Shown here: positions 1 to 64,000 of the stretch, one piece after another | How the letters are laid out: each line of letters starts with the position of its first letter | Position numbering within the stretch: position 1 is the stretch's first letter | From: Klebsormidium nitens | Taxonomy: Eukaryota; Plantae; Klebsormidiophyceae | DNA: 64,000 bases | NCBI GenBank assembly: GCA_000708835.1 | Contig: DF237088.1 | Coordinates: 62,001-126,000 of the forward strand | Reading direction: 5' to 3' | The notes under the pieces: generated by a model | What the model was told of the DNA's origin: nothing | Seen by the model: only the letters and a program-made list of their open reading frames with translations | The model's database searches: none | Translations under genes and position numbers: made by a program

Positions 1-428
1 TCCTTTCAACATGAGGCACACGTGGCCGTGGGCTGAGCTGGTTGACCAATTGGAAGGGAGCAGCCGTGTATACGTGGCCTTCTATGTCACCAACTTGGAC
101 GCATTTACACTTTTGAGTTCCTGATGATGACACCCAGCACTGCAGCAGAGCCAGCCTAGCTGAGCTACTGAGCCAACCTTCCTACAGTAGTATAAATTAT
201 AATTCGAGGTCAGCTCAATTTTCAAAGCTCCAAGAGGTGCACTTGCCCACCATGTGTGTTGTCGCGCTGCCCTCTCCTCACTTGCATGCTGGAACTTGAG
301 GATGTCTTTAGTATTATTAGTCGCTAGGGAGTAGTGCAGGTGCCAAGGTCCTCTGTGCTCTTTCATTCTGGATGGATTGTTCGAATTGCTTAGTGTAGTT
401 GCGCGTACATAACAGTGGGCTTCTTGAA

Positions 429-3400
429 ATGGCTCTCTATAAGCACAGAAAAGAGGGCCTTGGAAGGTGAGTTGTTCCGCATTTTCTCAATGGTGACATC
501 GTCAAACTATGATTTGTAGATCTTAAGTTGGAGAGAACTTGCATGTTCAAAAGTACATCCACTGCCACCCTAATTAGCGCTTAGGGACAAACACGTTGGG
601 CCCCTTAAAGCTGAATGTTCAGACTTGGCGCCCCTGGGCTGGGAAGTAGCGCCAATCAGTCTGCTGTCTAGGGCGCTTTCTCATTCAATTCCAGCATTGA
701 ATGCATCTGCAAGCGTCCGCTTTTGATTGTTATATCTTTCTGCATTGCATTTCATCTGTAAAACTCTCACTATTTGATCAAGGGGAATTTGCAAGCCACT
801 TTGTCTTCAATTTCTGGCTGCTTCTGCAGGGGAACGGATAGCGAGCCGCTGTTTGGACCCTCCCCTTCTGAAACCGATCTGTTCCAGAAGCAGTTTGAGG
901 ATCTGCTTCTGCAGCAAGAGGACGCCGAAGGACAGAACACTCAAAGACCATTTCTGTATCCTGACATACTTGCATTCTTCTTTGGGGTCGTCGTTCAAGT
1001 GTAGCACAAGTTACATTTTCCATGGTATTTTCTTAGCACTGATGCCTTTCTGTTTGTTCACATGTGCTGGATGATTCCTAGTGTCATCTTGAGTTCCAAT
1101 TGCTAATCGCCAAGCTTCCTTGACCAAAAAGCTTCCACAGCAATGAGCTGTTGGACATCACATCAACCATACAAGAGGGCGTCAGTGCTATCGCAGACGT
1201 AAGTCTCACCTCGAAGTTGGAAAGTATTGTCTGCAAACTGCTTGCCAGGTTTGTACGACGACGGAGTAAAATTGTGGGCAGTGGACATCCAATTTGGTGG
1301 CAGACAACTGTAATTGATGTCTAGTAGTGAATCCTTGCACAGTTTCGGTGAAACTTCCACTGATGCTTTTGCCGGGAGACACTACTCGGGAGCCAGCAAG
1401 TGTCGCCAGGAACTTGATGTGAAAACATGTTGGTAGACTACTAACTCTTATAGCGCTTGTGCGCTCCAGGACTCTTTCACGCGGTGTTTCAAGGAGAATC
1501 ATCCCGACCCATGGAACTGGAATATCTACTTGTTCCCAGTATGGTGCATGGGCGTCCTGCTGCGATACCTCATTCTCTTCCCCTTAAGGTAAGCTCGAGA
1601 CCATCTAGATGCCTCCTGAGTCCGAGTACTCATTCGTCAAGTATGCTGCACTTACACAGACTCCGCATTCCCTTGACATTGTTCTCCAATCTTACACTGT
1701 GACAGAAAGAAGGTCAATTTTTGGAATCGATTGCCCTCAAAACAGCAGCTTGCTGCCTGCAGGTTGATCCTCCTGGTCCTGGGCTGGGTTCTCTTCTTCC
1801 TCATCTTTCTGCCCGTGCACTTCTTCATCCCGGACAGCAAGTCGAAAATGAGAAAGAAGTTTGAGGTGAGTGACTTTTTCACTGGCAAACATTCCCTATC
1901 TACTGGAACACCCGTACTTTGTTTGAAGCAGCATTGGGGCTGTAATAAGCCTCCCGACGACGAATCAACCCACAAACACCATAGCCTCTTGGCGTGAGTT
2001 TTGAGGAGTGTACATCTGCGTAGACCAGTAGGATGACGGTCGTTTCGAGACCCTTCAGAACCTTACCCCGAAGCTTTTTGACAGAAGATTGTCTGCATTG
2101 TTCCAGCTGCCTTCTTTAGTGAAGCCTTTTATTGCCTCCAGAAACGTCTCGAAGTCAGGCCCAGGCTTCCGACATCTTGAGCTGATCAAATTTTCGTTGA
2201 CATCTCATTTTTGTCATGCAGAGGCTTCTCATTGAGTACATGTGCAGCGTGTTCGTTGCATCTTGGACGGGCGTGATCAAGTATCACGGGCCAAGGCCAA
2301 GTAGGGGCGTAAACAAGGTCAGTGGTGAAAACATTTCGTAAATACGCCCATGCGATGTGCCCATGCCCATTATCGACCGTCTCAGCCAATCCTTCTGGTC
2401 GCATCAACCTAGGCTCAACTTTCCAAGCAAACCCTTCCTGTGACTCCCAGTCTCATAACGTCTCAAAATCCATGCAAAGAAATTACTGCTTTGACGGAAG
2501 GCTTATTGAAATTGCTGATATGGTTATTCTACAACACTCCGTGTCCTGACCTAGCAAGGGCTGCTGCATCTTTCCGAATGCACTGAGTAGGTTCGCTTGC
2601 TGCTCGATGCAGGTTTGGGTTGCTAACCACACTTCGATGATCGACTTCCTCATTCTGGAGCAAGTCACTCCCTTTGCCGTCATCATGCAACTGCATGGAG
2701 GATGGGTCGGTAAGAATCTACAAACTGCTCGACACAGTCTTTCTGATGCCCATCTCTGGCTCTGAATTCGGGGATCGGAAGACGATTTGAGAAAGTTCTT
2801 TGACCCTGGAGGTCACTCACCGGAGGCATCAATCTGAAAACTCTGGCGGGACCCTTTCCTCTGAGCTGGTGGCTGCTGGAAGGGGGGATGCCACTGAGCG
2901 ACAAGCTGCCGTCTCTCTGAAGTAGCGACCAGAATCGGGATAGGTCTGTCTTTGAAGCTGGAAATCAAGAAACCGTTTAAACTGCCGTCTCTCAACTGTG
3001 CTTGTTGTAATTTCCCACCCCGGGTTCGGAATAATCGGAAACCACCAGCTAGCGTCTAACTGGTGGAATGGACCGACGTTAACTCCGTTAGGCCTTTTCA
3101 CGAATAGTCACACCGGCACTACCGGTCTCTCGAGCTCTGCGGCTGCTTTTTGACAGCAGACTTCCGTTGGCCTCCCATTTTGTGCACCTCGCCACTTTTG
3201 CTGCCGTGCTGTTCGTCTGGAGAACAACTTTTGTCTGGCCATCGCTTCAGGAAACGAATTCCCCGCTTTTGACACTTGCAGGTTTTGTCCAGACCCGCAT
3301 TCTGGACTGCCTGGGATGCATCTGGTTCAATCGGACGGAGGCTAAGGACAGGGCGGCCGTTGCAAAGAAGTAAGGGGCAGCCCTTGTGCTGCATGCCTCG

Positions 3401-6148
3401 ACGAGAGGTTTGCAATCTGTCCAACTGCGCAAGTGATGGACCAGCACAGTAGCCGAGTCGAAACGAACCACCAGGACTAAACCGTTCCGTTATCATCGCA
3501 ATCGACCGGCGTTTGTGACGGCCTGTAGGAAAAATGACCAAAGCAGTCCGCCTTCTCAGGATGAAGATCGACGCCGTTTATCATTCATCAGAGACATGCC
3601 CTGGTACAGCCCGGCTCAGGCAGCATCTCCTGGCCTTATAGCAATTTCCAGTCACAACTGATCTGAAACCTAGCAAAGGAGTTCGTATTTGTCTAGATTA
3701 ACGGCTATCTTATCCCAATAAAAGACGTGCCATTTTGCGCAGTATATCAGTTTCATTTCGAGCTCTAGCAATTCGGTCGCCTGCCTTCCACTCCAGTCAA
3801 ACCAACGCAGTTTGTTTCATTGTTTTCCCCATACTCACCAAGCAAAGGATCTCACTTCGGTTGACTGCCCCTTTTCCAGGCTGGAGAAGCACGTGCGCGA
3901 CCCTGAGAGCAACCCGCTGCTGATCTTCCCGGAGGGCACGTGCGTGAACAACCAGTACTGCGTCATGTTCAAGAAGGGCGCGTTCGACCTGGGCGCCACG
4001 GTGTGCCCCATCGCCATCAAGTACAACAAGATCTTCGTGGACGCCTTCTGGAACAGCAAGCGGTGGGTGCCCTGCGAGTGTCTCTGCAACTTTTTTGCAA
4101 GCCCGGGAGTTTTACATTTTGTTGCTTATTTGTCTTTGAACAAGAAACGGGGAGAACGGATTGCGGTTTACCTTCGCGTTATGGAGCTCGTGAGAAAAAC
4201 CTCGACTCAAAGCATAAGTGCTGGGGAATTACAGGTCGTAGATGGAGAACTGGTCGGTGACGGTACGCTGGGAAGCGTGGGTCGCTACGTTCATGTCCGG
4301 CGTGCTTAATTTACAAGATTGTGAGCTCCTTTTCGGGAAGCTCTGGGCGAGCCACATTTGTAGAGCTTTTGCCAGCTTTCCTGGCTGCTTTTCGATAGTG
4401 ACGCAACCCTACCGTCTGTATCAGAGGCTGACTCAAAAAGCCGCAGATATATGCTTCCGTCCCCCTCCAAAAATCAGCCTTTAAACGACATATATTGATT
4501 CTTTCATTGCTCCGCACGCCGTGGCGCTGGGCCCGCAAACGACACTACAAAACACCCGCAGTGTCCCGCTTTCCCAGAGTTCTCCCGCTGACGCAATCCC
4601 CCCGTCTTTGACACCCCTCCAGGCAGTCGTTCACAATGCACCTGATGCGCCTGATGACGTCATGGGCGGTGGTGTGCGACGTGTACTACCTGGAGCCGCA
4701 GGCGCGGCGCGAGGGCGAGTCGGTGATCGAGTTCGCGGAGCGCGTGCAGAGCCTCATCTGCGACCGCATCAACATCAAGCGCGTGCCGTGGGACGGCTAC
4801 CTCAAGTACTACCGGCCCAGCCCCAAGCTGACGGAGAAGCGCCAGCAAAAGTTCGCGGAGAGCATCCTCAAGCGCCTCGACGCGCCGCCAGGTAGGGGCG
4901 TTTCGTCCCAGTCGATTGGGCATCGATACTTGACGGGAGCATCCCTTTCTGGTCTCGTTTGGCAGCTTGTCTTTGGCCGAGGAGTGGGAACACCGTGAGC
5001 ACGTCACCACGTTGTTCATCACGTTTTGTGGTATCTGTGGCAGCAGGCCTTGTTTGAACAAGGAAAGTGGATGTGGGCTCTGTTCCTATGGAGGCTGTCA
5101 TTAGAGAGGTTCGGGATCTGGCCTCATCTGTGTATGCACCTTGCTTTAGTGAGCTGGAACATTGCGCACGACGGTCCGTCGAATTGCTGCACCTAGTCCG
5201 GAGAAGCACGCCGCGAGTCCCCTTTGCGTATGATATCCTCACCGTATCCCACCAACCACCCCCCGATCTCACGGTCCCGCAACTTCTGCTTCTCTTCCTC
5301 TTTCTGATTGGAAAGTGCAGCGCTCTTCGAGCCCATAGCACCAACGGAAAAGCACGGTAGAAAAAAGCCCGTTTTAACGTCGCTCGCCCTTAAATGCTTG
5401 CGGTTAATTAAGACCAGCGCTCTGATGTCACTATCTTTCTTTCCCTCAGGACGGGCCAGCAAGTCTGGGATACCGAAGGTGCCCTCCGGCCGTTCGCTCG
5501 GCCTCCCTCCGAGGTCCCCGCCCCGGGACCGGCCCGCAAACGGGGCCACCCCGGACGACCCTCTGTCGAAAGCGTCGCTAGCGAAGTCCAACGCCGCATT
5601 CGAGGTCGGCACAGGTAAGCACCAGAAAAGATGTTTTGTCGTACTCTTGCGAGCATTGATGTAGGCGGGCCCGTGGAACTGAAAGCGGCTCCAGGCGGCC
5701 CGCAGAACTTCGCGATGGACGAAATCGCAGCGCTACCGTCCGATCTGAACATAAGGACTCCAGTCTGCAACGTTTAGTTAGGGGGTCGCAAACTTTGGCA
5801 GGACAGGTTCCAAAACCATGGTTTTAGACAAACCGAGCCTAACCAAGAATAAACGAAAGATCGCGAGCGTTCATTTTTTGACGTCAAAATCTGGACGGCA
5901 GCGCTGCAATTTCTGGTCGTCCCCCAGCCTATCTGTGGTTCTGCGGTCTGCCTGGCTTTGGGTTTCTCATGTTTGTATCGAGCAGACCGTTTGATGTTCC
6001 CTGCCAAAAGGACACGGCGTTTATCCAGATTCGGGAGGGGGTTGCGTGGGAGCTGCCCTCTGTTGACGAAGATATTGATTGGTTTCTGGTTGCAGGGCCC
6101 GACAAGGATGCTGGCACGGGGACAGGTACAGCGCTAGACTACAAGTGA
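429..6148 (+). CDS. GPAT9: Glycerol-3-phosphate acyltransferase 9 (GPAT9/LPEAT-type PlsC acyltransferase), multi-exon
   Basis: Phase-compatible exons: 429-466 (tentative), 830-955, 1141-1198, 1470-1588, 1763-1865, 2222-2317, 2613-2709, 3282-3369, 3880-4062, 4623-4891, 5450-5614, then 6096-6148 (or 5665-5777). The translation contains ELLDI..AIADDSFTRCFKENHPDPWNWNIYLFP, the catalytic NHTSMID (HxxxxD) motif, LLIFPEGTCVNN and KYNKIFVDAFWNSK, all typical of plant GPAT9. First and last exons are uncertain. Confidence 0.93.
956..1140 (+). other. U12-type (minor spliceosome) GT-AG intron in GPAT9
   Basis: The 5' end is GTATCCTG and a TTCCTTGAC branch-point element lies at 1116-1124, 16 nt before the end of the intron. 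There is no long pyrimidine tract. Splicing here (phase 2) restores ...QRPFL|NELLDI. Confidence 0.85.
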
Positions 6149-7169
6149 GATGAGTTGAGCAGCAAGTCGCCAGCGGCCAAAGGGCTGAGCAGAAGGCAAC
6201 AGGTCGTCCATGCACACCAATCGCATTTTCGCAAGTAATGAGGGACGAGCTTTCGCATTGTTGAAACTGAGTACTTGCATCAGGAGTACTCGAAAGGTCG
6301 CAGACATACGGATGTGTACAGTCGTCAGTTTTATCCAACGCTTGACAGAAATCTGCATACCGCGCGTTTCATACCGCCTGACACCCTCCCAACGGGAACG
6401 ATTGGCGGAAAAGGATTGCGCGTTTATTTGACTTTAGCAAGGTTCTGGTCTGAGGTGTATTGACCACGGTTCCCTGTCATTGTCATATAATGGCATGAGC
6501 GCACGTCATGTAAGCATTTTGATACTTTGAAGGAAAGTACTAAGCTACATTGAATCAGAGTAAGACACAACCATGCAACTGGCATTTGATAGTGCGGCTC
6601 AGTATAAACTCGATCATGTGGGCCCACAGCACGTGCAGCAGGCTATAGCTTTATCCCGGCCCATGGCGGCATGCATTTGTCGAATGGTTCAGACATGCTG
6701 CAGAGGCGACCATCTCCGACGCATCTGCAACTGGAGAAACTCGATATTGTCGAATAACCGCACTCATGCATGAATTTACTGCGCCACCATCGATCTTAAG
6801 CGCGGTTGAGACCCTTCTTAACTCAGCAATGTGCACGGTTGATTCACCACTGATGATTCCTGTGTACGCATCAAGCATGCAAGTTCATGCAGGCGCGCTG
6901 AAGTACAATCGAGTCAGACCTGAAGCAACGTACGACCACAGTGCTTCAAACGCTCTATTTTATGATACAAGTCCGTCAAGTGCATGGGTCTCGAACACCA
7001 GCTTCTTGCAAAAGGCCCTAAGATGCAGACCGGCCAAATGACATTGACTAGCTTTCCAAGGCTGTAAACCAGGCGCCCAAGAACTCAGGGACGGAAACTG
7101 CTGCCCTCAAAGCTAGGCTCTAAGTTGATATCGAGTCAAGTAACGTTTGGGACTTCTCAAGTCACCGGG

Positions 7170-7213
7170 GTCAAGTGTGTTCGGAACGGCCCTTGTTCCG
7201 AACACACGTTGAC
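7170..7213. repeat. Inverted repeat / stem-loop just past the aldose 1-epimerase stop codon
   Basis: gtcaa-gtgtgttcggaac-ggccctt-gttccgaacacac-g-ttgac: a perfect 13-bp stem extended by 5 bp over a 1-nt bulge, with a 7-nt loop. Confidence 0.85.
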
Positions 7214-7218
7214 TAACG

Positions 7219-10200
7219 TCACGTTGAGAATTTATGCACCATGACATGCTTGTAAACCTCGCCTGGTCTCAGGACAATGGGCGGGAAACTCGGCTGATTG
7301 ATGGCATTTGGGAAGCCCTGCGTCTCCAAGCAGAAAGCGGCGTGTTTCTGGTACCTGGCACCTCCTTTGGCTGGAAACGACCCATCCAGAAAGTTGCCGG
7401 TGTAAAATTGGACACCTGGGGCACTGTAAGAACACGACGCATGGGAGGGAGATGAGAATCGGAAATGGACGTGCTTCGTTGAGACTGAGAAAAGATACCT
7501 GATCAGCTGTGCAATGCTTCATCAGGGGTAACGACTTCGCGTGCTGAACAGTGCTGGACGAACAAAGTGGAGCTCCAGACACTCAGCTATCATCTGAAGC
7601 CCAACATTCTCGAAGCAACTGGCAACACAGGCAGCGGACGTTTCTGGAGTCTATGTAAAGGTCAGAACCGTCACATTTGACATATACGTACATCGAGCTA
7701 CATACAGCGAGGCCCATACCAAAGCATGTTCACCTTCTACGACTCTCGCACCCTAAAACCCCAAATGAAAGCCCCTCGGCCTCACCTAGTGAAGAGGTCC
7801 ACTTTCCGGCCGGATACGGGCTCCTTCACCGACACCGCATGCGTCAGCTCGCCCCCTGAGCCGCTCTCGAGGACATAGTTGTGATCGTACCCGCCGGGGG
7901 GGGCGGCCGGCACGGATGCGATGCGCTCACCGATGGCATGAAAGTCGAGGAAGTCGAAGGGGGTGCCTGCAACCTGAGAGCAAACGGAGGCAGGATAAGT
8001 TACGACGCAGGCCCGGAACTCGTGACACTGCGGATTGGATAGACCTTCTCAATGTAAGTCGGGGCTGCATCGCTCGCCAGGCTAAGATAAGACGGTGAAG
8101 CAAAGCAACTCCAAATCAGGAGTATATGTTTGTCTTCAAGGAGAAGAAGTTGAAAGCCAGGTCCCAACAAGCAGCGCGGCACCAATGTTTTTGGACTTGT
8201 AAGTCTCCATGGGCTTGGACGCGGAAGAAGCTTTCTGAATTACGCTGCAGTTTCGTCTGCGGCCTTCCACTAGGCTCCTTCTGGAACTAGGATGGCAGAT
8301 GGGAAACTTCAAGCATACAACAAAGGCCTGTATCAACGGCCTGTCTCAATGCGGTACTCCCGAACAGGTCGGTAAGTGATTAACCAACCAGTCCAGACAC
8401 GTTCGTTTTCTTACAGGCTTCAGTTCGCCAGTTGGAATCAAGTTGTCGTCCACTGGAGTGAAGCGGGCTGCGTTGATCTTCACACTGTGTCCCAGGATGT
8501 CTCCAGTATCGTGACCAGCCAGGTTCCAGTACCTACACAGAACAGGAACAAGAGCGCCAGGCGTGAGTGATCAAACAGATTACGGGCTGAAACAACCATG
8601 GAAGCAGCGAGACCGTCTTGTGCACGAGACAAGTTTACCTGTAAAGGCCCGGAACCTACGGACGGTAACATGCAACGTGAGGGGATAAACGAGGGACTCT
8701 TCTTGCAGATAGTATACCGCTTTCAACAACCCTTGTCCCAAGGCGAGAACAGCATCGGCAACGCGCTGGCAGAGCCACTGAGGTAATCGTGTTTAGTCGG
8801 CTTGAACGAATCACTCCTTTAATCGTGCAGGGACCCGTATCAACGGCTCTTTGTGGAAGCGGCCGGTGTTTTGACGGGGAGTGAAGGCACATTAGGTCGG
8901 TGAGGGCCTCACGTGTGCTGCGCCAAGCTGACGGGGGTAGCTTTGTCTCGTGCTATGGCCTCCATCTCCGTCCTGAACGCGCCCCCCTCCGCTAGGGTGT
9001 ACGTCACAGAGACGTCCAGGTCGCCCGGAAAACCTGCCCACCAAAGGAAGGAATCCATGAGGCTTATTTTATACCAGCTGGTTGATCATCACTGGCGTTT
9101 GCATTCGGAAGCAAGTCGCCAGAGTCAATAAAGTTCAAATAGAAGGAGTCAGCCCACATCTAGGTACGTCTCGACTTGTACGCGGACAACCAGTCCACGA
9201 CTTTGTCACGAGCTCAGCCAAGGTCTACTTAGGTGGAGATAACATTCGAAACAGCAAAAAAAAGCGGACTTTTCGGTTGGATCTGAACGAGGTTGTTGGG
9301 AACGTCAACGAATCGATGATTGCCCGTCGGCACAGAGAATCTCATCATACAGGCCACCAGACCCAATGAAAATTTCGACATACGGTACTACTTGTTTCAC
9401 TGCAGCCAAAGCTCAAAATCGACCAAGCTCCGCCTGAACGATGGGATACGATTCTGAAGCCCTCCTAAGGTGTCTTCTCACCTTCCTCTCCATCTTTACT
9501 GTGGTAGGTCAGCTTCACAGACGGGCCGTCTGCTGACTCCGCAACTTCGCCCTTCCACAGCACTTTGTCGAAACCCTTCACCCCGCCGTGCAACGCGTTG
9601 GGCACGTTGTTGGCAGCCAGCTGGTACGTCTTCCCATCGAGTTTGAACTGGGCGTTTGCGATGCGGTTTGCGACCCGGCCGACGACTGCCCCAAAGTAAG
9701 GGGCCACTCCATCCTGGGGAAGAAAACATCTATGTCAAATAGCTGATGTCAGGACTTAATATGTACAATCCAGTTTTCCTCAGTGAGCATCAACATGGAC
9801 AACATGTCGGCCTGATTTGCCCTCTCCGAATCTGAGGTAACTATCAGATCTGACGTAACTGTCGGGGAATAAGTTTCGAGATCAGCTTCCCCAGAGTCAG
9901 GTGATTGTCACAGATGGACCAAGATGTGCACAACGAGTAGTGAAGTAACTGAGCTGATCTTTGATAGCCATCAGGATGCAAGTCTATCATGAAGCAGTGG
10001 GCTGAGCAAAAAATTGCCAGAGAGCAGCTCGTAATGAAAGCAGGACGGGTCACTGTCTCTTACCAAGTAAGGCTTCAGCTCTGAAAAGCCTAGGACAACA
10101 TCCGCAACCGCTCCTGCAAAGCACAGTGATCTGACTAAGAGTCTTGCAATCAGCAGTCCCCTTCTTAGATCCATCCATAAGTCTTGTGCTTGGATACACA

Positions 10201-11015
10201 ACAGCGACTCATCTCCTGCTCAAAGAATCCTTAACTTAATGTGCATCAATCGCTGGTTCCTTAACATAGTCATTTAAAAGTTACCCAACTAATCCAGAGT
10301 CAACCTGAAACTCTCACCACTCTTGTCTGGTACCACGAACTTGACAATGATTGCACCAAAATTGATCACGTCCACCTCGTACGGGCCATGCCGCAGCTTG
10401 TACAGCTGCACCTCTGGGTGGTCCTCATCGAACGGTGTCACTGAGACGAGCATCCTGCCAGCTACTGCAGCGCGTGACGCCAGCACTGCAGATACCCAGA
10501 AGACAAGTACAGTCTTCAAAACAGAAAACGAGTGCTACTTGTGCTGCTTCCATTGAGAGGCGAAGAGTTTGAGTTTCGGTGGCCACTCCATGGTATGCAT
10601 ATGATATAGGAAAGGGTGCTTCCGTAGAAGGTGTGCAGCGTTGGTTGTACATTGCAAGTTGGACAGCTGAACCAGGACATTCAAAGCTGCAGCTTGCTGC
10701 TATATTCACATATGACGATCTTAATCCACCGCTTCCTAAAGCTGAGCTGCGAAAGCAACGTCTGTGCTGCAAGCACCAAAGAGCCCCAGTGCTCATTTCA
10801 TTTTGACTTTGTCATTCACGTAGAATTGAGCAGAAGAGGGAAGATTGCGGAAACCGCCAGCTTGCCTGCATCTCAACGACCTCACCTGCTGGATCGACAG
10901 TGAGTGGATAGAGGCCCCGAATGAGGAAGGCGATGCTTGCAAAGCACACCAGCCAAGCTGCAATAGGCACCGCAGCTGCCTGAGATCTAGCCAGCCTGGC
11001 TGCTCTCCTTCCCAT
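7219..11015 (-). CDS. GALM: Aldose 1-epimerase (galactose mutarotase) with N-terminal hydrophobic signal/anchor
   Basis: Exons 11015-10886, 10485-10318, 10113-10064, 9713-9482, 9033-8913, 8532-8415, 7973-7786, 7423-7219. Motifs: [60 protein letters not shown]. Confidence 0.95.
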
Positions 11016-11798
11016 GCAGGCAATGTCCCCCCTCTATCGCTCCTGCCCCCTGCTCTGAACCCTGAAAATCAGCACAGCTGGACAAGCAGGCTATAGGCAT
11101 GTATCCTCTTCAACCCGCTCCTCTCTCAAGCTAGACCGACCCAACGGAAGCTTCGCGGAACCACAGGAGGGCGGAATGGCGGAGCGTCCAATGAAACGGC
11201 AATGCACGGCTCAGGTCAAGAACTGAAGAAGCTGCCGGTTCTCGAGCCAAATCAGAAAGAGGCCGGTAGGCTCCGGTTCCGCTTCAGCGCCAAGGACTGG
11301 CGGAAAACACCCTTAGTCTAATAGGCTTCTGCTTGGGTTGACACATCATTGACAATATCAGCTGTTGGGAAGCTGGTGGCAATTTTACCTGGCACGCCCT
11401 TGCTTCTTCTGTTTCTTCTGCTTCTTCTTTTCGCTCCTTCTGCTTCTTCGATCAGTTTCTTCAACCAATTGGTGACCCGATCGCTTTGACGAGGATCTTT
11501 GGTGGATGCAGCATTTTCCTGCGGTGCTTGACTCACCAATATATGCATGACCGATCAAGAAAGGTCGTGCAATGGTGTTGTAACTTGCGATCAATCAGAA
11601 CAAGGGCATTTTGCAGAAGCAGCTGCTGTTTGGGCATACATGCTGTTCGAGCAAAGAGATCGATCCTTCAGCTGGTTGTAAGGTCAGCAAGCTGATGGAC
11701 ATAGAGGCCATTTGCGCACGAGTTGTTCATGGCAATAAGGCCTTAATGCTGGACTGCCTTGACATGGTCAGATGATCAGCCTCTAATCAGCAGGAAAG

Positions 11799-14403
11799 AT
11801 GGCGCCAGATCAGAGGGGCAGCAGCCAGACGTGGTTGAACGTTGCACTTGCACAGAAGCTAGCGTTCTCCGCATCCTCAGCGGTGGTTGCGGAGACCTCT
11901 ACTTATCCAATAGGTAGGTGGCAAACAATCTTCTCCTGTTTCTTTAGCATTCCTAGGTGAAAAACCTCATAGTGCTTCCATCTGGGGCTCAAGAGATGCA
12001 ACAGATTAATGGAACAGGACAGAAAGCTTGGAATGAGCGCCACAGCTCTAGTCAATCTACAAAGAGCAAGTCTCTACCCTGCTGTTCCAACAATCTTCCC
12101 CCCCGCCTGATCAAGTGGTACCACGTTTGCAGACATCGTGAAGACCAGGCTTCAGCTGCAGGGCGAGGTTGGCAGCCTGAAAGGTGGCGCAAACGCCCGT
12201 GGGGCTTTCGGGACTGCCGCTGGGATACTCAGGGATGAGGGCCTCCAGGTAAGGTTGATATCGAATAAGTCCTCAGCTTGTCAAAGAGGGCGTCTCTCAG
12301 CTGGCTCTTCATCTGGCGAGACACAGAACTTCGAGTTTGACTCTCTGCCGCTACAATTTTGAGCCCAACGATGTGTCTGAGCGACCAATGGACCACTAAG
12401 TAGTCGCTTGGAGAACACGGTCCGCTGGTGTCCGCTTTATTTGGGTTGAGAGAGTTCGAAACAGCATATGCACGTACCAAGGATCCCAGGGGAGTCGCAA
12501 GTTCGCTTCGCTAAATCTGTGTCGCCATCTAGAAAGAACAAAGGCTCTGGCGGTTAGTATGACGGACCTAGTTAGGGTCCGGATAAGCAGCAAGCCAGTC
12601 TTGAGACTGACTCGATAATGATCAAAACTTATTCTGTCTTTGAAGTGGCTCTTACATACCAAACAAGAGACATTGTTCCTCCCTCATGTCCCAAGTTCTT
12701 CCACATACTTAGGTGTCTCCTAAAGGGACAACCTCGGAGCACGCTCAATGACTCGTACGTTCAGTGCCATCCCCTGTTTAGCTTCTGTCCCATGGACAGA
12801 AGCCCAGGTTTAACATAAATTCATTTCTTCCAAGTCAAATTTTGTATTCAAACCAACAGTTTTACTCTTTCCATTTGCTTTCTGCAACATTCACCAAACG
12901 ACCTACACCACACCTTGATTCACTGCAGGGTTTATACCGTGGTTTATCCCCCGCTGTTGGACGCCACATCTTTTACAGCAGTATACGCATTGGAGCTTAT
13001 GAGAACCTGAGGGGCTTCTTCATCGAGCCTGGCCAGGACGCCTCCTCAGTGGGGGTGGGAACCAAGATGTTGCTCGGAGCGACAGCGGGCGTGATTGGGC
13101 AAGTCGTAGCTTCCCCAATGGACCTTGTCAAGGTAAACACACAAATCTTGCAACACATCTAGTTGCTCGACAGCGGATTTGACTGCCGGTGCCGACTGCT
13201 GGCCCTTGGTTTGCTTGCTTCTTTGATGTTGTAAAAGACTTGTATACAAGCCGAATGAGAACATCGAGGAAGTCATTCCACGTTTGTGCTTTGACGTCTC
13301 CAAGGGAAACTAGTCGAGAAAGATTATCGTACCTTACCGCTTCCCTGGTCCTTCGAAGCACCGCCAGTTGTTTGTCAGGCCTGCCAGAAGTACAGGAAGG
13401 ACCAGTCTACAATGTTTGAAAGTTGAAAGATTCTTAAAGCGCCAGCGCCTCCTTGTCAACTTTGCAAGCTGCCCCCTCCTTGCAGGTCCGCATGCAAGCC
13501 GACGGCCGGCGGGTGATTTTGGGCGAGCCTCCTCGGTACCGCGGTCTGACGCACGCTCTCACGACCATCGTCCGAAAGGATGGGGTGTCCGGACTTTGGC
13601 GCGGGGTCGGTCCGAACGCCCAGCGGGCCGCACTGGTTAACTGCGGAGAGTTAGCGGCGTATGACCAAGCCAAAACCCTGGCCCTTGGGTACGGTTTAAA
13701 AGATGGGTTAGCGGCGCACACGGCAGCGAGCGTGCTGTCCGGACTGTCCGCGACGCTGTTCAGCTGTCCAGCGGACGTGGTCAAGACGCGAATGATGAAC
13801 CAGGAACGGCAAGGAACCGTCAACTTGTACAGGTGGGGGCTCGTTGATTTAGTTGCACAGACTATTGCGCGTGCAGTTCGTCAAGTGAATTTGCAGGTCA
13901 TCGAATCGGTTTAGGTTCTCGATAGGTTCTCGACTCTCGAGGTACCCTGTGACCCGTTCAAGATGCAAGAATAAACGAGGGTGTCTTGAAATGATCTTGC
14001 TTCTGCCATGAGGGAGGCTTGACTTTGGTCGAAGACGTGAAGTCTTGCTGAATGATTACGTTTAGGCAAACCATCAAGACGGGGGAACAGTAAGGAGAAA
14101 GATTACGAGGCACTCCAATGTCCGTCCCAATATCCCTCGTGACACAGAAATGCATTTTCAAAGTGCTGTGTTCTTAAAAGAGCCCGTTCGTACCACGACA
14201 GCCGACTTCACCTTTCTGACTGCCTCCACTTCTCTCATTGCAGAAACTCCCTCGACTGCCTCGTCAAAACGGTGAAGAACGAGGGCCTCTTGGCACTATG
14301 GAAGGGTTTCTTCCCCACGTGGGCACGCCTCGGGCCGTGGCAGTTTGTGTTCTGGGTCTCGTACGAACAGCTGCGGAAGGCTGCGGGTTTATCAACGTTC
14401 TAA
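11799..14403 (+). CDS. UCP3: Mitochondrial carrier, uncoupling-protein (plant UCP3-like) subfamily
   Basis: Exons 11799-11913, 12133-12249, ~12928-13132, ~13486-13831, ~14244-14403. Three carrier signature repeats are present ([30 protein letters not shown]), plus [11 protein letters not shown] and [25 protein letters not shown]. The subfamily call is from recalled motifs. Confidence 0.9.
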
Positions 14404-15309
14404 AGTTTCCAGACGTGTTGAAATTCGTCCACTGAGTGAGTGTTTTGGTGGCCCGACCCGAATTGCATTACGGATGAATCCACCAGCCAAGGATCGAGAG
14501 CGACTTCGTCCAAGGTAGATGATGAAGGAGGCACGCGATTAGATTCTCAAAAGTGAGCCATTTTTCTCTAGATGCACGTAAAGGTCGGACGATAGATCAT
14601 TTTTGGTCAGTTTGCCCCGACTTTACAGACCAGGCGGGTAAGATAGAGATACTGGTATAGCATATTGCCATATTTGAGATGTCGAACACTTCAAAAACGG
14701 TTGCCAGCACAAACAGTCAAAATCTTGACGCGATAATACGACTTTGCATGGTCATGCAGAAACGTCGCTGCATGACCATCATGCCCCCCACGCTCGTACT
14801 CAAAAGGAACTTTCAGAATCCTTGATGATCGCCGCCATATGGCGGCATATGCAGCCGGACAGGGCCGCATGTAAGTACTTGGGCCACAAATGTTCGTATA
14901 TCTTGTACATACAGCTGTCGCGATCCGGCGGCCGGCCAATCCATTCATGTTGTCGGAACTGCCCGCACGTGGATTATACATAATGGCACGCACCGGGCCG
15001 GTCGAGGGATCCTGCGGGGCTGGAGGCTACAGTTTCTGTCTGAGATACGCGGCAACGACATATCATCCTTGCGAAAGACGAGACACCAACTTAGTCATCA
15101 AGTAATTACTGTATTGAATTTCAAGTGCTTAAGAATTTCGGACGAGCATCAACGATTGTGTGACGGTCAGCTACCACGGAAACATGCACACATGACTTCG
15201 TTGAGAATGAAGGACGAAGCATTCCAAGTTAAATGCTGCGCATACCAAGTGTTCTTGCAGTTATATACAGAAATATCAACGTCACTATATGGCAGGGGAG
15301 TCTAGTATG

Positions 15310-18300
15310 TTACAAGAGTTGCCACTCATCTTTGTTGCTTGACTCGTCTTCACCTTCCTCCTCGAAATCTTGAGTCTCTACCTGTGCACTTGTGCTTGCT
15401 CCTGATTTACCTCTGAGGTCGACCGTGAACATGGGTGCACCTCCGGCCGCCTCGGTCAACGTCGTCACGCGATGACACAAGTCTACGAACTCTCCTGCAA
15501 ACGGAAAGCAGACGTTCGAGCTTCTCTTAGAGACCAATGCATAGTGTTGCATTGGTTAAGTCGTTGAGTGATGAACATAATCGCGAGACGAGGCATACTC
15601 CGCAGAGGGAAGGCTGCCTACGAGGTTCTTTTTTTATTAGCCAAATAGCCACTGCAGCTCAGTCTCGGTATGCAACTCACCGTGATCTCGGCAGTAGAAC
15701 CCCAGAGCAAGGGAGTTGTCTAGGGAGTCAATCGGCATCCGCCTTATTGTGCTGCATCAGAAAGAAGTAAAAGTTCCAGATCAGCATACAAAATATGGCC
15801 GGACGACGTTCTTTCAAGAAAGGCAAGCAGAGCCTTCGCCACGGGCATCGGTGTGCCTTTAAACAAACTCTTCGTCTTTGGGAGACGACCCCCTGATCGC
15901 TTGCAGCAGCGGCAGTTCTCGAAACTTAGCTCACCTGCAGTGGTACGAACTCGTGTCAGGTTTCTCCTCTTGGCCTTGCAACAGCACCGCCTGCAAGACA
16001 CAAGAAGGACGTAATTGAAAACTCTGCATGAGTTGCGGCCAAAACAAAGTGCCCCAGACTGGATTTTGAACAGCTCAGAAAAGCAGGCCAGATGTTATTT
16101 CGATTCAAAAATGGTTTACCCGAAGGATGAAATCGTGTGCGAAATGACGTTCAAGAAAAAGCAGGCCGTTTGTTGTCTTGAACCCAAAAATTCGTGCTAC
16201 AAAGAGGACAGATTGTTTGCGACTTTACGTTCAGACAAAGTGGATACGGTCCAGGAACAACTGAGACAATGAGAACCACTTAGTCGCAGAAAGATGGGGC
16301 GCTTCGTTTGAACCAAAAGCATCCCAACGGCTCTTGCACTGATGCAATTATGAAGAAGAGGGGACAGCACTGGACACACAAAGCTCGTCATAACAACGGC
16401 GTGTACGTGAAGTTCGACGATGTTGAAAAGGAACCATGCGTGTAGAAAAAGCCGTCCTTCTTTCGTGAACAGCGAAGCATTTAGGCAGATGGTTCAAGGT
16501 GATCATTATTGTGTCAAAGGTGCTTCTCGTGAAACACTGGTGAACTGCTAACGAAATCGTTCGAAGCGGAAGGGACGACTCACTGGTTGGACTTCGTGCG
16601 GATCTAGGTAGAAGACCTGTTCCTCCTGATATCCAATTATGTACACAGATGCGCCAGGCTTTCCCCCAACGATGCCGACACTTTGCGGGAAGGTGAGCGC
16701 GGCTTTCAAGGAGGGCAGATACCTGGATACCACGACTTCCAGAGGAATCAGAAGGCGTCGAAGATGGAAAAAATGCACTGTGGAAGTTGGCTCAAGGTTG
16801 AAGTTATTGTTACCGAGAATTTGCATGTGGAACCCAGTAACTGGCCGTTCTATGAATCAATTCTTCTTTCCTTGGTTGAATAAAGTAAGCGCTTCAGGAG
16901 CTGAGGCCAGCTCGAGGGGGCCTTACTCACCGACACAGACCCTTTAAAGGCAGGTTCCAGACGTTTGTGGTCGGTAATCTTGCGCTATGCATCAACCGAA
17001 CCAGCCGCACAGACATGTGGAAAAGCATCTAGACGTCTGGCCAAAGAACCTCAAAAATTCTTTGCAGTTTTCAAGGATTCTCGGGAGAGTTGCTGTAAAT
17101 CTTGGCGGAAGAAAGACCAAACGCAGTGTATGCTACAGTTCGTTTTACCAAATGACGACAGAAAACATACCGGTAATTTGTATCGTAAATGGCTGAAGGC
17201 ATGCCAAGAGACACCCCCGACGTTACAGCGATTGTCCTGATGGCCTTGACACTCAATCAAGAAACAAAAGACTCCCGCTGCTTACCGCGGGTTCACTTTG
17301 TCCACCCCCAGCACCAGCGGCACCAGGATCAGCAGGGGCGACCAGTGCTCAGGCGCCTCTGAAAGAAGGTCGCTGTAGCTGGACTCCGCATCAGCGCCAG
17401 CCCGTCTTCGGCAGAGGTCGGCAACATCCTCAAGCCCGAGAACTGGAGCGCCCCCACGTTCACCGTCCGCTTCACCTGTCAAGGACGAGGAAGCAGACGT
17501 AAATCAACACGAACAAGACTAGCCTGCTCTAGCCTGTATTCTCAGAGTCTCGAAATATCGTTGGGGACGAATGCAAGACAATCAAGAGGGAGTGGTATAC
17601 TTGACCACTTTATGAGATGCACACGAGTTCTAAAGCTGCTTTTCAACGTGGGCAATCTGATGGCTCCTGCTCACATGTGACGAGCACTGCAATTATGTGT
17701 CAGGATATCAGAAGAAACCATACCTTCACTAAGTCCAGAACAAAACAAAAACAGTTGCAGCTGTCCTTCTTGAGATGAATGCAACTGTCAACTACGAAAC
17801 ATGCCTTCGAAACATCACAAAGCTACCTGACAAGCAGACAAGGAGGGAGAAGTTGCATACCTGAGACCACGCACACGGCAAACGGAAACGCATCTTTGCT
17901 GCTCTCAGACTCAGCCAGTGCCTCAAGTGACCGGCAGAGGGTGTAGGGCCCCAGCCACGCTCCAGGAGTGACCCCATGCGCTGCCCCCGCTAACACGATG
18001 TTGTGCAGCGAGAACGGACAAGAGGGCACTTGACAATCCCCAAAGCTCCTAACAAGTTGTAGGTAGTCTGGCGAGGCAGGCTGCCGAGACAGAGCGGAGG
18101 TCTAGTTATTACGCAGCGGTTGAGATGGGGCCCCAAATACACAACCTGACCAAGGCATCCTAAGACGTAAGTTTACCTTCCTGAGAACGATGAAAGACTA
18201 CAATATAAAGCCGAAAAGATGACGCTCAAGTTGTTGCCCAGGACCTGTGTCAAACAATAGAATGCTCCGGCGCCAGTTCTTGAACAAACTGCAACTTTTG

Positions 18301-19501
18301 AAAGACCACGTCAAGGATCTAGACAGATCAGCATGAGGTCTGGGGAGTGGGCTCAAACGTCTTACACTCTCAGAGGACCATCGCCAGTCTCGTTGCAAGT
18401 AGTGCTGAAGGAGAGCCTGCGCAGATATGTGAAAAGCACAAGTTAGGAGCCACAGAAGGTTGACAACCTCCTGAAGCTTGGGGTTGGTCATTCAAAGCAT
18501 TGCAGCAGCCATGGGGCACTGTTTTCTTTCTCACCTGTCCGAGCATCATCTGGCCGCTTCTGATCATGCAGCCCCAACCCACGTCGGCTGTGAGCTTTGA
18601 ATCGCCAATTGCTTCAAAGTCTGCACAATCAGCAAGCTCAGTTTTAGCTATTTAGGGTTATGGAAACAGGCCAGGCACAGCGAGGAGCTGCCAGCACATG
18701 TACCAGCAAGATGACAAAGCAGGCCACTGGCTGGAAGGCAAGACTTATTGAAGGAAGATACAAACACACTGTTTGACGCCAGCTGCTCACCTTTTCTGTA
18801 TGTGAACCACAATCTAGAAGCAAAATCTGCCAGAATGCTGTCTGCCACCTCCTGCTTGAGTGTGGTTCCATCGTCTGAGCCCTCATGACACAGCCCCAAA
18901 ATCCAGACAGGACTGCCACAGGGCGGAAGACCACTCGACCGCCCCAAAAGTTCGTTCAACCGCCTCATGTGAAAGACGTTGTACGCCGAATGATACACCC
19001 TTGCTAAAGTAAGCGCTAAGTCAGATCTCCTCTCGCACTTTTCCACAGCCCGTACGCACTCCTTTGAACAAACGTCTGACTCCTTTGACAAAGCCTCCTT
19101 CAACTGTTGCGTGCTGCTTTCAGGCTCGCCAGAGGGCTCTTGAACTCGTGACAAGCTCATCTGGGCGTTGGATGATGGAGCGTTAGCGCACCATTTGCTC
19201 GATTTCAGGGCTCATGAAACAATGGGCCAGCCGGAAGCCCAGACAAACAGCTTGAATCAAGCTGACGTGGCAAGTGTGTCGGGAGTCGGGACTCTCGAGC
19301 AATCATCTACCGAGTCTTTGCTCACTTTGATGGACATGAACCGTTCGATGAATCATACTTGAGCAATATGATTTATGAACCGTCGATACCGCCATTCTTC
19401 ACCTGGCAATGCACCAGTAGTTCGCAAACTTCTGCAGTGCGTGCTTCTGCGCCTCCTTGGCGAAGTTCTTTCACCAAGCCACTTGACAATGACATCACCA
19501 T
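15310..19501 (-). CDS. ATG4: Autophagy cysteine protease ATG4 (peptidase C54)
   Basis: Spliced exons give FASRLWFTYRKGF, DVGWGCMIRSGQMM (catalytic Cys), YLDPHEVQP (catalytic Asp/His), DTSSYHCS, DSLDNSLALGFYC and the C-terminal AIM/LIR DEWQLL*. The main exon starts at 19160. A putative upstream phase-0 exon at 19501-19403 (MVMSLSSG...) is less certain. Confidence 0.94.
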
Positions 19502-19512
19502 GTTTGCAGCAG

Positions 19513-19640
19513 GTCAGCCGCCGGGTTACTGGTTAGCAGCTGGTTAGCTGCGGGCCAGCCGCCAGCTTATTGGTTAGCGGCTGGTCTGCCGCCAGATCAT
19601 TGGTTGGCAGCTGGTTAGCTGCAGGTCTGCCGCTCGGTTG
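19513..19640. repeat. Degenerate tandem repeat (30/41-nt units) upstream of ATG4
   Basis: Three copies plus a partial copy of a gYcWgccgcc..t.aYtggttRgcRgctg-like unit; several CTAAC words occur on the minus strand. Confidence 0.7.
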
Positions 19641-20273
19641 ACGATTGTCCAGCACTAGGTTAAACGCCTCAGTACAAATGGCACGCCACGAGTCATTATC
19701 AATCGGTCTGCAGGGAAGCTCTACCACACTACCGGGACACAAAGCACACTCGACTCTCCTATCATGGACCACATCAAGACCACAGTAGTATATGGCAATG
19801 TGGTTATCCTCCATGGTCGCAGTCATTAGTGAAATCTAGCAAGCGATTCGCAACTAGATTACTTAGTGAGAGAGATTCAAGTGTAGTGTGCGAAAAAGTG
19901 AACCCTACTTTGGTAGTCTAGTGGTAGAGTAGCTTCTCGAATTCAAGGATCGAACTCGTGACATGTCTGTACTGGCCCCCGTTAGGTCCATGGCGAAAGC
20001 TACGTACGGCCTTCTAATTAAAACTTATGAAAATTAAGCAAGCTGCAAGCTCCTCCGACTCGCATGCACGGTCCTGTGTTCAGATGGGAGTCCTTCGCGC
20101 GCTCTCGCTGGTGTTTGCAGAAGACTTGTAGCACAATGCCAATGGGGCAGGATGGCGGCATTGGGAGCCAAACGCAGCAATCAAAAGCATTTCAAATTGG
20201 ACAGGTTGAGACTTAATGCCACCATGCAGCGTGTCACAGTCTGAACAGGATTGAAGCAGAGCTAAAAGAGAGG

Positions 20274-23200
20274 ATGGGCAAGAGTAAGTTTCACAAGTCG
20301 GAGAAGGCTGCGCGAACTCTTAGTTTTTTCCAATCCAACTCAATTGCGCCAGCATCAAGCAAGGTAACACCCGAGAGTAGCTTCCTGCAAGATGCTGTTG
20401 TGGCACGGCAGCTCCTATCAACAGCTGTCTGGCAAGGCAACTTCGATACCCTGATCGATCAGTTGGAAGTCCTGAAGACAGGTAAGATGCATTGCTTGAA
20501 AGAGGAAATCCTTGATTCGCTTGTGTATCTAAAAACCTCCAACACATGTACAGGTGTGTGCAATCTTGAGGAACAATACTACGATCCTGCCAAGGAACTT
20601 GGCAGAAATCTGCTTTAAAAGTCTTGGCCTATCATGAAGTGCAGAGACCAGAGAGTTGCACACAATGGCGCGACCCCACTGCACAATGTGCTTGTGTGAT
20701 TCTCTTGTCCCAACTTTGCTTTTCCATGCGCTCTCTGGGTCTTCTTCCCTGCACTAGGACTGCTGAGCTACAAACTCTACCCAGAGTCAGGCTTGGTGGC
20801 AAGGTTTCCACTGACTACGTCGTGCCAGTGTACTGAGTGTTTGATATCTCTATTGCGCATGCAGGTGATGAAGCCCGATGCCTGGCAGCGCTCAACAAGC
20901 TCACCTCAGACAAAGCTCTGCTAGCATCTGTGGCAGCAGTTGAAAGCTTGACGGAGCAACTTGCCAAGGAGCTGCACAACCTCATTCTTGCCAGAAGCAG
21001 TGGCAAGAAAGGCAAGAGCGGAGCCACAGCTTCGAATAGAAAGAAGACCTGTGTTTCAACAGAAGCAAGCAGTCCAGTCAGCAATGGAGTCCAGCCTGGA
21101 GAGAAGACGACCACCACTGCTGCCTCCGAGGAGCCAGTGCCTGTATGCAAAAAGGAGAATGACAAAGCGCTTTCAGCGCAGGTCGATTGCTGTCCAGAAG
21201 AAGAGGAGGTTGATGACAGGATGGGAGCTCCCAATTATTTCAGTACAGCTCGCGAAGCACCGGAGGGATCTGAGCCTGAAGCATCTGCAACAAAAGACAA
21301 CCCCCTCAACAAGTTACTGGAAACACAGGGATGCACCACTGCGGATCTGCAGAAGATCTGCAAGCAATCTCCCGTGGAGCTGGTTTCCCAAACAGTGGCT
21401 ATGCCAGTAAGTACACGTGTTAATGCCAAGCTGCTAAAAGCGGAAGGGCCTCAACCTAGTTCTTGACAGAGAGCGAAGCTGGATGTACAAAAAGTAGAGA
21501 CAGTTGTACAGAATATTTTCTGTTTATGAATGATCACCAGTTGGTCAGTCTAGATTGTCGGCCTACCGCATCGCCATAGGGACAGTTTTCGATCGACACT
21601 TTGTCGCCGAAGGTCAGGCTTTTGCTTCCTCATAAAGCATTCAGCGGTGGACAACCCCTGAAGCAATCCTTTTTTTCTATCTTGCAGGGTATTTTGGTGC
21701 CATCTCCGGGTCTGAGGCTCCTTGGATCGTCAAAGGCTTTGGCTCTGATATCAGCTCCTGAGAGCTTGGAGATTGCTCCCATCTTCATTGCCAGCCGAAG
21801 AAGGGCAGATGTAGCACACTTGAATCTGGCAGTGCCATGGATGCTAGCAGACAAGAAGCATGTGGTGCTTTTAACAATCGAGCCCTCAGATGTGAGCTTC
21901 GAACCAGTGCCACTGATTCTCGCTGCTTTTGCAGTCGGTCATCTTGAACCATGCCTATTTGTGTTTGTTGGTCCACATCTTTCTGTCGCCTGTCTTTCCA
22001 AGTCGTGTACCTTCTATTTCAGCATCATTTATGTGATTTTAAAATGCATTTTACCTAGAGGATGTGGATTAGTCAAAGGCTATAGGATCTAAGAAGGCAG
22101 CTTAGCTGATCAATATATTGCTAGATGTTGGGGAGAAATTTTTATCTGATGTTGTGCTCTTGCTTTGTGCAGGAAGCAGCATACAGGAAGTGGGCCGAGC
22201 AGTCCGAGAGGCACATCCTTGTCGTGCTGCCAGAAGATGGACGGGGCATCGGATACGCAAGACGTTGGATACAGGATGTTGCTGCTCACCTGAAGCTGAA
22301 AAGATACTGGCAGGTAAGTCCCATTGAGAACTTTGCAAGCTGTGCTCCTGCCGCAGTGACGTCTTGGGAAAACTCAATGGTCTGGGGGCGGACACAAAAA
22401 GCTCAACACACGTCACATCTTCTGCCGTTAGCTAGGCAAGTTCTTCAGCAGAACTGATTTCGCATACATCAGGGGTGTTACAGGGAGAGGAGCATCTATA
22501 CTTGCCGGCCAAGATTGTTTTGGAAGACAAGCATACTCATTTGCATTCTTAGTATTGAGTATTAGGAGAAAGTTGTCCTGTCCCTCTTTAATGCAGATGG
22601 ACGATAACGTTTGTGCCATTCGAGACCAGGACGAGATCATTCCTGCCCATCGTGTCATGGAGCTCCTTCAAGGCCTAGAGCCCCGCTCTTTGATCAGCGT
22701 GGTGCATCCTTCCTGCAAGCTTTTCGTGTGGTACCCGGTGAGTTTTCCAGCGTGCTTCTTCTTGGACCATGGCCATCTTCTACAAAGCAAACCTTCTGTT
22801 TTTTGAAGCAGCTTCTTGTGCCCTTTGGTGTTTACTCTTTCTGGGGTGTATATTTCAACTCCACCAACAGTCGATGAGTGCTTTGCAAACATTGTAAACA
22901 GTCGGCCAATGTAATTGTATCTGTGAAGAGGTTTGTCGTCGTTGTGAGAAGGCCTATGCTGAGCATGCCTCACCTGCTATCTGCAGATGGTGCTTCTCTA
23001 CACACCGCTCAAGTCCCCACGTTTTAAGGCCGTGTTCAATGAGCGAGAGCGGGTGGCTGACGCAGAGTGGGTGGACTTCACCGAGCAAGTGCACGCTATC
23101 GACGGGCCCCTCATCCACGACAAAACGCCCTGCTGGCTGGTTCCTTATCAACCGGGCTATGTTGGCGGATGGGGCGTTCCGGATGTGAACGGGGAGTCCG

Positions 23201-26200
23201 CCCTGCCGTTCCACAAGTACGAGTCGCGCGAAGAAGTCGCGCTCGGGGCCAGGATGTGGTACACCCGTTCCTGCTTCTTCGGCTCGGGGCACTTCGACCG
23301 GGAGGCGATCCAGAAAGCAGTCCCCAACACCGTGCTTCAAGCAGTCTACGCCCTGCTCGACGTTCTTGTAACCGTGTGCCACGAGATCTGGGTCGAAGGC
23401 CGCTACCACACGCTGGTGCCCTGGCCGCTCCATCCCTTGGTCGAAGCGAGCCTGAAGCTGAACGGTCAGAAGTGGCCTAGCCGTGCCGTCTACAACCTGC
23501 TCGGGATCTTCAAGGATTTGCGCAACGTGGCGGCGAAGGACCCGGCGCTCCTCAAGTGGTGGTCGGAGGTTGGGTGGCGGCTGCTCGACGGATCGGAGAA
23601 GTGGCAAACGAAGACTAGCAGCCCGATAGTGTCGACGAAGGGAAAGGCGGGATCCCAGTCGAAAGCTGCGTCCTCTAGCCCGGCGAAAGTGGGGGCTGCG
23701 GCAGCTCCTCGGAGCGGTTCCCGGGGGCAGAAGACGCAGACGGATACGGACAAGGCGGAAAGGGCAGAGCCACAAAACGGAATGGAGAGAACTGGTGATA
23801 ATACCGGAAAACAGGAGCAGACGAGCGCAGGGGCTGAAGGAGGTTTTAAAAAGGAGGATGCTGAAGAGAGGACGGATGCAAGCAAGGCCAAAGGCGTAGA
23901 AGCACAATCAGGAGCTGGGCCAGGGGTTGCACTCAAGAGTTTCGAAGGTGCAGTCACTGAAGTCAAGGCCCCAAGAATAGCCCGAAGAAAGGGGAGAGTC
24001 GGCTCGGACGTCCAAGTGGCCACCTCCGAAACTCCAGGCGTCGGAACCTCCACAGAGAAGGAACCGGAGCAGGATTCCGTCAAAGCTAGTCCACCTGCAG
24101 AAAGCGTGACAGTGGACGATTCCAAGCCTGTAGCGGAAGAAGCTGTTTTAGAAAGCAAGGAGCTTGCGGTATCCGGGGCCGTGGGGAAGCCAGTCGAGCA
24201 TCCTCCGGGCTCCGCTTCGGGAGTGCTAAGCGAGAGCACGATTGCGGGGGCAGTCGAGGCCTGCCAGCTGTCAGCCGCAGCGACTGAGCTCCTCTTAAGG
24301 TCAACGAAGAACGTCGCAGGCCTTGTCGTCACTTTCCTGGAGGGCGAAGGTTATAAGATGGCCTCGCAGAACGGGACGCAGAGGGTCACGGTGGGCGATT
24401 CAGGTAGTCAATATGCGAGAGTTGCGCACTGGAGGAAGCAGATCACGATGAATTATTGTTCTCGCATCAAAGCAGCTTCCCTGGCTCAATGCAGCCGCTG
24501 AATCTGCCCTTTTGTTATAGCGGCCCTCCTGCCTCAATGTGGCCGCTGAGGTTGTCCCATGCTGTGTTGCGTCTATGTAGACGTCTAGATTTGGTTTAAA
24601 AGTTTACGTCGATTGTCGATCTTAGTGCCGCTCCTGGAGTGCACCCAACTTGAAAGCAGCTCGTTTCGCTGGTTCTAACATCGCCTCCTCGCTTCTGCAG
24701 TATCGCGCATACTCTTCAAACTCTCCCCGACGGCAACTTCGCCGGCACTTTGTACACTGCTCTTCCTCACCTTGTCCCTGTACGCTGTGGACGTCGACTC
24801 CGACAAGGGACTTCTGCTCCAATACTGCAAGCTAATTGCAAGCCGAGCGGGCCTCTTTGAGAGCTTGTATCTCAGCAGCTTCATCTCTTACGTCTGTATC
24901 GCTGCGGTGAGTATGATGGATTTCTCTTTTAAGCAGTACCGAAGCTGCAAGCCATATTCATTGTGAATGGGCAACTCATCGCTGTGCCGTCGATTCAAAG
25001 TGCACCATGAATCTTACGCTACCAATCAAAGAAGCAGCGTCGCTTTTTACATGACCATCGAGCCAAGTCCTGCAGACTAACCTTATCAGTTTGTCTCCTC
25101 GTCTTTTCAATTAAGCTTTATCCTTGCGAATAGTTGCAGTAGATAAGGCTCCCTTATGTCCGTGGCCACTCGTAGTCGTACAATCTAGTCGATATAGTGG
25201 AACACTTCTGGGGTCCTCATAGACCGCTTGTGAGAGTTACTGCACGAGTCCTCTGGTCGCGGCAGTTGTCTGAGATTAGCAAGATGTGTGCAGGCTGCGA
25301 ATTTGCGGGAGGTCATCATTCAGCGCGCTACAATCCAAGCCCTGTCCAAGCTGGTCTCCTCCGCCACGGACATCGACGGGATTCACGCCTTGCCAGCTGT
25401 CATGGGGGCGATGGCTGCTCACCCTCAAGACGTCCAAGTCCAATACCTGGGTTTTTCCTTCCTCGCCGACCTAGCGAACATGGCCTGCTCAAACCGGCGG
25501 TGGATGATGGCGGTGCTTGGAGCAGCCTCTTCAGCGACAGCCGCAATGGTTCTAGGCCGGGGCAACGAGAGCATGCAGAAGAAAGGCTGCCGCCTCATCC
25601 GGATACTTGCAGAGTCTCTCCTGTCTAAGCCGGATTCGACGGGTACGGTGACGGATGCAGCGAAGACGGAGCAGGAAGATAGATCCAGAAAGGTTTCTGC
25701 TCCTGCACTCGTGCCGCTGCATAGTCCTGACTCTGCCTTAAAGCGCTCACGAAGGGGGACAAGATTCATTCAGACCTTCGACGACATCTTCTCTGCCGTT
25801 CGGAAGGCGTTGGAAAGTTCTCCCGGATCGACCGAACAAGTGAAGAAAGACTGTCTTATGAAGCTGATGGCATACACGAACAGTGAAACAGCGGAGCTGA
25901 TTTTCTCCTCTCTCAGTGATTACGCGTCCGCGGTGTTGACCGGCCAAGTCGAGCTTCCCCCTTGGCGCGAGGCCGTCTCAGCAGTTTTCCAGGCTCTGAA
26001 GTCGTTCCCGCGATCAAGGGCAGTGCAAGAAGAAGGCCTCGCAGCCTTGGCCGAGCTGCTTCAAGGCCCCTCCTGCAGGGCCGTGTGCCACACTTTCCAG
26101 ATTCTCCGGGATTTCTCCAACCGGGAGAGCGCATCCCAGTGCTTCATGCTGGACGATCTGAGGGGGGTGCTTGTAAGAGTGGCTGTCAATTTCCCTCAGG

Positions 26201-29200
26201 ATTTGCAACTTCTAGGCTCGTCGGTCAAGTTGCTCAGGCAACTCTTTGAGAAGCAAATACCCAAGTTCGTAGCCTATCCCGTCACAGCCGTTTCCTACTA
26301 TCAAGAGGCCCCCCAAACCAAGTCTTCTCCCTTCTTCGTGTCCACGTATGTGCCCACGACTTCGCACACAGAGCGGCTGCCAAGGTTAGGCCCGAAGTTT
26401 GCCCCGTGGATCACCAGCTTTGATGGCACTGCTTGTAGCCTGTCAGCGCCCGGCCATCCTCTTTGGACAGACAGCTTCCTCGAGTTCCCTGAGTCGTTGA
26501 TGACCCGCCCCTTGTCTCAGTACTGGAACCAGCACAGAGCAGGGCTGAAGTCAAAGAAGCAGGATAGAAGTCAGCCGGCAACTCCGCCCGATCCCCCTGT
26601 GCTTTTCAGCAATCTCTGCGAGGCTGAAGCATACTTCAGCTCGGAATCGTTTGCGATAGCGCTCCAGAGCATGCAGCCTCACTGCAGGGCAATGGCAGTT
26701 GAGTTCGTCAAGCTGGTAAAGTCCTTAGTGGCAGCTATAGCAGCATTGGAGGCCGTTGCAGTACCACCTTCGGAGGCCGCGAAAGACGTAAGTTGCCTCT
26801 TATTTGTTTTGCCGGAGGTTTTCTAGCGTTTGCGTGATAACCTTAGCAAGAGTCTTGCCATTGCTTTTCGGCAGCTTGCCTTTTGTGCCTCCAATTTTTT
26901 CACTCTTGATAGATTTTTTTAGAAAGCGGCAGGACAAGTAATATACATCGAGGTGGGATAAAACTGTTCTGAAATCTGGTGAGTTTGATCTGGTGCAGCC
27001 TTCTCGAAGCGCGGTTTGCTCAGTTCATCTGTGCAAAACTTTCATGGCACTTGCAAGTCTTCGTCGCTTTCTCTTTGTGCAGGCTAAGAACGAAGAAGTC
27101 CGGCTAGCGGAGCCCTTCTGTGCAGAACTGGACCTGGTGGAGCCGGCCTGCGTTCTCCTGGAGGCAACGGAGAATGTTCTGTTCAGCGCAACGAACGAAT
27201 TGAAGATTGCCTTGAGCAGCGCGGCTGCGGCGAGCGAGAAGGCGGCAGGCAACGAGAGTGCTCGGGAACGGTGGCAAAGCTTCGTTGACGCCACGGAAGC
27301 AGGGCGGGATGAGCAGCGGAAAGCAAGGGACGAGCTGCGCGAAGGTGGGAAGGCTAGCGATGAAGGCTCTCCTTCGAACGATGAAGGGCAGGCACGATCA
27401 GAGGAAGTTGAGACGGTGCCAGGGGGAAGCCAAGCGGCCGTCGAGGGGCCTGCTAAGGAGCCGGGCTCGAAAGAATCAAGAGAAGAAAGCAAGGAGAGTT
27501 CTGGAGAAGCTTGCAAGGCGCACGCACTGAGCCCTGAAGAGGAGTCGCTGTTGAGTGAGCAAGCGGCAGCACTCGTTTCAAGCCTGGCAGACCTCTGTCA
27601 ACTTCCGGTGGCGCTTCGGAAAGCTGTGCAAGCCCTTAGGCCTCTTCTGACAACAGCACGTGCCGCCGAAACAGTAGCTTTGGCTGCATATGTGCTGTCC
27701 TCAGTGTACTCAGCTTGGAGCCGGTTGGAGCCGGCACTAGTTGGGGAGATGCTAATCGACAGGCCCTGGTTCGCGGCGTTTGTTCCACCCCGGTGTGAGA
27801 AGCTGCTCGCCGTCAGTTGGAAGGAGTCGGGGGTCGTGGAGCTCTTCGAGATTCTAGAAACCTGGGGCGAGACGGAAGAGAAATGGACTGCCGCACCAGA
27901 AGATGCAAGACATCAAGTGGTAGCAGCCGTCCATGCTTTCGCGTCCCTTTCGCCGACTTTCTCCACTGATGCATCGGAGCTCCTCGCATCGGGTGGGTTG
28001 CCACGTGTGTTGTCAGGAGTGGCTGCTGCTTTGCATGTGATGATGGGCGAGCCAGACCAAGACACGCAAGACTTTTGCACGGGGGCCATGATTCTTTTGG
28101 CGAAAAACCACCCGCGCGTCCTCACACGGGGTTTTGCTGGTGCTTGGCTGGAGGACTTGGTGAGTAGCCTTCCTGTCCACCGGTCTCAGAAAGTGCACGA
28201 TCACTTCGACATTTGTATATTGGAAACTGTGAAAATAAGAGAGATTTCTGCAGATTGGCAATGGTGCCCTGCTAGCTCGTTTGGTTGTCGAGCATGCATT
28301 ATAAGCAATGCAGACTCCGAACATTGCTTCACACTGTTCGTTGCTTTCATTGAAGGTCAAGGTTCTTGCCTGAGAAGTCTAAAACAATCATTGCAACTCG
28401 GCCCCTAGCTATGCACCCTTCTTCAGCATGTACTTAGGGGGTAGGGACCCATTCCAACTACCTTTGATTCCCTTGCAGGAATCTTGTCTGGCGGTTCTGA
28501 GGCTGCTGACGCAACCTGCCGCGGCCGCGGACCGCAGCTGGGACGTTGTCTCCACCTTCCTCGACGTTCTTCGCACCAAGCGCAGCGACATCCACCGGCT
28601 CGTCAAGAAGCTCAAGCGCGGGAGCAAGCAGGGCGCCAAAGACCTGCGGGACCTGATCCCCGAAACGCCCGCAGATGTGCCGCTGACGCTGCTGAGGCTG
28701 CGGTCGGAGAAGCTCTGGGAGGGGGGTCTGAGCGGGGAGGGGCGACTGGAAGAGCTGTTTCCACTGGAGGAGGTCGCCTCGCGCCTCTTCGAAGCGGTCC
28801 AAAAAGCGGCGGTCAAAAGAGCGGGTGGAGAAGCGGCCGGGACCGGTGGCAGCCCCGAGAAAGCGGTCGAGCGGCTTCAGGATGCGGCCGCCTCGCTTAC
28901 GTCATCGACAAACGGAGGGAACAGTCAGCCAAACCAGACGGCGGCCGAAGCGCCAGCAAAGCTTTCTCCCAGGGGGGACAACCGGTGGACCGCCCTACAG
29001 CCGCTGTTTGACAGCTGGGCTCAGCCGGTCGTTTGGGACGCGGCCTTCGAAACGATGGTGATAAAGTGCGGGGAGGAGGTGAAGGGCGGGCCGCCGCTCG
29101 GGCTGTTCCGGACCTGCCTTCTGGAGTGCATGGATTCGGAGGCGCTGGTGTTCGCGCGGGAGCTGACCCAGAAACTAGCCGACGAGCCTTCCCCCGGCCG

Positions 29201-32200
29201 AAACCTGAGGGCGCTCTCCCAGCTGTTTGCCGTGGTCGGCCACGCGGCGCGGGACCGGCCGGAAAGCGCTGCGGTCTTCATTGCGTCTGGCCTGGTATCG
29301 GAGATCGGTATAACGATGACCCGGTTTGCGCCGGGGGGCGAGGCTTTCAGCGGAGGTGAGGAAGTAGAAGGGGCGGAGGAGCGGCTGGGCGATCTGCAGA
29401 GGGACGGGGGCTTTGCGCTGTCTGCAATTCTGAGCAAAGCAGCGGCCGAGCGGAAGAGCGGGGAAGCAGGAGAGCGCCGAGTGCTGACGCAGCTGCTCGA
29501 GAGCTGTGAGGACGCCACCTTCGAGGTCCTGCAGTCGGCTTACTGGAAGTACACCCCGGCGGAGCTCCCGGAGGGGGCTGCGGAGGCAGGCGTTTCGACC
29601 CCCCTGGAACGAGCAGACTTGGGGGAGGGCGGAAAGGTGCGGCCGAGGAAGGACGTGAGGGACGCTGCGCGCATGGGGCTGCTGAATCTGCGCGCCCTTC
29701 TCCCAGAAACTTCCCCCAAGTTCAAGGCGATATCGAGCCTGTGTCTGGCGCATGATGCCATTGTCGCGGATCAAGCAGAGGTGGGAGTCTTCATCTGATC
29801 GTTCGACGTGCGACTTTGTGCAGCAAGACACTTGTTGTCTGCCTGTCCACAAACAGCAAACGGCATCTTTCTAACACTGGGTGTCCGATACTTCCTGCCG
29901 CTAGTCCAGAATCCTTCTTTCCTGAAGGTCCTAGACTTCTACGGTGCTGGCAAAATTTCGAGCTGGTTTTCCTTTTTTTTTTAACGTGGACGCAGACTCC
30001 TTAAATGGTCCTTTCTGTCTGACATCAAGACACCGTCAAGTGCCCTTCGGAAAGCTTTGACGATTCAAAAGAAGCCATGACTGTCGATCACCACTCCGTT
30101 TTTGTGTTGTGCAATGCCACGTTCAAACTTGTCTTCCCAATGACAGTATCTGCTTCTCTGCAGGCGATGGCGCTCGTGACCCGGGCTGACTGCCTTCAAG
30201 AGGATGGCTTCGACCGCTCTGCGGCCTGGTACTGCGACTTCTGGAAGCGGGACTGGTTGCTGCCCTCGGACCTGCCAAGCACGGAAATCGAAACCCCCTC
30301 AGCCGCTGATCTGGAGCCAAGCAAGGCGACTGCAACGGAAGCAGAGTCCGTCCCTTTCGATGAGACAACCACTGTTCCTGGTCCGGAAAGCGCAGTGGAA
30401 GCCACAGCGGAGCCTGCCGAAGCGGGGGGAAGTGGGGGATCCCCTCCGAACCAGAGCGCGTCCGAGCGCGGGGTTTCTTCCATAGTCAGCGGAGGAGGGC
30501 AGGATGCCGACGCCCGGGGCAGCGCCGAGCTGTCTGAGCCCCAGCAAAAAGAGGTTTCTCAGGAACAGGCACTTCCTCCCGACCCGAAGCAACTGCTTAT
30601 TGCCCAAGTAAAGGGGTTCGGTTCCGCCGCTGTGAGAAAGGAGGCCCGTCTTGGTGAGGAACAGAAAGCATCCGAAGCAGAACTCAACGAAGATCGGCAA
30701 GTGGCTGCGGTTGGTCCTTCAGAAAGCAGTCCAGGGGGGCTAGATCCAGAAGCACAGTCTGCTGGTGCTGCTGGCGGGGGGGATGCGATCGCGCCGTGCA
30801 AAAAAGCGTCCAAAAAGAAGAAGAAAAAGAAGCAGAGCAGGCAGGCAGCTGTGGAGTCCAAAGAGGTTCAGCCGAAACCTTCGGAGGGCAGCAACGTGCC
30901 CTCGCAGCCCGGAACCTCGGTTGACCAAGCTGAGAATCCCCAAAGCCCTGAGGCGGCCTCTCCCAGTGAGCTGGAAGCGGGGTGTTCACAAGAAGCCAAG
31001 CGGGAAGAAAGTCAATGTCTCTCCTCCGGAGCACCAAGGGAAGGGGCGGAGGAAGCAGCGGTCAGCTCGCTCCTGAAGGAAGCTGCATCAATTCTGGAGC
31101 AAACTGGGGCGCCGCTTTCCCAAACGGCTCCACGCTCGAAGTCGGTGACGGAGTCTGCTAAAGCGATGGACGCTGTGAGGGAACTCGTGAGTCAGTTGCC
31201 ACCTGCAGAGCGTCCTTTGCAGACTGCGTTGGAAGAGCTGATGGCAAAGGTGTTCAGCTTTGCCACAAAGTGTCAGGAGCTGAAGAAGGAGACTGTCGAG
31301 CAATTCGTTCCGGCAGTCGGTGCTTCTTCGCGCGCTACTACAGAGACCCAGGGACGTGCAGAGGCAGACGGTCAAGGGGAGCTTGTTCATAGGAGCCGGT
31401 TTGAGGGAACGAAAGTCAAGTGGTTTGAAGGCATCCGCTTGTTGCTCGACGAAGGCGAAGAGCTGCTAGAGAAACTCCGACGCTTCCTTCGGGACCCGTC
31501 TTGGGGACCAAAGGTCAAGAGCCATGAAGTCATCCATTTGTCGCTCAACGAGGGCGAAAAGGTGCTGAAGAAACTCCGGCGCTTCCTTCGGACCTTAGCG
31601 GAGGGAAAGGGGAAAGATCCGGTCAGTCTAGCGAAGGCGTTAGGAAATTACTTGAGCGGAGGGAGCCTGCGGGAAGGGGAGAAGGAGCCGGAAGTGACTC
31701 AAGGAAGCGCCAAAGGGAGTGCGAAAGGCCCAGAAGGGAAGAAGGCAATGGCGGGCGTGGAAATGGTGTTCGAATTCGAAGAGGGGGCAAGCTCGGCAGA
31801 CGACGCTTTGAACATTGCCCCGTTCGTCTTTGGAAGCGCGTCGGAGTCGGTCGCGCGGGCTCAGAAGGAGAGGGTGCGGAAGCGGCGGACGCAGAAAGGA
31901 AAGAAGGGTGGCGCCGAGGAAGGGGAGAAACGCTCATCCATTCGCGTGCTGCGGTCGCCGGGCCGCTCCATGCAGCTGGCATTCTGGGCCGAAGGGAAGC
32001 ACTTTGCGGTGCAATTGCAGAACGGTGGCAAGGAGGAGGCAGGGCCGCCGCTCACGAGCTGCGCTTTGCTGGAAGATTTAACGGGGCGGAAATGGACCCT
32101 CCCACAGAACGTCAGCAGCGCCCTGGTGACGGTGTCGAGCGACGGCGGCGCAAGGGACGGCAGCGAGACGTACCTCTGGGAGCCGGAGAATGCGCGCGCG

Positions 32201-35200
32201 GGCCGGGCGGAGTCGGTGCGGAAGGTCTCGGCGGAGGAGGCGGAAGCTTTGAAGGGGGCGGGAGATATGTCGTCAGAAGGCCAGGAGCTGGGGAGCGGGA
32301 CGGGGGAGGGCGCGGTCGAATCTGAGGACGCAGCTTCGGGCGGGAGGAAACAGCCAGCGGATGATGAGATGATCGAAGGGAGCGCCGCGCAGAAACCAGA
32401 GAAGGAAAGCGTGGGGTGTAGTGATGACGTGGCGGCGGTGGCGGGCGCTTTCAAGCGAAGCGGAGTGGAGATGCTGCAGCAGGGAGTGCCTGTGAGTGCA
32501 GACGGAGAAGAAGCGGGGGCTGGGAAGGATGGGAGAGGAGCGCAGGAGCTAGGGCGTGGAGAAGAGCCAAGCGTTCAGGTCGAGGGGAAGAACGGAGAGG
32601 CTTTGCAATTGGGAGTGGAGGGCAAAGAAGCGGAGGCAAGTTGGAACTCCGAAGGAAAAGAAACGGCCGGCGCGGAAAGGAGGGGCCTAATCGGGTCGGA
32701 CGAGATAAGCCTTCTCCAAGTTACTTCGAGTTCCGAAGAGACGGGCGCTGTTCCTGGCGCAGAACTGACGGATGGCGGAACAGGGAGCCTCCGGAAGGAA
32801 TTCGAGCGGAGCGACAGCGCTACGGCTGGTAGATTGGGGGCCATCAGCGGAGTGATGTCTACGCTTGCAGGATCTGCCCACCGTAAGGATCGCGCCCTGG
32901 CTGAAGATCGAGGAATGGACAGAGTTTTTGAAGCTTTTCTAGTTGTCAAACTTCTGCTTCTGCCCCGCAATCTTCCTCCTAAGTAGTTTTCACCTTCAGG
33001 GGCTTTCTTAAATTCGGGTTTTGTCCGAGGAATTTCAATGAATATTGCAACTTCTAAGGTCGGCGATACCAGCAGCATGCTCTGAGAGCACTTTGATCGA
33101 GAGCATGTTGTCGTTCACAGAGATCCACTCTGCTGATCTCTGTGTGTGTTTGCTGTTGATCCTTTCGTCAATTTGAGCTCATAAAAAGGGACTTCGGTCT
33201 GCTTCACTTCTTCGGTCTTCAACTGAGAAACGTTTAGGACAAAGTCTATACCCAGCGCCATCGGTTGGAAGTGTCGCTATGTCATTTCGTGTTCAAATGG
33301 CAGGCTCTGGTTTAGGAGGAGCACTTCAACTTTTCAGCTGGTGTGCCTTCCTGTTTACTTCGTTGCTCATTGATTGCTCACGACACACCGGTTCTCTGCA
33401 GAATCGTCTTCTGAATCCGACGTCAAAGGAGTCGCTCCCGAGGCTGTAGAAGACCCGCTACGCATGTCCGAGCCGGCGCAGTCAACAATTCAGAGCGAAG
33501 AAGACGTTGGCGAGCCAGCAGAGCCTGACGAGTTCGCTGTCCTGCTCGGGATGCTGAAAGGGGAGGGGCCCGCGGCTGGGAAGTCCTCTCTTCTGGAAAG
33601 CGGGGCGTCGGAAAAGCTGCAGTCGAAGGGACCTCTGATTGGAGAGATCGAGAAGATGGAGAAGCTAGCCGAGAAGACTTTGCCAGTGCCCCTGACGGAA
33701 GAGGTGGTGGTTGTTGCGCCGGTTTTCGCCAATCCGATGGGCTCCGCTCTGCTGGTCGAAGAGAGTCCCGGGGTGGGAGGGAGTGCTGACGTCGAAAGCG
33801 GAGGAGCTGACGTGGCAAAGCGGGATGCTGAGAAGACGGAGCTTGGTCGGAGCGTTCCAGGGGGTCTGAGCGGAGCGGCTGAATCTGGTCTTGACCCTCT
33901 CGAACCCTCCCGAGAAAGAGAGCAAACTCACCCCGGGGCTGGAGTGGTAGAGGTACAGGAGGGCCGGTCAGAACTGCCAACTGGAGGAGGGGAGGGGGAG
34001 AAGGGTGAGCTCGGACAAGCGGCGGCCGATCTTCCTGAACCGGTGTCAAAAGAAGCCAACGGCGGGGAGGGGATAACGGCTGATGTCCTGAACGAGGGGA
34101 CCGGAGAGGTGAACGGAGTCCCAGAGACAGCGGTTGAGACGTTAGTGGAGGAGTCTGGCAAGGTGAGCGGAGGGGCAGAGACAGCGGCTAAATCTGAAGA
34201 AGCGGAGTCGGGAGAGACAAGTCGGGGGTCAGAAACAGCGGCCAATGTTTCGGCAGTGGAATCTGAGGAAGCGAACAGGGGTGTGGAGTCGACGGCTGTG
34301 ATTTTGCAGCAAGGCCCTGAGGAAGGAAAGCGGAGAGGAGGGACAGGGTCTGAAATTCTGGAAGGGGAGCCGGGGGAAACGACTGGGGGACCAGGGACAG
34401 CGGCCGAAGTCGTGACACCGGAAGGCGAAGCGGCGGAATCAGCGGCTAACCGTACGGAAGCGGAACCGGAACAGGCGAGGGCGGCGTCGGACACCTTTTC
34501 GGACGTACCCGACTTTGTGTCCGAGCCTGACGACGAGGCCTGGTTCGACGCGACGGACGAAGAGTGCGACGAGCCGTCGCCGCGGGTGGCCAAGGGCAGA
34601 GCGGAACTGTCGCCGGAAACGGACGGAGCGGAAGGGCGGACTTTCGAAAGAGGAGCTGCGGGGAAGGAAGCGGAGCGGGGCGAAGTGGTGAAGGAGGAGG
34701 TGGAAGATACGGAAGTGGGCGAAGCGCAAAACGCTACTGGAGACGAGGTGGTCGAGAGTGCAAATGGGGTTGCTTCAGTGGAGGTCCCAAAGGCGCAGCC
34801 GGACGGTGGAATGGAGCAGAAAGCGGAGCCAGGAGAAGTGGAGCAGAATGAAGCTGAGGGGAAGACGGTGGGACTGGAAGAAACAGCCCGTGAGGCTGAC
34901 GACGCGGCGAAAGAGAAGGTTGGAAAGGACGCAGAGAAGCGGGTTGAGGCCCCAAAAGACGCAGAAAGGGAGGTGGAAGGTGACGAGAGACTGTCAGCTG
35001 CGCCTCTGTCTGATCTCGCCAAAGCAGCAGGGTCCGTTGGCGGAAGCAAGGCGACCGGAGAACGGAAGACGGAGTCTGAGGGCAGGGAAGGCGCAACAAA
35101 AGAGGAGGGGGAAACTAGGAGGGCTGCAAAGGGATCTGAGGTTTCAGGCGGGACATCTGAAAAGATGGTTGCAGTACCTCTGAGAGGAAATGACGAAACG

Positions 35201-38200
35201 GCGGCAACCGGCGCTCAGGACGGTGAGGGGTTGGACGGTGAAGCTGGGCGGGCGGCAGATACGTGGGCAGTGGGTGCGTCAAAAGGGGTTCAGAATGGCG
35301 GTCCGGATGAGAGGGGCGGGGCAGATTCGGACGTTCCGGACTTCGTCTCCGACGAAGAATCAGAGCCAGAAGAGAAGCCGGAATACGCGGAGGCAACGAG
35401 CGGCTTGCCAGCGGATCCGAAGGCAAACGGAACGGAGGAGCGCACGCTGCCGGCAGCCCCGAAACTGTCACGGAAGGCGGACGCTCTGCCGTCGGCAGAG
35501 CTTACAGCAGTCATTCTGCCGCTTCCAAGGAGCTCTTCCGCCGGAATCCTGCCGCTTCCGAGGAGCGCTTCACCCGGAGTGCTCCCGCGGCCCAGTTCTG
35601 CGGCGGGAGTTCTGGAGCGCCCTAGCCCTCCTGCGATTCCGGTTCCGCCGGCTCCGCCGGTCCCAGATGACCTGCCGGACTTCGTCTCCTCGGGCTCGGA
35701 AGCGGAGTCGTCTGAGGAGGAGAATGGCGACACCACAGCTGACACACGCGGCCTGTCTGGTCGCCTTTCTCGGATGCCGGCACCAGCGGTTGGACTTCTC
35801 AAGTCACTGCCCGAAAAGCGAGTGAAGGAGCCTATTCCGCCGGGATTGGAACGCCCTGGACGAACCGGAACGGTGCGAACAGGCGAACGGCGGGAACAAG
35901 TCAGATTCGCCGCCGAAGTGACGAGCCCGCTGGAGCAGCTCCGTCAGGGGACGTACCAGCCCCCGCGCGTGCGCACGTCGTTCGTCGCCCAAACCCTCGA
36001 AAACCCCGCGAGTCCGCCCCTTTCCCCGCCACCGGGCCCCGAGCCGCCGGCCTCCGAACTAGAGGAGGGGGATTTTAAGCCCGGGGACGATGACGTCAGC
36101 GACGCTGACTCCGAAGGGTGGGTGACGCTGGGCAGCGAGCACGGCGGCGGTCACGACTGGCGCCTCGCACGTGACCTGTACGGAACGTTCCCCTACGAAG
36201 CGGGCTATCGCAGCCTGGCCACTAGCGCGGAGAGCAGCCTGAGTCCGCCGAAGCGGCCGCTGAGACTGAGCCAGCAGGCCGCAGGAGTGGCTGGCGGCGG
36301 AGGGAGCGCGGGACTCGAGAGGGCCCAGGCTCCGGTCGGCGCGCGACTGGGATCGGTACAGCAGCAGAAAATCGGACCCGGTCTCAATCAGGTAAGAAAG
36401 CAAGCTAAAAAGGTTTTGGTCCGCAAGCTTGTCCTCGGAATCGAAGTAGGATTCGCGAACGGTGGACGTTGCCTCCTCTATCGTGATGGGTTTTCTAGGG
36501 CGTTCATTCCGGCAGCTGGTTTTCTAAAGCCTTGAGGTGCACACTTTTAAAAACGGTGCTGAGAGCTGCCCTATGGAAGGGCATCGCCTTTAACTCCATT
36601 TTGAAGATACGCCTTTTGCTTGACTTAGGTTGCTGTTGACTTAAAAGGATTGACAAACGTTTCCAAGATCGCTAACGACCAGACAGTGTGCCGCTCCCTG
36701 CTGACCGCGTTCCGCTGCTCTCCGCAGGCTAACATCAACGACGGATGCTGGATCGACGTGGTACCGCGCAAGAAGAAGGCCCAGCCCCCTTTGCGCCCCG
36801 GCCAGGACGTGCGCATCATGGAGGCCCAGTACTTTTCGGAGGCACTTCCGGCAGCGCCCCGCGCGCATGCCAGGAAGAAAGTTCGTGGCGGCAGGAAGGT
36901 GCCGCACAGGCAGGCGGAGCTGAGGCACGCTCGATTGATGTCTGGTGAGAATCTTGAGATCTTGCGGCTTTACTTGGGCTAACGGATCTTGGCTAATGCA
37001 AGACGAAGTTGAGTTTAATAATGACATAGGTTGCTGTGCGCTCAGTCTTTGCGATAGAGGGTCGAGCGCAGGAGTGGATACACTGCCATCAAGCTGACCG
37101 TGGTGGATGGATATGCTGGGTGCTATGTGGGTTCCTGAACTTCTTGACCTCTTGTTTCCTTCCAGCCCAAGAGGCATTCTTGATGTTCACCTTGAACAAT
37201 AAGAAACTGCGCTGCTCAAGTTGCGGACTCGCTTTTGCGCAGGTACTCAGACCATCGCCAACTCTGTAGCAATTTTCTGCAGGTGCTGCACAGCTGCCTC
37301 TTCCCCCCGGCATTCAGCCCCATGCCCCGCGCCCTGCCGCTCTGCTCCACCCCAACCTCGGCCTCGCAGCCGCGTTCCCCCCGCTTCCCCCCCATCCAAA
37401 ACGCGCACAAGCGCGCCCCCAGCCGCCTTTGAACTCCCAAAATCCAGCGCGCACCAAGGCGAACACCGGCAGGCAGTACGTTCCGGCCAATACCACTTGG
37501 GCGGACATTCCGGACCCGTCCGATTCCGCAACGGACACCGGAACCCCGCTGGTTGGACGCCCCACGCACTCCCCGTTGGCTACTGAGGAACCCCTGGGAA
37601 GGAGGCGCGCTATTCCGGACCCCAAGTATCAGTTTCCGACTGAGAGACTGGCCCTGCAAGCGGGGCTGCCCAATGAGATCACTCGACAGGAGCCCCCCTC
37701 TCGCGTGGCACCTCGCCAGTACGCACCGTCCCTGCACGGGCCGTCGGCAAAAGCGCGGCCGGCAGCGCTCGGCGGGTTCCTGGGGGGGCACGTGTCGGAC
37801 AGTGGGCGCGCGGAGCAGCCACGTGCGACCCGGCAGACGGCGCAGTACTTTTCGGACGTCGAGGGAGCGGGGGTGGACCCACGAGTGGTGGAGCTGATTT
37901 GCTCGGCGGCGGACGTCCGAGCTCTTCGATCACAAGAGCGTGCAGCCGCCCCTTCCCAGCTAATTGCACACCCGCAAGTTCCCCCCGTCGGCAGACCCCC
38001 GAGGAGCCCCCAGAAGCAGAGGACCGACGCCGCCCAGATCGGCCGCCGGGCGAACGAGCCGGTTATGGTCCGGGCGGAGAGCATAATCAGCGACGAGGGT
38101 GCGGGTCGGCCACAAAAGGCGGCGAAGCGGCGGCAGGCGGAAGAGGAAGCGGACGACGCGTACTGCTGCATCTGCTTCGAGAACCCCAAGAACGCGGCGC

Positions 38201-38346
38201 TGTCGCCGTGCGGGCACCTGCTGTGCGTCGAGTGCGCGGGGGTCATGCACAAGACTAGGAAGACCTGCCCGGTGTGTAGCAAGAAGATTGAGAGCGTGCT
38301 CAAGCTGTTCGACAGCGCGATCAGATTGCCAGCTCATCTGAGATAG
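20274..38346 (+). CDS. Giant (~4,588 aa) protein: GREB1/JGT-like glycosyltransferase domain + ARM-like repeats + acidic disordered region + C-terminal RING
   Basis: 14 exons joined by 13 phase-compatible GT-AG introns: 20274-20481, 20865-21406, 21688-21891, 22173-22313, 22597-22737, 22987-24403, 24701-24906, 25294-26787, 27083-28159, 28479-29780, 30164-32828, 33402-36391, 36629-36944, 37283-38346. Total 13,767 nt, divisible by 3, with no internal stop seen. Confidence 0.8.
21778..23169 (+). other. GT-A fold glycosyltransferase domain, GREB1 C-terminal / TET-associated GT / JGT-like (split across exons 3-6)
   Basis: Spliced sequence: PIFIASRRR..HLNL..HVVLLTIEPSDEAAYRKW..HILVVLP..GIGYARRWIQ..YWQMDDN..MVLLY..EWVDFTEQVH..YVGG. 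Motif order matches the GREB1/JGT family as I recall it. Confidence 0.72.
25294..29780 (+). other. Armadillo/HEAT-like helical repeat region of the giant protein
   Basis: Recurrent units such as VMGAMAAHPQDVQVQYLGFSFLADLA, VFQALKSFPRSRAVQEEGLAALAELL, VRVAVNFPQDLQLLGSSVKLL and FIASGLVSEIGITMTRF..LQRDGGFALSAIL. Confidence 0.6.
31412..31591 (+). repeat. Intragenic tandem duplication, 99-nt (33-aa) period
   Basis: KVKWFEGIRLLLDEGEELLEKLRRFLR versus KVKSHEVIHLSLNEGEKVLKKLRRFLR, with matching DNA similarity (aaactccgRcgcttccttcgg in both copies). Confidence 0.85.
35513..35628 (+). repeat. Short coding tandem repeat (ILPLPRSSSAG-like, 4 degenerate copies)
   Basis: ILPLPRSSSAG ILPLPRSASPG VLPRPSSAAG VLERPSPP. 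Confidence 0.75.
38164..38277 (+). other. C3HC4 RING finger at the C-terminus of the giant protein
   Basis: CCICFENPKNAALSPCGHLLCVECAGVMHKTRKTCPVC = C-x2-C-x11-C-x-H-x2-C-x2-C-x10-C-x2-C, followed by KKIESVLKLF as in terminal RING E3 ligases. Confidence 0.93.
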
Positions 38347-39387
38347 GCCGCGTAGTGGTTCTGGCTTGAGTGGGCAGTAGACGCTCTTTCTGCAGTGTGA
38401 CGACAATGATGGATTCTCGTGTACATTGGGCTGCTGCACGCAAAAATCTTTCGCATGTACTCTGGGTCAGATGGAGATACAGTATGGTAATCCACCAAGC
38501 GCGTTCCTTATTTCAGGGAGTCGAACGAACACATACGTAACGGCCTGATTTCCCTAGCTGTCTAACGAATCTCAGGCGTCAACATAGCGCGCGGAGCCGC
38601 ATGCAGGCCCTGCATGATAAATTTGAACCCGATCATTGCGTGGACGACATAATTCTAAGCAATATACCCTATCGAAAAGGAAAGCGGACCATGTAAGTGC
38701 TAACTGTACATGCTGATCGGGAAGCATGCCAGCGGACTGCATGCTCTTTGACAAGTTCACTGAGCGCGCGAATACAATTTGCCTAGTTAACTTACACAAA
38801 CACCAAAGGTGTGGACTCGGATCCGGTTGGGCCTGACGTACTATGATATGGGGGCATGCCGCGCGCAACGTATACGTCGTCCATGGCTATAGGCTGATAT
38901 ATTAGATTAATGTAATTACTAAATGAAGGTACGTACTTAATTAAGTCCGCAAGGTATACGGCATTACTGCCGTTTAAATCTGACGATTGCAGCTTGCATG
39001 ATCTTCAGTGCAGGGATTCTTTATACCATTCCATGAAAGTATGTTTGATAAGATCAAATCATGTGGAGTCTCGACATGCATCTCACACGAATAGATGCGT
39101 CGGCGTCAGTGAGTGGCCACCCCGGACCGACGGTAAACATGTCAAACATGCAGGTCTGAATGTTGAGTAAAACCATCACGGATCCCTTCAGTTATCAGAC
39201 ACGGTACGTGCTGCCGCGATGAAGTCAACTTTCATGCATCACCCAGACGTAGTCCCCAAGGCTTCAGGTGTAGATCTGAAGCGCATTCGTCATGATCACA
39301 TGTTTAGAGACACGTGTGCAGGCTGGATGAACGCAGCTGTTAAGAGAGAGCCGCAGAGGCAAGCGAATAGGCATAAGCAACCTTTGC

Positions 39388-42300
39388 TCAAAATCGCTTG
39401 ATGTCCTTGGGTGGTCTGAAAGGAAGCCCTGGATGCGTTTCTGGCGTCGCATCCTCGTCTTCCTTCCACATTTTGATCGTCTTATCGGCCTCGCATGTCA
39501 CGAGGCGGCTTCCGGTGACATCATACGTCATTGCAAAAATGCCCGCCTCGCTATCAAGAGAGCCTGGAGAGGTCAGAGCGTAGAATGTCAGTGCGATTCA
39601 AAATCGAGGTGAGAAAAGCATAGAAACTAAATTCAACAAGTGTGGCCAGTCGCTACGATCGAAGCAGCGGCCTATGCGAATACATCCTCAAAGCTCTTCT
39701 TAGCCCCTCCACGCAAGGTGCAGAAACCACCCAACAATAGCGAACCTCTTCAAATGCAAAAGGCCGGTCCTACATCCTAAAAGATTTGACAACTTGCCCA
39801 GACCGCCAATAAACGGAAAAAATGGCGTCAAAAGCCGAACCAGAAGTCACAGACGCACCCGTCCAGGACCGAACAATCTTTCTCCGCGACTCATTGACAG
39901 CAGTGACTAAGCGCCTCACCTGGCTGCACGATGGACTGGTCCTGCTGGAAGTTGTGGCCGCTCTTCCAGTCCCAGTACCACATGCTGCCGTTGTCGCCCC
40001 CCGTCGCCAGCACGCCGTCCTCGTTCACCGCCATGCAGTTCACGATCGTCTTCTGCTGCGTGCTGCGCAACCAAACCGATACAGCGGCGCCAGTCAGAGG
40101 CCACTCACCCATACAGCTTTGCACTCTGACAACGGGAACGGAGGGCTCCCTTTACTTCAAAGGTCCGCAGAATCTTATGACAAGCCCTACGGGCCGCTTT
40201 CAAAGGTCGTGTACCGCACAATAAACAAGCAGAAAGTCGGGTGTTCTTTAGGTTCCTCCTGAAAGCGGGGATAAACAAGCCCGGAGTACTGATCTGAAAT
40301 GCAATCAGAGGTAGTCACGACTGAGAATCTCAGCATAAAATAACCCATGAGGTATTCAGGGTGACAGCAAAAGAGCTGGTAAACTCACAGCATGTTGTGA
40401 AGGAACTCCCCTTGCGGCAGCTTGAACTTTTTGATGTTGTCGGCAGATGCAGAAGCGAAGGTGTGCCTGCGGATTTTCGAATAGTGAGATGCGAACGCTA
40501 TTCTGACGTGTAACTTAAAACAACATAACGATAAATAAGATACGTGAGACAACATTCGCAGACTTGAAACAGGTCAGAACTGATGCGTACTGCAAACACT
40601 GGTGTTTTCGGCAAAGCTCCTGTCGGGGACAGCCCCCCAAGACCGAATTGTGCACATCGAGAGTAGACACTTGCGAGAAATCTGTCACCTGTGAACTGGA
40701 TATTGGGCCTTTTGGTCCTTTGATTGAGTAGGAAACGTATGCAAACAACTGAACGACCACTCATACACGCGGCATGCAAAGAACAACGAGCTGAACGCGG
40801 GTGAAAGCAGGGGGGCTCACTCGAAGGGGTGCATGGCCAGCGCTCTGACCGACTTTTTGTGGAAGGTGAGGGTGGACATGGTCTTGCCGGCCGCCAGGTC
40901 CCACAGCTTGACCGTCGAGTCGTGGGAGCCCGTGATGATCTGGGGGTCCTGCACAACCAAGATAACGACCAAAGAAATTATCAAAAGGTGAGGCAAACAA
41001 CGTTGGAGGTGATCACCGTGGAAGCATGACGAAGATACGGAGCTTCGACAAGGTTGAAAACGTCGACATCTGCTCCAGCCAGCGAAATCGAGCCTGCGGC
41101 TAACTGCTTTTGTGCAGTGCAAAGGGCAGTCCCCGAACCACCGTACTTTCAGCTGAACAAGGTTTCGCTGCAGGCAGCATGGGTTCTTCCCTGACCAAAA
41201 AACGACCTTTCTAATCAGGTAACAGCAGGAGACCGCACCCCTGGAAGACAGTAATAGAAGTGCATAATCATCTTGAGGGTAAGCCCATGCGACTCACAGT
41301 AGGTTGTGTCAACACGGCGCACACAGTGTTCTCGTGGCCTGACAGACAGAAGATCTGCGCTTTGGTGCGCATGTCCCACACCTGCACCAAGAAAGAGCGA
41401 TCGCCGTCAGCAAACGAACCGTTCGCATAACCCCAAATCTTATCAAAGTGTACCGGAGAACGAAGCAAGCGGACAGTACGAACGCTTCCTGATCGAACCA
41501 AGCCTAGCGCTGTTGAGCGGGTACGAACATGGTCAAAACACTACGTCAGGTTTGTTGATTTTGTCCTGTTTCTTTTCGTGAGCCAAATGCATTCTGATGA
41601 TGCAGTTTCAACCAGAAAGGTAGTCAGGAAAAGTGACAGGAAATGTGACTCATCAGGGTGATAGAAGCAGAAACAATTGCACGCAATGGTGAGCTCACTC
41701 GGCACGCCGAGTCTCGGCCGCCCGTCATGAGAATGTCGAGCGTGGGGTGGAGGGCGAGGCAGTAGACGCCGCTGAGATGGCCGTGGTACGAACGGATGAC
41801 CTGGACGGCGGAGAAGTTAAGAGTTCAACATGTGGCAACATTCAGATCCTTTTCTGAGTTCGCTGTATCAAGGATCAGCGCTTTGAAAAGGTCAGAGCGT
41901 TTCTTAGTTGCAACTACTCTAAAGGGCCAGCATCTGGAAGATTGTAACCGATTCTTGCGTGCAGATTTTCAAGAAGGGGGGCTTGCTTGAAAACGAATAT
42001 GAGGACCTCTGCCTGGACTTACGATGAGAGGGTGCCCTGATAATGCAGTGGACCATACAGATGTAAGATCGGGAGCCGACACCACATTGCTTTGCCTCGC
42101 AGAAAAAAGTCGCTCGGCTCGACTCAATGCTGGGGATGGGAACGGGCTTAAAGAACAACCATCTCGGCTTACCTTGTTGTACTCGAGGTCCCAACACTTG
42201 ACTTGCTTGTCGTCTCCCGCAGAAAACATGTACGGGTGTCGAGAGCTCACAGCAAGGCCTGCAGCAGCAATTAACTGGTAAGCCCCTCTTTGCCTCTATG

Positions 42301-44420
42301 CTTTTCTTGCCTCTATACTTTTGATCCAAAGCGCTCCCGCTGAAGAGCCCCGCCTCAGCTACCCATTATCGAAATCTTCATAAGAATGGCATATTCATCA
42401 CTTCCAGGAACGGGAGAGCAGATCAAGACTCCCACACAAGCGGCTTTCTCGCTGTTTCGGTATCCCGTAAAAGCTTACCTCGGACTTGCTCGATGTGGCC
42501 CGTTAACGTCAGCTTCAACTGCCCCGAAGCGGTGTCCCACACCTGCAAAAAGACCCAATCACTGCTCGGCGCTTTTGGAATAAACACTTTTCACTTCCAG
42601 TCGGACCAAAGACTTCCGACATGTCTAGATGGTTCAAGCAGTCGACTGAATGCGCGCTGCACACTTGCGGCACACTTGCTGCACACTTGCACACTTTGAC
42701 CAACCCCTTTTAGAACCTGAGACTTATCTACGGCTTCGACAGTCAGAGTACCATTGAAGGGCGTGATAAAGCTGAAACGTTTTGGCTTAAAGGAGACCCT
42801 GGTTCATAAGAAGTTCCCCGCTTATACACTGTCAACAGTCGGCACAATGTAATTATCTAGCAAGTGTCTGTCTAGCACAAAAGTGGCACTAAGATGCATG
42901 GGCGCTCACCTTTATTGTCCGGTCAGCTGAGCCCGTGACAAACCACTCGTTCCCCGGTTCAAATGCTACTGATCGCACCCACCCAAGATGCCCCGAAATC
43001 ACCTGCAGGACAGATCGCAACCTCAGCACTGTCGCCAACCAGACTGGCGAGCTCCGAGTCCGCAGACAAAATATCTTGAACGTTTCGAACTCATACTCTA
43101 TTGCTGCAAGTCGTTTTACCACAGTCTGAAGCAGACTGCCAACAATCTGCCGCACAAATCCAGGCAAGCATACCACTGCTCTACTCTCGACTGGGGCAGA
43201 ATATGTGAGCACTCGTTCTTCCTCGGCAAAATCCTATTGTTTTAGGAACAAATTTCCAACTGCGTGCAATTGCAGTCACTGCCATCAACGCTCAACCACT
43301 CACCCGGTACAGTTTCCAGGGCGGATGCCACACTGGCTTCGGCCATTTGCTCGGCAGCCGCTTGAGCACCTGCGCGCTGAACTGGTCTTTCGACCCCAAC
43401 GTGCTAAGCGCCATGTTTCCAGGCGCTTTCGGCACATCCGGCGCCGCCGCCTGGTGAATCACCAGCTCGTTGCCGGGGCCTGCCGCTGCCCCCGCAACGG
43501 GGGGGTGCTTAGCTCCCGACGTGCTAGGGACGGCAGCCTCAGCGGCCCCCCCGGCCGGGCGCCGAATGTCGGCTGCATGGGGGGGTGCGGCGGCGGCGAT
43601 GTCTTTGGAGGGGACCGGGAGCGGCTTGTCTTTGATGGCAGCGTACTCGTCATTGATCTTTGCGGAGATGCGGGCTTGCGTGCTGGGACAGGGAGGAATC
43701 AGAATTGGCGGGTGAGATTCTGGATAGTCTCACGAGAACAGGGTTTGGCGCAAAAATTGGACAATTGAGCACTCGGGGCTCTGGCACCAGGCTGTGCTTT
43801 CCCGGGGAAACAGGAGGTGGTGCTTATTCATGAGGTCTTATCCAGATTGCGTACCACCACAGGCACTGTGCTCAAACTGAAGAAAGAACCCTAGTGTGAA
43901 CCTGCTTAGCAGCGTAGACCAGACCCTGCTGAGCAGAGGCCGAATTCCGCAAAGACCATGAACATAACAAACGGAACAAAGGTCTGAGACTCTTCAAGAT
44001 GTGGTAAGCAGGTAAGGGGCAGCAGAAAAAGGTGCAAACAAACATTTTCAAAGATGACAGAGCTCTGGAACGAGATGAAGGAATTGTCACCACAAATTTT
44101 CTATGTTCATTTAACAGGCACGGACCATGATCCATTACCAACAAACAGAATGCGGCACCAATTAAGGGTAGTTTCTTGTTACAGTTGGACAATTCCCACA
44201 GGAAAGATGGATCCATGCCTCCACGGCTGCTGGAGCAAAGCCAAGGCTGATACATGGCACCATTGATAAATTCTTGGGTGAATGGACACCTGAGGGCATC
44301 CGGAGCTGGCCGCTCTCCTCGATTGGAGAGGAACAACTCGTAGGTCCGCTTCAACGACTTTTGATACAGCTTCCGCAGCGAGTGTGGCTCAACATCCTCC
44401 GCCACCGCCATGCCTGGCAT
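39388..44420 (-). CDS. PRL1: Pleiotropic regulatory locus 1 (PLRG1/Prp46), WD40 spliceosome NTC subunit
   Basis: Spliced exons give [92 protein letters not shown] and [23 protein letters not shown]. Confidence 0.96.
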
Positions 44421-45066
44421 CGAACGCTCCTCCGAAGCGCTTCCCAACCCTCCCGCTGGAACCTGACCGCCTTTTCCCCCTCCCTGACACTTCGTGACCC
44501 CTTCCCTCCCTCCGGCCAACACTGATTATGCGCGCACTGTCGCCACTCTCCTCTTGGAACAGAGCCTGGACAGAGCTTTGCTTTGGCTTGGCCAACTCGT
44601 TATATCGTCGTCGAGTGTGTGTGTGTGAGCTTTGCAGAGTTTGCTGTGGTCGCGGTCAAGACGCTGTAATTGTAACTGGCTGCTGGTTTAGTATAGACTA
44701 AGAAAACTACAAAGGTAAATCTGTTCAATGGCCACGTTTGTAGTGTCCACGTTGCAGTGTGCGAGGAGCCGCATTCTGAAGGCGGTGTTTTCAGGGTTAA
44801 GTCAAGTTTTAGTTCACCGAGTCTAACCAGTTTTTATAACTACAAGTTTTTGAGCAGCTTAGGCTTGGCAACCACATTTCCTGCTTTTCTTCAATGCTGC
44901 CTTTCTTCCAATCCTCTTCCAATCAGGTTGCCAGCACCTCCGCCTTAAGTTTTTCCATGTCACTTTCCCCTTCCTTGTCAGGCTCTCTACCAACTGCGCA
45001 TTTCAATCAAATTGAGGCACTTCTTGGATCAATCAGGCTCTGAAGTTCAGCGCTCCATCTTTTCAT

Positions 45067-46271
45067 ATGACTACCTCGGCGGCTCCCCTTGGCACCCCCC
45101 TTGCGCATGAAGATGTTCTCAAGCTCCAAGCGGAGCTGGCGGAGATAGGCATCCTGCAAGAGAAACTGATCTTGCTCAGACAGGAGGTGAGCTGCGCATC
45201 CCCTTGAGCAGACGTCAGTTTGCAGTGCGAGCTTTGGTGATGGTGCAACGCCTCAGCCTACAAGTCTCGGGTTGATTGCAGGGTTGCAATGTCTGCTGCC
45301 CCTTTAACTTCCTGTGCTGCTGCAACTCCAGCTGGATTGCTGTAAGACGATGTTGCTGATTCAGAAAGTTGCCTCCTCAAATACCTGGAAGGAACTTGTA
45401 GCACACCATGCGCTTGAGTAAGTTTAACAACAAACATACTTTGGCAAACAGTTGGAACATCTATCCCCCAGTCCAGGTTGATGACTATTTCCCTGTCGCC
45501 AGTCGTGCTTCCCCACTGAATGAAGCATACCTTCAGTGGCCTTCAACTCGTCGAAACAAGTACTCAAGATCGCAGCCTTACACTCCCTTGCTTTTCCTGC
45601 AGCTTCTCAATTTGGACAGGAAACAGATTGCGAATCGAGAAGCACTAGCTGCACTGCAACGGCGGGCCAGAGAGCAAGAAGCCACCAGAAAGGGCGCCAG
45701 CAACAGTAGTGGAATATGCACATCCTGCGGAGCTGAAGGAGGGGGCATGCATGAGCCTGTGTGGTTGGCGGCGGCCCCTAGCAGTGCCTTTGTGCTGCTG
45801 CCGCATCAAAGGGCAGTCCGTCAGCTGGAGCAGGGTGAGTTGGCTGCTGGGGGTTTAGCGGGGTATGCCCAAAGGAATGAAATTGCTTCCCGAAATGCTT
45901 GCCAAAAGGAAGGATCAGGCTTTGCTGAGATCGATCTGGGCCTATCCTTTAACCACCGGAATCACTTTCTCGAATATGGTCAGTTGATGGACTTATGCAT
46001 TCCTTGCTGAGTTCTCAGTATCATTCGACTCAATTTGGAACTTCGCAAGCAGAACGAATCGTTTGCCAGAAGACTCTGGGTTGGCGTTGCGGAGATAAGT
46101 TCTGATGCTCTTCTTACTATATCTGCAGATCAAGAAAGCTTGAAATCGAAGTTTAAGCAGCTAAAAGTTGGTGAGAGAAAGCTTGAAAGCCTTTTATCTG
46201 AAAAGGCCAGTCAAGCATCTCAAAGTTCTTCAGATCCTGGAGTCCTACAAACGCTTCTGTCCGTGAGATAG
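45067..46271 (+). CDS. PDRG1: p53 and DNA damage-regulated protein 1 (prefoldin-like)
   Basis: Three exons (45067-~45186, ~45604-45834, ~46128-46271) encode LLRQELLNLDRKQIANREALAAL..CTSCG..EPVWL..PHQRAVRQLEQDQ..DPGVLQTLLSV, matching the plant PDRG1 pattern as recalled. Confidence 0.8.
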
Positions 46272-47093
46272 TTGTGGGCATGATCGATCTGATGGTTCTG
46301 GAGTCCTTAAGATCGGATTAACCTCACAGATATGGTGCTTGGATATGGTGCATCCAATCGAGTGTTGAAAGCAGGCCGAATTGCACATGTTGAGGTGTCA
46401 TGCAAGGAGCGCTGCATTCAAGCTGTCCATCTGATGATACTTGAGGTTCTCGTCCAGCCCTGTGCTGAAGAGTTACAGCATAGTCCGGTGACCTCACCAA
46501 TATAGTGATTGTTTAAGTTCGATGAAGCATGCAACGAGATTGCAGCATGGAAGATTGGAAAGTGACGTGCAGCTGGCAGAGCGTGAGGCATGCGCAGTAA
46601 TCGTGTGCGACCATGGTTTGCTACTTGGTTTACGCGGGGTGTATACACTACACGTCCGGTGCGCCAGGCATAATCCACATACAAACTCTTTCATAACTTG
46701 CCATGCATGCGCCCCTGCGGTGTTGCATGAAGCAATCATGCATGCAGACTATATTGGCTTGGTGCCACTGCGTTCGCTGGCAGCAGTCGGATCATGTCAA
46801 ATATCATGGCAGGCACGGTGCTGCCAAAGGAGGCTTTTCACAACAGCAAGCTGGGACCACAGCTACTCAAGGCAGCTATGATAGGCGATAGCTTGCAATT
46901 GCGCTGCTCTCCGCTGCAAAGCAAGAGCAATCTTGCCTAACACCAATCATCCATCGCAAGAGCCCTTCAGTGCAGGGGTTCGTATGACTACAAACCAGTC
47001 TTTCGACTGTGATAAATGGATCCGAACGTCCATGCTCGGTTCGCTGCTCCCCTTTTCTCCGTCGGAACACAAGTAGTCGCCAGCTAATGAGTG

Positions 47094-50000
47094 TCAGCTT
47101 GAACTCAGGAACTCCACAGCAAGACCGACATCGCCATTCGCTGCCACAAGCGCAGAGCGCACCGCACCCTGCACCAAAATGGAAGGTTGTTTCGATTTTG
47201 CAGCCCCGTGATCAAGGAGCAGCATTCTGACATATTGGAAAATTGGGCATGTGGACAGACGACCAGCCAACGCGTGGAAACCCCTTCTGTTTGACTGCAA
47301 CCTCAAATCTAGAAAGGAGCGACCTCACATGGACCGTACCACCGGGAAAAACCAATTACAGTAGACTCGACTTGAATAACGAAATCTGAAGCTCTTCAAA
47401 CGGCAAGGTACTTGTGAGCGATTCTATTACAAATTGAAGTTAGCCGACAAACGGCAGCTTGGTTGGCGAAACTCCCTACAAACGACGATCCATTCTATAT
47501 CTTGGGCGCACCTTTAGCCATGAGCAAGCAAGAGATTTCAGAGCTTCTCCGAGGTGCAAGGAAAATGCCGCGTCCTTTTCGCCAGTCTCTCTCTCTGTCA
47601 AAGACACTGTTCCAAAATATGGCACAGATCTGGAGCCTTGTTCACAAAGCGAGCACCGCAATGTCACTGTCGCCCAAAGTGGCGTCCAGAAAACTAGAAT
47701 GGGCGCACCTCCTCGAACCCCATGGACACCAGCTGGGCCACGTCCTGAGCGTCCGCTTTCTGCACGCAACATAACAACGCCCTTGTTTTGCTTCGAACGC
47801 CTAGCTTCAAATGACTCGTTGCGAAACGGTCAATCCCACCAGAAGACAAATGTTCGACCAGACTGGCGATTATTAGCTCTGGAAAGTCTGTCCTTCAGCA
47901 GGAGCACGAGTGCGGATCGTGGACGAAACATCGGCGTTGTTATACGTGCGGGAAGATGTTGCTTCATCTACGACGCAGATTTTGCCCTGGCCTTCTGACC
48001 CAGTGCCACTTTCTTTTGGCAGACTCTCAAAGTCCGCGAGTATACAGCAAAAGTGCGCAATATTTAAAAGTGACAGTCTGCTTGCAAGAAAGCCAAAGCT
48101 TTTACCTGCGAAGGTACGGCTCCGTTCGTGTCTGGTCTCCCTGGGCCAGACTGCGCCGGCGATTGCCTGCAAGGATGGATAAAAGCCAGGCTGCATGACG
48201 CGAGAACAAGATGGCCGGAAACTTTTATGAAAGATTCGGCGACTCCCAACCGTGAAACAGAGCATCGGACAGGCAATCCGGAAATGGATGAATGAAAACG
48301 TTTCCCTGAAGCCGCAGCCATAGGAGAAGATGCAAAGTACGAACTAAAAGGATCATCGAACCACAAGAATGAAGGGCCCCCTAAAGAGAGAAGTATACAA
48401 GAGGCGGAGCCTAAAAGAGAGCTTCTGAATCTAAGCGGAAACTTCCTTTTACAATCAACTTTCAAAAACAACCCTTGACACGTCCTTCGCAGCGATCAGG
48501 AGCAGGCTGAGCGGATAACTGGTCGGTCGAAAGTGGTTCCAGAGATGTAACTTCAATCTGCAAAAGTCCTAAATTTTGTAAACTCCGGCAATATGCCACA
48601 GCAAACGCTTAGGCTGACTGTACATGGGTTGTCCTTGAATTACACATTTGAAACCACAACAAAGTAGCCGAAGAATCCAGCCTGAAGAGCAAAGCTCACC
48701 GCCCCCCGTTTCCCCCCGTGTGCCCGCTCCTCGGCGGGCCCCCGTTCGTTGCGCTCTCTCGACGCCCCGGCGGAGGCGCCTGGCCTCGTCCCAGAGTTCC
48801 CCCGGGCAACGGCCCGCCCAACGTTCGACCCCGCCCAGGGAACTGCGTGCTCTGGCGAACGAGAACAGAAAAAAAGAGGCTTCAATGTGAGCTCAGAAGA
48901 AGTGGGATGAAAGCACGCTCCATTTGGTCCTTGCTTGCAAGGAATGCTAATCTCTTGCTTACTCTGAGCTAAACAAAACCGCTTAAGTTTACAAGGCTGT
49001 TATGATCGATGGAACCCTCCTTTACACGTCTCCTTGGAACAACCAAGATCGGAAAGCAGAAAAAGCTTCACGTCAGTCGTCTGCCACTTGTCACGCCTGT
49101 TGAAGCTGAGAATAAACTCCGCCGCACAGCGGGTCTGACGCTCGGTGGTAAGGGCAAAGGCACGGGAGAGAAGTCTCACCCCGTCCGTGCTCGCCGCCTG
49201 CACTGGCGCCCAGCCTTGCATACGCCGCCACATGCCTGACAGCCCACCGCTGAGGCTTCCCCAGGAGCTACCACCGCTGCCAAAGAATGAGACGCATCAA
49301 ACACACGCCGCAATTGTTCCGATTCTCGTGTAACCACCTCCAAGCTGAACGGAGCTTCGACCAGAACCTCGAAAATTTTGGGTGAGGTAACTGGCCGAGA
49401 TGCTAAACTATATACGGCGGGCATACTAAAGATTGGCCGGTCTAAGGTGCATCCGGTTTGTAGTAGATTATCCAATAACCTACCTGCTTTCTGAGTTAGT
49501 GATGGGCAGGGAGCTCCCTGGCCCGCTGCCCCCGACAATAAATTGCGACCGCCGCACCAGCGGTGCCTGTACCCAGACCAACAACAACGGTCAGAACCGA
49601 ATCCTTGTAGCCCCTACGATAAGAGCACTCATGGCTCCTACAACACCTAAAAAATCGGTGATCGTATGACACCTCTCCACTGTCTCGACAACCAGTGAAC
49701 GGAGCGGCAAAGGCGCTGTTTGCAGGCGCCATATTGAGCTTTCATCGTGCGAGAATAACCCTGGTGTTTTTCCGGAGGCCCTCACCAGAACGGAGGAGGA
49801 CTCGATAGTGGAGATGGTGGACGACCCGAGCATCGCCCAGTTCAACCAGCCGTAGCTGACTGTACGTAGTAAGAAAAAGTCAGGATTACGAAGAGCAACG
49901 GTTGGTTGACATAGAACCGGGCTTCAGAGGTCAAGAACGCACTGAACCCCTGTTCTAGGCGAGATGCCCTCAGGCTGGCCTGCTCCCTTTACTTCTTGGA

Positions 50001-52850
50001 TTTTTCGATCACCAGATTGTGCCCTCGTAGTCTTAAAGTTTTGCAGATGCCATGAGCCATCCCCACCAAGCGACCTTCCGCCATCAGAGAGCCGGGCAAA
50101 GGTCCCAAGGCCCTCTTCACTAGACGAATTAAAGAGAGGTTGGAACCCATTAGACGTCAACCTGAAAAAGGGACGAAGCATACATGAAATAGACGATGGA
50201 CTTACAGGCCAGCCCCGAGAGGAGGCCGCTGAGGTGGCCGAGTAGGGAGACGTTGGGCATGAGCACCTGAAAGACCACCAGGAGAGCCCACGGGTACCTG
50301 CAAACCGGGGATGCGTCAAACCGGAACTTTGGGCGCTGGCGGACTGTGGTTAAGACGACGCCAAAGCTCGAAAGACTGGGAGAGACCATACACTCAGTCA
50401 GCTAGCGGATTCTGAGGGCAGCCTGGTAGCCGAGCACTCTGGTGTCCCTTTAGGGGGGGCTTGAAACGGGCTACATCATCATCTCAGATTTCAGCCGGCC
50501 CAACCGGTTCGCTGAACAACGCTTTGGGCAGGCTTTGGAACCGCACTTGAGGAGCAAAGGGTAGTCAGACATTCGTCGTCAGTGCAAGTATGACAATCTT
50601 CGGGCCGCTCGAAGATACATCACGCCGAGACTTCGTGATGATTTCCAAAAGACGGTGGCTTACCATTTTGCTGGCACAGTGAAGAGCCCGAAAATGCTGT
50701 ACAGCAGGAAAACAGCGTCAAAGCGAATGCACTCTTTTGCTGTCTCATGGAAGTCAGATTCGAGGAAATAAAGAGGCGACCATGCCCAGTCGTTCGACGT
50801 GACCAGATGGCCGCAAGGCTTGAACATGAAGTGAACCTGAGGCCCTGCGATAAGAGATAAAATGTGGCCTCACAGCAAGAACGTGATCGCTGAGGCGTTC
50901 CTGAACAGTGGTGACAGATCGTCACTTTTGAGAACAACCACTGCTAGTGATGCTCAAGGCTGTGAACTTCGCTCTTCACATCTTCAAATCCCGCCAGTCC
51001 CCAAGCACCGTCCATAAACTCGTGAACCAACTTACGCTCGCACTGTCAAAAAATTTCTCATCTGTAATCTGCGACTTGGTTGATGGTCCTCACCTCCTGC
51101 TCTGCACCCCGCTCATGTTCGTCTCCACGACAATCATAGCAAACAGAATCCCGGAAAAGCCCACAGAGCACTGATACACGAGGTCCGGGAACTTGATGGC
51201 GGCGGCATATGCCGCCCCCGTGTGGAGTATTGCGTTGGTCACGGCAAACAGGAGGACGGCATATGCATAGCGCACGGAGCCCAGGATGCGCTCGAGGCCC
51301 GCGCCCATCGGGACGAAGGAGAGCATGTTGAAGGCGATGTGAAGGAGGCCGGAGTGGATAAGAATGGAGGAGAAGGGGCGGTAGACTGCAGAAGGGGGGG
51401 GAGAGAAAAGGGTGTGACTGGGCAGATTGGATACGATAGAAATGGGAAAAATGGGTGGACGAGAAGGGGTAATTGGATAAACATGGAGGAAGAGAAAACG
51501 TGTGAGTTTGAGAATTGGGGAAGTGGTTTGAAGGTAACTGGCAATGAACGGCGAGGAGTCACAAATCAGCCTGAGTGGAAAGAACGACATGTCTCTGAAA
51601 AGGAGAGGAGGGGCAGCGGACTTAGGAGATATAAGAAAAAGCAGGGTCGGAAAAAGGAGAAGCAAACCAGGGGAGGAGCGTAGTGCGGGACTGAGGGTAG
51701 AGAATGAAAGGAAGATGATTTTAAAAAGGGGAAACTTGACAGTAGACGTGGGCATAGGGCGTGACTAGAAAGTTGGTGAGGAGATTGGTAGTAGATGACA
51801 AGGAGTTGCAGAGTCAGGGTGATTGGAAAAACTGAGAGGCTTTTAGGACAGCGAAGAAGGGGCAACACACTGCGAATCTGTAATCGAAGGACGAGTGGGA
51901 GAAAGAGAAGCTAACGACATTGTACTGTGAATTGGAGGGGGAAAAGGGGTGATGGGGAGTGAGAGAAGATCGTCCAGGCTTGGGCCGACAAAGAGATGAA
52001 GAAAAGGGAGTAGATGGGCCCTTGCGTGAGTAGCATCTGCTTTGGCATCTCTTTGGTGTTGGACAATCACTGACCACAACAAGGTCTTTCCAACCGACGC
52101 ACATAACTCTGCATGCTTCACACCCCCCCAACAATGTTCTCGGCAACTGAGTCAGGTTCAAGCGACAACTTCCGGCCCTTCAATCAAAAGATCTTCAAAT
52201 CTGGAAACAAGGTTAGCAACACTCTGCACGACCAGGGGGCATAAGTTCCTGAAGCTTCGTACTTGCGGAAGCCTACAACACAAGAAATATACCCATGTGT
52301 CCCCGCCACTTATGTATTTCTGGGCGGCAATTTCGACTTGTCTTTCTTCGTATCCGCGTCAACTGTAGTACTCATAAAGTGAGAGCACGTCGTTTTTAAC
52401 AACTACTGCCAGCTCGTGGGTTGAGTTACCTGGGATTGCTCACCTTCCCACTGCTCCACCACATAGAAAGGCGCCATGCACAGGTCCTTGTAATCATCAA
52501 ACCCAGTAAGAATACCAACCACGTAACTGGCTACGCAAGTGATGAGGATGCAGCAGGTGATGATCGGCTGGGACGAGAGCCATGATGTGACTCGCGTAGT
52601 CAGGCTCGCCTACAAAATCAAAGTGGGGCAAATCCAATCAAGTAGAATAGCACAGTTGAATAATGCACTTTCCAATGGGCGGGGACTCGTTCTTGTCACT
52701 GGAGTCCACAATGTCAAGTGCCTGCAGTGAAGCTTTTCATGTCCGGTGCAGCTTCTCCTAAAGCGTGCACCTTTGCTTGTGGCATCAGCGAAGAAAGAAT
52801 AGGGCCAAGTGTCGAAGGGCACTCACCTCCTGTACCACGTTAGCCGGCAT
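47094..52850 (-). CDS. RBL15: Rhomboid-like protein 15 (RHBDD1-type) with C-terminal UBA domain
   Basis: Starts MPANVVQE|ASLTTRV. Contains LIHSGLLHIAFNM, catalytic VGFSG, SIFGLFTVPAKWYPW, LLGHLSG, FPGRGRTLG and the UBA sequence QLVSMGFEE|GAVRSALVAANGDVGLAVEFL. The Ser and His of the dyad are retained. Confidence 0.93.
51390..52030. repeat. Strand-asymmetric purine-rich (+) / pyrimidine-rich (-) low-complexity tract in RBL15 intron
   Basis: Two counted 60-nt lines are 77% and 83% A+G. The tract fills most of a 1,058-nt intron (51386-52443). Confidence 0.8.
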
Positions 52851-53652
52851 CTTTCTCGGGTTTCAAAGCGACATGAAAGTGTAACAAAAGGCTCAAATTA
52901 TGCAATTCAAAGTTGTTCCCTCAATCTGCTGCTTGCTGGCTTGCTTCCTGTCGTTGAATGCGCATACGCATCCCCCTTCATCCGCTTCAACACTTCAATT
53001 TAGATAGGTACGCCTCAAACTCAAAAGATAGAGTGCCTGCCAGTGCTGGTGCCAGCTGCCCGCGGGTGCATCATGACATTCATGAATGCTTCCTGAACGC
53101 CATCACCCTGCGCTGCGGAACGTTGGTGGTGGGTTACCCATAACAGTGTAGAAACTTATTGACGATGCCCTGCCGTTTGCTTCGTCGCGTCGTGCCGCGA
53201 AATGAGCGGCCGGCCAAGTCGGCAGTTTAGTGAGAGGCAACAGCTCTTGCCGCCTTCTACCGTTTCAGAAAACAGAGCTTTGCCAGTCGGCAAAATTCCG
53301 GTTTGGTTCTGGGGTTAACGTGGGTCGATGCAGACACGGACTTTCGTGCCTGGGGAGAAGCTGCTCACTAGCTTTGCCTCCGGAGATGCTGAACACTCCT
53401 CAATTCAACATGATGCTCTCAGCTTGATTGAAAGCTGATTGCCAGGAATGGGAGCGCCATTGAGCAGCATTTCGATTGGCACGTCGACATTCTCCAGCTG
53501 ACATCTTTGCTTTTTCTCAGCTTTGCAGAGCTACCCTTGACTCACCGCTTCTACTACTAGGATTGCGGGCGAGATCCGTAGAGACCAGAAGAGCCACAGA
53601 TTAATGTGCAGTCAAATATCTTAGGAGGCCAGCCTTTGGTCCGAAACTGCTG

Positions 53653-54327
53653 ATGAAGATGTCAATAGCAGGCTGTTGTACCACCCCTCATGTACATCAC
53701 GTCCCAGTCTTTGAAAATGGGATACTTTTTGTGAAAAACAAATACTGCCACTCTGCACCAGCCTCCTGTAGCCCAACTTTGCGAACACGAGAAAACTGGT
53801 CAGAGGATGGCCGGGTAGCTTTTAGCCTTTGTAATCAGGTAGCGCATGTGGGGATCAGGCAGGCGGGGCACCGGAAATGCAGACGGAGGAGGCCAGCTTT
53901 CCCAGGGGCTCACGAGGGGTACTGCTCTAACCGAAACTACAAGGCCTCCAGGGTCTGTGCTGCGTCCAGGGACCCTGCAAAAGATTTCAGTCTGCGTGAT
54001 GACTTTGACCAGAGCTGGGAAGGGGATAGGGTGGTCACTCCACCAAAGAGCCAGTACGACGCCGCAGCTGAAGAAGTGGTTGAACGGACATGGGATATCT
54101 GGGACCAGCTGCCTTTCGACATCAATCAGCTGCCGTTTGACCTGAAAGGCTTCTTTGATCCATCCCCTGACAACCTGCTGGCTGTTGTGTTCACGAGCAT
54201 TTTGGCTTTCATCCTTTTGCAACTGGCCTGGCAGTTTGTAGTGATCCTTGTGTCGGTGGCGTTCTATTCGATCAAGTACGCAGTTCTGGGGCTCATATTA
54301 GCTGTCATCATAGTTTACACTATCTGA
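53653..54327 (+). CDS. Uncharacterised membrane protein, probably plastid-targeted, with C-terminal hydrophobic helices
   Basis: 224-aa ATG-initiated ORF with a basic/Ser-rich N-terminus, an acidic middle and a hydrophobic tail LLAVVFTSILAFILLQLAWQFVVILVSVAFYSIKYAVLGLILAVIIVYTI*. The start codon is uncertain. Confidence 0.6.
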   Translation: MKMSIAGCCTTPHVHHVPVFENGILFVKNKYCHSAPASCSPTLRTRENWSEDGRVAFSLCNQVAHVGIRQAGHRKCRRRRPAFPGAHEGYCSNRNYKASRVCAASRDPAKDFSLRDDFDQSWEGDRVVTPPKSQYDAAAEEVVERTWDIWDQLPFDINQLPFDLKGFFDPSPDNLLAVVFTSILAFILLQLAWQFVVILVSVAFYSIKYAVLGLILAVIIVYTI

Positions 54328-55785
54328 TTGCTCCTTAAAAGTAGGCAATGAGGGCGGGATGAGAATAAGGTCTTGCTGACCTTTGTGGGTTGTGTCACCC
54401 ACTGCCTTGCAAATTCATACGACAATGATGAAAAGGATGCCCATATTCAGCGGCACTTTCCTGTCCGGTTGTGCTGCCCGTTCACAACTACTCAGTCGTC
54501 CCAGCTTATTCGTCGGAGCTTACCTGAATACGTAGATGAGGATCCTTCTTTCAGCGGTTGAAGTACTTTCATGACTTGATCCTCATGATGTGTTCCAGAA
54601 AACCGAGTCATTTTTGCACACCGTTCGGGATCCTTGACTTTTACGACTGAACCTTCAAAGGAGACTGCTAGCTAAAGAATCACTCACATTGTGCGCCTGT
54701 GTTGTCAGCTCGAATCGTATTCATTGCAGACCAACTTAGACGAATCTAGAGTACGCCGGACGTATGTGGCTGGCAGACTTCTCAATGTAGGATCGCATCA
54801 TTGAGGCAGTGACCATGTTTACTCAAAAGAATTTGTGAATGCACATGAGATACATTCGAGATCTTCTGAAGAACCTTGCACAACTGTAGAACTAGGTATA
54901 TGGAGGTGGTGGCCGTGTATAAAGGCAGATCAGATTCAGCAATGACACCGTGCTAATCGACTTAAGCTTCATTCTGGTTTTACGTCGGGTTAGCATGATC
55001 TGTGCATTAGCTATAGTCAATTATATATGATATAGCTACTTCAGCTGCACATGCGTACCAAGACTCATGCACCATCGTGGCGCGGCGCCGAGCATGCAGC
55101 TATATTATTCAATTTTAGTATGGATTAAGCACGTATATCGTAACTTAAAGCGTTCAAGGCCAACTTTGCGGCTCCATGATTAGTTAAAGTAAACGTCACA
55201 CACTGCATCGGAATAGCTTGTAGTCGCTGCATGAGCGCGGAATCATGGCCGGTCTAGAGTTGCCGCACGTGGCTTGCATTGAAAGCAGATCGCTGCCTAG
55301 ACAGATCTATCCGAACTTGACTTTGTAACGGATGCTTCAAGCGTTCAGTGATTAGCTGAAGCAAGAGAGGCATGCGCAGGTGATGATTCTCTTAAACCAC
55401 CGCGTTTGCACGCCCGACTTTTAACAATTGCATGAACAATGCACATCAGTCCAGAAAATCGAACGTCCCAATGTGCCCTGCAAGTCGTGGCCACAATGAA
55501 ACGACAGCAGCATGCCTCTTCGATCAAAAGTGTGTGCAACGCAACAGTAAAGCACATGGTCCTCTTGTATGGTTTCAAGGACTTGATGTCGGCTTGCACT
55601 CCAAACTGCTAAGTCAAGTGGCCACTTGATACCTCTTACTACTGCAAACAACTTGCCTTTCCAACCTCGCAACCAAAGGCCAAAAGCCCCAGCCGTACCT
55701 TTGTGATTGCACAACTTCCGATTACCTCGCAACACGCATCTGTGCACAACCCGAACTTCGCTTCCCCACGGATGCTGCAACACCA

Positions 55786-58700
55786 CTAGGTGTTCTTCTC
55801 CAACAGTGCCAAGGCGGGGGTCAAGTAGTTGTTGGACTTGTCCGGAAGGTGAGCCACCTGCAGGCGGAGTTCGGGAGAAACTTAGAACACACACAGAACT
55901 TGGCACCGGTAGGCCCAGAATGCGCTCGTCAGTACGTAGTCGTCTCTAAGCTCCATCCAGAAGGTTGCCTCGGCGAGTGAGTTCTCCCAGGAGGCTGATG
56001 AGCAGTATTGTCACAAGAACAGAACGGCTCTCTAACTGCGAACTCACAAAACCCGTCAGCCGTACCATCGCAACCTGAACTTGCGATCTCGCCCGTCAGC
56101 TTCCAAAATTACCCGCTGCAGGGGAACGCGTTTAAGCTTTCAACACGAGTACCGAGTCCCGCTGCCACCCGGATAGAGTTAACCCTGAAAGCCGACCGAC
56201 TTTCAGAAAAAGACGTGATGCCCGACTCAGCCCTGCTATTGTCCGTTCTGACGTTTTCTCCTCAAGACACCGATTGGCAAGATTCAGAACCGTAGGAGGA
56301 ACCCCGGCGGCCTGTGCTTACCAGCTCGTAGAGGCCCTGCCCTTGCTCCGAGGTGTACTCGTAGCAGACCTGCGCACACGTCATACACAAAATCAGTGGC
56401 CACGCAAAGATTGGGGTCTCCCGTGTCCGAATTGTTCTTCTTGTCAATGAACAAGCAGGACAACCGCTGAGGATCCAGTTCAACTTTGATATGGAGCGGT
56501 TTGATGGGGATTAAGATGGGGATTAAGATGGGGATTAAGCTAGGCAGAGTACGAGACAGGTTCATTTTCAGACGCCTATAATGCCCAGCCTAAGATGCAA
56601 AATATACGAAAGAGGCCATTGCAAGCTGTGGGTGAGGGTCGGTTTCCTTCTTCGCCGGGTTTGCCGAGGCGTGAGAAGCGAGGCTGGTGTTGGAGGTAAA
56701 GCCGCTCACCTCGAAACTCTTGTTTCTGGCGGTACCGTCGTGAAGGGCCTTGACGCACACGTCGGCCACGTCAGCGCAGCTGATGCTCTGCACAGCCAAC
56801 CCAGTTGCAAGTAAGATGCGAGGTCTAAAACCCTTTACAAATTATGATCCAAAAACTGCCGGCCACGTCCAGAGTCTGAGGCAAACGTAGAGAGCCGTCA
56901 CAGTTCTGGCAATGCTGCTCCCGATCAGCCAATGTTGACTGTGGGGACCAAAGCTCTAACGCAACTCAGTTCTGGAATAGTTTGAAACGGCAGCTGGCGA
57001 GCGTCTTACCTGCGTTATCCTGTTCCCCTGGTCGAAAACGAGGGCGCGAGAACCCCCCGGCTCCTCCTGCAATCAGTTTTAGTCAGACTCGGGATCAGAG
57101 TCCGTTGGAGAAGCCAATCGTAGCTTTGAGTCATCGATGATTCCGTCAGTTCTTGTACTGGTGGCTTTTTCCTCACAACCATTGGCAGGGCGTAGGTTTG
57201 AGAGTTACAATTTGATTGCGACTTAGGCAAGCTCGCAGAGTGAGCCGCTATCAACTTTGCCGCAGCGGCGGAACAACGAATCCAGTGCTGGTCAATGTCG
57301 AACGTGGTATCGCAAGGGGCTTTCCCAAGAGGAAGCTCAAACCAGCTAGCAATGAGGCTGTGCCAGAAACAGAGCAGAATTTTAGCCCAACTCACCAGTA
57401 GGGGGCCCGGCCGCACGATAGTGTACCCGAGGCCCGAGTTCCGAAGGCTCTGCTCCCCAGCCTGCAGAACAAAAGCAGAGAAGCCCGCTCAGGCAACGAG
57501 GCAATAACCGGGAACAGCACTTTCGATCGGTATGCTTATGAGTGGCAACCAGGGTTCACCCGATCATTCGAAGGCGTTCATGCTCTCAAGACCAAGAACC
57601 AGCTTTGATACACATCGGACGGCCGTTTGACTTGGCAGACAAAACGTTCAAAGGTGGGACAGCTTGGGCTCAGGGAGGGCGTGGGTGCTGAGCGCTTCAA
57701 CTCTTGTTTCAGGTTTTGGTACTTGTGACGGGGCACTCTGGTTGTTTACTGGAATGGCTCCTATGAGAGTTGCGAGTTTGTCAAGCTATGTTCGCCATCA
57801 ATAGCACTGCGTGGGAATGCCCAGCTTTTAGCAAAATCCTGCAGCCAAACGCCCGGTTGCGTGGCAGACATTGACAAGCCGCGCGCACAGGCAATCAGGC
57901 ACGTAAGTGCAAGTCAAGGTCTGGCGCGTTTTCAATGCGCTCCAGGAAACTTACGAGCTTCGCCCTGAGTACTTTCTCCCGGTCCTCTTCCTCCACTCCT
58001 GCGCCTGTGCACGACACCAAGATGAAATCTGGCTCCTCCCCAGCCTGCGGCAGACAAAGATTGTGAGTCGGAAGCGGGCAGGTCTGAAACATTGTCAAAG
58101 CAAGCCGAAGACTTGCACTGTCATTTAAGCTCACGCACTGCTTGTGTTATACATGCTACCTGTTACTAGATTCTCGGCCAAGCGAAAGTCGGCCTTCGCA
58201 AGGAACGCTGCTCGGAGATGAAGCGAAATGTGCCAAGCAACCTCCTTCTCTCAAATTCTTTACCACGACCAGCAGCCCCCAGCGTTTACTGCGCAACTGG
58301 GATTCGCACGCTTCCTCTATCCTCAAGGCAGCGAATGTTTCGGCGGCTTCTCGTTCTCTACCGCACCCCTTAACGGCGACTTCCAACGAAGATTCCAAGC
58401 GTGCGCTCACCGGCAGTGCTTTGATGAAGTCCACCTCGAGCTTGAACCGGTTGCTCCCGAGATCCGTCTCCGTTGCGCCTGGCACAAACTCCGGGCCCTC
58501 GCTGCTCGTGTCGATCTCCGCAATCGCCTGCATGGGGTCTACCCGCCCCGCCATGACCTTCTTCTTCTTCTGAGCAGGCGCGCCAGCCAACATCATAGGG
58601 GCCCTCTGCAGGAGATAACGAGCGTCCTGGTCGGTTGAGCGACTGAAGCGGTTCCTCAAACCAACGGAATGCAATCTTCAGTCGTTTATAAGTTTCGTTT

Positions 58701-61700
58701 CGTTCGCAGAGTCCCTGCTGGGCTTGTTTGTTGAACTGGAAACCTGGCGGTCAAGAAGTCATTGCAAGGAATAGTCAACCTTCAGAGGCAAGTTTGGAAG
58801 CGAATGAGTGCTCGTGATTTCGGAGACAAGCCACAGTATGGAGGGCAACGAAATTCCTCAGGCCCTAACCCCCCAGAGCTCTGCAAAGAAGCATAAGTCC
58901 AAGTGGAAGTTACAAAGGAGGCGACATCCAAGCAACTGATGGTGGTGCTTATCACATCTTCTGGGGGGGTGCCTAAGAAGACCGGAGCTCACCACTTTCT
59001 TCGGCTCAAACCGGATGGACATTCTTTTGACCTGGGCCGGGTCTAGCGGGGGCTGGTCGGGGCTTCCTGGCCGGAAGTCAGAGAAAGGCAAGCGGACCTG
59101 CAGCACAACGGGCGATTAGACAGCGCGTATCAGCAGTATGTGCGAGGAGGGATAGAGTCCGAGAAGGCCAAATCGGCGCGAAACTTGGGCTTCGAGCCCT
59201 GGTCATACGGTCAAGAATTGGAACTCTACCTCTGTGTTCCTTCAAGCCCTTTGTAACAACTCGAAATGCGCAATTTTTCGTCTGTAGCTGGAAGAGACAA
59301 ACCCCATGTGCACATTCATGTGTCAGCACAACCAATCTTCTTGAAGACGGCAGTCAGATCGTGCACGCAGAAAGCATGGGTTCCGGCGCTGCACTTACCC
59401 TGGCATAGCCCACTCTAGTGGGGAACTTGTACGTGTACTCCATGGGCGGCCCCCCTTCCCATTTCTCCATTTCGAGGACGAATGTGTACGGCTTGCCGTC
59501 ACCACACACGCGGATGAGCAGGCCCTCGAACCTGCGAAACCACACAGGATCATATCTCCGCATAGATAGCCTACGAATGAGCTTCCAAATGCTAGCACAA
59601 TCAATCATGCTGACGTCGAAAGAACGACATGCTGGAAACACATCGAGCTGCAGGCAGTAACAATCCCCGAATGGTGTGCCGAAAGGCTTTCGCCTTGAGC
59701 GAATCATCTGATTGATTTCACAAACCCAGTCGCCTGGGCGAAGAGTAAAATATAATGTTTTCTGACTGACAATATAGAAGATGAAGACCCGAGAGAGTGT
59801 CTGGGAGCGCGGCTATCGAGGTCTGCCCAGGCAAGTTCAGCGCACAGCTCGTTCTGCTGTCTCACCGTGACAAAGAGACACCCTCCGGCAGCTTGAGCTC
59901 AGTCGTCATCTCAACAAAGCCCCCCCTAGTGTACACGTAACCTGCAAAGAGGTAGGTGAGCTCACACGAGTCCGCTAGACAAGCACGGAACGCTTGAAGT
60001 TAATCATGCACGAGAATTTGGGTGTGTCCAGCGCGCCAAACCATGAAGGACATCCGGCATTGTCGAAGAACCCTTTCACATGCAAAGAGAGTGCTCTCAC
60101 GGTCAAAGGACAAGCAAACACGCAGCTCCCTTGAGAGGATTTCCTGGATGCGCACCTTGAAAGAGCCCCATGCTCCTTTCGCCCTCCCTTTCCGTCAACT
60201 CAAGTTCCGCGTCCATTCCCCCGTCGTACAGCTTGCCTAGAATGTCCTCATCCTCCACCCCGTCCCTAAGATCCCACTCATCCAGCGTCGACTCCTTCGA
60301 GAATCTCGCAAGAGTCACCTTGCTCCGTGCTGATTTGCCGGCCCGCTTCTGGGCCAACCGGTGGTTATAGTCCTGGAAAGAGGATCAGGGACATAGCTGG
60401 CTCAGATTCCTGTTGTTGCAATGAGTAACCCCTCTTTTAATCCACACCACCAGTTCAAAGGCCAGGGCTTTCGCAACAGATTGTATCTAAGCCCTGCTTC
60501 AAAAGGAGACATGACGAGCTTTTGCTTCCGGATGAGCTCTGGGTACAGTCTTAGTCATGGCACAGTGTTGCAAACTATAGTGGACATGTACAAAGGGGCA
60601 GACCTTCACAGTTGTGGAAATAACCTGAGTAACCCAATGACCACCTTCTCGACTTTCCCACATTAGCCATCTTCAAGCACCCATTGAAGTGGACAGCTCT
60701 CAAAACACAGTCCCTTTCTTATTTTAACTTATGAAAGCGGACGTTGTCCACCAGAAATACAAGTGGTGCTCCTTGCAAGAGTGGTAAAAGGCCAGTGGAC
60801 CACCACACAGGATCCCGGGCGCAAGATACTCATGAAAGGAAGTATGCTTCACATGTTGGTGTTGAAGATGCGGAAAATTGCTGCTTCCAGGTACCTACCA
60901 GGAATGCCTTGGCCAGATTTGCCACCCCCTGCTGCTCCACCCGCGTCAGGTCCCCACTCAGCATCGACGTGGCGCGTGTGCAACAAATGATCTTGTTCAC
61001 GCCCTCCACTGCTTTCGAAAGGGTAGTTGGATCCCCAATATCCCCCACCACGTGCTGCACCACTGTCGGCAGTTTTTCTAGCGTCGCTTCGTCGCTGCTC
61101 CGCACCAGAGCCTGCAGCATGACGATATGCAGCTGGTCGAAAGTAATTCCAGCATGTGCCATGCGATTGAAGGGTGATTGCATCTCTGCTCAAAAAGTGC
61201 GCAGCAATTTCCAATCAGCGGGGGGTGCGAGCATCGGTGATATTAACGGCACAAACTTCTCAGCACCTTCAGGATGGGCGCTAGTGGTGGCAGTTGGGAG
61301 TATGGCCCTGCATAAAGGAGTCGTTAGTTGGCGATATGTTCGAACTTCTGAGGCTTCTCACTTGATATTCTGAACTGCCTTGGAAGGCAGCTGGTTGGGT
61401 GTGGACCACAGATAGCGCCGGTAGCTGTGCCAAGATGCGGAATGTGGCTAAAACAGTCACCACAATCTGACAGTGAATTCCTTTCCATCTCACCTTGACT
61501 GTGTACCCTCTCAGCAGCAGCTTCCGGACAAGAATGCGGCCCACTCGTCCAGTGGCCCCAGCAACCAACACGGTGGTGAATGCAGCATCAGGAATGGTAA
61601 ACTCGCACATGGGGCCTCCAATCTGTAGCACACATTGGGGTCACAGATGAGCATACTTACTGACGCTTCTGGTCCACCATGCACTGCCGCCAGTGACAGC

Positions 61701-62504
61701 TTTTAGAAGCTATCAGCGAATGTTCCAAAATGTCAATATTAGAAAATGGCAATAAGGAGACCCTTTCTTGAAAAGCAGTCATTTCACTTGCACACATTGC
61801 TCAGTAGGTTCGCCGACAATCAACATGAGGCTGTGACCTCATGGAGGATGTGCTTGAAGGGTTTAGTCCACCATGCGTTGCAAGTCTTGAGGAAAGCTTA
61901 AGTTCAAGGGGTTCAGGTGAACCAATCGAAGGCGGGCTGCATTGAAATGGAGCACACCGCCATACAGGCTGCACAAAGCTACACAATCCACAAGTATAGC
62001 ACAACTCTTCTTAGAAGCATTTTCCGAAAGAGGAGCATCGCTCAGCCGGCCACTAACCAGAACTGTATCGACGTCAGAAGGGGAGGACCTCGTCAGCTGC
62101 CCAAGATCTGTCAGCCTCTTCCAGACATCATTGAAAAATTCTCGACTTCTCCGCCCCAAGCTGACGGGGTTGATGTCAGAAAGCGTGAGCTGAGCGTCCT
62201 CCTCTGTTGGTTTCGCTCTCTCCTGAACAACCTTTTCTTCCTCCTTTTCCTTGACTGCAGTGTCTGCCCCATTCTGCTCCCCGCTAGCCCGGACGCCCGG
62301 CGCCGGTTTTCGTCTCTCACTTAAACGCTGAGGAACCCCCAAATGCCTACTAGGAAACGTATGGTTCCTAAGCGAGTTTGCAGTACCCGGTTTCCTAGAG
62401 TCAACCGCAAAAGCGTTGCATTGTGAGCACCGCCGCCCCTCCAATGTGAGCTGATGAGACCAGCTCGCTGCAGGCCGCACCTTTGCTGCACTGTTGAGGG
62501 CCAT
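55786..62504 (-). CDS. HCF173: HCF173: chloroplast atypical short-chain dehydrogenase with CIA30 domain (psbA translation factor)
   Basis: Transit-peptide-like N-terminus; DINPVSLGRRSREFFNDVWKRL; GGPMCEFTIP..TTVLVAGATGRVGRILVRKLLLRGY; RFEGLLIRVCGDGKPY; LRNSGLGYTIVRPGPLLEEPGGSRALVFDQGNRIT; ISCADVADVCVKALHD; VAHLPDKSNNYLTPALALLEKNT*. Confidence 0.93.
56503..56538. repeat. Perfect 12-bp tandem repeat (gatggggattaa)x3 in HCF173 intron
   Basis: Three exact adjacent copies. Confidence 0.95.
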
Positions 62505-63494
62505 TCCCGCAACCTGTACACCACTTCCTCTACTGCATTGACTAGCTATGACGAACAAAGAAACCCGGGCGGTCACTTTACAAAGAAAGACGCCATGCCC
62601 GCCGCTGCATCCCTGCTCAACCCACTGCAAATGCGGCCCAAATGCGGCCTGTGCTCTGGCTGGGCCGGAGCACAGCTGCAGCCTGCAGGGGCAACTTGCA
62701 CGGGAGAGCTACCGTAGGCAGGTGGCAGTTGCAGAATGCCGCTGAGTTTACCCATGCCATCCTAGTGCGCTGCTTTGAGCCGTCCGATGGGACACTTTGA
62801 ACTTGCGGCGTGCAGGATCGCCCTGTGCTTGTCCCCACATACGGCTGGTGTAGGGCACTTTCGAAGTGCGCAATGCGTTTAGGCGTACTTTTTGGGGACA
62901 GCGCGACACTGGCACCTGAACAGGAGCAGTTTCTGGTCTGGCTAGTTGCCACGTCGTCAAAGTCTTGCAACTAGAGCTGAGCCGCTTCGGAGCATGATCG
63001 GTAATAGGTAACGGTAAATGCAGCGACATTTTGTACTATTACTAATGTCAGTGTTGTTTCTCGACTTTGGACGAGCAGGCTCGCTCTAGTTTCATTTCGA
63101 CCCCCTGAAATGGCGGGCTGCTGCATTCGATGATCATGCACATTGCTGCAGGGCAGGCTGTAGGGCGTCTTTCTTGAACTTCGCGTTCAATGAATGCGCC
63201 ACCATTGCGCTCGCGTACAATGCTCCAAAACGTGTTCAGGCAGCTTCACCAAACCCGCCAGACTTTTTGTTCATTGTGACCACCATGTCAAAGGCAGGTT
63301 TTTACCCGTTGCTGGGAACCTGGGCATGGTGACATTTGTCCACTATCCAAAAAGCAGATGGTGTGCAGATAAAGGGTGGGCGTCAGCTCGCTGATTGTAG
63401 AATGCTTGAGATGACTTCTCGAGTGAACCTGTTGAAGTCCTGTACAATGCATGCACGGTCGTTTTTGAAGAAGAGCGGAAGTCACAACCACAAG

Positions 63495-64000
63495 ATGCCT
63501 GGGCGCTCCCGGCTGCTTGCAACCATCCTCCTTCTGGGGGCTTTCATCTTCCTTCTCGCTAGGACATTCTCCTGGCAGAGGTTCGCTTTTGGAGCTAGTG
63601 CGGAGTCAAATTACCTGTCTGGCCTGTGCTCTGAGTTCCTGAATTGGGCTCCAGGTAGTGAGTTCCTCCCCCGAGCTCAGAGACTTTCTCTGAGTGGGTA
63701 TCCAGCATCATCATTCCACAACATAGTTCTGGGAATTGTGTCAAGTGCGGACGCGTGGCCGGTCGTCAAGGGCACTGCGCTGCTGTGGTGGAGGCCAAAT
63801 GTGACGAGGGGCTTTGTACTGTTGGAGGAAGGGGAGGCGGCCCTGCAATTGAAACAGCACCAGGGAGAGGAGGAGTTGATAGAGCAGAGACGTTGGTGGG
63901 AAAGAGTTCGAGAGGAAAGAGAGCAGGCAGAGGAGCAGACACGGTCAAGATTGCCAGGTGATTTCAGCATAGAAGGGGGTGGCAGCAATGAAACTATAGG
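63495..64000 (+). CDS. DUF604 / Fringe-like (GT31-related) type II membrane glycosyltransferase, 5' partial
   Basis: ATG at 63495 opens a frame that runs to the window end. It has an N-terminal hydrophobic anchor (LLATILLLGAFIFLLA), then FHNIVLGIVSSADAWPVVKGTALLWWRPNVTRGFVLL, resembling the DUF604 'HIVFGIA..W..R..Y...WWRP..TRG.VW' start as recalled. Confidence 0.7.
   Translation, partial: MPGRSRLLATILLLGAFIFLLARTFSWQRFAFGASAESNYLSGLCSEFLNWAPGSEFLPRAQRLSLSGYPASSFHNIVLGIVSSADAWPVVKGTALLWWRPNVTRGFVLLEEGEAALQLKQHQGEEELIEQRRWWERVREEREQAEEQTRSRLPGDFSIEGGGSNETI

Follow-up and report, generated by a model that had tools for sequence, protein, structure and literature searches.

Positions 21778-23169 of the stretch of Klebsormidium nitens DNA analysed here ('the window', 64,000 nucleotides) probably encode a glycosyltransferase (GT) domain of the TAGT (TET-associated glycosyltransferase) family, distributed over exons 3-6 of the gene for an apparent giant RING finger protein and most likely acting upon a protein acceptor; we place the probability of this reading at roughly 0.6. 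Phage DNA hypermodification, kinetoplastid base J and animal GREB1 are the settings in which TAGT enzymes are known, and green plants and green algae are missing from the published list of eukaryotic GREB1-like proteins (PMC7968844). Full-text literature searches returned no paper tying Klebsormidium to the family.

Should the domain be active, it would provide a tractable streptophyte system for the study of TAGT function outside DNA-modifying phages and animals, and its apparent fusion to a RING finger would permit a direct test of a coupling between glycosylation and ubiquitination that, in GREB1, takes place between separate proteins. The domain is also a case, split as it is by introns, where a scan at the level of open reading frames (ORFs) fails. 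The weight of the finding is limited by a very narrow distribution (a single apparent orthologue) and by an acceptor half that is unproven.

Structure and expression of the gene

The gene is a multi-exon gene on the forward (+) strand, and it is expressed. The splice joints 20481/20865, 21406/21688, 21891/22173, 22313/22597 and 22737/22987 are all seen, with zero mismatches, in Logan RNA contigs drawn from four runs in four separate studies (X1, X4, X8 and X9), and every intron displays GT..AG ends and preserves the frame. Exons 3-6 (21688-21891, 22173-22313, 22597-22737 and 22987-24403) are joined in the RNA exactly as the initial annotation had proposed, with the reading frame kept throughout; all of the peptides that it quoted are found in the spliced translation, and the limits that it gave for the domain prove exact to the codon (P281 at 21778-21780, G473 at 23167-23169).

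Exon 1 (20274..20481), whose donor joint occurs in all four runs, begins with the start codon at 20274, which is the first ATG downstream of an in-frame stop at 20214 that itself lies within the RNA-covered stretch. Exon 2 (20865..21406), also delimited by RNA joints, encodes a low-complexity N-terminal region (aa 70-250) for which Pfam offered no family match. The GT domain is then assembled from the last 38 codons of exon 3 (from 21778), the whole of exon 4 (which supplies the core of the nucleotide-sugar-binding half), exon 5 (which opens with M-D-D-N), and the first 61 codons of exon 6 (22987..23169), where the domain is proposed to end. The remainder of exon 6 comprises a conserved ‘orphan’ region that is predicted to be helical (aa 474-627; 23170..23631) and a linker of low-complexity composition that is probably disordered (23632..24403).

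Exon 6 does not reach the stop codon at 24501, and a 916-residue model falls far short of the full gene, because that exon is spliced at 24403 (joint 24403/24701, in four runs) onto an in-frame exon 7 (24701..24906, bounded by RNA joints) and from there onto 25294 and beyond. The joints demonstrated in RNA end at the 25294 acceptor, which opens exon 8 (25294..26787); the end of that exon, at a GTAAGT donor, and all later joints are predicted. Exons 9-13 (26999-28159, 28479-29654, 30164-32882, 33402-36445 and 37270-38346) were predicted as a stop-free, in-frame GT-AG chain that is mostly of low complexity (26999..38346). The complete predicted coding sequence would extend over approximately 13,530 nt (4,509 aa), and the lengths of two RNA contigs (14,362 nt and 13,206 nt) are compatible with the predicted mRNA.

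Assignment to the TAGT family

On sequence comparison, the N-terminal half of the domain (aa 281-373, from strand 1 to the DD motif) is clearly homologous to TAGT (Pfam PF20691), and statistical support for the homology is limited to that half. Exon 4 alone matches Pfam TAGT with an E value of 3.7e-4 (1.6e-4 when a few flanking residues are included) and matches PHROG 842, the T6 beta-glucosyl-HMC glucosyltransferase, with an E value of 2e-5; TAGT was the sole family matched in these profile searches (Pfam and PHROGs), with no better match to an unrelated family. The Pfam scores obtained with this single exon, rather than with the spliced domain, as the query (20.9-22.1 bits) fall below the family gathering cut-off of 27.5, and no single exon attains that threshold, which bears out the earlier observation that the ORF track misses the domain.

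Searches with the spliced protein yielded 38.4 bits (E 5e-14 for one target) against a local HMM built from 70 TAGT proteins, with HMM positions 4-88 aligned to aa 282-374 across both junctions, and 27.8 bits against an HMM of 67 TAGT proteins. When the latter model was applied in steps, exon 4 scored 12.8 bits, exons 3 and 4 together 24.3, and exons 3, 4 and 5 together 32.8. The resemblance to TAGT is well above chance: the spliced stretch scored 31.5 bits against a TAGT HMM, versus a maximum of 1.7 bits in 1000 shuffles. Alignment to the family with hhalign gave probabilities of 95.5 and then 97.2 over 181-186 columns. The broader family set was needed because a narrow HMM of the T6 subfamily scored low (6.3 bits; a local hhalign comparison with the same subfamily gave E 0.008). 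The nearest ESM Atlas clusters for exon 4 all belonged to TAGT, with a weak score (0.80).

The residues that characterize the family can be followed through each exon in turn. The portion of exon 3 from 21778 encodes strand 1 (IFIAS), R289 (21802-21804) and strand 2; R289 falls on an arginine column conserved in 97% of TAGTs in an alignment of 67, and the strand 1 motif, I-F-I-A-S-R-R-R as compared with a family motif of the I-P-S-Y-x-R type, keeps this arginine while the consensus proline and tyrosine are replaced. Exon 4 encodes Y322, the strand HILVVLP, the motif GIGYARR (containing R348) and the strand RYWQ. D367 and D368 (22600-22605) and N369 (22606-22608) align with a DDD triplet that is invariant (100%) in the 67 proteins, the third aspartate being an asparagine in the alga. 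The invariant Arg, Tyr and Arg and the first two aspartates of the DXD-type motif are thus retained, and MDDN is predicted to be the corresponding metal/UDP-sugar motif. The DD motif had been thought to form only across the 22313/22597 junction; both aspartate codons actually lie inside exon 5, and what the junction does bring together is the ..RYWQ strand and M-D-D-N.

Among the relatives found, the closest is a phage TET-associated glycosyltransferase of the DNA hypermodification systems in which TAGT is fused to Tet_JBP (IMG/VR contig UViG_3300036806_000210, L004:941-2647); it is 35% identical to the algal domain over 113 aa, from strand 1 to the DD motif (BLASTP 64.7 bits, E 4e-16; phmmer 47.2 bits). 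The two share a near-identical KLKRYWQ-x-DDN stretch, with 12 of 13 residues in common around the DD motif.

Evidence on the fold comes from a structure model (pLDDT 93) of a TAGT family reference (P0003), and not of the algal domain. Its top PDB matches are GT-A enzymes (RmlT, TarS, TarP and WrtF) and its top structural match in Swiss-Prot is human GREB1 (residues 1544-1785), from which the family is modelled as having a GT-A fold that is structurally closest to human GREB1. Its matches among AFDB clusters include Q4CRM6 and S9WIU2, which we take to be kinetoplastid proteins. A PDB sequence search with exon 4 gave nothing meaningful, and the TAGT profile gave only weak GT2 matches when searched against the PDB (E 0.08-0.12); it therefore appears that no TAGT structure has been solved. 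The original placement of the domain in a GREB1/JGT/TAGT-type family is upheld by the profile searches, by the GT-A model with GREB1 as its nearest neighbour, and by the direct match to the phage fusion.

The subthreshold Pfam scores of exon 4, and the use of a family reference for the structural model, might be cited in favor of a chance resemblance, or of some other Rossmann-like fold that is no glycosyltransferase at all. We consider this explanation highly improbable, given that four independent tests (Pfam, PHROGs, our own HMMs and hhalign) agree, that the pairwise match is to a bona fide TAGT and includes the 12/13 stretch, that shuffled sequences come nowhere near the observed score, and that the T6 enzyme ggt itself attains just 35.8 bits on Pfam TAGT.

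The C-terminal (‘acceptor’) half, aa 374-475, is divergent, and is identified by the order and spacing of its motifs, with no significant score. D442 (23074-23076) and the pair G472-G473 (23164-23169) were placed by MAFFT on family-invariant columns, and are separated by 30 residues in the alga versus 31 in a T6-like protein and, by our count, in the phage fusion. In TAGTs the invariant Asp marks an ED-type helix start, and the invariant GG pair comes about 31 residues after it. The profile score of this half with a C-terminal-half HMM (-3.3 bits) lies inside the range of shuffled sequences, and its pairwise score was reached by 63 of 500 shuffles. It is approximately 22 residues shorter than that of a T6-like TAGT, and an arginine that follows the GG pair in 91% of TAGTs has no counterpart in the alga. 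The GREB1/TAGT motif order that was originally described is accordingly significant in its N-terminal part (by HMMs, Pfam and PHROG), whereas the C-terminal VDF..Q and GG elements are in position but not significant alone.

A search of 1.84 billion representatives with 215 aa of exon 6 identified one apparent orthologue, a fragment that is also the closest homologue found (P0001), and the evidence from conservation is thin because it alone looks orthologous. (The second match, P0002, was rejected as spurious: it is a repeat protein with six repeated stretches.) The two genes have intron positions in common, MDDN is retained in the orthologue, and the orthologue’s exon 4 also matches Pfam TAGT. 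Conservation across the protein peaks in exon 4, with 41 of 47 residues (87%) identical versus about 40% elsewhere, a pattern that suggests purifying selection on this exon. In the orthologue’s contigs (runs SRR14092359 and SRR14092360), exon 6 is interrupted by a 1-nt frameshift at a G-run.

These observations bear upon the possibility that the module is degenerate, having lost its transferase activity and now serving a giant E3 ligase as a UDP-sugar sensor or as a structural or recognition domain. The shortened acceptor half, in which homology is undetectable, the change from DDD to DDN, the missing arginine after the GG pair and the frameshift in the orthologue would all fit such a history. 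However, none of R289, Y322, R348, D367, D368, D442 or the GG pair is missing; the DDN variant is common to the alga and the phage fusion, whose Pfam TAGT score is 105 bits; the adjacent aspartates targeted in the catalytic-dead mutant of GREB1 are only two, D1645 and D1646 (PMC7968844); and exon 4 is conserved above the rest of the protein. We regard a loss of activity as unlikely.

The rest of the protein and the proposed function

In a protein of approximately 4,500 residues, the GT domain appears to occupy a position close to the N-terminus, with a RING finger at the C-terminal end. The orphan region that follows it (aa 474-627) is 57-62% identical to the orthologue and has no Pfam match; exon 6 has no look-alikes in the ESM Atlas, and an AF2 model of the region after the GT domain, computed from a two-sequence input, was unusable (pLDDT 46). 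Exon 8 contains a weak ARM-repeat signal (Pfam ARM_LRRK2, E 0.0037, below the cut-off). A clear C3HC4 RING finger lies at 38155..38298 (+), where Pfam zf-C3HC4_3 matches with an E value of 2.4e-13 (50.1 bits, passing a cut-off of 27). That the GT domain and the RING finger reside on one polypeptide is what we infer from the in-frame chain of predicted exons and from the lengths of the RNA contigs. Pfam searches of the gene’s exons and large ORFs found no Tet_JBP, helicase, DNA-binding or Zn-domain match, and no GREB1 match up- or downstream of the GT domain.

If it is active, the domain would be expected to bind a UDP-sugar together with a divalent metal and to transfer the sugar with inversion, in the manner of GT2-like GT-A enzymes. 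A protein is the leading candidate for the acceptor because the gene, if the exon model is right, runs on to a C3HC4 RING finger, and because the domain is accompanied by ARM-like and disordered stretches with no dioxygenase, helicase or DNA-binding module detected. O-glycosylation of serine or threonine might then be physically coupled to ubiquitin ligation, by analogy with GREB1, reportedly a cytoplasmic protein O-GlcNAc transferase whose modification of ER-alpha blocks an E3 ligase (PMC7968844).

Against a protein acceptor stand the facts that three of the four characterized TAGT activities target DNA, those of T6 ggt, the phage TET-associated enzymes and JGT (PMC7968844; PMC8256090), and that a phage enzyme of DNA modification is its nearest relative among those found. 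The domain might instead be a DNA-base glycosyltransferase like JGT or the phage TET-associated enzymes, adding a hexose to hmU or hmC produced by a separate TET/JBP dioxygenase while the giant RING protein acts on chromatin. The fusion of the closest TAGT to Tet_JBP, on a phage contig where a ParB-like gene adjoins it, points in this direction, as does a tree in which the algal pair joins the phage fusion with a support of 93/77, although long branches, and loci retrieved by searching with the algal sequence itself, underlie that placement. The lack of any Tet_JBP, helicase or DNA-binding domain detected by Pfam in the algal protein, and the association with ARM-like repeats and a RING finger, which indicates protein substrates, make a DNA acceptor rather unlikely. 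A broader and rather improbable proposal is that the alga, a streptophyte, has built a GT of the phage TET-associated type, which produces base-J-like DNA, into a giant RING ligase, such that one polypeptide glycosylates hydroxymethylated DNA bases or chromatin proteins and ubiquitinates nearby targets; if true, the green lineage would gain its first instance of base-J-type DNA glycosylation or of GREB1-type protein glycosylation.

Comparison with known systems

The likeness of the algal domain, for which a protein acceptor remains the preferred reading, to the phage Tet_JBP-TAGT fusion extends to a similar E-x-VDFT-x-Q element with a GG pair some 30 residues further on, although the C-terminal halves of the two display no significant likeness. 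The phage gene is intronless, encodes 569 aa including its own dioxygenase domain, and adjoins a ParB-like gene and terminases; in the alga no dioxygenase was found, the domain is interrupted by three introns, and it forms part of a protein some 4,500 aa long with an apparent RING end. A viral scan with the TAGT domain of the phage fusion recovered only that fusion itself.

The C-terminal GT domain of human GREB1 / GREB1L has the same fold family as TAGT. In GREB1 it is preceded by an inactive, circularly permuted SF2 helicase and, at the N-terminus, by a Zn-binding domain; the catalytic-dead mutant was altered at an arginine close to strand 1, at a histidine, at the two adjacent aspartates and at an aspartate further on (PMC7968844). 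Set against this published description, the alga presents residues of the same kinds in the same order: an arginine, the histidine H332, the pair D367/D368 and D442. In contrast to GREB1, the Zn-binding domain and SF2 helicase were not detected by Pfam in the algal protein, the GT domain is N-terminal, and ARM-like, disordered and RING regions come after it; judged by this predicted architecture, the algal gene is not a GREB1 orthologue. GREB1 has, to our knowledge, no RING finger.

JGT acts after JBP1/2, adding glucose to hmU in DNA, and we know of no JBP-like gene in the Klebsormidium nitens genome. An association with a TET/JBP dioxygenase, whether fused or neighbouring, was not found within the algal gene; it is typical of TAGT proteins and yet not universal, T6 ggt and GREB1 both being without it. 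JGT belongs to the same GT family as GREB1 (PMC7968844).

The T6 beta-glucosyl-HMC-alpha-glucosyltransferase (ggt; L003:7141-7923, minus strand) has been placed in TAGT (PMC13390438) and served as the TAGT reference in this analysis. This free-standing enzyme is about 280 aa long and extends glucosyl-hmC on phage DNA; it differs from the algal domain in its DDD motif, its longer acceptor half and a GGCS..R motif that the alga lacks. The two nonetheless present the same order of strand 1-Arg, Tyr, Arg, DD, Asp and GG, and their secondary-structure elements match up across the N-terminal half.

Gene structure and transcripts

A glucosyltransferase-like domain akin to GREB1 and the base-J enzyme had been proposed at 21778-23169, spliced from exons 3-6, and all of the peptides quoted for it were recovered when the gene was rebuilt from plus-strand exons with in-frame GT..AG joints: exons 1 (20274-20481), 2 (20865-21406), 3 (21688-21891), 4 (22173-22313; 47 aa), 5 (22597-22737) and 6 (22987 onward). 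Residues P281-G473 of this model correspond exactly to 21778-23169, and 20274 is the first usable ATG because an in-frame stop lies at 20214. Contigs from four RNA runs (four studies) were aligned over 20201-26200, and each proposed junction was seen in them with zero mismatches, at depths of 25-113. In the same contigs exon 6 ends at 24403, short of the stop codon at 24501, and is joined to exon 7 (24701-24906) and then exon 8 (25294 onward), the frame continuing through both. Across 20200-24600, 12-65% of words were found in each of 20 public RNA runs (57-65% in 18 of them), a share that agrees with the exon fraction of about 0.6.

In RNA run X4 one contig links 21404 directly with 22170 (ends CA..TG, with 26 letters on the short side) and would omit exon 3, and intron 3 is read unspliced (21863-22199) in low-depth contigs (4-5) from runs X1 and X4; such contigs represent minor isoforms, pre-mRNA or artefacts of assembly. 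Antisense reading frames of 317 and 280 aa overlie exon 6 (22954-24332, minus strand), most likely as a side effect of sense-exon codon composition. Just 5' of the gene, 19905-19965 carries D-arm- and T-arm-like motifs resembling a partial tRNA; no tRNA was called by ARAGORN in 18000-40000, and the segment may be a tRNA-derived repeat fragment.

Beyond 25294, a chain of predicted GT-AG joints connects every large downstream reading frame, in frame, to a stop at 38346, giving a predicted coding sequence of 13,530 nt (4,509 aa). Single RNA contigs measure 13.2-14.4 kb, and subtraction of the predicted model from one of 14,362 nt leaves about 470 nt as 3' UTR. The last reading frame contains a clear C3HC4 RING finger (Pfam, E 2.4e-13), and a giant RING protein apparently houses the glycosyltransferase (GT) domain. 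The central part of this gene (28000-36500) is G+C-rich (0.58-0.63) and strongly purine-skewed, with GC skew reaching 0.23 and AT skew 0.30; its translation consists of long low-complexity stretches, probably disordered, that match no Pfam family.

Homology to TET-associated glycosyltransferases

The homology of the algal domain to the TET-associated glycosyltransferases (TAGT; PF20691) is solid over its N-terminal half. Exon 4 alone matches TAGT as its sole Pfam family (E 3.7e-4, or 1.6e-4 with a few flanking residues) and also PHROG 842, the beta-glucosyl-HMC-alpha-glucosyltransferase (E 2e-5), and its nearest ESM Atlas clusters are TAGT in every case, at a weak score of 0.80. The T6-type second glucosyltransferase has been placed in this family (PMC13390438); T6 ggt scores 35.8 bits on Pfam TAGT, and a family set was assembled from it and 69 relatives, nearly all carrying PF20691. 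With a local HMM from 67 of these TAGTs, the spliced protein reaches 27.8 bits (E 9e-11, one target); positions 4-87 of the HMM align with residues 282-373, so that the alignment spans both the exon 3/4 and the exon 4/5 joint. The view that introns hide the domain is borne out by the climb of this score as exons are joined, from 12.8 bits (exon 4) through 20.3 (4+5) and 24.3 (3+4) to 32.8 (3+4+5), against a maximum of 1.7 bits among 1000 shuffles. Comparison of the algal protein and its apparent orthologue with the family by hhalign gave Prob 95.5 (E 1.5e-8, 186 columns); after addition of two metagenome TAGTs and a phage fusion protein (L004), the enlarged HMM scored the spliced protein at 38.4 bits (E 5e-14) and hhalign reached Prob 97.2.

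An AF2 model of a T6-like TAGT (pLDDT 93.4) retrieves GT-A enzymes as its top PDB matches (RmlT, WrtF, TarS, TarP and K4CP) and, from AlphaFold Swiss-Prot, human GREB1 (residues 1544-1785) first and GREB1L next. The modelled fold thus marks TAGT as GT-A and upholds the GREB1 kinship of the initial annotation at the level of the family. Through the alignment, strands and helices in the N-terminal half of the algal domain coincide with elements of this model. The algal protein itself lacks the Zn-domain and cpSF2 helicase that define the GREB1 architecture, and for that reason it is no GREB1 orthologue.

Residue conservation and an apparent orthologue

Invariant or near-invariant family residues retained in the algal domain are R289, Y322, R348, D367, D368, D442, G472 and G473. 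Asn takes the place of the third Asp in the family DDD, a change shared with L004 and the algal orthologue, and the conserved Arg that follows the GG pair has no counterpart. By comparison with the T6-like TAGT, the C-terminal half (residues 374-475) is short by about 22 residues; a C-half HMM scored it at -3.3 bits, no better than shuffles, and its pairwise score with L004 was reached by 63 of 500 shuffles. Motif order and Asp-to-GG spacing (30 residues, versus 31 in the T6-like reference and, by count, in L004) do agree; as support in this half is limited to these sequence features, the motif matches first drawn there are plausible but unproven.

An exhaustive search with exon 6 of 1.84 billion representatives yielded one true relative (P0001, 62% identity), the only orthologue found. 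A second match, P0002 (1,653 aa), was spurious, resting on one short hydrophobic segment that occurs six times; that protein is rich in repeats and combines a proline-rich spacer with six domains that are nearly identical. In the genomic contigs of P0001 (L001 and L002, from runs SRR14092360 and SRR14092359), intron positions are as in the algal gene described here, and exons 4 and 5 are again 141 nt each. Exon 4 is identical at 41/47 positions and most of the remaining protein at about 40%; on this sequence comparison, then, no other part seen is as constrained as the GT core. Within a run of G near the start of exon 6 (L001:1340-1365 and the same site in L002), each contig shifts frame by 1 nt, because of which the gene caller began P0001 further downstream; candidate causes are a real pseudogenising change, an allele and an assembly error common to both contigs.

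Proposed acceptor and phage relatives

GREB1-like proteins have been listed for many eukaryotic groups, green plants and algae not among them (PMC7968844), and full-text literature searches returned nothing on the TAGT family in Klebsormidium; the gene is rated as a new architecture within a known enzyme family. Characterised TAGTs use UDP-sugars, and DNA is the target of T6 ggt, the phage TET-associated enzymes and JGT (PMC7968844), precedents that favour glycosylation of a DNA base; however, Pfam detected no dioxygenase, helicase or DNA-binding domain in the exons and large reading frames of the algal gene, and a DNA-base enzyme is an unlikely reading. GREB1 is reported to attach O-GlcNAc to ER-alpha, thereby blocking the E3 ligase ZNF598 (PMC7968844). 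Given the lack of such detectable domains and the apparent giant RING context, we favour, at about 45%, a GT domain that would glycosylate a protein acceptor in a step coupled to ubiquitination. A degenerate module that serves as a sensor or scaffold seems slightly less likely even than the DNA-base enzyme, and the remaining share falls to other acceptors or chance resemblance.

The phage locus L004 (UViG_3300036806_000210) was found by an IMG/VR scan with the exon-4 alignment. Its 569-aa reading frame (941-2647) fuses Tet_JBP (1e-23) to TAGT (105 bits), placing dioxygenase and glycosyltransferase on a single chain. The spliced algal domain matches it at 64.7 bits by BLASTP (E 4e-16, 35% identity over 113 aa) and 47.2 bits by phmmer, and none of the other 67 TAGTs matches L004 as well as the algal domain does (best 39.3 bits). 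A tree groups the algal pair with L004 (support 93/77), a result given little weight because branches are long and the loci were retrieved with algal bait. L004 and the algal domain share a near-identical stretch running up to a common DDN motif, and a metagenome scan found two further, stand-alone TAGTs that carry L-P-E-D-G-R-G-I-G-Y-A-R or a closely similar stretch. Along 116-5403 of L004, a ParB_N-like protein is followed by the fusion and then by small and large terminase subunits. Phage dioxygenases colocalized with a ParB homologue have been predicted to be T-dioxygenases (PMC13229309), and the neighbourhood of L004 resembles that setting, with the difference that in L004 the sugar transferase is fused on.
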